Assembly: GCA_013239625.1 (NCBI GenBank)
Contig: MU053652.1
Coordinates: 9,002,077 to 9,066,076 of the forward strand
Reading direction: 5' to 3'
Source: Lama guanicoe
Lineage: Eukaryota
Length of the DNA stretch: 64,000 nt
The translations under genes and the position numbers were made by a program. The notes under the pieces were generated by a model, which saw only the letters and a program-made list of their open reading frames with translations, ran no database searches and had not been told where the DNA came from. Shown here in pieces: positions 1-64,000 of this stretch (position 1 is its first letter; every line of letters begins with the position of its first letter).

Positions 1-32
1 AATCATAGGATTAAATAGTATTGGGGTCAATT

Positions 33-78
33 TTTTTAAAACATTTTTATTGATTTATAATCATTTTACAATGTTGTG
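33..78 (-). mobile_element. Extremely 5'-truncated young L1 3' end (46 bp) with 16-bp TSD
   Basis: AGTATTGGGGTCAATT at 17-32 and 79-94 flanks a T-tract plus TTTATTGATTTATAATCATTTTACAATGTTGTG, the same tail as the copy at 54270-54462. Confidence 0.85.
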
Positions 79-94
79 AGTATTGGGGTCAATT

Positions 95-1200
95 GAGTAG
101 TCATTAAGAAAAATAAATATGGGTCCATGCCTCCCACTTGAATCAAGGTAAATTGCAAAAAGATAAAGATATACTGAAAAAAGGGTAACCATAAAGGTCA
201 TAGAAGAAATTGTGGACTATTTTTTAATACTCACATAATGAGGATACCATGTATGGCAACAAACCTAGAATATATTAAAAAGATATTGATAAACCAACCT
301 CATAAAAATGAAAAAAAAACATTCCTATCTAAAAAAAATTAAGGAAAAGAAAAATGATAAACTAGGAAAAATGTTTGCAATTAATCAGACAAACATGGGA
401 CAAAAATCCTTACTACATGAAGAAGAGTTCCTCACATATTTGATATAAAAATGTTCACAGAAATAGTTCATAAAAAAGAAAGTACAAATGTTTGCTAAAT
501 ATCAGACATTCCACATCACTTTTATTAAGAGAATTGTAGATTAAAACTTCAGTGAAGGAATTTTCACCTATTTGATAAGCAAAAAATTCAGTTGGTGAGG
601 TTTTGGTTGAAAATAGGCGTTCATCCGTTGCTGGTGGTAGTTTCAACTGATACATTTGTGGAGAGTAATTTGGAAATACTCAAATTATAGGTTACACATC
701 TCATTTGACACCACAATTCTACTCCTAGGAATTTATCTCACATGCAGGAAATACTATATAATTTAATTCAGCATAATTTGCAATAGTAAAGACTAGAAAC
801 AGCCTATATACCCATCTCTAGGTCTTGGTTAAATTCACTGTATTACAGTCATATAATAGAACCAGATAATCATTAAAAAATGAGAAAGTGCTTTAGAATG
901 TGGATGGAATTATCTTCAAGATAGTTCTTACAAAGTTAAGTTAAAAAAAAGAGAACTAACTAGGTTGCTTTAAGCAGTGTAGCAGTATATTATTACTGTG
1001 TGGAAAAAAAAAAGTCTTCTGCTTGTTAATGCACACAATCTTCCTGGCAGGATATAGAAGAAACAGCTAACTTTGGTTACCCAGTCAGTGAACTGGCTGA
1101 CTGGAAGCGTGGGAAAGTGGAGAGAGGAAGGAGGGGAGACTTCACTGTATCTCCTTTGGAACCAAAATGATACTGCGTACTCTTTTGAATTGTGAATCAG
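95..1200 (+). mobile_element. Old LINE-1 (L1ME-like) ORF2 end/3'UTR remnant
   Basis: A-rich, with degenerate L1 motifs such as TTTGACACCACAATTCTACTCCTAGGAATTTATC. Confidence 0.7.
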
Positions 1201-1381
1201 TGTATGTGTGTGCCAGATGCTATTACTAGCCAACAATTAGTCATCTTCCTTTCTTCCATGCTGGAAGAGACCTGATTTGGTTCAGATGTTCACATTCTGA
1301 CTTGTAACTCACATATATTTTGCTTAATTTATGCCTATCATTGTGTTCTGTTTTCCTTGTCAGGGATTTGTTGAGAATGGG

Positions 1382-1584
1382 CAGTGTTGTATTGGTAAGT
1401 ATTTAACAAGTGGCTCTTAAAAAAAAAAAAAGTCCTGATTTGTAGCGCTCAGCAATTTCTGTGGTGTAAATACTCCCTCTGTGGCCAATTCAAGCTCCAA
1501 AGTGACAACCACTGTCTCGCAAAATTCCTGAAATTTAACAATTGACTCTTGCAAGCTGGTATCAGCCGGCTTCAATACACCATG
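1382..1584 (-). mobile_element. MER63-like hAT DNA transposon
   Basis: Imperfect TIRs CAGTGTTGTATTGG / TCAATACACCATG; reverse complement matches the recalled MER63 start (GAGCCGGCT...TTGTTAAATTTCAGGAATTTTGCGA). Confidence 0.7.
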
Positions 1585-1699
1585 ATCCTGCCAATGAGAA
1601 ATGAGGGAAATTCTTCTGAAAAGTACTTGCAGAATGGATTCATTGCTCATACAAAAGAGACTCAGAAGAATAAAACAATAGTTTTTCTTTGGGTATTTT

Positions 1700-3790
1700 T
1701 TTTCCCTAGATTTTTTTATTATGAAACAACATTTAGCAAAGATGAAAGATTTTTACAATAAACACACAAACTCATCACCAAGATTCTATTGTTAATATTT
1801 GACTATATTTAGTTTATCACATATCTATCCATGTATAATTCCATCAACCCATCTTATTTTTTAATGCACTTCAAACTAAATAATAGACATTTGTACTCTT
1901 GTCATCAGATACTTCAGCATGTATAATATTAACTAGCATTCACCCTATATTTACAGCTTTTCTTTTGAAGTAAAATTTTTAAATGAAATGTAAAAGTCTT
2001 AAGTGATAAATGCACACACTTGTGTAACTCAAATCTCCAACATACATTGCCATCACTCCAGAAAGTTCCCTCATTCCCCTTCCAAGTCGATACTCTACCT
2101 CTTCCCCAAGCGGCAACAATTGTTCTGGCTTTTCTCTATCACAGATCAATTTTTCTTATTCTAGAATTTTATTTAAATAGAATTGTACATCCATGTTCTA
2201 TCTTGAGTAAGACTTTCTGCGTTCAGCATACAGTTTTTAAGATTCACCCCTGTTGTTGCATACACTGGCAGTTTCTTCATTTTAATGGCGTGGTAGTATT
2301 TCATTGTATGGATATACCACAGATATGCATTCTTCTATGAATGGACATCTGGTGTTTTTCCTCTTTTCAACTATTTTGAGTAAAGCTAATATAAACATTT
2401 TATACAAGGATTTTTGTAGAAACTTGTTTTTATTTCTTTTGTGTAACCACCTAGAAGTAGGGTAGTTGGGTTATGAGGAATGCATATTTTTAATTTTATA
2501 AGAAAGTTTTCCAGAGTGGTTGTAACATATTATACTCTACAAAAAAAATTATGCAAGTCCTTGTTAGTCCATATTTGTGGTGGGCATATAATGGTATTTT
2601 ATTTACTTGATGACCAATAACATTGAGCACCTTTTCATGTGCTTATTAGCCATTCATACATTCTTTTTTATGAAGTATTTATTGAAATATTTTACATATT
2701 TGAGTTGCTCATCTTTATATTATTAATTTGTAGGAGTTACTTACATATCCTCTATACCAGTTCTTTATCAGAAATATGTTTTGCAAATATTTTTTCCCAG
2801 TCTGAAGCTTCCAAATCCATTTTCTTAATGGTTACTTTTGATAAGAAGTTTTTAATTTTGATAAAATTTAATTTATCAATATTTTTCTTTTATTCATTCT
2901 CTCTAGGAAACTTATTTTTACTCCAAGGTCACTAAGGATTTCCCTTGTTTCCTTTAAAATTATTATTGTTTCCTTTTGTGTTTAGGTCTATAATGTATCT
3001 TGATTTAATTTTGAAGTATGATATGAAGTAAGGGTTGAGAATCATTTCTTTTCCATATACATATCCAGTTTCCTCATACCTATTTGTCAAAATGCTATTC
3101 ATTTTTCACTGGATTAGGTGCCTTTGTTGAGAATATAATAACCATACTATTGAGGATCTGTTTCTGGAGTCAGTATGCTGTTTCATTGATTTATATGTCT
3201 ATCTTTATTCAGTAAATTATCTTGATTACTGTAGCTTTATAGTAAGTCTTTATTATTACTTTTCAAAGATTGTTTTCAATATTCCAGACAGTTTGGATTT
3301 CTATACACATTTGAGAATCACTCTATACAAAATCCTCCTGGAATTGTGATTGTAATCATCATGAATCCTAAATAAATTTAGTGAGAACTGACATTTAAAC
3401 AATATTGTCTTCCAGTCCATGAATATGACTTACCTCTTCATTTATTTAGGCATTCTTTAATTTCTCAGATAAATGGTTTATAGTTTTCTGTGTAGAGGTC
3501 TAACACATATTTCATTGAATTTATTCCTGTTTTTTGATCTTCTTGTAGATTGAATTATATCCAGATTTAATTTCCTTATTGTTTACTTTTAGTTTATAAA
3601 AGCACAGTGAAGTTTTATACATTCACCTCATATACTGTGACCTTGCTAAATTTATTAGCTTGTGTGGTGGGTTAGTAGATTCCTTGGAGTTTTCTAGGTA
3701 AACAATTATGTTACCTGCAAATAAAACCAGTTTTTCTCCTTTCTTTCCTATCCTTGTGATGTTTCTTTTCCCTTCCCTTATTACAATGCC
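1700..3790 (-). mobile_element. Old LINE-1 fragments (L1M), antisense
   Basis: T-rich; motifs GTTTTCCAGAGTGGTTGTA, CTTGATTACTGTAGCTTTATAGTAAGTCTT, CCTTGCTAAATTTATTAG. Confidence 0.8.
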
Positions 3791-4274
3791 ATCCTCTTCT
3801 TTTGGATATTTTAGCATTTTTATTTGTTGCCTAGAACTTTAGCAGCTACCTTGTGACCACAAAGAGAGAAAACTTGAAAAAGATATGCTGAAGATGGTAG
3901 AGAATAAATCTGCAAGGAACCTACATCCTTAATGATGTCATCAAGCTGCTGAATCAATTACCTACTACAAATTTACTTCGAGAAGGCTAGTGATGGCAGG
4001 TATAAATCAATTTTGGAGGTAGGTTGAACATAAAGCTTAAAAATCAAGGAGTTTCTCTTGTATAGGACCTTCTAAGACCTGGAGAGCAGGGTTAAATTTG
4101 TAATTTTGCATTCTTTTGCATGAAAAGAGCCTCAAACTTTATATAAGCCTTCAAGTCTCATAATGCCTAAATCCGGGATACTCCCATTGTTTAAGCCATT
4201 TTGAGTTGTGATTTGAATTATTTTGAGCTGAGAATATCCTTAAAAAGAAAGAGAAGATATGGCATTTGTGTTAT

Positions 4275-4431
4275 TCAGCATCTTCTAAAACAAAATAAAT
4301 GCTGCCATTGCTTTGTTTTTCCCTCCTTTTTCCCAAATCTTGGGACCACCTGGCTGATATCATCGTCACAGTATTTACTTTCTGAATCAGAAAGCAGGGC
4401 CTCCCGGAATTTCAGAGCGTCAGCCTCTTTC
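4275..4431 (-). CDS. Candidate terminal coding exon (phase 2) of an unidentified minus-strand gene: KEADALKFREALLSDSESKYCDDDISQVVPRFGKKEGKTKQWQHLFCFRRC*
   Basis: Acceptor cactctcatttcttaag|G; open to TGA at 4275-4277; in frame with the micro-exons at 5627-5647 and 5990-6016. Confidence 0.4.
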
Positions 4432-4926
4432 CTTAAGAAATGAGAGTGGTGCTGTGTACTAATCAAGACTTGTGAGAACAACCCACAAAACTGGATCTGT
4501 ATATTTGAAAAGAAAAGGAATTTATTGATTGGAAATCATTTGGCTCACAGACCCAATTGCTCACAACTCGGATTACAGAGCTTTAACTGAACTCGGACAG
4601 AAACAAAGGGAGACGAGGTCCCGCCTATGGTGCTGCCACAGGCACCACTGCCGGGGGCGCTCGACCCCATCACAGCCGTGGGTCCTCGTGCTAACACCCC
4701 GCCGCAAAGACTCACGGCCAGAAAGACCACATCGGCCCCTCAGAGAATGGTGCCTGGAGGCTCACTCCACTTACCTGCCTGATCTTCCCCAGATTATAGA
4801 TTCAAGGCTCATTAAAAAGCCTTCAAAAATGAGTTACAAAAGATCTTTTCTCTATTCCCCCACAGTGGCACTCTATACAGGCTGGTAGAGTAGGTTGAAG
4901 GGTAGCATTTAAAGGAGGACCCCGAG

Positions 4927-4990
4927 GAGGGGATGTAAAGCTCAGTGCTAGAGATCATGCTGAACATGCACAAGGTCCCAGGTCCCAGTA
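4927..4990 (+). mobile_element. Degenerate tRNA-derived SINE (camelid Vic-1-like)
   Basis: GGGGATGTAAAGCTCAGTGCTAGAGATCATGCTGAACATGCACAAGGTCCCAGG resembles the other SINE copies in the window. Confidence 0.65.
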
Positions 4991-5626
4991 AAGGAGGACC
5001 TTGTGATGGAACACAATTTTTCTTTTTTTTCTATTTGGCTAACTAAAATGACCTCAGAATTTTCATTTGATTTAGCAGGGAACATTTTCTGAGCAAGGTT
5101 TCTTTAAGGGCATTAGAAATGACTTTTCTTTGTTCCAGGACGAGTTTAAAATAGATTACTAAAATATATACATATAATAAGAAAATAAAGTTTAAAGTCA
5201 ACCAGTGAGAAAATGAAGGCAGCGAAGATAAAATCAAGCCTGGATTAGGTTTAGTACATGAAACTGTGCTGCCAAATCTTGTTGGTTTCTTGGCACTGGG
5301 ACACAAATTTTGTTGTTTGCTTTCAGAAAGCAAACATGGAAAGGGAGAAATCATCAGTGGTGTGATTGGCTGTACCTACAGGAAGATTTGCTGGGAAGAA
5401 ATAGAACTGTGCTGGTAGCGAGACACGATAGGAGTTTCCACAGGTGGGGGTCTTCCTAGAGAGAAGACACTGAGAGGATGCAGTGAATTTCATCCTCAAA
5501 AAATGTCTTTTTAGTAAATATCCAACTCTTAAAAATTGTTTTGTATAGCTTTGCTCTGCCTGGGCTATTGGCAAAATGTCAAAATACAACCGAGAAGCCT
5601 AACAGTTGGAGCAGGAATGTACTTAC

Positions 5627-5647
5627 CTATTGGTCTGTTTGTTTTTC
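5627..5647 (-). CDS. Candidate 21-nt micro-exon (phase 2-2; KNKQTN)
   Basis: ctttatttttag|GAAAAACAAACAGACCAATAG|gtaagt; strong acceptor and consensus donor. Confidence 0.45.
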   Translation of the reverse strand, partial: EKQTDQ

Positions 5648-5989
5648 CTAAAAATAAAGATTCTACAGGTATTAGTTAGACTGTATTTCAGGTACTTTTT
5701 CATGGATACTGGGTTTCCCCTAACGAATATTTTTTTAAAACTTTTTTTGAGCATCAGTGAATTAAGATAATATCCTGTAATATCTATTGCTAATTAAATC
5801 AATGAGCAGTGTTTTAAAAATCAGTAGAGACGGTAGACAGAATTAAAATCCTCTTATGAAAATTGAGGAATCAGGCTAGGTAGTGTCCTGGAGTAGAGTG
5901 CTACCCCACAGTAGCACAGTCAAAGTCCGAGAGATATCTTTACACAGGGTCAAGATTCCCGTAAGACACAATTTTGACTTTACTCTTAC

Positions 5990-6016
5990 CTACAATGAGC
6001 CATCACATCTAATGTT
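5990..6016 (-). CDS. Candidate 27-nt micro-exon (phase 2-2; TLDVMAHC)
   Basis: ccctgtcctataacacag|AACATTAGATGTGATGGCTCATTGTAG|gtaaga; open only in phase 2. Confidence 0.4.
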   Translation of the reverse strand, partial: NIRCDGSL

Positions 6017-7065
6017 CTGTGTTATAGGACAGGGCTGCGATCAGTTTTGCCTGGAGGAATTTTGAGGCAGTTATAACCAAATATTCATCTCAATCGACAA
6101 AAAGAAAAACCTCAGGTTATCCTGTAACATCTAACATGGAACGATGTAACTGTTCTTCGATGAACTTTCCAAGAAAAACTCATTCTAAATATATAGCCAA
6201 GTAGGACAGTAAATTGATTATACTGTTAGTTCTGGGGGGAAACTGTTCATCCTCAAACTGTAACAAGTTTTTACAGTATGAGGGAGAGAAAACAAGTCCT
6301 TATTTTGCACAATACCTATTACCCAGCATGACCCTGGAGATTGGACGGGAACTTATTGAATTTGAGAGTCCATGTACCATGTCTTATAACCAATTCCTTT
6401 CCATAAATTTAAAACATGAAGAAATGTCAGTAAGATTCCTCCAAAACTTTTTAAACAGCTTTATTGAAATATAATTTACATGTTACACAAAGCACCCATT
6501 TAAAGTGCACAATCTGATTTTTAAGAGTAAATCCATGAGATACACAATCATTACTAAAACTGCTTAGAAACTTTTGTCCCCACAAAAGTAAACCCCACAG
6601 CTGCAAGTGGCCACTCCTTTTGTCTTCCACCTTTCAATCCCCAGTCACCTCTGCCCTGCTACACCTGGGGGAGACCTTTTTCCTGTAAGTGCGAGCTGCA
6701 CAGGGGAAGGTCAGCCTTCTTGGGCCCTGGAATTGAGTTTCTGCAGCATGGACCTGGGAGAAGGGGACGAGAAGCACAGACAGCTTGCACCTTCCAGGGA
6801 GAAACCGGAACCTTAGACTGCGAGAGGGGAGAGAGGTCATACCCGTCTTCTTCACTGCACCTGCCTGTGACCGTGCACTCAGGGGCCCAGGGTGGCCTTC
6901 TGTAACGTGGAGCTGAGGGTTGGGTGATAAAAGAATGGGCCATGGCCATGATTCAAATGCCACAGACTCTCACTATTATTACCAAGATTTGGTTAATTTT
7001 CTCGAATGAATGTTTCTTCACTTGCCACGTGCCCTTAAGAACAATTTCCAGAGAGTTTTTGTTTT

Positions 7066-7168
7066 TTTTAATGTATTTTTTCATTTTTTAATTTAAGTAT
7101 AGTTGATTCCCAATGTTGTGTTAGTTTCAGGTGTACAGCAAAGTGATTCAGACATACATACATATATA

Positions 7169-7206
<38 letters not shown>

Positions 7207-7580
7207 AATCTATTCTTTTTAAGATTCTTTTCCATCATAAACTATTACAAGATGTTGAATATAGTTTCCTATGCTATACAGTAGGCCTTGTTAGTTATTT
7301 ATTTTACTTATGTTAATCCCAAACTCCTAATTTGTCCCTCCTCTCCTTCCCTCTTTGGTAACTGTAAGTTTGCTGTCTAGGTCTGTGAGAGTATTTCTGT
7401 TATGGAATATTACTCAGCCATAAAAAGGAATGAAATAATGCCATTTGCAGCAACATGTATGGACCTAGAGATTGTCATACTAAGTGAAGTAAGTCAGACA
7501 GAGAAAGACAAATATCATATATCACTTATATGTGGACTCAAAAAAATGATACAAGTGAACTTATTTATAAAACAGAGACT
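7066..7580 (-). mobile_element. L1 3' end with 5' inversion (twin-priming structure)
   Basis: 7066-7401 is antisense L1 3'UTR with a T-tract; 7402-7580 is the adjacent upstream L1 segment in opposite orientation (MEYYSAIKRNEIMPFAATCMDLEIVILSEVSQTEKDKY = ORF2 C-terminus). Confidence 0.85.
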
Positions 7581-7799
7581 GAATGATCATTATATATATT
7601 ATGTATGTATATAGATGCATATATATAATTTAAGGTATACAATGTAGTAATTTAATAATATGTGTTATATACATATAATATACAATTTCTACCAGTTAAA
7701 TTGTTTCCTTGCTAGGGAGCAGGACTTCTCATATTCTGGAAGTTCCCAAACAATTTTTTTTTTGTCATTCATAAGATATTTCTCCAACAGGTCAAATGT

Positions 7800-8280
7800 G
7801 GAATAATCATGCCTAAATCTTCTGCCATGTCCTCTCTCACTTGCGCCCCAATCCCCACCCTCATATTCCCTTAGCTTCTTCAACACGAAGACAAACGTGA
7901 TAACACACCAAACAAACCCTTTCCCACCTCAGGCTTTTGCCTCTGCTGTTTGTTTTGATTGAACAATCACTCTTCCTTACAGAGACCCTCCATGAATCTC
8001 AGATTAAATATCAGTTCCTTGAGGAATGAAGTTTTCCTTGACTCACTAAGACTGCATCAGCAAATCCCTGGTTGTTCTTAGTTTCTCATAGCTTCTTATA
8101 ATTTTCCTTCCTAGCACTTATCACAGAGTGTAATGATGAGTTTCTGTGATTACTTGATTAACTTCTTCTTTCCCACTACACTGCAAGCAAGCTTCTGATG
8201 GCAAGGTTAAAGATATAGTGTCCATTTTAATACCTATCCCAGGGCATAGGATAAAGCTTTATGGAATCAATGAGTTAGTG
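7800..8280. mobile_element. L2 remnant
   Basis: CCACCTCAGGCTTTTGCCTCTGCTGTT...CCTAGCACTTATCACAG...CTTTCCCACTACACTGCAAG. Confidence 0.55.
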
Positions 8281-8744
8281 AATTCATACTATGTGAATAA
8301 TGTATACATATATACACATGATAACTGAACTGCTTTTCAGAGATCATTTCCACTCACATTCTCACCAGCATTGTGTGTAAATTCCCTTGCACCCTATCCA
8401 GCATCAAGTGAAAGCATACTCATAAAAATTGGGACTAAAATGACAGCATAAAAAGTGTTATAATGTGCTTTTCTTTGAGTGATAATGAGCCTGAATAGTT
8501 TTTGCATGTTCACTGACCACCTATGTATTCTTGTCATTGGTACATTGTCTGCTCATGTCCTTTGTCCATTTTTTTGGTCTCTTTTCAATTGAATTCCCAG
8601 ATTACAGGCATTCTGAATTGCTGGTTGTGGTTGAAAAATCAATGATCTGAAACTCCCCTATTGTGATCCTAGTTAGCAGAGTTCCCCTTTGGACTGTGCT
8701 CCTTAACTAGTCCTTTTTATGATTAGCAATTTTCTCAAATCCTG

Positions 8745-8888
8745 TTTTTTTAGTTGAAGTATAGGTGATTTACAATGTTGTGTTAGTTTCTGGTGTACAG
8801 CATAGTGATTCAGTTATAAATACTCTTTTTCATTATAGGTTATTACAAGCTGTTAAATATAGTTCCCCGTGCTATACAGTAGGACCTC
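8745..8888 (-). mobile_element. Short L1 3' end
   Basis: TTTTTAGTTGAAGTATAGGTGATTTACAATGTTGTGTTAGTTTCTGGTGTACAG...GCTATACAGTAGGACCT. Confidence 0.75.
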
Positions 8889-9184
8889 CTCAATACATTT
8901 CTCTGTGACTTTTTCACCCAAGTCATCGGCATTCTCAGAGCCCCACCTCGTTCCCCACTTAGACTACACTTTGCAGCGCATGATGTCAGCCACTTGCTTG
9001 CCAGCACTTTTAGCATCCTAATCTCCTATTTCTACTGCATCCTCATTTCAAGCCTCAATCTTGAGTCAATTCATATACCTGTTTTCTCTCTTACTGCACA
9101 CAATTTGCTAAAGTGCTGCTGGAGAAAACCACAAAACTGAATGGATTTATATCACTATATATGCCTGTTTTCAGCTTCGACTGG

Positions 9185-11120
9185 GGAGTTCCACCTCCCT
9201 GAAGGCAGAGTATCTATTTAAATTATTAGGAATTATGCTGAATGGGAGATTTGTCTTTTCTCCGTTCGTTTATTTATTTAATCATTTATGTATATCAGTA
9301 TGGACTGATGAATGTTTATTTTGTACTTTGGGCTATAATAAAATACTACTTTATTTTTTTGCTCAAATTGCTCCAGCTTTGGCCATTGGGAGCTCTTTCA
9401 CTTGGCTCCAGAGTTCCTTTGACATAATCCCAGCAACGGGCAGTGTGTATGTGTGTGTGTTTGTGCTTGAGTACTTCCTCACATGCTGGCACTGCAAGAT
9501 GTTCCAGGCTCATCCTGTACATTTCCCGCCCTAGTCCTAGAATTAATCATTTTCCTAAGGCTCCCTCATTCCTTTTATTGGAGATTGATTTTAGAAATCA
9601 AGATCCAGGCCCTAAGTATGCTCTTTTCTTCCAAGCTGTCATTGCCTTCAGGCCCTCTAAGCTGTCAGAGCAGGGACAGGTGTGTGTATACAAGCTTGTG
9701 TATATACACACACTTGTAAATATTTCTTTACGTATTTATATTAAGCTAAATATGAGTTCATACTGATATTTTGAACTTCAGTCAAAACCACATGGGTCAT
9801 TCTCTCCGTCTACTCTTTCTTATCTGTAATCTCTCACTCCATCAGTGAGAAATCTGGTTCCCACCATCCTCTATGGATTTATTTACTTGTTCAAGTATAG
9901 TGGCTTCTGAACTGGTGACCTGTGCACCTATGGGGAAAGGCTTCATCAGCTAGGGTACAGTGCTTGTGCACAGTTCCTTTTGTCATGTGGTGTCCACTTA
10001 CTTCCACCGTTCCTTAATCAGCATCTCATCCCATCCCACTCATTGAGGTTGATGTTGTACCGTATATTCTGCAATAGATTTAGGTCCTCTTGTTCCAGTC
10101 TGCTTTCCTTCCTGGGATTCCAAAATCTTCTAAGTGATATTTGAAAACTTGCACACCTTAAGGTTTATTCTTTGTGCTTATATAAAATTCCATGGTTTTG
10201 AAAAATGCGCAGTATTATATATCCACCATTATAGTACCATACAGAGTCATTTTACCACCCCCCCCAAAATCTCTTGTGCCACACCTATTCAACCCCCTTC
10301 CCCTTGAAACCCTGGCAAACACTTACTGGTTTCTAGTCCATAGATACAAACTACTCCTCCATTTCTTTAGATTTCTTTAATTTCTTTCATCAGTGTTTTA
10401 TAGTTTTCTACATATAGATTATATCTATATATCATGCTGGATTTATACCAAAGTGTATATATTTGTGGTGTTATTGTCAATAGCATTTTAAAAATTTCAA
10501 ATTGCAATTGTTCATTATTGGTATATAACATTTTTGTTTTTTACACATTGATCTGGTATCCTGCCATCCGGCTATATCAGCTTATTAGTTGCAGAAGTTC
10601 TTTGTAGATTTTGGGGGAATTTCCCTATAAACAGCCATGCCATCTGTCGCTAAAGATAGTTTTATTTCTTCCTTTCCAGTCTGTATACCTTTTTATTTCT
10701 TTTTCTTGTCTTAATGCATCAGCTAGAACTTCTAGAACAATGCTGAAGAGGAGTGAGAAAACAGGACATCATTGCCTTGCTCCCAGTTTTAGAGTAAAAT
10801 ATCCAGTTGGTCACCAGTAAATTTGATGTTAGCAGTAGATTTAGTGAAGATACTATTTATCAAATTGAGGACATTTTCCTCTGTTCCTAGCTGTTGCTCG
10901 TTTGTTGAGAGTTTTTTAATCACTAATGGGTGTCAAATGGACACTGTCAAATGCTTATTCTGCGTTAATTCACATGATCATTTGCTTTTTCTCTTTTAGG
11001 CTATTGATATAGTGGATTACATTAATTGATTTTTGAATACTGAATCAGCCTTAAATACTTGGAATAAGTCCCCCGTGACTGTGGTATATAATTCTTTCTA
11101 TACATTGTTGGATTGTGCAA
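9185..11120 (-). mobile_element. Old LINE-1 (L1MC-like), antisense
   Basis: GCTCAAATTGCTCCAGCTTTGGCCATTGGGAGCTCTTTC and further ORF2-antisense motifs to ~11120. Confidence 0.8.
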
Positions 11121-11984
11121 ATGTGAATAAAAAATATCTCCTGCCTTAAAAGATCTTATAGTCAATTAGAGGGAAATAAAGAGATAGACACACACTTAAC
11201 TATAATCCAAGGTGGAGCATAGTAAGTGATCTAAAAGAGGGGAAATCCTATAGGTTTTTTATGGAGGGAAAAATCATATCTAGTTTGGAGGCGTTAAGAG
11301 ACACTGCTATGTAAAATGTGGCTAATGTGGAATTAGAGTTTGAGAAAAGGGAGAAACCTTTGGATCATCTAATTCAAATCCTTCTCTTCTCTTAAAATGC
11401 GGCAGTGCGTAGTCTCTCTCTCCCTAAATAAGGAGATGAAATTAGATCTCCCTCCGTCCTTCTGTCAGTAAGCTTTCCTCTGCCTCATGCAGCCACCACT
11501 TAAACAGGTAACATATACATTGACTTTAAAGTAGCCTGTTCAGAAAAGAACATGGCTGTTCCTTTGAATTTCCTCATTCCTTTAATAAAAAGAAAACTGG
11601 AGGCACTAGGTGGGTATGGAATTGTCTAATTCTGCAATTGAGTAACTCCATCGTGCTCTTGTGCCTCAGACGCACAACGCCAAACAAAGAAAACCTAATC
11701 CCCATCTCCCCACCTGCTACAATCTGGACCACCCTGCTCCTCCCTGAGGGAGGCGATTCCCGGCTGATGCAGTTCTCTGCACTGACTTGCCTTTAACATG
11801 TAAGTTAGTTCTTTCTTCTAGACTTGAGCCAATTTTTTTTTCCCACAGAAAATTTACAGAGAAACTTAAGTTGAAGTTCACCTTTTTGTTCTTTGCAACT
11901 TAAAGAGGTAAAGTTCACTTTACCCTAAGGACCTTTTAAATAAGGAATTTGTAATGGCTTATTCCAAGAAAAGTACAATTTTTA

Positions 11985-12106
11985 TCTTTTTTTTAAACTT
12001 TTTTTTGGAGGGGTAGGTAATTAGGTTGGAGGAGGTACTGGGGATTGAACCCAGGACCTCGTGCATGTTAAGCATGCGTTCTACCACTTGAACTATACTC
12101 TCCCCC
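11985..12106 (-). mobile_element. tRNA-derived SINE (camelid Vic-1-like)
   Basis: Reverse complement GGGGGAGAGTATAGTTCAAGTGGTAGAACGCATGCTTAACATGCACGAGGTCCTGGGTTCAATCCCC with A/B boxes; imperfect TSD AAAA(A/G)GTACA(A)TTTTTA. Confidence 0.85.
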
Positions 12107-12154
12107 ATAAAAGGTACATTTTTAAAGGCTGTTCAAAACAAAAAAAGGCTTTAC

Positions 12155-12175
12155 CTTAGTTGGTTTATAGTATTG
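12155..12175 (-). CDS. Candidate 21-nt micro-exon (phase 2-2; NTINQL)
   Basis: ccccattttcag|CAATACTATAAACCAACTAAG|gtaaag. Confidence 0.3.
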
Positions 12176-12233
12176 CTGAAAATGGGGTTCCTTCTATCAT
12201 AGTCATGTGCAATAGTTGGGTTTTTCTATTCAC

Positions 12234-12254
12234 CTCATATAGAAATTAATTTTC
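12234..12254 (-). CDS. Candidate 21-nt micro-exon (phase 2-2; KINFYM)
   Basis: ataattatttcag|GAAAATTAATTTCTATATGAG|gtgaat. Confidence 0.3.
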
Positions 12255-12289
12255 CTGAAATAATTATAGTAACGAAGGTGATAACAATG

Positions 12290-12490
12290 ATAGTGTCTAA
12301 TATTTATATATAATCTTACAATGTGTCTAGTAATTTATTTAGATGATTTTGTTTAATCCCCTCAACCACCCCCAAGAATTAGGAATTGTTAATATCATCT
12401 CCATTTTGGAGAGGAGGTAATTTTGCCTTAGACGACAGAAGTAACTTGCCCACAGTGGCAGAGTTAGGAAGTAGCCAAGCCAATATTTCA
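12290..12490. mobile_element. MIR
   Basis: TTTAATCCCCTCAACCACCCC...ATCTCCATTTTGGAGAGGAGG...AAGTAACTTGCCCACAGT. Confidence 0.65.
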
Positions 12491-15400
12491 GTTGTGGTGG
12501 GTGAGACACAGGTCCTTCATTTTTCATTACCGTGCTGTAATGACCTGTCACCAGTTATTGGCTATCTCTTATTAACCTAAGTCCCTACACCACATACACA
12601 CACAGACACACACACACACTCGCTCACCCCAGTGGCCTCTGTGGCTTCCAACTATCCTGACCTTGAAATTCCTTCACAAAATGCCTCCTCTCCAACCACT
12701 TCCCCATGTGAACTCTTCAATCAAGCCAAAGGAGTCACTTTGTTTTTTTTCCTCTCCAGGAAGTCTCACCTCTCTGCTCAAGCAGCTCCCTTCAGCTGCA
12801 ATGCCCGCCTCCACCTCCTCCACACCTGTCTCCATTCTAGCTGGGTCAGCTCAAAAGAAAAATTTCCAAGGATGGAGAGAAGATAGGCAGTGGGTGACGG
12901 AGCCCAAGGTGAAATAAAATAATGTTTTCTTTTATTGATTTACCAATGTTTGTCTTTTCATTTCTGAGGAGCCTCAATTGCATGCAAAAATGTTAATAGG
13001 AGTTGAAGGTCTCTTATTCATAGCATTCCAATCTGTTCTGCAAATAAAAGCAGTGAAAGTGATTCATATGTGAATAATTCCCCCAAACCTTTGCTTATTG
13101 AAATGGATCAGAGATAATTACTAGGTTGGGGAATTTGCATCCACACAATTTTCTGATCTCACAAACATAATTTTCTTTAGAATGAATAGAAAATATTTGC
13201 TCTTTTAAAAGCTGTTGTGAATGGTGGAAATGTGTTTTTTCTCTCTCTGTCTAAATGTGGCTGCACCGTCCACTGTGGCTACTCCTCAGAGCCAGGGCCT
13301 TCTACCCCGCTTCCTGGCCTCTCTGGCACTGTGGAGCTCAGCTTGTGTTAGACTCCTATCTGTGTTCATCTCAGTGTGGTGATCCGTGTGTCCATTCTGT
13401 TGGTCATCACGTCCACTAAGAAGTCAGTGTCATCACAGTAGTTTGGGTCGTCATAATTCCTTCCTGCAAGATGACTTCACATTCACAGGCAAGTTGCGAG
13501 CATAAAGATAACTTGTCACATCCCAGGGGTTTATTTAACCACTTAACTTTTCGTAGTTAGCTGGGAGAAGGAGGAAATTTTAATTGGCGTTGCTCTGAAA
13601 AGGGGGTGGGACGAACACCTATTGTCTGATCCTTCAGAACCATCTGGAATACACGTGAGATCCATTTTCTGCCATTGTCTCTCCAGACCATCAGGCTGTT
13701 GTTCCAGGTGTGTGAAGTGCCTGTGTGGCTTAGGTTTAATACTTGATTTTCATTATGTCCAGCAGCTTGGTCCTTTGTTCTCTGAGGGATGTGTTTTCAA
13801 TACCACAGGAGATTTCTTTATGCCCAACCAAATGAATCTTTACAAACAACTCAACTGGTGTAGGGCCTCAGGTGGTCTTAAGGGACCCGTAAGAACAAGG
13901 CTTATGTGTAGGCACAGGGGATATTCAAATGTGGCATTGTATTAAAGGCATTTTGAATTTCTCTGTTCCAGTTTTCTAGAAAAATAAGCACCCCTCTTCC
14001 TGAGACTAACCAAGAAATTCCAGGGTTCCTTGAAACTCTGCTGGAAACAGAAAAAGAAGACATGTACAAGACACCCAGTAAAGTAAACGAGGATGTTGTG
14101 GAAGGAGAGAGAAGAAATAAAGAAAAAAAAATTTAAATATTTTTTGAGGAAAAGATAAGGAAAAAAAAAGGTGACGTCTATAGATGAATTTCCACAAATG
14201 GATGAGACTTTTGTATTGTTCAGAGTTAACACATTATCTTTAAGAGTGGAAAAAAAAATCCAAAAAGCAAAATACATGACATAGCTACATTTGACAATAT
14301 GGGTAAATTTTAGGAATACAATTTTAAATGAGAAGTCCCCAGAGATTATATCTTGCATGACACTTCTTAATAATCCTTTTTATTGTAAAATGTAGCACAT
14401 AAAAGTGGATAAAGGGGCCATTTTCATAAATTTAAAAAGAACCAAAAGTATATGCTGTTAATAAATACATTTAAGTGTAATATAATTATATCAAAAGGAA
14501 ATCAAGACAACAAAGAATTCAAGTTTCAAGGTGAGAGGCAGGGGGTGGATGGATGGGTGAGGATCTCACGTGGATGTAAGTTATTGTCATCATTTAAATT
14601 TCCCCTTGGATGGTGATTTCACAATTGTTTATTATATTATTAAAGCCAACAAATGAACAACAAACAAATAATAGAGAGCCTTTTGTATGTAAGTAATGGA
14701 AAACTGTTAAGAATTTAGGATTATGATTGATGCAGTTCTGTGCACCTGAGGTCCAATGAAAAATCTCACAAAGGAAATGAGGAAAGAAATATATAACTGC
14801 CCTTTGAGTTAACATACTCCAAGCATCTCTGTTTCTATGTTGCAATATATGTCTTTCCCTCCAATACTGGATATTAATTACCCTCCTTTATATGTATATA
14901 AAGTGGATCTCTAGAGAACTCTCAATTCCACCAGCAAGCATTAGCCTTTGGGAGCTACCGTCCCCTTGCTGCAGAAAAATAGTGAGAAAGTAATTTATTT
15001 GCACATGTTCCAGGCAAAAGCGCCCTCTGCTTTCAGGTAGTGGTGTGGCGGTCCTACTAGGAATGTCCCAGGTCTATATTCTAGTATAGCTCTAGCCAAG
15101 GTGTGAGTCTCCACCATCAGAAATAAGAAAACTAAAAAGAAATTTTTTTAAATCAAGTATCAAAATTGATACTTTGAATTTCCAAGCAGAACTAACGTTC
15201 CTCCCTGCCTCCCACAAATTTTCTAAACGTAGAACTTTTAATCCTGATTTACTTCACTGATTCTTATTAATTGTTTGCAACTTGGGTTTCCTGGGAAACC
15301 GGCTGAATTGGAGATGGCTGAGATGTGTTCCTGGGGATAACCTCTGTGAAGATGTGAGAGGGGCAGAGCTGGGCAGAGGGAGGGGCTGAGCCGTGATGCG

Positions 15401-16699
15401 GTCTAACACAGGCTCCCTCCAGCCCCACGCTGTTCTGTGAAGCTGAGATAGTTCCTCAGACAGGTCCTGAGCTGGGGCCTGGGGGGCAAGCCCTCCAGCA
15501 CCCCTTCCCCAGGGTCAGGCCCCATCCAAGCCTGCCTTTGGGGAGGATTTTCCTGTCAGTGTTTTCTTTCTGATACCTCCCCTCTCCGCATGTGAGGAGA
15601 TGGGGAAACTGCAGCCATTTTCTGTCTTGCACATACGTACCGAGCCAGCCCGTCTGGGAGCTCAGCTTGGCCTTTTCCGCCTCTGTCCTCTGGGCTTCAA
15701 GGTAGCCCTCGCTACAGATGTGGGCTGAGTAGGAGGCATCACTGCAAGGCTAACGGATGCCACTGGGGCCTGGGTCACTGGCGAATGCAGCCTGTGCCCT
15801 CTGGCCCTGCTCGTGACTGGTCCCCAGTGTACCGCTTCCATCTGGCTCGGGCTGATTCCTGACAAGGCCGTGGCCTTTCTCCGGATCCCTGGGTGTCTAA
15901 CCTAGTGATTCTCCTACGGGAACTTGCCACAAATCCACGCAGCATCTTTCTCATCACAGAGCCCTCTAACACCGCAGGGCCTCCTAGGTTACCTTGTGCC
16001 ATGGCCTTAACCTGCCCCAGAGGCCCTTACTTCTCTGGATCTCATTAAAAGCTGTCAGCTTTCCATGTAACTCAGTAAATGGGTTGGAGCAGTATTTGCA
16101 TGTGTGAAATGTGCTGTCTCTGGAACCTAACATGCGATAATCCTGGCATTCCTCAGACCATTAAAATCCTAAAAAATTCTACTGATGTGGTTGACTCCTG
16201 AGACGTAGTAAGATTTATGTTAAATGCTCTGGTGCTTTACCAAAGCCTCCAACATACTAGCTACTTTTGCTCGTCTGGCTCAAATATTACGATAACCTTC
16301 GTATCATGCTCAATGTTATGTCACAGCGGATGTCCAGATGGCTTAGGCCTCTTTGGGCTACCTTTGACAGAGAGTAGGAGAATTCATTTACATAGGCTTA
16401 GGGAAGACCATAAATGTTCACCGTTGTCCATCTTACATAGATGTACATTGTTTCTGGTCCACTTTGAGAGGGATGAAAAAGAACACACTTGCCAGACCGT
16501 GTCATGTATCTGAAAGCATGTTCATCTCTTCTAGCAAACATTTCCTATCTGGCTCCACAGGTGCCACTGGGGCTACTGCTAGACTGAGTTTGAAGACATC
16601 CGATGTCATTCCTCAGGATCCATTGGCCCACTGGGGCCACACAGGTGAATTAAACAGAAATGTGCTGGAGACCACTGCGACCCAATTGAACTTCTCAAC

Positions 16700-18995
16700 T
16701 TCCAAAAAATTTTGTTGATTTTTCTCTATTGTTTGTCTATTTGCTATTGTACGGATTTCTATTCTTTGTATTGTTTTCTTTCTTCCATTCTTTTGGGTTT
16801 TATTTGCTCTTCTTACAAAATAATATCTTAAGGTGGAAGCTTAAACCATTTATTTTACACGTTTTGGTTCTACATAGGCATTTAGACCAGTGATTTTTCT
16901 CAAAGCACTACTTTTTTTGCTCTATCTCACAAATTTTGATATGCTAGTATTTTATTATCTTTTCATTACTTTTCACTACAAAATATTTTCCAATTTTGGG
17001 TATTGTTTTCCATTTTACTCATGGATTATTTAGAAGTGTATGTTGCTTAAGAAGTGTGTCCCAAATATTAGGGGTTTTCTAGGTGTTTTGTTTTTATTGA
17101 TTTCTAATCTAAAACCATCATGGTTAGAGAAATAATTGTATTTTTTTCATTTTAAATGATTGACTTGTTTTATGGTGCAGTATATGATTTATCTTGGCAA
17201 ATGGTCCGTATGCACTTGAAAGGAATGTGTAACATGAAATTTTGATTGTGGTTTTCTCCCAGTGTTACTTAAATAAAGTTGGTTGATAATGTCATTCAGA
17301 TATTTTATCCTCTTTAGTGATTTTGGAGGAGGGGGTTACTTCTTCTACCAAATACTGAGAGAATCTCCAACTGTGAAAATCTCCAACTATCCATGTGGGT
17401 TTGTTTCCTTTTCCCTCCTCATGCTACTCTCTGTATTTTATTCCCTCCCCTGCTCTTTGCTGCCTTATTGTTGATGACGTGAGTCATTTCCAGTCCCCTA
17501 TTTTATCTCCTGGATTATCTTTTTAGCTGTATCTCTGAGTTTATCTCATCACAACATGTCTACAAATAATATTCTATTACCTCATGAAAGCTGTAATAAT
17601 CTTAAAACAATACAAGTGATTTTATTCCTTCTCCTCACTTCTGTTCTCTTATTCTTACATATTTCACTTCTGTGTAGTCTATAAACCCCATAGCTGTACA
17701 AACAGGTGATGGAGGGCCGTGTCATCTTTGGGAACACAGCGATCAGCTCCATGGGAGACATACCTGTCTCCAGAGTATTTCAGAATCCAATGGGCTGCGT
17801 GAAGAACTGCCCCCTGATTGACTTGGAGGTGGATGGTGGATCTGAGCAGGCTGGGACTCCGGTGCCCTCGTTACTGCATCAGGACCTGGCAGCTTTAGGA
17901 ATCAGTGATGCCCCAGTTACCAGCAAGGTTGCCGGTCAGAATTGCTGTCAGGAAAAGAGGAATCCCACTGCCAGCACACTGCCAGGTGGAGGTGTTCAGA
18001 GCCCTTCTGCAGAAAGGAACTTGCTGGATCTCCTCTCCCCACAGCCGTCTCCAGGACGTCTGAATTATATTCCACAGAAAAGTATCCCCAAGGAAGTGCC
18101 ACCGGGTACTAAGTCCTCTCCAGGTTGGTCCTGGGAGGCTGGCCCATCGACTTCTTCCCCGTCTTCCCAGAACACACCTCTGGCTCAAGTGTTTGTCCCT
18201 TTGGAGTCCGTTAAGCCCAGCAGCCTGCCTCCTATTATCGTGTATGACTGGAACGGGTTCAGAATCCTGCTCCACTTTTCCCAGACGGTGGCCCCTGGCC
18301 ACCCAGAGGTGCAGGTGTTACTGCTGACCATGATGAGCACCGCCACCCAGCCTGTGTGGGACATCATGTTTCAAGTGGCTGTGCCAAAGTCAATGAGAGT
18401 GAAGCTGCAGCCAGCGTCCAGCTCCGAGCTTCCTGCTTTCAGTCCTTTGTTGCCTCCAGCTGTGATCTCTCAGATGCTGCTGCTCGACAATCCACACAAA
18501 GAACCCATTCTTTTTGTTTTTCATAATCAATAGTCTTTTAAATAAAATTAAAAAAAATTATATATATAATGATATATCTTGGGTTTTTTCCCTTCTTCCT
18601 ATCCAGTCTTCCGTTTGATGGTATTTCCCTTCAGCTTAATTAACTTCCTTTACTGTTTCTTGTAAAGGTCTTTTGGAAACAAAACCGCTCGGGTTGTCAC
18701 TAATGAGAATGTCCTTAATTCATCTTCATTTTTGAAGGGCAATTTTGCTGGAAATGAGATTCTAGGTTAGGAATTTTTTTCTTATAGTATTTTTTCATTC
18801 TCTTTTGGTCTTTTCCACTAGCATGTTTGTTGTTTCTGATGAGAATTAAGCCATATCCATATCAGTTTTCTTCTGTGTATAATGTGCTTTTTCTCTTCTG
18901 GCTGCTTTTTTAGATCTTCTCTTCCTCTTTATTTTTCAGCAGTTTTACAATGTTGTGTGTATGTGTTTCGTACTCCCCTTGTGGTTTGCTGAGCC
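16700..18995 (-). mobile_element. Old LINE-1 (L1MC-like), antisense, interrupted by the GGA2 insert
   Basis: L1 antisense motifs on both sides of the insert (CTCACAAATTTTGATATG; TCATCTTCATTTTTGAAGGGCAATTTTGCTGG). Confidence 0.75.
17694..18510 (+). pseudogene. GGA2: Processed internal fragment of GGA2 (end of GAT, hinge, most of GAE/ear domain); frame open 17706-18533
   Basis: Translation LYKQVMEGRVIFGN...CPLIDLEVD...NLLDLLS...PLAQVFVPLESVKPSSLPP...FQVAVPKSMRVKLQPASS...LLLDNPHKEPI closely follows the recalled GGA2 C-terminal half; no introns; L1 on both sides. Confidence 0.93.
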
Positions 18996-20651
18996 TCTTG
19001 TGAAATGGTGTTAAATGCTGTGGAGAAAAATAAAGCAAGGGCCGGGGGGAGGGCATCTGGATTCAGGTTGGTAGGGGTTGTAATTCTAACTAAGATAGCT
19101 GGAAGAGACTTCTTTAAGAAGGTGACATTAAAGGTTCTCTGTGGGAGGATATGGAGGAATCTGCAAGCCCAATGAAGGGAATTTTTCTAAGCATCTCCCA
19201 TGACACCTAAGTTGGCAGCAAATTGGAACCCAAATCCTGTTATTAGGATCCTCTGTTCCCTGCTTTTTCCATTATGTGACACTTGTTACAAGGACTCATA
19301 AGGGATTCACTGAAGCACTGTGTCAAGCAGTGTGGTGTAGCTGTGGGCTGTCGGCAAACAGGAACGGCAAACAAATTAGCCTAACAAGTCCTTATCGATG
19401 ACCTGCTGTCCAGAGAAGATCACTGGCTCCCTAGGGATCTGAGAGGCATACACACTGGATTTCCTGCCTTCAGGAAGTGGACAACAGGGGGTGGGGGTGG
19501 GGGCAAAGCACAAACAAATAAAACAGGTGTTTTGAGGTTACAGTCTGAACAGGGCAGGTGCACAGCGGCAGCCAGGGGTGCTCCTCAGGTAGTCTTTTGC
19601 CAAAATCCAAATGACGTTCTTCACAGGCTTGTTGTGAAGGAAGAAAATCCTGCTCCCTCACCTTCTTTTCAGCCTCGCTCACACACATGAATTATCATAC
19701 TGTCAACAGCATAATGTAATAAGAAGGATGGCAATATATTGTCTTTTGTTAGCTGGCTGAAACCCAAGGACTGTGGTTATTGAATACAGAGGGCAGACAG
19801 ATGGAAGTTTCATGCTGTCCTGTAATTGCACAGTAGCCTTATCTTTGGGAGTCCTTTCCAGAACAGCATCTATTACCTGTGGTTAAGTTGGGATGGGACA
19901 ATCCAAAGTAACATGGAATAGACCTACTGATGAAATTTAATTGTTGCCAATTAAATCCAGCAGAATTTGTATCATGTACCATGACTTATTTCATTAGACT
20001 GCAGAAGTAAGGCTGTCATTATATCCAGGAGAACAAGTACTTGTTTGAGATTCCAGTTTTTACGCTGTATGAAAAACAGTGACTAGAAACCAGGCGTGAC
20101 ATTGCCTTCCCCTTTGTGTACTGTGGTGCTGGAAAGTAGCAACTGGGAAATTAAAAATGTGTTAAAAAATAGTTCTCATTAAAAGCAGAAAAATTCAGAA
20201 AGTCTAAGATATACATCTACTGTTAATTTGATCAAGCAAATCCATTAAGGAAAGATTCAGCCAAATCAGCTGTTTGTCCTTGCATTGTCATAAAAACTTA
20301 AATTAAAAAATGTGCTGGTATTTGTCTTGATACCTTGAAAAGGACTCAGTCTCAGTTTCCAAAAACTATATAAATATATATTGCTTTGACTTTGCATTTT
20401 CCCCTCAGTTTTAAGGAAAAAAAAATTACAACAGTTCAAGTTTTATAGCACATTTAAACATTTCCCCTTTCATCCTGCTTAATAGGAATTATCCAAAGAA
20501 AAAGAGTGAGGATTGTATTCTAAGTTAAATGAAGCATTTGTTGGAAGGTGATAAGAATCTACTATTTGAGGTTTATGCTTAATTCCATCCCTGATTTTGT
20601 GTTTATTTTTCTGATTAACATAAAATGAACACGTGGACTCTCCTTCTGAAT

Positions 20652-20683
<32 letters not shown>
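20652..20683. repeat. (AC)n(AT)n microsatellite
   Basis: Directly visible. Confidence 0.9.
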
Positions 20684-20684
<1 letters not shown>

Positions 20685-22319
20685 AAATTTTCCCATATCA
20701 CACATTTCTTAATTGTGAGAGATTTGTGATTTACTAGGTTTTCCTGCTATTAAAATGCTGTTAAAGACCTGCCTTTTGGAGTTTGAATTAACTACTTAAT
20801 ATTTAAAAGTCTTTTAAATACTTAGAAGTGTCAGTTAAAATTATGTATAGCATTGTTGGATTTTTATTGGAAATTTCATTTAGATTGTTTCAGGATAATC
20901 TATAACAGGTCTCAGAAGAAGCAGCTTCTAACTGCATTCAGATCAGAATCCCCCGTGAAAAGGAATTGTCTATGCTTCCTGGAATCAGGTATCATCCAAA
21001 GACTTGGCTTACTCTGATTCTCTACAGGCTTAGAATGTATAGGTAATTAGAAAGGTCAGTCCTATCACTCCTAAGGTTGTCTTCATGAACCTCAGTAAAT
21101 GGGAATAAAAAATTTCTTTTAGCCTCTCCCCTTGAGTCATTCTCTCTACTGAGGGAGCAGAGGGAGGAGGCCTGGTCAGCAAGCCAGGGGCTGGCTAGAA
21201 GTAGAATTAGACCATGTTATAATTAGTACGTTGCAGTCAACAGGTTCAGCAGTGGCATGTCACTGGTAGAGAACATGGTATGACTGGGAAAAACTGTTGA
21301 GTGTGGCGGTGGTGTTGGTGGTGTGGGATTCATGAATTGATTGGAAGAAGACATCAGAGTTGTTGCCAAAGGTGGCTGGTTGTTGCCTAGCAACTCCTCT
21401 CTGGCCCTTCACCTCCCCCCACCCAAATACCTAGAACGTAAGGCATGGTGGGCTAGCACAGAACCTGTGGGATCACTGCAATGAAAAGAACCTTTACAAG
21501 GCTCTGGAGAGTAAGTGGTGGGTGTGAGGTCATCCAAGGCACCAAGCAGCCCGCCGAAAGATACAGTGCTGTAAGTGTCTTGAGGAAATGCAGGTGGGTC
21601 CAGAGAGGGGCTGGGAGGCTGAGCCACCGGCAGGAAGGATACGAAGGACATCCAGGAGACGGAGATATGGACAGCAGTGGGAGTTTCAGTTTCTGATGGC
21701 AATAACTTAGTGTTGTGATTTGTATTTTCTCTTAAAGAAACTTTTTTTTTTGCTCCTAATAAAATTATGATTGTAACGATAGCTGGAAAATCGGGCAAGC
21801 TCTCCCTATTCCCGATTTTAGATCTTTCTGGGTTGGCAGGGTAAAGATGGCAATAGAAAAGGGTTTGTAAAAGCTAGCAGAGTAATTATCCCACAGAGCT
21901 AATTACTCTGGGGGCTGGCGGACCACATTTGTGTGGTTGTTACAGGTTTTGGGTACACTGGACCACAGGAGAAGTGTCACCACCAGCAGCATGAGTACAA
22001 AGGTGACCTTGGCTGAGGGAGGGACTTGCACATGTGTTTGGGCACTAATTCTCTTACAGAATGTGTTATTTTACCAGTGTCATGATATGGTTCAGTTCAA
22101 GAAATGGGCCTTTGGAAACTCTCTTTACTTTTATTATTTGTAAGATGTAACAGGGAACGGAATCCTATTGTGGGTCTCCTTCCCACACTCACTCCCACTT
22201 TAAGCAGCGCTTTGGTTAGGGATGTGAGCGGGTTGTTGTTGGGGCAAAGAGAGGGCTAAAAAAAGCAGGGAGGAGTTATGGAAAGGATAGAGGCTAAGTT
22301 AAAGAAGAAAGAATATAAG

Positions 22320-22580
22320 GTAATAATTGCTAATGTTTACTAAGCCCTTATCTGAACAGATGCTATGCTAAGTGCTTTATATACAGTAGCATTTAATATT
22401 TTAACAACACCTTCACGTAGATACTATTGTAATCTCTGTTTTCCATATGACAAAACAGGCACAGAGAGGTTATATAATTCACACGTCATCACAGAGCTAA
22501 GTGTGGACAGTGGCAGAGTGAGGATTAGACACCAGGAAGACTGGTTTGAAAGTCCAGGCTCCTGGCCACCACACTACACT
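22320..22580. mobile_element. MIR
   Basis: ATGCTAAGTGCTTTATATA...ACAGGCACAGAGAGGTTATATAATTCACACGTCATCACAGAGCTAAG. Confidence 0.7.
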
Positions 22581-23129
22581 GCTACAAAGCAGCAGGGTGC
22601 AGCTGTGGGGTGAGAGGGCTGAGGCGGTGGATACACACGAGGAGGAGGGCAATGGAGGTTGTCAGAGGGGAGCCCAGCAAGGATGTGATGTATGCCTCTC
22701 TCTCTGGAGTGTCATATACAGGATACAGGTATGAAGCTGGTCTAGACCAAAGACGATGTTTTCTATCACCTTTCGAGTTGCTGAACATATCACTCTCTTA
22801 TCCTGCTTTCTGCGTCATCCCTAAGGGCATTTGGTTTTATCATAAAAGTGTGTGGATAGTGTGTTAACAGTAATGTACGAAGAGAGGGAACAAAGACGTC
22901 TGGGAAACCCAGCGGTAAGGACTAAAAACGCCAGTTGGTTATAAATTGATCAGCGGCCTTGTTTTTAAAAAAATGCCAACTGATGAGACGAAACTGTCAT
23001 TTTCTCCGCAAATTACTATAAAAACTACAATTTAGGCTGATTTTCAGCCTAGATGAAAAAGTCAGGTTTACATATCAGAAACATGGGAGCGTGCATCGGT
23101 CACTAAGAGAGGCTTTGGAGGCGATGAGA

Positions 23130-23320
23130 CTCAGGTCTAGAGGCCAGCACTGCCATTTTCCAGCAGTGGGACCTTGGGCAGGCCACTTAATTCCTCTGAC
23201 CTTTTATTTCCTCATTGGAGAATCGCAGGACTACTGTGCAGATTAAAGAAAGTATACATAAGCACCCAGTGGATTCTTAGCTCATATTAGAGCCTCAATA
23301 AATTGTGTCCAAATAATAAT
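23130..23320. mobile_element. MIR
   Basis: GGGACCTTGGGCAGGCCACTTAATTCCTCTGACCTTTTATTTCCTCATT. Confidence 0.65.
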
Positions 23321-23477
23321 AATAGTAACAATATACTTTATTTACTAGTAGTATGATGAATTATTTCAAGTGACTCTTCTGTGTATTAAAAATGTATTCT
23401 AAAATATGAATGTAATAATGTATAGATTATTCTAGAAACATGGCTTCTAGAATAGAAGGCTTCTGGTTGGATCATAC

Positions 23478-23643
23478 TTTAAAGATCCTTCTGCTGAAGT
23501 CAATACCTTTACCAGCAGTGCTAAGATTATGCTGAAGGATAAAAGTTTTTGTGCATGTGTGTGTAGTGTTTCAAATCGCATCTTCACGTCCAATTTCCTG
23601 ACCTGTCCTTTCAACAGTTCGCAATGAAAGAAGTAAACTATCA
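23478..23643 (-). CDS. Candidate internal exon (phase 1-2): IVYFFHCELLKGQVRKLDVKMRFETLHTHAQKLLSFSIILALLVKVLTSAEGSL
   Basis: ctcttttcaag|TG...TTAAA|gtatga; 166 nt open in one frame in unique sequence; exits in phase 2 like the downstream micro-exons. Confidence 0.3.
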
Positions 23644-24512
23644 CTTGAAAAGAGTGTATTATGTAAAACTGGTTTCTAAGAAACTTGATTTTATTTTAAA
23701 AATTTTGTTGGTGCTCAATTTGGTAATGGAAAACATTATTTCACATAAGAAGTGTTCTCAAGAATTGAAGCTTTTCCATTAAGTGCTAAAGATTTCACGT
23801 GGTACCAGGTTTTTTAAAGGTTTTTGAAAGAACACCTAAAAGCACCAGTGACACAGCTTGTTCTGCCTGTGTATTCAGAATTAGAATAACGCTTTTGACA
23901 GTAGCGTCAATATGCTGACATTATTATTAAAGGTCCTTAACCTTATCATAGAGGAGTTAAAGGATGCTTTACAAGTTTACCCCAGAATCATGTGCGAAGG
24001 ATTGTTGGGTTTCAAGGTTTTCAGGTGCTTTTTCCTTTTCTTTTTTTTTAAACCAAAAGTAACGCTGGCAAAGACAAGGGTGGAGTGACAAAAGCTACTG
24101 GTCCCCACAGAGATGAGTTCTCACGCTATCGTTACTAGTGAAAAGAGTAGCTAGCCATGGGTAGTGTTTTTTCATACACTATTATTTTTAAGTGAAGTAC
24201 TTGCATAAAATTGCTTCCCTCCCCCGTTTTGGAATTCACTTTGAGAGGTCGTAAAATACCCTATTATATAAACTTACAATGGATATTTCAAAAGTGTCTC
24301 ATATTGCCTCAAGTGAGGTACGCACGGGTTTAATCAAGGGCATTGCTAGGCTTAATGTGCCGTCGCATCCTTGGGTGTGACTGCAACTCACAGCCACCAC
24401 GTTTTTGAAAATGTAACATTCCAATTCACCTCCCTACTTTATTCTTTGGTTTCCACCCTCCTCCAGAAATTAGAAACATATAAAGATCAGAAATGAATAA
24501 AGAGGACAAAAA

Positions 24513-25071
24513 TGTTACCAGACCTCCCAAGACGGTCCCCAGCATGGGTCCTCCTGCCCAGTGTCTCTCTCTCTCTCCAATAGAAGGAGACCAAGGTCGG
24601 TCCAAAGGAAAGCTTTATTCTCTGATCAAAGAATGAAGAGCTGCGAGCTTGCGCTCTAGAGTACGGGTCCCCCGGACCCCTGCAGTGGGCGGGGCTGTTT
24701 TACAGGAGGCTGGTCAGCCGGGAGGAGGGAGGGGCGGAGTGCTCCTGGGTTCTGCGCAGGCGTAATTGTGCTGGCTCCCGACTGCAGCGCCGGGTGCAGC
24801 GGCTCTGCGCTCAGCCCGCTGCCGCCATGCTGACCTGCGCGGCTCTTCTGCACGCTGCCCGCAGAGCTGGCGCGTCTGGTGCGGCCCTGTTCGCGCTAGG
24901 AGCTCGGGTCTGAAGGGCTAGGAGCAAGGCCTCTGCTCGCGCTACCCCCGGACCCAGGAAAGCTAGACTAAGCACAAAGGAAAAGAGGGAAAAAAAAAGG
25001 TTAGACTTTATTTTGTTACCCAGACTCTATTTTTATTTTCCAGGAATTGTTAGTGGGCTTTGCTGGTGACA
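24513..25071 (-). mobile_element. Young CpG-rich solo LTR (ERV1-like, 4-bp TSD)
   Basis: Termini TGTTACCAG...CTGGTGACA (8/9 inverted match); AAAA on both flanks; minus-strand AATAAA at 24614-24619; ~29 CpGs in 24640-24950. Confidence 0.8.
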
Positions 25072-25231
25072 AAAATGGTATAACTACACCATCCGGATAC
25101 CTCCAGTTGAACTTTCTAATTAAAAAAATTGAAGTACTATATTCACATGATTAGAAAGTTACAACAGGGGCCTGAATGTCAGGGTATTGGTCATGTTAAT
25201 CATCAACCGGGTTGATGATTCACAGGGATTC

Positions 25232-25295
25232 CTCTTATTTTTTTAGTTGAAGTATAGTCTGTTTACAGTGTGGTAGTTTCTGGTGTACACTATAA
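25232..25295 (-). mobile_element. Tiny L1 3' end with 11-bp TSD
   Basis: CACAGGGATTC at 25221-25231 and 25296-25306 flanks a T-tract plus L1 tail. Confidence 0.75.
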
Positions 25296-25569
25296 CACAG
25301 GGATTCATTTTATTGTTATGCTTCAAAATATATATAGATGTTTCATATATTCTTTTGGATGCATCCAATATTGTGTGAATGACAACCTTTATCCCTCTCC
25401 CAAATAAACAACAAAAATAGACTGAACTAAAGAGTAAAAATCTCTTCCATCCCTAGGCACTCACCTTAAAGGGAATGACTACTTTAATAATCTCTAGTCT
25501 GTCTTTCCCGGGAAATGATCTAAGCATATAAAAATACATCTTTTAAATATTCTTTTTTTGGACTGCAAA

Positions 25570-25790
25570 GACAACCGGGCTCCAGAACTAGGAAAACTGG
25601 CTGGGAACCCTGTCTCCTTTGATGACCAGTTTGGTGACTTTGAGTACGTTATTTAATCTCTTCATGCTTCAGTTCCTTCATCTGTAAAATGGGGCTAGTA
25701 AGCCTCACAGCTTGTTTTCAGGATTGAACGTGTTACTTATATCACATGCTTTCCTGACACAACACTCAGTAAATGTGAGCTATAGTTATT
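25570..25790. mobile_element. MIR
   Basis: TTTAATCTCTTCATGCTTCAGTTCCTTCATCTGTAAAATGGGGCTAGTAA. Confidence 0.7.
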
Positions 25791-26129
25791 ACTTACGCAA
25801 AACAGATTATATTCATTTTTTCCAGAGTTACTGAGGTACAACTGACAAAACTGCGAGATATTTAAAGTGTACAACATGACAACTTGATATATGTTACATT
25901 GTGAAAGGATTCTCACCAAGTTGATTAACACACCCATCATCTCACCTGGTTACCTTTTGTTCTGTTTTTTTTTTTTGTTTGTTTGTTTGTTTTTGGTGAA
26001 AACACGTAAGCTCTACTCCCTTCGCAAATTTCAATTATACAATACAGTGTAATTGTAGTTGACTCTGTCACTGTGTTGTACGTTAGATCCTCATTTATCT
26101 TACTGCTGAAAGTTGGTACACCCTTACCA

Positions 26130-26775
26130 TAGCTTAAGGGCTCACTCCTATTAGACTGCCCCCTTAACCTTCAGATGCCAGTTGCAAGTCCAGCTTGTCC
26201 CCTGTGCATCTGACTGTCTATAGATTGGAAGTTCCAATGACCCACTCCTCAGGTTCCATTAATTTGCTAGAGTGGCTCCCAGAACTCAGAGAAACATTCT
26301 ACTTACTAGATTACCAGTTTATTACAAAAGGCTATAATTCAGAAACAGCCATTTGGAAGAGATGCATAGGGCAGAGTACGGGGAAAGGATTTGGAGCGTC
26401 CATGCTCTCTCCAAGTATATTATTCTCCCCAAATCCCTACAAATTCACCAACTAGGAGGCTCTCCAAATCTTGTTCTTCTGGGTTTTTATGGAGGCTTCA
26501 TTATAGAGACATGATTGATTAAACCACTGGCCACTGATGATGAATTCAACCTCCATCCTTTCCTTTCCGAGAGGTCAGGGGGTTGGGACTGCAAGTTCTA
26601 ACTCTCCAATCATAAGGTTGGCTCCCTTGGAAACCAGCTTTCCAAACCTCACCTCATTAACATCACAAAAGACACTTCTATTGCTCTCATCACAGGAAAC
26701 TCCAAGGGTTTTAGGAGCTCTGTGCCAGGAACAGGGATAAAACAAAATGTATATTCCTTATAAACCATGTCACAC
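26130..26775. mobile_element. MER21-like LTR nested in L1
   Basis: CTTCAGATGCCAGTTGCAAGTCCAG...TTAATTTGCTAGAGTGGCTCCCAGAACTCAGAGAAACA matches recalled MER21. Confidence 0.65.
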
Positions 26776-27140
26776 CATGTTGTCACAAATGAAAATATTT
26801 CCTTCTTTTTTATGGTTGAATCTATTCCATTGTAAATACATGCCACATTTTCTTGATCCATTTGTTCATTAATGGACGCTTAGGTTGTTTCCGTTCCTTA
26901 ACTATTACGAATAATGTTGCCACTGAACATGCGAAAACAGACTTCCTTGGGAAAGTGGTTTCGTTTCCTGTGCATATATGCTCAGAAGTAGGAATGCAGG
27001 ATTATGTGATGGTTCTAATTTTAATTTCTTGAGGAACCTCTATAGCAGTATATATTCCCATCACCAGAGTACAAGGGTTCCCTTTTCTGCACATGGTCAT
27101 GAGCATTTGTTATCTCTTGTCTTTTTGGTAGTAGCCATCC

Positions 27141-27256
27141 TGCACAAAACACCAGTTTTGTTTCTGTTTTCGTTTTGGGAGGTACTGGGAAATGAACTCA
27201 GGACCTCATGCATGCTAAGCATGCACTCTACCACTGAGCAATACCCCTCCCCCTAC
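27141..27256 (-). mobile_element. tRNA-derived SINE (camelid Vic-1-like) with TSD
   Basis: GGAGGTACTGGGAAATGAACTCAGGACCTCATGCATGCTAAGCATGCACTCTACCACTGAGCAATACCCCTCCCC; AGTAGCCATCC on both flanks. Confidence 0.85.
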
Positions 27257-27999
27257 AGTAGCCATCCCAACTGGTGAGAAGTGATCATCATTGTGTGTTG
27301 TTGTTTTTTTTAAATTTTTTTGTTGAAGTATAGTTGATTTACAGTGTTAGTTTCAGGTGTACAGCAAAATTATTCAGTTATACATATGCATACATTTTTT
27401 TTTCATTGTAGATTTGATTTGCATTTACCCAGTGATTAGTGATGTTAAAAACCTTTTCACGTACCTGTTGGCTATTTGTTTGCCTTCTTTGGAAAAAAAA
27501 ATCTATTCAGGACGTTTGCCCATTTTTTGATTGGGTTTTTTTTTTTTTCCAGTTGCAGGAGTTCTTTTGTATAATTTAGATATTAACTATAGCTTTGTAA
27601 TATTGTTTGAAACCGAAAGGTATGATGCCTCCAGGCTTCTTTCTCAAGATTACTTTGTGGTTCTATTCAAATTTTAGGATTGTTTTTTACTGTTTCTGTG
27701 AAAATAGTAATTGGAATTACTTTTGGAATTTTGATAGGGATTGCATTGATTCTGTAGTTCACTTTGGGTAGAATATTAATTCTTTTGGTCTATGAAGCAA
27801 GGACTTTCTTTCAATTTATTTGTGTCTTCTTCAATTTCTTTCATCAATATCTGACAGTTTTCAGTATACAAATCAACCATCTTTCATTGATTAAATTTAC
27901 TCCTATTTTATTCTTTTTTGATGCTATTGTAAGTTGGATTGTTTTCTTAATTTCTCTTTTTGATAGTTCACTGGAAAAACATCATATTTCAACTCCTGC

Positions 28000-30100
28000 T
28001 TTATTTTAGCTAGCTTTGTGTAACCATCTTTATATATTCTCATTTTAGAACTTTTTCTGAATGAATGACATTGTTTTAGATGTATCTCACATACAATATA
28101 TAATTTTTAAAATTTACCAAATATAATCTTTTTCTTTTGGCAAATGAATTTACACTATTTATATTTGTTAATATAGCAAATGTATTGTTTTTTATTTCTT
28201 TCTATCATGTTAATACCTCATAGTCTTTCTTTTGCTACACGAATTTTTTTGATATGTGCAGATTTTTCTTTTTATAATTTGGACAATTTTTTTGGTCTAT
28301 TTTAAAACTTATACTTATCTTTTCAACTTTATGTATTATACCTAATCTTTTTTTTTTAGCTACTTTATACTATTCCTTGTAGAAGGAAATAAGAAAGTCA
28401 GCAATTTACACTTTCTCTTAACTATTTCCTTATCTTTTGTCTTCTAAATTTTAATTAACATTTTTATTTTCAGTCACTTCAGTAGTTCCTTTTATATTTT
28501 TATGTAGTTAAATCTTGACTTACCAAAATGTAATAAAAAATTTTTATTCACTAAAAAGAGGTGCTAAAAGTATAGAACTTATACTTATTCCCGTTTTCCT
28601 TCTAAATTTTTGCTTGTTGTATTATTTTTATAGTGCCAAAACTTAAAGCCTTCATTTTCTGCAATTATATTTGCCATAGTTGTTTTTCTTAGTTCTATGT
28701 TCAGCGCTCAGAATGCACTGTTTGACCCCATATGTTATGTACAATTGTGGTCTTAAATTTGCTTTATGGTTATAACATTTTTTTTGTTACTAATTTCTAA
28801 CGTAAGTGCATCGTGGTCAGAAAATGTGGCCTGAGTGATGCCAATATTTTACCTTTCTTGAGGCTTTCTTTATGGTTTGTGGTCAATTTTTACTTGTTTC
28901 TGTGTGCTGGACATGAATATATATTGTCTATTTTTTAGGTGGCAGATTCTGTATACATCTAGCCTGTTGCATTGTTCAACTATTTTCCGTCTGCTGGTCT
29001 TTAATAATAGAGAGAGATATCTTGAAATCTCCATCTCTGCTGGTGATTTGTCCATGTCTTACTGTGTTTTAATTACTTTTTTCTTATTTATTTTGAAGAT
29101 ATTTTACAAGGTATATAAAAAGTTAAAATTTTAAAATAAACCATTTGACTAATTGAACTTTTCATCTTTATATAGTGATCTTTTTAGAAAAGAAATCACA
29201 AATAAAATTTTTTGTCTTACGGTCTATGTTGTTTGATATTAAAATTTCCCCTCCTAGTATAGTATGAAATCTTTTACTGGTTCTTACCATTTAACTTTGT
29301 GCTTTTTATTTGCCTAAGTTACTTTTCGTTTTTTCTTTTTCTTTCTTTTTTGCTTATTTGGTTTTTGCTCATTGCATATTTTTTCTCTACTGGTTTGAAA
29401 GTTATACACCGTATTTCTATTTTATTGAGGGCAATTCTTGAAATTGTACCATTTAGATTTAATAAAATCCAAAATTAATTGACTGCTAATCCCCAATCCA
29501 GACAAGGATCTTGGCACATCTTAATTCATATCACTACTTCTTTCGGTTTATCTGCAATCAGTTTTTTAAAGTCTTCATTTCTTTTTGTGTTCACACCTTC
29601 TTTCTGGACTTACCTTGTTTCTTCCTAAAGTCCATCTTTAGGATGTGTCTTAGTGGAGCTCCATTGCTATGTACTCAGTGTTCCTTTATCTTCCCACAAA
29701 GATGACACCAGGCCCATACATACATATAAGAAAATTTTTGTTCTTAAAAGATAGTTTTGATGGCTCTAGAATTCTAGTTGTTAGTTTGTTTGGTTTTTTT
29801 AGTGAACTCTAAATGTCTTATTTTACTTCTCTGGCAACAGTGGACACTAATGTAGCTGCTATTGGTCTTTCTATTAGTCCTTTCTCTCCAGCTGTTTTAA
29901 AAATGTAAAGTTTTAAATTGAAAAATGGTTGCTTCAATCTTCCTGATCTCCAATTTTATTATAATATTTCTATATCTCTTTAATTTCTTTTCCTATTTTC
30001 CATATTCCTGTCTCTTTGTGTTGCATTATGGTAATTTTTGGTTCTTCAATTTGCTTTCAGTGATATTTAACATACCACTAAGGTGGTATTATTATTATTA
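28000..30100 (-). mobile_element. Highly degenerate LINE-1 fragments
   Basis: Very T-rich; GTGGTCAGAAAATGTGGCCTG and CTTGAAATCTCCATCTCTGCTGGTGATTTGTCC motifs. Confidence 0.55.
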
Positions 30101-30434
30101 TTATTAATCAGTAGTAGTAGTAGTAAATGTAAGTTACCATTAATATCCTAGTTCTTGGATTATGTGGTGGATTTCCAAATGTTTATTATGTTTTTAAGAT
30201 AAAATGAAATATAATGGCCATTCTTGAACAAATGATTCTAGTGTGCTATGAGTCAAGGGTTACGATTAAATCAATTCTGTGCACCTACTTTCCAATAAAA
30301 ATACATTTTCAAATAATCTCAGAAGCTTTAAACAGTTTTTTCTCATTCAAAAAATTCTATTTTTTAATTTTTAAGTATATCCTACCTAATAATTTTATAT
30401 TATGTATTGTTTTTAAAGGTTTCAAGATAGCCTA

Positions 30435-30750
30435 TTTTATTTTTTAATTTATTATTTTAAATTGAAATATACTCAGTTTACAGTGCTGTGTCAATATCTG
30501 GTGTACAGCATAGTGTTTCAGTCATACATATGCATACGTATATTGCTTTTCATATTCTTTTTCATTATAGGTTACTACAGGATATTGAATATAGTTCCCT
30601 ATGCTATACAGTAGAAACTTGTTGTTTATCTATTTTATATATAGTAGTATCTGCAAATCTCAAGCTCCTAATTTATCCCTTCCACTTTTCCTGTCTGGTA
30701 ACCGTAAATTTGTTTTCTATGTCTGTGAGCCTGTTTCTGTTTTGTAGGTA
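30435..30750 (-). mobile_element. L1 3' end
   Basis: T-tract plus TCTGGTGTACAGCATAGTGTTTCAGTCATACAT...TGTTTTCTATGTCTGTGAG. Confidence 0.8.
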
Positions 30751-30849
30751 ATACTACTATGACATACTGTGTATCTTAATTTCAACATCTGAAGCCCATC
30801 TTCTGAGTCTGTTACGTGTTTTTAATGCTATATTTGTTACTCAAAAGGC

Positions 30850-31850
30850 TTATAACTAAAAAAGGAAAGATTGATAAATTAGGCCACATTAAAACCAAGA
30901 ACTTTTATTTATTAAAAAAGTCATTAAGAAAGTAAAAGGAAAGATTTAAAAGGAAAGAAGTTTTCTTGCATTCATGTGTCTGACTAAAGACATATTCAGA
31001 GTATTTAAAAAAAAAATCCCTACAAATCAAAAAGAAAATGAAAATCATGAGCTAACTGGGCTAAGAATTTGAACAGATACTTCACAAAAGAGAGTTTCCA
31101 AATGGTTAGTAAGCCTATAATAAGGTGCTTAACATTATTACAATTCAGGGAAATTGAAATTAAAATTAAATAATTAAATACCATTATACACCTCACACAA
31201 TGGCTAAAATAAAAAAGACTGGCAGTACCAAGTGTTGGCAAGCCTGTGGAATTCCCATACATGGCTGCTGGGAGTGTAAACTGATACAGCCTCTTAGGAA
31301 AAATTTGGCATTATCTACCGAAAATAAACATACGCAAACCCTATGACCTGGAAATTCCACTTTCAACAGAAATTACACCCAACAGAAACATTTACGTATA
31401 TGCACCAAAAAGCACATACTCTTCAGTGTGGAATTATCCTATACTATCACTGTGTTAGGAATATCCCAAAGCAGCAGTATCCAGTTATAGCTCCAATAAC
31501 TCATTTATATTAGAGTGAAAAAATAAATTGTGGAATATTCATATAATGGCGCAATGAAAATGGAGTACTGTGAACACACAACACCATGGATTAATCTCAA
31601 GACACAATGAGGAGGGGCAAGAAGCTAGACACAGGAATATGTACTATATTTTGCATTTATATAAAGTCAAAGAATGGGCAAAACTAATCTATGGTGTTAG
31701 AGACCAGACATTGATTAACTTTGAGACAAGGGTATTGACTGGGAGACAGACCAAAGGAATGAGCTTTGGAAATACCGGTAATGTTCTATTTCTTTATTTG
31801 GCTAGCTAGTGTGTGTATATTTTAAAATTTTATTTTTCAATAAATTTGAT
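30850..31850 (+). mobile_element. Old LINE-1 (L1ME-like) 3' part
   Basis: GGGCTAAGAATTTGAACAGATACTTCACAAAAGAG, GCTGCTGGGAGTGTAAACTGATACAGCC, AAAACTAATCTATGGTGTTAGA. Confidence 0.8.
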
Positions 31851-33390
31851 TATTTGTGTACTTTACTATACATAGTCATACTGAAGTAAGAAGTTTACTT
31901 GAAAAAATAACCTGTATATTCTCTATTCCAGAGTTTGACATTAACTTATATAAAATTCATTTTCAATTTTTTAAAGGGCTCAAATTGGCTTTGTGGATTA
32001 TATTCCATATAACATCTATTGCTTACTGCGAAGTATACTAAATATTTTGCATTCACTATCTTATTAAATCTTCACAATAATCCTGTATGTTAGAAATTAG
32101 GCCCATTTTGTATGTGAAGAATTAAACTCAGAGAAACTGAGTTTTTGCCTAAGATCATACAACTAATAATATAGCTATGCTGTGCTACCCTGACGATAGT
32201 TAAAGCTACAAGTTAATTTCAGGACAGAAGCAGTTTTCAAATTGGAGTCTTAAGCATGGAGAACATAGTTAAGTCATTTAACCTCAATGTCTACTTTCTC
32301 ACTATAATATAAATTACCTTTGACAAGCAGAATGGTAATGATACTTTTTTTCCTGAGTTTTTGAGCTCCTGTAAATAAAGGGAAAAGTTCTAAATGACCA
32401 CTGTTAATGCTAAATATTTTCTTTGAACATGTTCACCTCAATAGTTTTCTAAATAAAAGGCTTAGAAAATGAATATTCATTTCTCTGTATCTGTTGTTGA
32501 CTAAAGAATTTCACCCAGTCATTGGGCTTCTGAGGCTGTGATAAATACTTACTACTATTTGTCTTTTGATGACTTTTACAGGGAGGCAAACTGTGTAGCA
32601 CTCCAAAGGGATTCTACTATGAAACAAATTGTCTGACATTACCGTAAGTAGCTTGAAAATACTGTAACCACTGATGAACGGTTGTTGTTAAAGTATCTTA
32701 GAATCAATGAAAGAAATTAGTAAATAGAAAACCCAGTCTTAAGAGAGATCTTCTTATGGTTTTCTAGTTAAGAAAAAATAAATTAGCACTCTCAGCAGGG
32801 GTAAAGCAGTAGATTGTGTAGGATTCTCTTGAAAAAGGAGACTTCACTCCCAATGTTAATTTAATTTGCATGCACTTCTGGGGAAGTCATTTATCACTTT
32901 ACTGTGGATATACCTTGAATAATATTTATATGTCTATATAAGCATCTAATAAAAATAACTCCTATCTCTGGAAGACCAATTCAGAATTGGTTAACAAAGA
33001 CATCAATTGAAGGAAAATTTTGATAAGAATTAAGTATAATCCATTTACACGTCACTTATGAACTGTTTCATCAGTGTTATGCACAAAGACTGAGAACAAG
33101 GAAGCTCTGGTTGTATTTATCCATTTCTTGTGCTATGTACGATGCCCTAAAATTCAATTCTTTGATTCACAAAATGCAAGTTATCAGGATGCTGACTCCA
33201 TTTTCAGCAGTCATGAATTTGGGGAACCCAGTTAACAAAAAGAAGACTGAAGCTGATTTGCCTTACAGAATCTGAGCGATATTGCTGATGTCAGTGTGAA
33301 CTAGGGTATAAATACGGATAGCTTAGCTTCATAATGAACGTACAGGGCAATTAATTCTATCTGAAAAGTGAGAACCACTCCGCCTCTTAC

Positions 33391-33584
33391 CCGTGACTGT
33401 TCACCTCTAACGAGGACCTGCTGTTGGGAGGCCCCTCCGGTCTTGCCCTCTTCACGCCCACGTGACTCTCAGCCCCCTGGTGCTCTTTGCTGAAAGGACA
33501 GTAGAGTCCAGCATTTACTAGACACCTTAGCGTTTTGGTTTCCTCACTCGTGTAAATTGAACTCCCTCTTCTTGCCATGGTATC
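33391..33584 (-). CDS. Candidate exon with strong-context ATG: MARRGSSIYTSEETKTLRCLVNAGLYCPFSKEHQGAESHVGVKRARPEGPPNSRSSLEVNSH(G)
   Basis: cttttattcag|GATACCATGG...CACGG|gtaaga; open from ATG at 33578 to the donor; no recognisable homology. Confidence 0.3.
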
Positions 33585-33749
33585 CTGAATAAAAGATCAG
33601 ACACTAAAATTACTTCAATTTTTCATAGGAAAAAGGTGAAGGCCAAATATTTGAAGACCAGAGGGACTACAGATATTTGCTAGATTAAGAAACACTGCAA
33701 GACAAAGAGGGCTGTGACTCTGCCGCCTGCAGGGTAGTGGCGGGAGGGT

Positions 33750-33850
33750 GGGGGGAGGGTTGGCACAGCTTGGTGGGAGAGCGCATGCTCAGCATGCACA
33801 AGGTCCTAGGCTCAATCCCTGGTGTGTCCATTAAAAAAAATTAAAGAAAA
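33750..33850 (+). mobile_element. tRNA-derived SINE (camelid Vic-1-like)
   Basis: GGTGGGAGAGCGCATGCTCAGCATGCACAAGGTCCTAGGCTCAATCCCTGG plus A-rich tail. Confidence 0.8.
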
Positions 33851-34029
33851 GGGACTTGGACTGCCCAGGTTCAAGTTCCCCCACCTTCACTCACTAGCAG
33901 TGAGACTGGAAAGGACTTAACCTCTTGAATCCTCAGTGTTTTAAAGTCTGTAAAGCAGGAATAACATCTAATTCTTTGGGGAAGTGATGTAAGGATGAGA
34001 AGCAATCATATAGCTACAGTGCTTATTAA

Positions 34030-34255
34030 TTATGATGATAGTATTTATATAAGTATATAATTATGTAAGTGTAATTATATGTTATATATTTTATGTTGCA
34101 ATATAATATAAAAATATAATAAGAACATAAATACACTTACTAATTGATATATACATGTGTTATATTTTATATGAAGTATTTATTATTATATTATGTATTT
34201 ATATAAGTATATACAAGTATAATTATAGCAATTATATTCATTATAATTATAATGC
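34030..34255. repeat. AT-rich low-complexity tract
   Basis: Directly visible degenerate TA/ATT repeats. Confidence 0.8.
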
Positions 34256-36064
34256 CTAGCACATTTTAAATACCCACATTTAAAGCTGAAGGCTTTTGGG
34301 TCTGTTTAGCAGCCCCCTCCCCCTTCATCTGGAGGGTAACGTGATTTGAGCACGTGGTTTGAATACTGCCAATCAGTGTCCCAACCCCAGTCACCATGAT
34401 TAGTTTAGGGTGGGCAAGGGACTGAGTGGGTCAGTTACCCTAAATGTAATTTATCCCCCTTAATTAATATAGTAGTTACTTACTACAGCTTTTATCATTA
34501 TTAAGTTATTTAAACTATGTCATAGTGTTAAGTCCGTATGTTTATAGAAAACTCTGGTAAATAATAATGAGGTAATTTATCACATCTTACATGTTAAAGG
34601 CAGAAAGAATGGGAAAGTGGATCCAGTAGTAAGTGAACATTACTTTCGAACGGGACTCATGTGAGCCCAGATATTTCCTTTGTTTTATTCCATAATCTGG
34701 TTGTAGTAAGCATTCTGCCACTCACTAGCAGAAGAGTTTTGACTAATATTAAGAGGTAACAGGAGTCCTCCAGGTCCAGAGACATTGTTCAGTGGGCTCC
34801 GGGAGCAGCACCCAGGGCAGTTGAATCCTAAGTGCATCGTAAACTCAAGCTGAGGCCAGATTTGGGTCCGTAATAAAACCATAACATTCTGGTCAGCTTG
34901 GACAGATCAGATTTTCTTTGGGATTTTGACAGATTCTGCAAATCAGATTCAGCAAATTGCAAATGCCCAGATGACAGAATAACTGATAGTAGAGTTAAGA
35001 TACTGCAACACCTTCCTTTCACCGGAAAAGAGCTGCTCCCCGAGCACCCCTGCTGCTGGCCACTGGTCTCAAGGCCGACTGTCTTTTTTGATCCAGCCGA
35101 GAACTGATCATTTTGGTAGCAGTCATCTGACATTCCTGACGGAAGCTTTAAAATTCTGCCTCGATTAACTACAGTGTATTGCTCGACAGCTACTTAATCC
35201 TAAATCTAATTTTTTTGCGTTTCCCATCTGATGTTTGAAATGAAAATATAAATTCTGATTCTGACTTTTAAAAAATTTAGTCATAAAACAGTTTGGATTG
35301 ATGAACTGATCAACTTACGTGAAGAAATTTAAACCTCCTGAATTTTTTTTAATGTCCAATTTTACCCGATGGTAAAAAAATCAGCTTTCAGTACTTGATT
35401 GTGAAAACAGTGCCTCCAGAAAATCTGATGTCCTGCTGAGAATGAGACTGGTCAGTGACATTTAGTTGTGTCTTTATCTTTTATCTAGTTTTCTGTTTCT
35501 TTCCCCCTACCTCCCACCACTGGTCTTTCCCATGTCTGGTCCATTCATGTTCTGCCTTTAGGGCAGAAAATTGCCTGTATTAGAAAAAGCTATAAGTCGC
35601 TGTGGGCTCTGGGCTCCCAGCTGCCACTTGAATAAATAATGCTATTTTAATAAAAAGATCGTGCAATCTAAAGGTCACATTATAACGACTCACTTTAGTC
35701 TTTAATATGACCAGTCATCAGAGATGGAGTTAGCAGTGAGATTTGAATAAGAAAGATTCACAATTCTGATTTTCATCTGTGCTCCTTGGCAACACTTCCT
35801 GAGAACAGTGTGAACGAAATTCCAAGACTAAATAGCCAATAGCATAATACACTTTCCAGCATGCTGAGAAATAGAGAGTGAAGAAAATTAAAGCTCCAGA
35901 GGTTTCCCATGGAAGATTTCATAAATTATTTTCTAGTACAAAAATGAGGTTGAAAATAGCTCCCATAACATTTTTATACTTATACCAGGTTTAGACAAAA
36001 ATCTAAAATTATGCAGGTATTGATACACAACGTACTTACACACGAATAAATATAATTTTAATTA

Positions 36065-36300
36065 TACTGTCATGTATTGGATACCTACTATTTGGCAGGC
36101 ACTGGGCTGAGTGCTTTACAGGAGTTAGCTCATTTAATTCTCACAGTAGCCCCAGTGTGGTAGCTATGATAAGGTCCGTTGTACAGATGAGAAACTGAGG
36201 CTTATAGGGGTTAAGGAACTTTCCTCGATCTGTCCAGCGCAGGAGCCAGGGCTTCAGTGCGGTTTTGTTGGTTTCAGAGCCTGGACTTTTCTTGACAATG
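36065..36300. mobile_element. MIR
   Basis: GGCACTGGGCTGAGTGCTTTACA...CATTTAATTCTCACAG...ACAGATGAGAAACTGAGGCTTA. Confidence 0.8.
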
Positions 36301-38714
36301 CTGTTCCATGGAAACATTAAGTTTGTTTATTTGCTTTTTTTCTTTACAGATACCCTATGTTTGTCACTTCCTACAATGAAACATAAGTTAAAAAAATTTT
36401 TTTTCAGTATATATGCATATATTTATTTTTATCTTTTAAACTTATTATTTTGAAATTATTGTAGTGCATTAGGGTTCCACATAGTCTAGTCTGATTTCAT
36501 CAGTTTTTACAAACACTCTTTGTTCACCATCATTTGGTACAGGATTGTGATGCCTTCCATTAAATGGAAGTTCCCAGTTTTATTTTGTCAAATATTTCAG
36601 CCCTTCTTTTTTTTATTGACTCTGACTTTCTTGACTTGCTTACAAAGACTTTTCCCACCACCAAGTTATGGAAATATCTTTTAATGTTTTCTTTTAGGAT
36701 TTTATTTCTTTTAGAGTTTACTTTTTGTACAATTTAATTTTCTCTCCAAAAGTGCAGCCAGTTTTGATAACATCATTTATTGAGTAGTCAGTCTGTTCCT
36801 GCTGATTTGAATGCCACTTTTATCGTATAAATTTGTCCACCATTATGCTCTTTATATTGTTCTATTTTTCTTTTAGTCTATTATTGCACCAATACTGTGT
36901 AGTTTAGATGTAATTTTCAAACGTGTATAAATAGCACACTTTAACAAGGAAATAACACTGATGGGGGCCTATGGAGCTTGGAGTTTCCTTCTCTGAGTCC
37001 ATGGTGGTCCTGTGCAGGGCCCCAAATCACATATTCTGGGGACCAGGCACGTATCACAAATGTGTGATGAGGTCAGTGCTAAGTAAATAAAAATTGGTCT
37101 ATACCATAAACACGTAGGTAATGCCTCTCTTAAAAGCATTCCATTTTAATATTGTAATATAACTTCCTGTCCAAACACATCTGTGGCCTCTAAATGTCTA
37201 CCTTTGGTCTAGTGGAAAGAATTTGGTAGAATCAAAAATCTTTCCAAGCTTCACCATTTATTAACTCTAAGACTGAGCAAATTACTTAACTTCTCAGAAG
37301 TTTAGTTTCTTCATTATGAAGGAGAAATAACAGTACTTTCCAACAGGATAGGACTAATTATTACATGAAATAATATGTATAAAAATACTGTGTATAGTGC
37401 CTTGTACATGATCTTCAATATCAATAGATATTCGTGGAATTTAAGCAGTGACTTATTCAGGGAAATAAATGTTGTATCATTTGATCTAGGTAAAGGGTCT
37501 CCCTTTTTTAGCAAAAAAGAAAATATGTTGTTTTAATTTCATGTTTTTTTGTTTTGGGGTGGCAGTGTGATGTCATCTTTCAATAAAGGCTCTTTTTAGC
37601 CCATTATATTCAGGCAGCTGGAAACCTTGTAAATAAAAATTTATGAGCCTCATGTAGAACACTTGTTTTCGGTACTATCTAGGGAATACAAATAATTATC
37701 AGATGTCATCCATGTAGTCCTTGCTCTTGATAAATTTATACTCTGATTAAGACACACATATTGTAGAGGACTTTTTATCCTGTCCAACATCTTTTCTTTT
37801 TGAGAACTTGACCACCCTACTCTCAATTCATGTGTTGGGTTGGGGTTTACCTAGAAGTAGGCATATGTGTCACAGGCCTGGCCTTTCAGAGAAGTTCACT
37901 TTCTACCAGCTATCATTGCTTCGAATCTGAGCTTGGTACCCAAGTCAGTTAACCGAATTCTGAGACTTCTGCTAGAACTATGGCAAAAGAAAATCTTTGA
38001 ATGAATTGTTAATGCTAGCAAAATATAAGCCTAAAACTGCCTATGAGTCATCACATTGGCAGTCTAAGAAGACTGCCACTGTAGAAGGTAGCAGAACTGA
38101 GAGATGGAGGATGGAGACCAAGGCTGGAGCCCCTGAATTCAGCTTTGTCTCTGTGTGTTCATCCCTTGAACCTCCTGATTGCCTCCTGGGTTTATGCTAG
38201 TTTGCGCTGTGTTTCTGTTATTTTCAACTAAGTATTGTGACCACGTAAGAGCACAATACGGGTATGAAAAACATGCAAGGAAGCTTACAGTGCAAAATAA
38301 ACCATCAGTCAGTTTCTTGGGAAATCCGAGAGTCGACTCCGCTTTCTAGGCGTAATGGTTCCAGGTCTAGTTCATACCAACGGGGGAGGAGTTTTGGGAG
38401 GAGACAAGAGGGATTAGTGCAGTTTTAAAATGTATCCTTAGAAATTGAGGTTCCATTGGCCCTCACACATAATGGAACCCCAAATCCAATGTAGAGGAAT
38501 TTTCCTTCTTATGACTAGCCTGCATTATGTTTCAGCATGCTTCCTTGGTGGGGTGCAATGAAATGGACTTAACAAAAGTAGAGAGAGGGAGAATTCACTC
38601 AGGTGTAAGGACTGAGATTCAGTTGGGTGATGTTTAGGTGCGGCAGAAAACATACTGGGATGGGAGTGGCCTGGATGGACTTCATTCTGCTGCCCCCTGA
38701 TGCTTCCTCCCTGT

Positions 38715-38920
38715 CTTTCTTTCTTTTTCTTTTTTTTTTTTTTGAGTTTTCTTTCTTTTTTTAATTGAGGTATAATCAATTTACAATGTGTCGGTTTCTG
38801 GTGTGCAGCATACTGTTTCAGTCATACATGTACATACATATATTCATTTTCATTATAAGTTACTACGAGATAGTGAATATAGTTCCCTGTGCTATACAGT
38901 AGAAACTTGTTGTTTATCTG
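38715..38920 (-). mobile_element. L1 3' end with long poly(A)
   Basis: T-tract at 38715-38762 plus ATTGAGGTATAATCAATTTACAATGTGTCGGTTTCTGGTGTGCAG...GTAGAAACTTGTTGTTTATC. Confidence 0.85.
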
Positions 38921-39011
38921 TTTTTTTTCTATTTTTTAAAGAGCTCAACTTTTTATTGAACATGTCACAAAAGAGGTGGGGTCAAAAAGACCAAAGCCCA
39001 TGTCATCATCA
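38921..39011 (-). pseudogene. RPLP1: Very short processed RPLP1 fragment (last codons, 3'UTR, poly(A))
   Basis: Minus strand GATGATGACATGGGCTTTGGTCTTTTTGAC = DDDMGFGLFD (P-protein C-terminus), then ACCTCTTTTGTGACATGTTCAATAAAAAG matching the recalled RPLP1 3'UTR, then an A-tract; stop codon position reads CCC. Confidence 0.8.
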
Positions 39012-41305
39012 CTGGGAATATCTTTTGGGCACATCTGGAAATCTCTGCTCAGTGCATCTCCTGCCTCAGGGCTCAGCATCAGGGCCACTCTTGCTTCAAG
39101 ACATGACATCTTTACATCAAGACAACTTCATTAACAGGTGTAATTGTGTTCAAAGCGGACATTAGAATCCATAAATCAGGTATACTTTTGTCCTTGAGAT
39201 CACTAAGCCGAGCGCTAAGGCACAGGACTGGCAAGTTCTAACCTGAGTGAAGTCGAAGGGATGATGGAGAGTGGGACAGGGAGGAGCGTCAGTCACGGCG
39301 GCCTCTGGTCTCCCTGGGACGACACAGGAGGCGTGTGAGAACAAGGGCGTGAAGAATCGGGCCTTTCTAGGCTTGAGTCGTGGCCCTGTTGCTAACCGTG
39401 GCAGTTCCTAGGAGCTCAGTGTCCTCTGCTCGTAAAAGCAGGCAATACTAATGCCCACCTCAAATGACGCTGAGGACACTGATCAGGCGTGGCCCACAGA
39501 CCACACAACTTGGGCACATGTATGTAGATGCTCAGTGTTTTAGCTTTACCGTTATCCTTATCATCATTGTTGGTGTTGGTTTTATTATAATAGAAAAGAT
39601 AGACGCTTTAGGGACCGGGCTGCTGCTTTAAGGCAGGCATGACTCACTTCCCAGGTTTGCTTCAGGCACGTATGTTCTGTTGGAGCACCACTGTCCGCCT
39701 GGTGGGGACCGGGTGGGGAACGTAAAAGCTACGTATGCGCCGGGCCTCAGTGATTCCCGAGAAAAGAAAGGAGAGAGAACCCTGCCACGGCGAAACAAAC
39801 TTCTGTTATGGAAATGTGTTCCACGCAACACATGGAAATTAGCAGCCTTTATTCTTTTTTCCTTCTCACCACAAGCACATGCTGGATTATAAATATCGAC
39901 AGTATCTGAGTACTTTATCAGATCCAAATAAACAAATGTTTCTGTTGCTAGGAGTTTTCCTCTTTCCGTGAATTGGGAATTTTGCAACTAACAGAGTATC
40001 GCACTGTGAACACTGTATGTGTTTGATCCCGGTCTCTTGGTCTCCCTCATCCCCAGACACACAGGTAAAATACAAAGCATCCAGCCTGTGGTTTATTACC
40101 AAAACCCAAATGTCCTGACACCTGGGAGCACTGACCTGTGGTCCTGGGGAGTCAGAGTATTTAGATGCCAGGGTGGGGATTTTCTCCCTTCTTGTTGCTC
40201 AGAAAACATCACAAACCCACTAGACTCCAGATCCTGAGTCCCAGAGAATCCTGTTAGTGTCCATATTCAGATGGTTTTCAGCAGAGTTCTTTATAGTTGT
40301 ATCAAAGGGCAGCATAGGAAAATGAACACAGCTTCGGGAGTCACGCAGACTTAGATTTGGCCTCCGTTTCAGCCCTTACTGAACATGTGAGAGATTATCA
40401 TAGCAGTTTGAGACTCATTTGTCTCCCCCGCAAGGTGATGATAATCTGTGCTGAGGACTGAGGGGAGGAGGGGCGTATCAAGGGGCTGTGATTTCCACGG
40501 AGAACCTAAAGCTGGGGTGAGCAGGAGCTTCTCCTGCCAAGAAGGGGTAGAATAGGAGAGTGGCAACTGGGAAAATTAAGGCTTAGACACCAGTTTATGT
40601 CTCTGACATCCTATGACCCAGTAGTACCATTTCTAAGACTTCACTGCAGACATACACTCACACATGCAAAAATGCTTGCACAATGATGGTCACTGAAGTA
40701 ATAATAAAAACATTTTTGGAAAATGACCCCAGTGTCCCTTCATATATGAAGTATTGGTTAAATAAATCATGGCAGAGCCATTCAATATACCACGGTGGTA
40801 CAGCTATTAAAAACAGTGTGGTAGGTCTATATATACTGACATGAAAAAAATGCCCCAAAATATAAAATTAGGCCAATAGAGTAATTCAGAAAAATATATA
40901 TCATTATCCCATTTGTATAAAAAAATTTCTCCTTGAAACTGGCAGTAGTAGTTTTCACTAGGGAAAGGAGTTTGCTGGAGAACTTCACTGTCTATAACAC
41001 TCATTTTAGAAGTGATGGAATTTATCCCAATGAGCATGTATAATTTTTGCTATAAGGAAATATAAAGATTCACCTTAAAAATTGCAACCTTTCCAACCAA
41101 TGAAGAAGAAAGAGACACTGGAGTATTTTCAGCAGCAAAATAATAATTCACATTTAACAGAATCACTGGCAGCTGTGTTGATCGTGGAGCGTAGGGAGGG
41201 AAGACGGTGGTGGTGAGACCAGTTGTGAGGTTATTGAAATAACTGAGGCAGGAAATGGATGTGGCTTGGACCAGGGTTATGGGAGAAGGCATAGGATGAA
41301 GTGAC

Positions 41306-41684
41306 TGTCTTTGTTTTGATCTGTTCAGGCTGCTATAACAAAATGCCAAGACTGGGTGGCTTATAAACGGTGGAAACTCATTGCTCACAGTTCTGGAGAC
41401 TGGAAATCCAAGATCAGAATGCCAGCCCAGGGTTCTGGTAAAGGCCCTCTCTGGGTTGCAGACTTCTCCTTGTATCTTGGCAGAAGGGGTTAGGGAGCTC
41501 TGTGGGGTTTTTTGTTTCTTTCTTTCTTTGTTTTATAAAAGCACTATCCTCATTTATGAGGGTTCCACCCTCTTGACTTAAGCACCTCCCTAAGGCCCCA
41601 CCTCCAACTATCTTCACAGTGGACATTAGTGGATTTCAACATACGCATTTGGGGGGAGGGGGCACAAACATTCAGACCATAGCA
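41306..41684 (-). mobile_element. MLT1A-like MaLR LTR inserted in L2
   Basis: GGCTGCTATAACAAAATGCCAAGACTGGGTGGCTTATAAAC...CACAAACATTCAGACCATAGCA. Confidence 0.85.
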
Positions 41685-42929
41685 GTCCTGTATATGTTTT
41701 GAAGGTAGAGAAAGTACAGTTTGGTAATGAATTGGGTCTGCAGTATGAGAAGAAGAGAGGAGTCGTGGATAATTCCAGGTATTTCTGGTCTGAGCAACTG
41801 GAAGGAAGGAATTGTCCCACGAGACTTCTCTCTTGCCCCCAATGCACTATCTTCTGGTTTTGCTCCTTCTCCTGTGCACATTTTTTTCTTGGTAGTAGGT
41901 GAGAAGGCTGGTTACGATGCCCAACTAGCCAGTGTGTAAAGTATAACATTTTTTCCCTTGGTTTTCTTGAGATACAATTGACATATAACACGTGGAAGTT
42001 CAAGGTGTAAAGGAAGTTTAAGGTGTAAAGTGTGATGATTTGATATATGTGCACATCGTGAAATGACTAAAGCACAAATGGATGTATAAATTACCATCAG
42101 AGGGAAGAGGAAAGAGGAGCTATGGGCCAAGAACATCTGAAGGTTCACTCTCTTTAAGAGAAGGCCACTTTGGTAGGGAAATCGAAAGATGAATTCATAG
42201 ATCAAGGGAATAAACAGTGGAGTGAACTCTTAGAGCAGATTGTTCAAGAAAAGAGGTGGTTGTCATAAGCTTTAGTCTCCAACCTGAATTCATGCTGGAA
42301 CGTATTTGCATTACTTTCTGTGTCTTTGTACCGTGAGTTTCTTAAAGTTTATGTGACTTACGTATTTGAACAGTTTTCCTTTGGATTACTCTAATTTCGA
42401 GTTTAAACATTCATCGATGTTACATTTGATTTACTTTGAGTCGGCACTTTTGAAATGTAATGTTCGTTTATACACATATTTTATTTATTTAGTTACAAGT
42501 TCGTGGTGCAGAACTGTTGGTTTTCACCATTGACTTGGAGATTAGGGTGTGATTTTACCTGATTGAAGTATTTCGTTCTTAACTCCTGTAACTTAAATAT
42601 TTACTTTACTGCAGTGCACCAGTCTCAATTTCAAGTGAAAATCAACTTTAAAAGATAAAATTTGGTGCCATCCAGTGGCTATATTGTGAACTGCAGCATA
42701 AACTCAATTGTGAGAAGATAACTCACATTGAAACTGTAACTGGTTCCTTATTATACCCTGCAATTCAGAGACACCAATAACTATAAAAGAAAAATGGCAT
42801 AAGTTTGGAATTACTGTAAGCTGCAACATGGGATAATATAATATGGAAAAAAAAACATTGACTTAGGAGAATGGAGACAGATGTTCTGGAGCTGCTTCAT
42901 TTATAAAATAGGAATGTTACACTATGGCT

Positions 42930-43190
42930 GAGAGGTGGAAAACAAGATTCCTGGAACATAGCCCGCTGCCTCACCACCAACCCACCGGAAGAAAGTCACA
43001 CACCCTGCAGGCCTTACCTTAAATTTTACCTATAAAAATACTTCCCTGAAAACCATTGGGGATTTCGAGGTTTTTGAATATGAGCTGCCCATGCTCCTTG
43101 CTTGGCCCTGCAATAAACCTTTCTCTTCTCCAAACTCTGATGTTTAGGTTTGTTTGGCCTTACTGTGCACCAGGCGCACACACTTGCCCC
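42930..43190 (+). mobile_element. Partial ERV1-type LTR
   Basis: CCTATAAAAA TATA-like box, then CTTGCTTGGCCCTGCAATAAACCTTTCTC poly(A) region. Confidence 0.6.
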
Positions 43191-43882
43191 CTTTTCAGTC
43201 TCCACTTCCTCTCCTCCCGTTCTCTCGTGGATCTGCCCAGGTCAGGAGTTTACCCCCATCACTCTAGTTAAAGTTGTCCCAATCAGAGTCAGAAAGGACC
43301 TCTCCTGTTGGGAAATCCAGCGGTGTATTTAAGCCCTCATCTTTCTCACTCTATCAGAAGCATGCAGCCACTTTCTCTCCCTCACTGGTTGCTCCTTCTG
43401 CGTTTCCTTTGCTGGACCCTCTTTATTTTTCCAACTTCTGGTCCTCTTTCATTTTTCCATTCGCAGATCACTTTTCTTCTTCTGCATTCACTCCCTGGGT
43501 GACTTCGCCCGTTTCCATGGGTGGCTCCCATTTCCATGGCTTAAGTGCTATCGGTGGTACTTAAACATTAAGTACTTAAATTTGGGATGACTTCCAAATT
43601 TTTGTCTTCACTCAAGCCCTCTCTCCTGGACTTCAGACTTGTAAACCTGACACCTCCATCTAGGTGTCTAGGCATTTCAAAAATAGAAGCACTATAAATA
43701 TATTCTTGACTTTCTCCCTTAGATCTGTTCGGTCTCAGCTGTCTCCTTCACAGCAATAGGCAGCTCCGTTCTTCTCATTTCTCGGGCCAGAACCCAGGAG
43801 TCATTCTTGATCCCTCTCTTTCTCTTGTGCTCTACATTCAGTATGTTCAGAAAATTCTGTTGGTTCCATCTTTGAAATATAT

Positions 43883-45035
43883 TGTATCAGGATTCCATTA
43901 GAGAAGCAGAACCCTACGCAACCTGTATCTATATGTGAAAAGGATTTGGCCTTATAGAGCAATTGTAAACCTGGTCAAGCAGTCTCCATAAAATATTGTC
44001 ATCACATCTGATACTGGATCTTGAAGCCTACAGCTCAGCTAGTCAGGATGGGAAGATCCGTATCTATATCAATATATAGATTTATTTATCAATATCTGTA
44101 TAAATGTTTCTGGATATATTTATGGATATCTTTATCTATATACAGATGGATATATACATATATCATTCTGCTCCCATATCTTCCAGAAGAATCTACTCAG
44201 ACCCACCCTAATCAAAAACTTACATGATAAAGAATTCTGAAAAATGTTGTTCAACCTAGCCAAACTGATAAGCCACCACAGTCCAATCCCTGCTTACTTG
44301 GCATCCACACATATTTCTTAAACCAAAGTTGATCTCAAATGATGACAGGAAGGCAGTCATACTTCCACCTCACCTGCTGCAACTCTATCACGTACAACTG
44401 AAAAGCATTCTAACGCTTTCCCCAGGAGAGGCTATAGGTCTCTTTTCTGTCCTTGGGTGTTCCTCCTTCTCCTGGCTGGTCTGCACTCCCCCTTTGATAT
44501 CCTCTTCACTTAAACACTTAGTTACCTACTATTAATACAACGTATGCTAGATAATAAAGGGTGAAAAGGGTAGGAAAACAAAAATATTCACATAAAAATA
44601 AGTAAAAACACTCATAAATTTCACAGTCCTCATTTCCGCAACAGAGCACGTGGTGGTAGCTCATGTTTATAACACCATCCTTTCCTGCCTCTTCCGTAGT
44701 TCCTTTGCCCTGAGGATTTACCACAACTGGTCATGACTCTGCCTGGTGAGGCGACCCTAAATTTCATTCCCAAGGAGTCCGAGCCATCGGAAGTTCTGCT
44801 TGAATTGATTGTTGCTGTTCTCCACGGACTTTACTCACAGAACCTGACAGTGATAGGAGGTGTCTCTCATCACGTACTGACAATCTTGAGCTCCCCCTTT
44901 TCACTCAGGACCACCCAGCCCCTAGCAGGACAGCCATCCCTTCTCCTGCCTGTTGATTCGGTGTCACGAGGAGCTCAGAGTGGTCAGGTGCCAGTTCTCA
45001 CCCCCAGTTCAATGGGGCCATTGTTGTGACCCTGA
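43883..45035 (-). mobile_element. MLT2 LTR (43883-44280) plus ERVL internal remnant
   Basis: TGTATCAGGATTCCATTAGAGAAGCAGAACC...AGCCAAACTGATAAGCCACCACA, then ERVL-like internal sequence. Confidence 0.65.
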
Positions 45036-45158
45036 AGAGTAAGATTTTTATTTTTTTTTACTGGGTGTTACACTGGTTTATTTTCTAAGTTTCACATGTA
45101 CACTATATTTGTACTTCTGTATACACTACAGGATTCTCACCACCCAAAATTATAGTTT

Positions 45159-45653
45159 TGTAAAGTAAAATTCACATTTTATGGCAAGACACGAAAAATT
45201 TAAACAAACAAAAACACGTCTCTGCCCTTTGGCCTCCTCTCTCTACCCCAGCCTCCTCTCCCCCCGCACTGTGCACTGTGTGTCTGCACTGTGCATCCAC
45301 CCCGCCTCCCCCATCGGCAGGAGTACCTGCCCAACCGTGCAGGCCAACATCCTCCCAGCAGCAGCAGGACAGCTCCTTACAAGATAACATTCCTTCTGGA
45401 GCCTGTGAGGAGCCACGATGACCCACCACTTTGTATTTAAAGACCTGGATTGTGTAAACGGTCGAAAATACATCATTTAAAGTATAGCCTTCTGTCTCAA
45501 AAAAAAAGCTTACATAACTGTGCCTTGACTTCTAAAGGGCAGAGCGGTTCTCAGAGCTCTCTGAGATGCTGTTCCCAGGTTATAATCCTCAATTTGACTA
45601 AAATAAAATTTCCCATTTCTTTCTTAGATCGACTGATTAATTTTTCACCGACA
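45159..45653 (+). mobile_element. Solo LTR (ERV1-like), copy A, nested in an L1 tail
   Basis: TG...CA termini; GTTT/ATTT near-TSD; AATAAA at ~45602; homologous to 48883-49332. Confidence 0.8.
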
Positions 45654-48569
45654 ATTTCCATCTGCCACCACGGAGGGTAAGTTTAACACAAGCAGAGTGT
45701 TAGGAAATCCATTGAGGCTGAACGTGTAAGCCACATCCTCCTCCTGGCTTTTGTCAACAGTAAAGATGATGCTTTGGGCTCTGTCAGATTCCTGCATCTA
45801 TTGGGGTAGGGAGAGCAGAGTGCCATTTATTGTCTTTTTAAAGCCACAGTCACACTGTCTACAAAATTAAAATAAATATAAATATTTTATTTTTAAAATT
45901 ATACCCAGTCAAGCTAATGTAGACATTTAGGGAGGTGTGCTTTCAGGATTTATGCTGAGCTCACTCTGAGTTTTCAGGGATCCCGTTGCACGTGTCTGTG
46001 TTCTGTTTGGGGGTCCAATCAGGCCCTTATAAGGACATCACTGCTGAACATCTTGAACCCTCAAAGTTGCCACAACTGAAGTTCCAGTTGCCAGGGCTCC
46101 ATTTCCTCATGGATGACAGGTATAGTCTTTCCCAGCTTTGGTTCATGCAAACTGGTTTCTGATTTCACACAATGTAAGGGAGGTTGGCCTTGACGTACGT
46201 ATGTGCATGGGGAAGAGGTAATTGGTTAAAAAAGTAAAGTGCAGCAGCGGCAGTCTTTGAATTTAGCCTGTAAAGCATTTATTAACTGAAATATTTTGCA
46301 CTTCTTTTTCCAGTTATGTACATATTTTTTGCTTTCAAAATACTTTGACAGTTGTAACCAGAGAAATAGAAAGAATGGAAGTTTTCAAATAAAAGTGCAT
46401 TTATAAAGCATTTGTATCAGAATACAATCAATCTCCCCCGAAGTCACTTATCACCTGTGTTGTTCAAAAGCAACTGCATATTCTAATTGCTAGTAGCAAG
46501 CTGTATAACTGAAAAAAAAAAAGATCATCTAATCCAATCTAAATCCCTTTCCAAGAGACTCAATCAGTGATGGTGTTTAGAAAAAATGCAATAAAAAAAA
46601 CCTGTTCACCTTGTAGCCATTATTGCATGTTTATTGCTGAGATAAACTTCTGGTTTGGTTGCCACTGAGGGATTTTTCTTTGAAACTGTGAAAATCAAGG
46701 TAACAGTTTATTTTCAGCCTTTTGTTACTATGGAAGTATTCATTATCTTGGAACATCTAATGCAAAGGAAACAAATAGAAATATAGAAGGCATTAATGCA
46801 ATATGAACTTGTGACCCCCATCACTAAAGCTCAAAGGAGTCTCTTTCCTTTCCTTTCTCAGTAGATTGTTTGAAACTGAGCTGTGAGAATATGGGATGGT
46901 AGCTGAGGGAGTCCATTAAGTAAAGTCTGGGGGAGCTAAACCAGGATCCTGCTGCCTGTTAATGCTCACACAGGATTTCAGCCTAGGGAGTGGGGAGGCA
47001 GAGAAAGAGAAAAGGTGAAAAATTTGAGTGTTTGGCTTGGCAACGTTGCTGTGACTAAAGCTTGGCCATTGTGTCTTTGGGAGAGTCAGGTAAATGCTCC
47101 AAGCCCCAGTTTTGATCATTTTCCATTTCCTTTAAATGGATGGAGGCAATAAATGAGACGTGTCATAAATGAAAGCCAGGTTGCTCTCATCAGTGAGTGT
47201 CTCCCAAACAATTCAGACAGCATCCCTTTCATACCTTCTAACTAACCAGGTGTTCTCTCGCCATCCACTCCTGGTCCTTGACTCTCAGTACCAATCTCAC
47301 TACAACTCTTAGGTCTTATCTCCACCCCACATTGATACTCATGGGAAGTTTGAAGTGCTAATGTCATTTTAAAGATACGTATGTTGAAATAAATCTATTT
47401 ATCTTCGTAGCAGCAGCAGTTGACTGAACACAAGCCACCTCTTTCCTGCTGCTGCTTCTTCACTCAAAATAGACAGTTACGGGGAACAGTAGTAGGTGTT
47501 GCTGGTGAGAGGCTGAAGGAAACATGCAGGAGAGGAAGTTTTTTGCCCTCTTGCTCAAATTTATCTTTGTCTGTGCGAGATGGCTATGAATGGCTGGAAA
47601 TAAAGACATCCTGGCTGGGTGACGGGTGATGCAGCATGGTTATTAAAACTTTAAAGTCAGCTGTGTGAGAAGTTGGCCACCAAGAGCTAAAACATATCTT
47701 GGAATTGCCTGTCCCATCCTTTATTTCTGAATGATCACAATTAGACCTCTGATATTTAATCTAGTGATTTTTTCTTCCTCTCCCTTCTCTTCCAACTTCT
47801 CCTTCTTTTTGTCTTAATTAAGAGCAGCATACTTTCTGGTGGGGATGGCAGATTTGGTGGGGGTGAAGGGCCGGGGAGACGTCCCATGGGCAATGAGTAT
47901 CTTCATTCACAATTTCCATTTTACACACTTACCTCACCTTGGGTATGTTCGTTTAGGCAAAATCAAAGTATTGGCTTGCTTTTTACCCAAGTTCTGCAAC
48001 CACTTTGCCAGTCCCCAGTCTCCTTCCCAAGCATTCCAACTCTCCGTAATTTCATAGTTGGTATGTCCTAAGTATGACCCAAACTTTTGCCTCTTAGAAC
48101 TTTAATTTTACTTTCATTTGTGCATTACTGGTCATCTTCAAACACCTATGCTCTTTTCCCACATTTTTCTCCAAAGGACCTTGTTGCCAACATAAAATTT
48201 CTCTATTTGTCTCTCTTTAAAGGGATTCCTTCAGGATGTTCCAGATACCACTTCTTCTCCACCCCTGACCTTGAACCTACCCATTTCTTTCAGTTCAGAC
48301 AGCATGAAGTCTACACCCAAGCCTTGGAAATGATTTACGTTATCTAGTATGGATGGACTATATTTCCTATTGGTTTTGAAGGTGAAAGAAGCAAGGATCC
48401 AGACTCAGAGAGGCTGCCACCCACAAAAGGTAAAAGCTCTCATGTTTCAGGACCATTTGTAAGCAGGCAAGTTCTAGGACAGCAAATTGTATAGAAAGCA
48501 GTAGCCTTACAAAAAAAAATTTATTAATCCAGGTTCAAATTCACAAATTACTTTTTTCTGAGAAGAATC

Positions 48570-48790
48570 ATAGCATAGTGGTTAAGAGCATGAGCTTTGG
48601 AGTCCACCAGGGACTTGACCTAAGCTTAGCTCCTCAGCAGGGAGCTGAGTGTCCTCACTTATCTAAGCCTCAGTTTTCTCAAATTGATTGAGGCTAGTAG
48701 TATCCACCTCATGAGATATTTTATGGCTTGCATGAGATACTATAAGTTTAGCACTTTTCATAATACTTGACATATTGGTGTTCAAACATG
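48570..48790. mobile_element. MIR
   Basis: GCATAGTGGTTAAGAGCATGAGCTTTGGAGTC...CTAAGCCTCAGTTTTCTCA. Confidence 0.75.
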
Positions 48791-48882
48791 GTAACATTTC
48801 TTGTTACCACTTTATTACCATATAATCACCTCATTATTTGTGTTTAACACTGTATATACACTTATATTTTTGAATTTCTTCC

Positions 48883-49332
48883 TGTTGATGAAAAATTAAT
48901 CAGTTGATCTGAAAAAAAAAAAGAAAAAAATTTTATTCAAGGCAAATTGAGGATTTTAACCTGGAAATAGCATCCCAGAAGCCAAGGCACAGTTGTGTAA
49001 GTTTTCTGAGACAGAAGGCTGTACTTTAAATGGCTGAACTTTAAATGTTTTTGACAATTTACACGATCTAGATCTGTAGATACAGAAGTGGTGGGTCATA
49101 GTAACCTCTTAGAGGATCAAGAGGGAATGTTATCTTGTAAGGAGTTGTCTTGTTGGTGCTGGGAGAATGTTGCTCTTTGTGGTTGAGCAGGTATGTCTGC
49201 CGATGAGGATGTGTGGTTGGTGCATAGTGCAGATACACAGTGCAGAGTGGAGCGGGGGGGAGGAGACCAAAGGGCAGATACAATCTTTTATGTTTTTCTT
49301 ATCTTGCCATAAAGTATGAATTTTATTTCACA
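48883..49332 (-). mobile_element. Solo LTR of the same family, copy B
   Basis: Reverse complement aligns to 45159-45653 (e.g. CTCCTTACAAGATAACATTCC, ATGACCCACCACTT). Confidence 0.8.
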
Positions 49333-50759
49333 CTTAGAACTTTCTAAAATACACGTTATATTCTTGGATTCTGACCTGTGTCTTCACCACTTTTCACTTC
49401 ACCACTCTCTGTTGTTCATGCTTCTTTTTTTTCACCCCCATAGAAACCATTAGGGTTATGGTTTTCGTGTATTTTAGGCTCATTTGCAGCATGCTTTTCA
49501 CTGGTACTCTATAGAGAACATTTAGGGACTCATCAGTTTCCTGTAAGAATCCAGTATTTGTGTTTATATAGTTTTCCAGCATTTCTGCTTTACATGCCTG
49601 GGTTCAGGACTCCATCTTCTCCATGAAAGGAAAGTAACACAAGCCAGTCATCAAAATATTGTTAAGAATACTATGCCAAGAATTCAGATAAAGGAGCTCA
49701 GGTCCCTAGGAGCTTGTATTGGGGTATTTCTACAAGTTTATATATTCTCCATTATGTCTTGAGTCTAGAGAAGTAGATCTTGAGGTTAATCCAAGTCCAC
49801 TTTTGATTATCCAGATAAAACCTTTTAAATGAAAAAGGTGGTTCTTCAGCCAGGATGCTGAGTCTTTAAGATCTTATCTGGTTGATCAGTTAGCCCCTCC
49901 ACTCAGTCTCCTCCTCCTTTCCCAACATTGCTCTTCCCAAGCTGTCCACTTCCCCACTCCTCCACTCCATTTGAACGCTAAATAATAATAGCCAGTGCTG
50001 TTAAGTTGAATTTCCACCCATCAGTAGCAGAGCTTTATAAATTCTCCAACTGAAACACATTAGTATGTGTGCATATTCCTCAGTGTTGACATTACATGAT
50101 ATTTTAACAAGATTCACATGATAACCCACACCTGTCATTCCCTGTTTTACATGCTATCATGACAAGTCACCAAAATTCAACAAAGGGAAGACGATCAGTT
50201 TCAAGGACTGCTACTATTATAAGGAGAAGAGTTGAGTAATCATTAGTGCCAGGAAATTAAAAAAAAAAGTCCAGATACGCTGTGGTAATTTTGTTTGCTC
50301 CAAATGACATTAGCAAACATGTAGAGTATTATTGGATAATATTTCTAGTTACAATTGTATCAAATATAATTTATAATAAATGATATCTAAAGCTGATAAA
50401 TTCCATTTTAACAAAATTGCATCAGCAAGTTATTCAAACTCATTAAACCTCAAAACGAAAATATAATCAAAGTAAAATAATTATAAGGCATGTTGGCTTT
50501 TGCTGAGAAATCTTTCCATTTAAAAGTGAATTTAGATAGGGGGGTCCCAAGACTCTAGAAAGAGTTTTACATACCACATGCTCATACGATCTTTAATGTT
50601 AATTGATTTAGACGGACAAATATTGATGTGCTTGCTATGTAAAGGAGCTTTAAAAATCTTATCAACCTTAAATTTTATAATTCAGGAGTTATAACTTTAA
50701 AAAACAGGTTTTTTAAAAAATATCAACATGATCAAGTTATGCTGATTATTATCTGAGTG

Positions 50760-52150
50760 CTCTGTCACACCCATTCTCCAGGTTTTTAACTTGTTCTGTG
50801 CCCCACTCAGGAGGTTGACCTCTACACATTGCATCCCCAGAGTTTGCCCTAAGATTGTTTGTTGATTTGGGTTGATGTCATACTCTGGCCACAGTTTGGT
50901 GTATGGGAAGTAAAAGATGCCAAGGGACTCTGAGTTAGCAATCTTGCTGAGACTCTGGCTGATATTGGTCCCAGAAGTGATCCTCAAAACGGGATTCTGA
51001 GGTTGGGATGCTCACATATTTGAGCGTGTAGATACCTACCTTATTGGGAGGAAATGGGATGCACCAACATCACTCAGATTATCATTGAAGGTGGCATATG
51101 ATGGAGTACAGGAAGAGAAGAACTTAGTGAAGGATCAAATAGTTGTTCAGTTAGTTGCTATGACAACCATGGAATGGACTGGACACTTCTGGCTACTCTG
51201 GAGAGTGTACATAAAGATAAACTTAAAGTTTTGAATTTCCAGCTCAAAGCACTAGTCAATGAAAAATCTCAATAGTTTTATTAATCAGAAACACCAAGGA
51301 TCCAGATTTTGCAGGCAAGAAGGTTTGGGTAACTCCACTATATAAAGAATTCTGTTCAGCCCAGGAGCTGATAGAGAGTAAGGGAATGAGTGGGAAAACA
51401 GAGAAGCTATTATTATCAGTTTAGGTCTTGTGATCAACTACAGAACACTGTAGCAACAGTTTTAGGTTAATTGTTTTTTCCCCTTTCCTTCTTACATTTG
51501 ATGAAGAATGCTATTGGTGGCAAACATCACAGTTTAGATTCCAGGGGTGGGAAGTGTGACAGAACTGACATCACTTGACGATGATACTATGGCTGTGATA
51601 CTTTGTGTTTTCCTGTGTTGGGGTCACAAGTTCTTCTTCCAGGCAAAGGTCAGGAGTGAAGGCTGATGGACAGTAGGGTTATTCTCTGTTTGTGTACCCC
51701 CACCTCATACCTTGCTCCATACCATGCCCTTTACCCTCTGTGGCTCAGGACACTGACCTCTGTAGATTTGTTTACCAGGCTTCCCTTGCCCTTTGGCTTC
51801 TAGGTGGGTTTTGCCGAAGGGAGGCAGCAGCAGGGTATTGGATGGTGAGAGGAGAAGGATGTTGAGGGGGGTGTTCCCTCTGTCCCTAACCTTTGCTTGG
51901 CCACAGTTTTGGCAGCGGCCTATGTTTTATAGTTACAGTGTCTGTCCAGCTCTGCCTCTTCTATGGCTCCAAGCCTTTACTGGGCTCTGGAAACACTGCT
52001 CCCCATTCTTGTCCCTTCAGTTGTGAAGTAGCAATGATTTCCCACTCCTGCTGATCCCTGGGTGTTTTGCCAAGCCTTTGGGTTCCCTTAACCTTGCCTG
52101 TACCTCTTTCACAGCACTCTTCTCAGTTACAGCCTTTGTGTCAGCCATTT
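50760..52150. mobile_element. ERVL internal remnants plus LTR16-like LTR
   Basis: ATTGGTCCCAGAAGTGATCCTCAAAACGGGATTCTGAG; CCAGGCTTCCCTTGCCCTTTGGCTTCTAGGTGGGTTT. Confidence 0.55.
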
Positions 52151-52750
52151 CTCTCCTGCTGGTCCATTAATGCACCATGGTAGGAAGAACAAATTGGGAT
52201 GGGCTGGGTGAGGATAGCCATTAGTAGTGAGATGTGGCTACAGGTGGTGGAGAAAATGTAGCTAGGAAGGCAGAACACAGAGTACAGAGAATGTGGGTCT
52301 AGACATTAGTTGGCATTCCAATGATCTATGTTTGCTTTTGTGTCAATGCCATGCTGTTTTGATGACTGTAGCTTTGTAGTATTATCTAAAGTCTGGGAGG
52401 GTTATGCCTCTAGATTTTTCTTTTTCCTCAGAATTGCTTCAGCAATTTGGGCTCTTCTGTGGTTCCACATAAATTTTATGATTATTTGTTCTAGCTCTGT
52501 AAAACATGTCATGGGTAATTTGATAGGGTGGTGTCACTCTTTTTAATTAAAGCACTGGTTTATCCCTTGGTCCAATGGAGTTGATAATTCTTTTTTTTTT
52601 TAATCTATTTTGTATACATTTTTATTAGAGTATTTTTCTTACCTGTGAATCTGATATAGTCAAGATTGAGGACTGCTGAATTAGACATAAATTCATCCTA
52701 AACTGATATCGTAATTGGTCCTTAGAAAATGGAGTGCGCTGTACCTTGTG

Positions 52751-52752
<2 letters not shown>

Positions 52753-52790
<38 letters not shown>
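52753..52790. repeat. (GT)19 microsatellite
   Basis: Directly visible. Confidence 0.95.
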
Positions 52791-52792
<2 letters not shown>

Positions 52793-54269
52793 AGGGAGGG
52801 GAAGAGTCCAGTATTTCTTGCTAAGTGTATGTATAGGCTTGGAGCCAGATGGTCCTTGTTGGAGATGTCAAAGATATAGTGTGACTGGTTCAACCAGGGA
52901 TTCTCAAGATGACATTATTTGCTAGAATATCCACATCAAGCTCCATCATTGTTACCAGCACTCTTGGTTCTTAGGGAATGACTCATGCCAAAATGAGTCA
53001 TTGTCAAGCCAAAATGTCACTTAGTATTCATTTTTGATAAGAAATACGTGTTACTGCTTGACTTTACTTTCTGTCCTGTGCAGGGACGTCTGCTACAGTG
53101 GAACACAACCCTCTCTACAGAACTGGATGTAGCATAAAGTGAAAATTTTTCAGCTTCAGCCCCTCCCTTACCTGAACATGGTGAGTGCTGGGAGTGGCTG
53201 GGAACCGTAGATTGTTCTAGGAAGAGAGAGGAAGCCAGAACTGCAATCAGGAAGCATATCTATGCAAACATTTTTGGTAAATTGCCCAAAGAGATCTCAG
53301 AAGAATGGGACCTGAATTTTCAAGCCTCTAATTATTCATCATGAATTCTTTCCTTAGTATAAATAAGAATTTATTTTTGTACTTAATTTTGAATTTACAA
53401 TTTTGCCTTTTTTATTGAGGAAGGTCCACCAGATGATACCTCAGGCTTCCCCAAATCTGGATCTGCTCCTGTGTCCTTATTGTAGGAATTTGGGCACTCT
53501 GCTGGTCTGACCTGCAAGACTTTCCTTTTTTTTTTTTTGTTTTAGATTCCATGCATCTCACTGCTCTGGGGTTATATCATCGCTTCAGGCAGAAAACAAC
53601 CAATTAAATTACAGTTTGTCTACATAATCCTTTCCCACAGAGATCTTGAGAGGACAACGGGCTCTCCTGAAGGAGAACTGAAAAATTCCTTAGTACCTTC
53701 AGTGATTCATTTAAAACAATTTCTAAAGTTGCTCTTATCTTTCATTTGAGGATTGATTCTTTTCATTTTTCTCTCATTCTCATGTTATTGTGCCCAGTGT
53801 ACCATGTACAAGAAAGCAGTGATACCATTTTCAAGACAGTATCCCCCAACTCTCTGACACGCTTTTCGTCAGCCTACCTAATGAAGCAGCTTGGGGTACA
53901 GAAAACTTGTCAGAGACGGAGGGATTAAAAACAAGTTCGTTTCCACCAGTTTGTTTTCATAGAGGCATTTTCATAAGCAAAATACTCTTGCTAAATGAGC
54001 CTGTAGAAATTGCAGGTATAAGAGTGCTTCTCCAAAATCCATAGGCATAGATCTTTTAAAAGTAGAATCAGCCAGCTTCAGTGCACCTGTATTTCACACT
54101 GGTTTTAGAGTTCACAGTGAAGCCATTGCTCAACTGCATTTTCTCTAGACGCTTAAGAGTGAACAGTCTTTCGAAGATCAATCTAGCGAAGTGATCTTGA
54201 CTTTTAAATTCCTGCCTATGCAGATGTTGTATGTTTCTACCCTCTTTGTTCATTGCATGATTTTATTTT

Positions 54270-54462
54270 TTTAGATTTTTATTTTTTTAAATATTTTTAT
54301 TGATTTATAATCATTTTACAATGTTGTGTCAAATTCCAGTGTAGAGCACAATTTTTCAGTTATACTTGAACATATATATATTCATTGTCACATTTTTTTC
54401 ACTGTGAGCTACCATAAGATCTTATATATATTTCCCTGTGCTATACAGCATAATCTTGTTTA
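54270..54462 (-). mobile_element. Young L1 3' end with 16-bp TSD
   Basis: TGCATGATTTTATTTT at 54254-54269 and 54463-54478. Confidence 0.9.
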
Positions 54463-54557
54463 TGCATGATTTTATTTTGTTTTGCGTCCTCAGACAGTGA
54501 TAGATGAGCAATCACCACAATGCTGGAGGGCAAGCTGGCTCTTTGGTGAATTAAGGA

Positions 54558-54983
54558 TGTTTCCTCAGGGCTTCCATAACAAAGTGCCACCGACTGAATA
54601 ACTTAGAACATAGACCATTGTGTCACAGTTCTGGAGACCAGAAGTGTCGTATCAAGGTGTTGACAGGCGAGGCTCCTTCTGTAAGCTCTAGGGGAGAATG
54701 CTTCCTTGCTTCTTCGTGTTCCTGGTGGCTTCTGGGGTTCCTTGGCTTGTGGCAACATAACTCCAATCTCTGCTTCTGTCCTGGGCCTCTTTTTCCCTTG
54801 GTGTGTCCTTTTCTGTTCCTTTTGATGAGACTTTCAGTGGCTTTAAGCCCATCTGAATCAGGTATGATCTCATTTTGATTCTCTTCTTAATTATATCTGC
54901 AAAGACTCTATTTCCAAATAAGGTCACATTTCGAGGTGCTGGGTGGACATGAATTTTGAGGAGACAGTATTTGAACCACCACA
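54558..54983 (-). mobile_element. MLT1B/C-like MaLR LTR
   Basis: CCATAACAAAGTGCCAC...TCACAGTTCTGGAGACCAGAAGT...CTATTTCCAAATAAGGTCACATT. Confidence 0.8.
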
Positions 54984-57900
54984 AAGGCCGTCGAAATCCA
55001 GGAGGCGCTGGGAACGCCGTTCCCCTCCCATCAGTGGAGATGGGATTGCGCTGTCGTGGGCTCAGCCGGTGGCACAGCCACGTTCCCACCAGCACGGCGC
55101 GTTCTCAGCAGCCGGGAAGCGGAGAGGAAGCTGAGGATGTGAGCAGGCCAGGGCCGCCCTGCCCAGGAAGGAGGGCTGGAAGAAGCACACGTGGTTTCGA
55201 GCTGTGAAACATCTCTTGAGCTTAATTCCTTCCTAAAATCCAACAAAGGTGTCCTAAGCTGAGGGTGGTGTTCCCCTGACCTCTGACTTCTTTGTCCTTT
55301 TGGGCTCCGTGGCTGCTCACACTCCTGCGCCCCTCACACAGGCCTCACACTCAAGGAGGAAACTTTGCCTCGATCCTTCTGCTGTCAGCCTCTCATCTTC
55401 CACTCACTTCTTTCTTTATTCCTCCTCTTCTCCACACTTCCTCATTTTGTTCTTTTTTCATTTGTCGGATTTCATCCATGGTCTAAATCTATTCGTGTCA
55501 CGAAGCTGCTCAGAGCCCTGAGGCCCGGGCGTGCAGGGCGGGCAGTGGACACATTCCTAGGACAGAGCAGGAGTCCCGGACTCCTAAGGGTTCCTTCACT
55601 GCTGGGGTGTTTGGACATACCTTTGGCATCTTAGGCGTTAAGCTGCTTCCGGTAAGGAGAGTGTTCATTAAAACTATGTTTACAAAATAGCTAACAAACA
55701 CTGGAGTTAACCTGTGTCTGTAGACCCAGGCAGTGCTCTCTTTACTGAGTCAATTCTTGTCTTTCAGGCTTTTGCCTTTGTTTTGTTTTAGAGGGTTGAG
55801 GTCACTCGATAATAGTAAATAACAGTGACAGGCAGTCCTGTGCCTGTCGTGGGCAACCCCCACATTACACCGCCCAGTGGGAACGCCCTCCTGTGATGCT
55901 CTTTCTCTGTTCCTTTCAAATTCTGTTACATTTGGCCAGACGGCGGCGACGATCATGAGCGTCAGTTTAGCATCAGGGTTACTTCCTCTGCCTGACTTTC
56001 TGCTTCTTGATACGACCTTGTCTATGCTGAGATTATTTTTCCTAGCTGCGACTTCTTACCCTGCAAAAAACAATTTTTATATTCTTTTCTCCCTCCTATC
56101 TCTATAGCGAGATGACTACTATAAAGGGTAAGTTTCGTTCCTCCCTAACCCAAACTAGGACTGGGATGAGAAAGTCCTGGCTCTCCTGCCTCCTCACAGT
56201 GGCCTGCTGGTTGACTCCAGCTCGATTAGACTTACAATTACTCCAGAAAAACTACTCTTGTATTTTATTTTTGCTTTAATTACTTCCTCCCTCCTTTCTC
56301 CAATCTTTTCTCAGTCCTTCAAGACATCTTTTCTTTTGAGACTTTCATTCAAAGGAGGCTGAGAGGAGGAACACTGGCTTGTCCTCCTTGATTTGAGTCT
56401 GTCAGATCCTCACTTGTCAGGAAGGTATATTCCAAAATTTGCTTCTCCCAGATTTGCTTATATTATCAGAGCATCTAATTGTCACCCAATTTGTAAAAGG
56501 CAGAGATGTGTAACTGAAAATGTAGGAGTCCTGGTAGATGTGTAACAGCAGGTACCAAGCAGGTGGTGATGGACAGCGCACTTGCCCGTGAGCTGTGCCT
56601 GCGTAAGCCGCCCTCAAGGGACGCCGTGGTGCTTGGGGACTTTGTGAAACATTAGAAACCAACAAAAGTTGACCCCGGAAATGCCCAGTGATTTAGAATT
56701 TCCTTAATTTTTTTTTTCCTTCAGAAGGCTCCCTAAAGACTGCTAATGGTAGAGGAGGTGAGCTAAAACTTTGTTTTCTCTTCTTCTTTCATCTAAGGGT
56801 CGGGGAAAATATAAACCCCCAGGACATCACTATCTCCGCCCAGAACCTGTTTGCAGCAATTGTGATTTTTCTGTGGGAGGTTTCTGCTCTTATCTTACCG
56901 AATCAGATGTTTAAATTCCTTGATGGAGAAGAAGATCTGTTGCATTCCCAAGATAATTTGAGAGTTAGGTAACAATAGTAATTGTCCTCTAGAAACTCTT
57001 CTTCCCTGAACTACTTCTTATTTTATACATTTGATTTTGTGTGTCTTGTCTGCGAGAAACTCCTGTTTATAATAAGTAGAACATTTCATTAGGGAAGACT
57101 ATTGGTGATATTGTGAAATCTGCTGTTCATGTGAGAAATAGAAAGTCTTGAGAAATCAACAGAACAAGTTGAGGAGGACACCGGATTCCTTCCCCCTCTT
57201 CCCTCCAAATGTCTGCCTCTTCCCTCTTTACGGTAAAGTTCACTTAAGATTGAGAAGGAGTTCTGAATACAAAGAAAAGGGAGAGGAGGATGAGAGAATA
57301 AAGTAATAAGCCCCAACAATAGCTCACATGTGTTAATAATTTGCATCACTTAGTCTTCTTGGGAACCCTGTGATGTTTCCCAGCGTCCCGATGGGGAAAA
57401 CGGGACACAGTGACCAGCTAGTGAATTGGCAAAGGAGGGACCGAGTCTGGGTCTGGCTCACCCCAGTGCTCACGTGCTACCCTATGGCCTGTCAAGAAGA
57501 ACAAAACCAAAGTAAGGAACAATGAGGGAAGAGAGAAAGCCAAAGAAGGAGGGGAAAGAGAGTTAGCTTGAGCAGTCTAGACTCAACTTCCCAGTTTCGG
57601 GTGTGTTGGCCTAGCACCCTGCACGGGTGGAAGGGTTCTCCCATCTTGAAGGAATCTGAAGAGCTGACGGTGGGAGTTGACTGTGGAAACACTTGGGCCG
57701 TAGCCAAGCCTTGTTTTTCTTGCATCTGTTGTCCCTTTTTATTGTGAAGAGATGTCTGAGGCCTGTCACACTTATGTCACTATGATGAAAAATGGTTGAA
57801 CTGCCCATTTAAAGGAACAGTATTTCTCATGTGCATATTTTGTGAAATTCCTGAACACCATAAGCATTTGGACAGCAGTTTGGAATTCAAAAGAAGGATT

Positions 57901-58337
57901 TTTTGGCCAGGTTAATGTTTCATCGGCAGGTCAGAAGTGCATGGGATTTCAAAATAAAGCAAGAGAGGAGCTAATGGAGCATCACAGGCTCTTGGTTAAG
58001 TCGCCACAATCCAGGAGCCTTTTCTGGCTTTGCCCACATTCAGGGATGCAGTTTTGATAGTTTTCCCATGAGTGTTCAACCACTCGCCAAGTAATTCACA
58101 GAGATCAATCATAAGATTCATTCATTTCAACAAGCATTTGCTGAATACGTTTTGTGCTGAATAGATTCCTATGAACCTTCTAGAACTTCTGCCCCCTTCT
58201 CTGCCTGCTCTGTTCCTGAGGGGCTGTCCTTTATGGACTGTACCAACCCTCTGGCTTTCCTCGTGTTCAATTTGTGGAAGGCACTAGTGGGAGAAGGGAG
58301 GGCAGGAGAGGGAAGTAGGGTTACTCATACCATAGAC

Positions 58338-58564
58338 CTCGAGTCTGCAGACTATGGCCCTTAGTCCCAAATCTAGCCTGCAGTTTATTTTTATAAATAA
58401 AGTTGTATTGGCACATGTCATGCCCATCCATTGAAGTATTGTCTATGGCTGCTTTTACTCTCCAAAGGGCAGAGCTGGATAATTGTGACAGAGACCTTAT
58501 GGCTTGCAAAGTCTAAAATATTAATTTTCTGGCCTTTTACAGAAAAAAAGTTTCTTCACCTTTG
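58338..58564 (+). mobile_element. MER58A hAT-Charlie DNA transposon
   Basis: ACTATGGCCC...CCAAATCTAGCCTGC...TAAATAAAGTTGTATTGG...CTGGCCTTTTACAGAAAAAAAGTTT. Confidence 0.85.
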
Positions 58565-59202
58565 CCTTAGGTAGCTCCCTCTCTGAGCAGGGCTATTGAT
58601 TCCTTAGGCATCTTCCTTCCTGTCAAAAGCCACCACCATCAGGTGGCACTTCTTACTGCTTCAGCTACACCACAGTGAGAGCTCCTCTTATCTCTTCCCC
58701 TGGCCCAATTAAGGCCGCTGGTAGCTCTCACTGTTGCTAGGCCCACAGTGCATCCCTGTCTTTTGTTATCCTCCTTCATCCCTGCACACACTCCCTTCGT
58801 GTCTCCTAATTTACCCGGTTGGAATTACAGAGAATTACAGATAAGTAGACAACATGAGATATTGTGAAAATAAATAATAAGTGCCTGTTTCTTTAGCTAG
58901 ACCCTTGGCAGAATACTTTGGACATTATGTCATTTTATCCTCATAATGCTCCCATGAAATAGTTTCTATTATTTTCCTATTAACAGGTAAGGAAACCTAA
59001 ACTTTTTTTTTTAGACTAAGTCACTTGTCCGTCATTTATATCTTGAAGGGGAAAAATTAGGACTCTGATCTAGGCTCTTAATCCTTAGGGAGACAGCAAA
59101 GCGCAGATTGCATTTCAGGTTCCTTGCAAGCTGGTTCTGCTGTAAAACTGAAGCTGAAATGGCTGATTTTGGCCATATCTTGAAGAAACTCACACATTGT
59201 GT

Positions 59203-59440
59203 GAAGGACTTTGGGCAAAATAGTCTGGGCATTAGGCTCGAAACAGATGTGTGTAACTCCAGGAAGAAAAGTTTCGAATTCATGTATGTCACTCTTGTTT
59301 AGCAATATACACTTTTCAAGGTATTTTCATAGCCTCATAACAAGCCAACAAGCCTGTGAAGCCAGATGACAGTTCTCAGAGCAAACTGAGACTGAAAAAT
59401 TGAGTGTAGTATATCCACATCCAGTTAATATTAAGCATCC
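59203..59440 (+). repeat. Left arm of a diverged inverted duplication
   Basis: Reverse-complement match to 60195-60399; perfect 30-mer at 59347-59376 / 60245-60274. Confidence 0.9.
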
Positions 59441-60194
59441 ATGCCTATATGACAACGTCCAGTATTCTTTAAAAGTGCTGACTAAGTGGCCCCGGGGGAA
59501 CAGGGGAAAATGCATTTTGTGAAGACTAGCCTCAGCGCTAGAGGTTGAAAAAACACCTGAAGTCCATCCGTGGTCTTCCTAGGGAGTCAATGGCTAGAGG
59601 ATAATCTCTCTTGTTTTTATAACTTTCTCCAATGCATACTTTTCTCATATCTGCTACAGATGCTTTTAACTATTGAACTCTCATTATCAACAATCTTGAA
59701 TCTAGAATATTTTTATAGACTCCATTCATATCACCAATTGCAGAGAAAATAAGAATCTTTTCTGAAAGTTGGGATTTTCCTCTTTATCTTTAGCTTTACT
59801 TAGCTAAAATCATATTCCTAATTATTCCTCTAAAACCTTCCCTTCTTGCTGCGTTTCCCAGCACTGCTATTGACGTCACCAACTTCCTACTCGCCACGTA
59901 ACCAAGCCTGAAACACCAGATTTGCTTCAGTTCTTCCTGCAGCCTGTCAGCCTCACCCCTGGTGTGGACTTTGTCTTTCTGAATCCCTTTACTATTACTT
60001 TCATTCAGACCTCTTTTATGCACTACCTAGACCATATTCCCTTAAGCACACAACTCTGGTCATCTCATTGGTTTGAGAAAAAAAACCTCTGGGGCTACAC
60101 AGTTCATAAAAATGAAAATTCATTATTCAAATTATTAAATTCATTAATGAAAACTAATATTCATTGGATGTGAATGTAGAGTTGAATTCATTGT

Positions 60195-60399
60195 AGGATG
60201 ATTCATTGGATGTAGAGTCTCAGCTGGATTCTAAAACTACTCTAAGAACTGTCATCTGGCTTCACAGGCTTGTTATGAGGCTGTGAAAAGTGTATATCGC
60301 TAAACAAGAGTGATACACGTAAGCTCGAAACTTTCTTTTTCCCAGGAGGTACACACATCTGTTGAGCGTGTAGTGTTCGGACTATTTTCGGAGTCCTTC
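60195..60399 (-). repeat. Right arm of the inverted duplication
   Basis: See left arm. Confidence 0.9.
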
Positions 60400-61120
60400 G
60401 GCTCCGCCTGTCTTCTGCTACGGACAGTTACAAACAACCTTCCTGGGAGAACGTGATGCCCTCAGCTAACGACGTAGGTCAGAGACCTAAAAAGCAGAAG
60501 GATTTTTGGGGAGGGGCAAGGGCAGGGCATGACCCAGTACCCAGCAGCGCCGCCGATTGGCGGACGGGAAGGTTGTTCCCTCAGAGCAGCCGCTGATTGG
60601 CTGCGGAGGAAGAGCCATGACGTCCTGAGAAGTTGAGCAAGCACCTCCTCCTCCCGGCTCTCATCCCAATTTCTGCGGGGAGTTCGGAGCCTGCCCTGCC
60701 CAGAACCGGGAACAAAGAGGCAGCGGGGACTGGACAAGGTGAGGAGGGGTGCCCCGAGGGGGCTGAGCAGGTGGGCGCTGGGCTCAGCCTGTAAGATGAG
60801 TTTGGAGATCGCTGGCAGGTACTTGCTGTCCCCCGGGAGGGGCCGCGAGCTCTGCCTCCTCCTCCCTGCACCGCGGGAGACCCGGGAACTCCGCGTACAC
60901 CGGCCGTTGCCGGGAAGACTGGGGAAGAGGGTGGCGAGCGTTTGGGCCTCCTCGCCAGACCTCCCTTCCGAGCGAGCGTTTCCCTGCGGGCGGAGGATAG
61001 AGGGTAGGGGGCTGTTAGCGCGGCTCCGGGATTTCTGTATAGGAAGGAGGAGTGGCAATTTGCATTTCTTTTCTTTTTTTCTTTTTTGGCGGGGTCAGAG
61101 GTGGGGGCGGTTGCCGGGGA
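60400..61120 (+). promoter_or_regulatory. CpG-island promoter and probable first exon of an unidentified + strand gene
   Basis: GC/CpG-rich; inverted CCAAT boxes (ATTGG at 60556-60560 and 60596-60600); CRE half-site TGACG at 60618; donor AAG|gtgagg at 60738/60739, with alternatives at 60791 and 60819. Confidence 0.7.
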
Positions 61121-61829
61121 GTAAAGGATTGGTCTTGAAGGTGTAGAACAAACCACCTGTTGACTGTTGGGCTGCATCCGTATATAGATGGGCTGACTCC
61201 AGGGGGTGGTTGATGGAGATTGTAGGCGGCACCCCCCACCCCACCCCAGGTTCTTTTGGCACAGTTATTGGTTGACCTTTCCAGCCCTGGCTTGCTTTAC
61301 CAGACTCGGATCACGAACTTCCTCATCCTGCCCGTATGGAACTGGCCCTTCTCTCTGAGATGGAGACAGCTCCGCACCCGTCCCGCCCACTGAAGCTGCC
61401 GCTCCCAGTCCATTCTCTAACAGAGACAGGAGAAGTGAGAAAGCGGTGTGCCTCGGGGGTCAGCGTCCCCCGAACTCTAAATGTCTTGACTACTCCTGGA
61501 AGAAATGTAGTTTTCAGGCACTGATTTCAGGAGATTTGGGAGTGGGTGGGGTATGGGGAGAGGGAGAGAGAGTGTTTAGTAACTTGAATAAAGATGAACA
61601 TTTTTTGATATTGTGGGTTGTCAGTTACCAGAATGTGGAGAGGATGTACCAGTGATTACACCCACCTAACTGCACAGGACTGAAGAATCGTTGACTTTGA
61701 CATGTGATTTTCATATACTTTATACTGAAACAAAAACAAAAACAAAAAACCCCAATACACTTGATGTGACATGTGGCTGTGCTCACCTTAGAGGAGTGGG
61801 CAGGCTTGCAGCCTTTTTCTTAACATTTA

Positions 61830-62000
61830 GTAGTCTTTACACATGTGCTCAGTACTTTATGCACATTAGCTCAATTAAACTTCACAATGGCCCTGAGATG
61901 TACATATTAACATGATTCCCATTTTGCAGATGAGGCGCAGATAAGTTAAGTTACTCACCAAGGTCATAGAGTAAGTGGGAGGCTGAGGACCCCAGGCCAT
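61830..62000. mobile_element. MIR
   Basis: GCTCAGTACTTTATGCACATTAGCTCAATT...CCCATTTTGCAGATGAGGCGCAGATAAGTTAAG. Confidence 0.75.
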
Positions 62001-64000
62001 TTGTGGAGGAGATGAGTCAGAGTTCCTTTGCAGTACACCCTCCTGTTGCAAGCTCTGGGCTCCTGGTCAATGCAGTTAATGCAGGTGATTTAGGTGAATA
62101 CTCTGTCTTCCTCCATACTGTCTTTGGTATTTTGTTTGGTATTTGTTTCCTTGTTCAGTGTATATTAGCTGGATCTTTGTGAGTCAATTTATGTTCTAAA
62201 ATTCTAATGCTTTTGTAATCCACAGTGCCCAGTCACTACTATACTTAACAGAATCAGTAGGATTTTAGTATTATATTTCAGTTGGGATGAGGAAACTGAG
62301 GTGAAGTAAGGAACCCTGTAGCTAGTTATATGTCTCAGCATCCAGGTCTGGATTTTGCTACCATAGTTTATTGCATTTCATAACATTCATTGGTCTATAA
62401 GATCTTGGAAAGAGACTAGATCTTTTGTAGGGCATTGTGGGGAGGAGAGCGATGAGTCCCTGTCCTTATTCATGAGTCTATTTTTTTTCTCTGCTACATT
62501 GGTCTTTATGACATTCATTTAAATTTGCTCATTGATCTATTCATTCTTTCCCCAAACACTTGAGTTCTCCTATGCAGTAGTCACTGGGAATACAGAGATG
62601 AAGAAAACGCAGTTCATTCCCTCCAAGAATTTAGAGTTTAGCAAACAGACAGACAGAGAAGCAGGGAGACATTTTGGATTAGACTCCAGTTCAGAACTAA
62701 CTTTGCATTCCATCTCAGTGAAGCTTAATTTGTGGGCTGGAGACCATGAGATTCATAGGTCCTGTATCTTCTGATGACTTAGAGTAACCGATGGACTTGA
62801 AAACACATGAATATTCTTGACAAGATTAATTAATATTAATAGACACCCCCCACCATCTACTTGTTTTTACTTCTATTTTGTAAGGAGCTTAACATTAAAA
62901 GAATATAGCTACGCAACAGGAAATAAAAGTGTGGAGAACAGTGCTGCTGCATGCCCAAGCCTAGTTCTAATACGCTTTGGGGTTGGGAGCTATTTGCATT
63001 AGTTCTAGGCCATCACCAGGTGTTCCATTCATTTGGAACTCTTTTGGACCTCTCCAGGAATATTATGATCTGGATACCAAATATGTATTGTGGGCCAAGA
63101 CTCATGGCCATGGAGCTGACTACCCTTGTTTACAGTGCCAGGGCTTCCTGGGAAGCCACGGCTTTTTAAATATGCTTGCATTTTTTTGAATGAACTGGAA
63201 GTGTGGATGTATATCACTTGCATTTCTCACTCAGTACTTTATTTTCTTCAACTCAAGGCTGCGCCATCCTTAGTCTTTTGATGTCTAATCTAGATGTGTG
63301 TCTGATTATTACAAGTAACTTGGCACTGAGAAATCTCCCCATGTGATCTGATAGTCTTAGTTTGAGTCACTGAATTATGTTGTAGTGGAATTATTTTAAA
63401 GATCTGAAATACAAGGACTAAAGGGTACATCTCTGACTTTGGGGCCTAGCCATAGATGATTTGGCCTTAATTTCTTCAATAATGAATTTGTAATCATTTT
63501 TACATGTCCCAGTGGAAGCAACAGAAATTAGCTCTTTTTATACTTAAGCTCTTATATTTGCTTGCACATTGTTTTGGTTTAGGTAGGTGGTTTTTTAGGT
63601 TTATAAAGTTTTCTAGTTAGGTTGATATTACAGAAAGGATTGAAGAGACTTAAAGAATTTTTTTAGTATTTGGTGGAAGAATACAAAACTCTATGTAGAC
63701 CTCAGCTCTCTTCATCTACCTACCATTCTAACTCATGAAAACCAGCACAAATTAGATACATTATTTTATGGCATAAGTACTACCTGAACAATAGCAGATA
63801 AATGCAACCTAATCCAATTACATTTAAAAGTCATACCAACCAAACAGCAGATGGTTTTATTATGATTCATCCATTGAGGCTTGGAAAATGCTTTTTATGA
63901 AATGTGAAAAATTCCTTATTTATATGGGGCTCACTGCCTTCATTTATATTATCTGCTTTTAGATGATTTTCTCTCAGGTCTATTCTGACTCTAATATTCA

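Follow-up and report, generated by a model that had tools for sequence, protein, structure and literature searches.

An apparent tailless copy of spliced GGA2 mRNA within an ancient L1, with internal priming as its candidate route

Inside the remains of an old L1, the window (the whole 64-kb stretch of DNA analyzed here) carries an antisense piece of GGA2 coding sequence that lacks a tail, is truncated at both ends, and is still open to translation. The copy is real-looking, appears to have evolved neutrally, and points to the Camelus lineage. With moderate confidence, we interpret it as a dead processed pseudogene fragment that arose in Old World camels by target-primed reverse transcription begun within the mRNA.

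Codon-by-codon alignment gave an insert of 817 to 818 nt, in agreement with a previous sequence-only reading of this DNA, which had described an intronless GGA2 piece of ~817 bp that starts and stops mid-CDS. From 17694 to 18509, every codon corresponds to GGA2 (LYKQV...KEPI), with no stops and no frameshifts. The closest match was the alpaca protein (P0001, XP_072798887.1; E 7e-167), with which 262 of 272 residues are identical. Used as a tblastn query against the window, this protein returned a single ungapped stretch of 272 codons and no further GGA2 piece in the 64 kb. The two possible lengths follow from the edges: the codon preceding the match is TAG, so that G17693 can at most be the last base of L313, and C18510 is compatible with the start of R586 (a CGN codon), with a misfit at the next base. 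The GC content of the insert is 0.55, compared to 0.36 and 0.32 in its flanks. Its coding content begins in the end of GAT, continues through the hinge, and takes in roughly three quarters of the GAE ear domain, and its adaptin ear match covers PF02883 model positions 1 to 87 of 111, with the last 24 absent.

Exon boundaries were placed from block gain and loss among 142 aligned GGA2 proteins, which are gene models from other mammals, rather than from the parent locus. Breakpoints recurred near residues 340 (9 proteins), 381 (5), 391 (8), 435 (8), 489 (7), 545 (3), and 582 (8); an eighth may lie near 472 (3 proteins). The insert runs uninterrupted across every one of them. Because the stretch is ungapped across about seven such boundaries, the insert appears to be a copy of spliced RNA, and the protein isoforms from which the boundaries were drawn point to a reverse-transcribed fragment of GGA2 message, or intronless processed pseudogene. 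The mRNA-derived fragment without poly(A) or TSD hallmarks that had been proposed from the letters alone is upheld to this extent. The last junction is predicted to fall after K582, between 18500 and 18501.

Residues that vary among camelids suggest where the template came from. I330 of the insert is common to only 2 of 137 aligned proteins, those of alpaca and wild camel. At G361, P369, and V370 the insert has the residues of Camelus ferus (P0113) rather than those of alpaca, in a comparison that did not include GGA2 from the window species and where P0113 lacks residues 392 to 472. Agreement at these three sites argues for an Old World camel mRNA as the template, and the insertion would then post-date the camel/llama split, in the Old World lineage, with the copy absent from New World camelids. 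That split is placed at 11 to 25 million years ago, and the divergence of dromedary and Bactrian camels at 5 to 8 million years ago, in the dating portion of a published account (PMC4884201).

Six private amino acid changes distinguish the insert: V333M, T346M, R499W, G512V, K558E, and M566L, with the altered bases at 17751, 17791, 18249, 18289, 18426, and 18450, respectively. By codon, V333M, T346M, and R499W are CpG-type, and R499W, G512V, and K558E fall on conserved GAE residues. Neither W499 nor V512 occurs in any of 142 aligned proteins, E558 is found in 0 of 139 and M346 in 0 of 128, and the two remaining residues are seen in 1 of 135 (M333) and 11 of 139 (L566). A neutral simulation with a tenfold CpG rate, fitted to the six changes, gave a best fit at ~0.75% divergence (plausible range, 0.3 to 1.5%), which suggests that the copy is old and fixed. 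At the best-fitting divergence the frame stays open in ~62% of neutral runs, so an open frame needs no selection; selection on the frame was rejected on this ground and because private changes occupy conserved GAE residues. Judged at the protein level and relative to the retrieved orthologues, the copy appears to have decayed neutrally as genomic DNA and has no evident function. An age of a few million years would follow from a background mutation rate.

Features of the GGA2 insert and of the surrounding L1, in window coordinates
Feature	Position	Strand	Details or basis
Processed GGA2 fragment	17693..18510	+	Codons 314-585 of 618, first base of 586, possibly last of 313
Open frame, 279 codons, first ATG 17709	17694..18533	+	Runs 7 codons into host L1; TAG 18531-18533
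Left host flank, candidate imperfect target duplication	17681..17692	+	Resemblance to insert end; weak endonuclease-like site
Most A-rich 10-mer, candidate internal priming site	18494..18503	+	7/10 A
Sole 10 nt from the last coding exon (predicted), including the stretch like the left flank	18501..18510	+	Inferred junction
Host L1 AATAAA and ATTAAA shortly past the read-through stop; likely incidental	18541..18552	+	Sequence
Decayed L1 ORF1 C-terminal domain fragment	18704..18796	-	Pfam PF17490 and ORF1p structures
Decayed L1 ORF2 endonuclease fragment (~human ORF2p 185-225)	17127..17252	-	tblastn via retrieved relatives

With a slash marking the border of the insert, the left junction reads ...TATAAACCCCATA/G CTG TAC and the right junction reads ...CACAAA GAA CCC ATT C/TTTTTG. 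There is no 3'UTR or A-tail; T-rich host bases follow the insert directly, and the nearest A-run is host sequence ~40 nt away. The longest exact repeat present at both junctions is the 5-mer CCCAT (17687-91 and 18504-08), and no exact TSD of ~7 to 20 bp is found there. All three of these absences (3'UTR, A-tail, and clean TSD) had been reported on first inspection. Within 60 nt of each junction, no exact direct repeat is longer than the two 6-mers TAGTCT and ATTCTT; neither lies at both junctions, and they were rejected as TSDs.

The left flank also resembles the end of the insert, with 17684-17691 matching 18502-18508 at 7 of 8 positions with one gap, CCCAT being exact. A likeness between AACCCCAT and the insert end AACCCAT was part of the sequence-only reading, and it is real and modestly above chance (3 to 34 of ~804 positions). 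As the 3' end was moved through the insert, the observed match was reached at just 3 of 804 positions (18508-18510, the true end) with a gap cost of 1 to 1.5, and with a gap cost of 2 or more it was tied by 15 to 34 of 804 to 807 positions, or about 2 to 4%; with the insert end held fixed, 9 of 1,155 host positions matched equally well. The chance level comes to ~0.4 to 4%, in a test that was devised after the match had been noticed. Largely independent of this resemblance is the position of the 3' end itself, which falls in a 10-mer that ties for the highest A content in the insert (2 of 809 windows). The endonuclease-like site AT/AAAC at ~17682, with two mismatches to TT/AAAA, carries no weight, because sites with two or fewer mismatches lie 8 to 20 nt upstream of 454 of 1,090 host positions. 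Likewise, an RNA fold left the last 24 nt of the insert unpaired (z -0.4), and this predicted single-strandedness is uninformative because the mRNA downstream was absent from the fold. The right-hand copy of the repeat still encodes E-P-I-R, which are the letters of the mRNA.

On the right of the insert, the C-terminal domain of a minus-strand L1 ORF1 was recognized by PF17490 (E 3e-6) and by human ORF1p structures (E 4.5e-4 to 1.2e-3). On the left, a minus-strand segment was matched in tblastn by 9 of 11 retrieved proteins as L1 ORF2 endonuclease; P0148, from this set, matches human ORF2p 153-238 (E 4e-26), and P0145 and P0150 were spurious. ORF2 had escaped direct searches with phmmer and Pfam, in which the left flank was translated through its stops. 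The L1 is heavily broken by stops and frameshifts. The order and strand of the pieces are those of one ancient L1 with the GGA2 copy antisense within it, so that the earlier claim of a host L1 resuming on both sides survives for order and strand, with base-level continuity across the junction doubtful: the ORF2 anchor places the start of ORF2 at ~17801, past the left junction, and at least ~110 bp of that start must be missing somewhere between the ORF1 and ORF2 anchors.

The host L1 region is not repeated elsewhere in the window. A two-motif scan for L1 relatives spanning the site returned 23 metagenome-contig and 46 viral-contig loci, and none of the 69 aligned past the motif, apart from a single low-complexity AT match to the flanks; because their flanks were unalignable beyond the motif, these loci were treated as chance. 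The flanks had zero matches among plasmids, and the motif was absent from the one supplementary file of PMC9252281 in which it was looked for; the papers listed as having it in their full text were unrelated. Two other L1 features were seen: a 16-bp tandem duplication within the host endonuclease region (17354-17388) and a second, more decayed ORF2 endonuclease fragment on the minus strand at 28774-28980.

No other coding gene was found in the window, where 0 of 245 ORFs of at least 62 residues reached the Pfam cut-off, in a list that excludes ORFs near 16.6 to 16.85 kb and within the insert. Elsewhere, a CpG-rich element of ~558 bp with TG...CA ends and AAAA on both sides (24514-25071) looks like a young solo LTR. 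Two tRNA-derived SINE copies, 84% alike, lie at 12027-12102 and 27176-27249 on the minus strand, which we take to be the camelid SINE, and inverted copies of an old ~500-bp repeat, 70% alike, lie at 45159-45653 and 48883-49332. A CpG island at 60250-61250 contains two CCAAT boxes in reverse orientation (GATTGG) as well as a short frame that opens with ATG and closes at a donor-like AG/GTAC near 60820; it is probably the promoter and first exon of a gene. Upstream of the insert, the antisense L1 at 17620-17693 has a pyrimidine tract and two AGs, and with the AATAAA and ATTAAA motifs at 18531-18552 any transcription of the region might allow the fragment to be captured as a terminal exon.

The model that best accounts for the copy begins with a nick in the ancient antisense L1, probably made by the L1 endonuclease at the weak AT/AAAC site near 17682. 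The freed 3' end of the lower strand, complementary to AAACCCCAT, may then have paired with the A-rich ...ACAAAGAACCCAU... just beyond the last exon junction of the spliced GGA2 mRNA, a step suggested by the resemblance of the two sequences. Reverse transcription, presumably by the L1 enzyme, would have continued for ~810 nt and halted at codon 313/314 as an ordinary 5' truncation. Joining may have left the short or imperfect duplication in which CCCAT is exact, along with 0 to 1 nt of overlap and, at the 5' junction, roughly one added base. Neutral drift since that time would have brought the copy, judged from its protein-level changes, to roughly the 0.75% divergence of the simulation.

Internal priming on an A-rich site fits the data somewhat better than patching of a double-strand break. 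It is favored by the location of the 3' end in the top A-rich 10-mer, as tailless copies prefer A-rich internal sites according to the relevant part of the literature on them (PMC5322556), and by the likeness of the left flank to the insert end, which a staggered cut would be expected to leave and for which a plain break patch gives no reason. The L1 reverse transcriptase also tolerates imperfect primers (PMC4014453). Of the sequence-only reading, which had offered both routes, the A-rich end and flank match thus lend this one more support; the rarity that it implied is not supported, since tailless copies are known. Several points argue the other way. The right-hand copy has the letters of the mRNA, and simple target priming leaves those of the target; without assuming that the primer was trimmed or that the sequence changed later, only a 5-bp exact duplication is left, and trans-mobilized mRNA copies are described as rarely having short TSDs (PMC2912911). 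The flank resemblance is weaker under stricter scoring (15 to 34 of 804 to 807), and, given that the host L1 is short of at least ~110 bp between its anchors, part of the target may have been deleted.

Target deletion is what would be expected if GGA2 mRNA or cDNA patched a germline double-strand break independently of the endonuclease, by blunt joining or 1 to 3 nt of microhomology and with target loss, an event also termed a class 2 templated insertion, RT-product-mediated repair, or a non-classical L1-type insertion. We regard this as a serious contender, although on present evidence a doubtful one. It agrees with the truncation at both ends, the absence of poly(A) and a clean TSD, the host L1 bases missing somewhere between the anchors, and the T-rich right flank, where a duplicated endonuclease site should give an A-rich start. 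Here the consensus of old mammalian L1 families is longer by ~14 bases, a difference that would favor a deletion. In size and form, the insert is like the 797-nt spliced Pcnt patch joined with 3-bp microhomology in the mouse zygote experiments of PMC4516963, and target deletions accompanied 18 of 21 non-classical L1 insertions in the set of PMC1920257. A break patch leaves unexplained, however, why the left flank best matches the 3' end of the insert (3 to 34 of ~804), and by itself gives no reason for an end in the most A-rich stretch. The mRNA letters at the junction and the matching left flank would both also arise if a canonical retrocopy, primed on poly(A) and flanked by a TSD of ~10 bp, had later lost its 3' part by deletion between the internal AACCCAT and the right TSD copy, and post-insertion deletion is named as a mimic in PMC1920257 and PMC12350158. 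This sequence of events is unlikely, as it needs a second event ending within a few bases of the TSD in the short time allowed by ~0.75% divergence, and no A-rich end point would be expected from it.

The remaining explanations are much less credible. Contaminating cDNA or a mis-join in the assembly could be suspected, as the exact read-through ORF is absent from a collection of 15 billion proteins and no retrieved protein has two or more of the private residues; six private changes, three of them CpG-type and four unseen in the aligned orthologues, are the pattern of methylated genomic DNA and not of modern cDNA, and the L1 keeps its order and strand across the site, making an artifact very improbable. 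We give similarly little credence to recruitment of the fragment as a terminal exon or small gene with a truncated GAE domain, through the antisense L1 pyrimidine tract and AG together with AATAAA. The 279-codon open frame, an AG that abuts its first codon, and an AATAAA motif 8 nt past the stop would suit such a role, but the frame is open by chance in most neutral simulations, three private changes hit conserved GAE residues, the ear domain is incomplete, and the window shows no host coding gene. Finally, L1 on either side could suggest an L1-mRNA-L1 chimera, and template switching is discussed as a route to L1 chimeras in part of one account (PMC11838501). The insert is antisense to the L1, and an L1 riddled with stops and frameshifts is not contemporaneous with an intact insert that appears to post-date the camel/llama split; template switching during copying of the host L1 was rejected on orientation and age, and we consider it scarcely conceivable.

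The kind of copy described here is already known and common, and both candidate routes are published. Where surveyed, doubly truncated retrocopies without tails make up a tenth or more of the total, and the GGA2 copy alone means little. Its modest value lies in its use as a clean test case, being young, intact, and predicted to be absent from New World camelids, for separating internally primed L1 insertion from break patching, two processes not easily distinguished in mRNA copies. Old World camels should also gain a presence/absence marker from it. A more tentative possibility is that the site preserves a natural, long-fixed germline break in a camel ancestor, patched by an 818-nt internal piece of a spliced housekeeping mRNA with no L1 endonuclease cut and with target loss. 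Were this so, it would provide a datable wild counterpart, outside primates and rodents, to the multi-exon mRNA patches at CRISPR breaks in mouse zygotes.

Among the literature matches listed, we found no description of this GGA2 copy, and its closest relatives are classes of insertion defined elsewhere. The poly(A) 3' end and exact ~7- to 20-bp TSD of canonical L1 retrocopies are lacking. Tailless retropseudogenes, including mRNA copies shortened at the 5' end as well as the 3' end, are treated as an L1 by-product in the sections of Noll et al. (2015) that deal with them (PMC5322556), with Schmitz et al. (2004) cited there for the same class. Those sections describe priming within adenosine-rich, single-stranded regions that have complementarity to the target, spanning the terminal 2 to 18 nt of the RNA, and report mRNA forms truncated at both ends in numbers (PMC5322556). 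Like these therian elements, the GGA2 copy is RNA-derived and 3' truncated without oligo(A), has an A-rich internal end point, and may sit in a target that resembles the terminal bases of the RNA. In contrast, the curated examples have clear TSDs and come mostly from small RNAs or histone mRNAs, and the GGA2 copy comes from a spliced polyadenylated mRNA, has only 5 bp of exact duplication, and is a poor fit to TT/WAAAAWW, a logo preference and not a strict rule.

Surveys of other genomes show how ordinary the missing hallmarks are. In the portions of the Feng and Li study consulted for these figures (10.1101/2020.06.07.139212), human polymorphic retrocopies have poly(A) in 64% of cases if inserted and 50% if deleted, and TSDs in 60 to 72%, and truncation at both ends is seen in 12 to 16% of one great-ape set. 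Their retrocopies resemble the GGA2 copy in being protein-coding, without poly(A), and often truncated in the last exon or at both ends, and some have no TSD; the data are from primates (human and great-ape long-read assemblies), and the authors leave the cause of missing TSDs open. Non-canonical insertions account for 15.7% of human mobile-element insertions in one tally (PMC12350158), and L1 also inserts at induced breaks in the experiments summarized in PMC9237045. The non-classical L1 insertions of Sen et al. (2007) share with the GGA2 copy a 3' truncation and the absence of a tail and clear TSD, and differ in having an L1 RNA template, mostly verified target deletions, and TSD absence as an entry criterion (PMC1920257).

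Doubly truncated patches of spliced mRNA at breaks are the last point of comparison. Double truncation and the absence of poly(A) place the GGA2 copy near the class 2 templated insertions, and its antisense orientation and age, far younger than the host L1, set it apart from L1/mRNA template-switch chimeras. The RT-product-mediated break repair described in the mouse zygote results of Ono et al. (2015) yielded a cDNA close to the GGA2 copy in length (Pcnt, 797 nt), likewise internal, drawn from several exons, and truncated at either end, and poly(A) and a clean TSD are absent in both cases (PMC4516963). The Pcnt event was CRISPR-induced, whereas the GGA2 copy is natural and old. As presented in the parts of these reports that define them, the Ono events and the class 2 insertions of Onozawa and Aplan (2016; PMC5110952) are recognized through a known pre-insertion site, against which they show microhomology or a microdeletion; the GGA2 copy has been compared with them through its present-day junctions.
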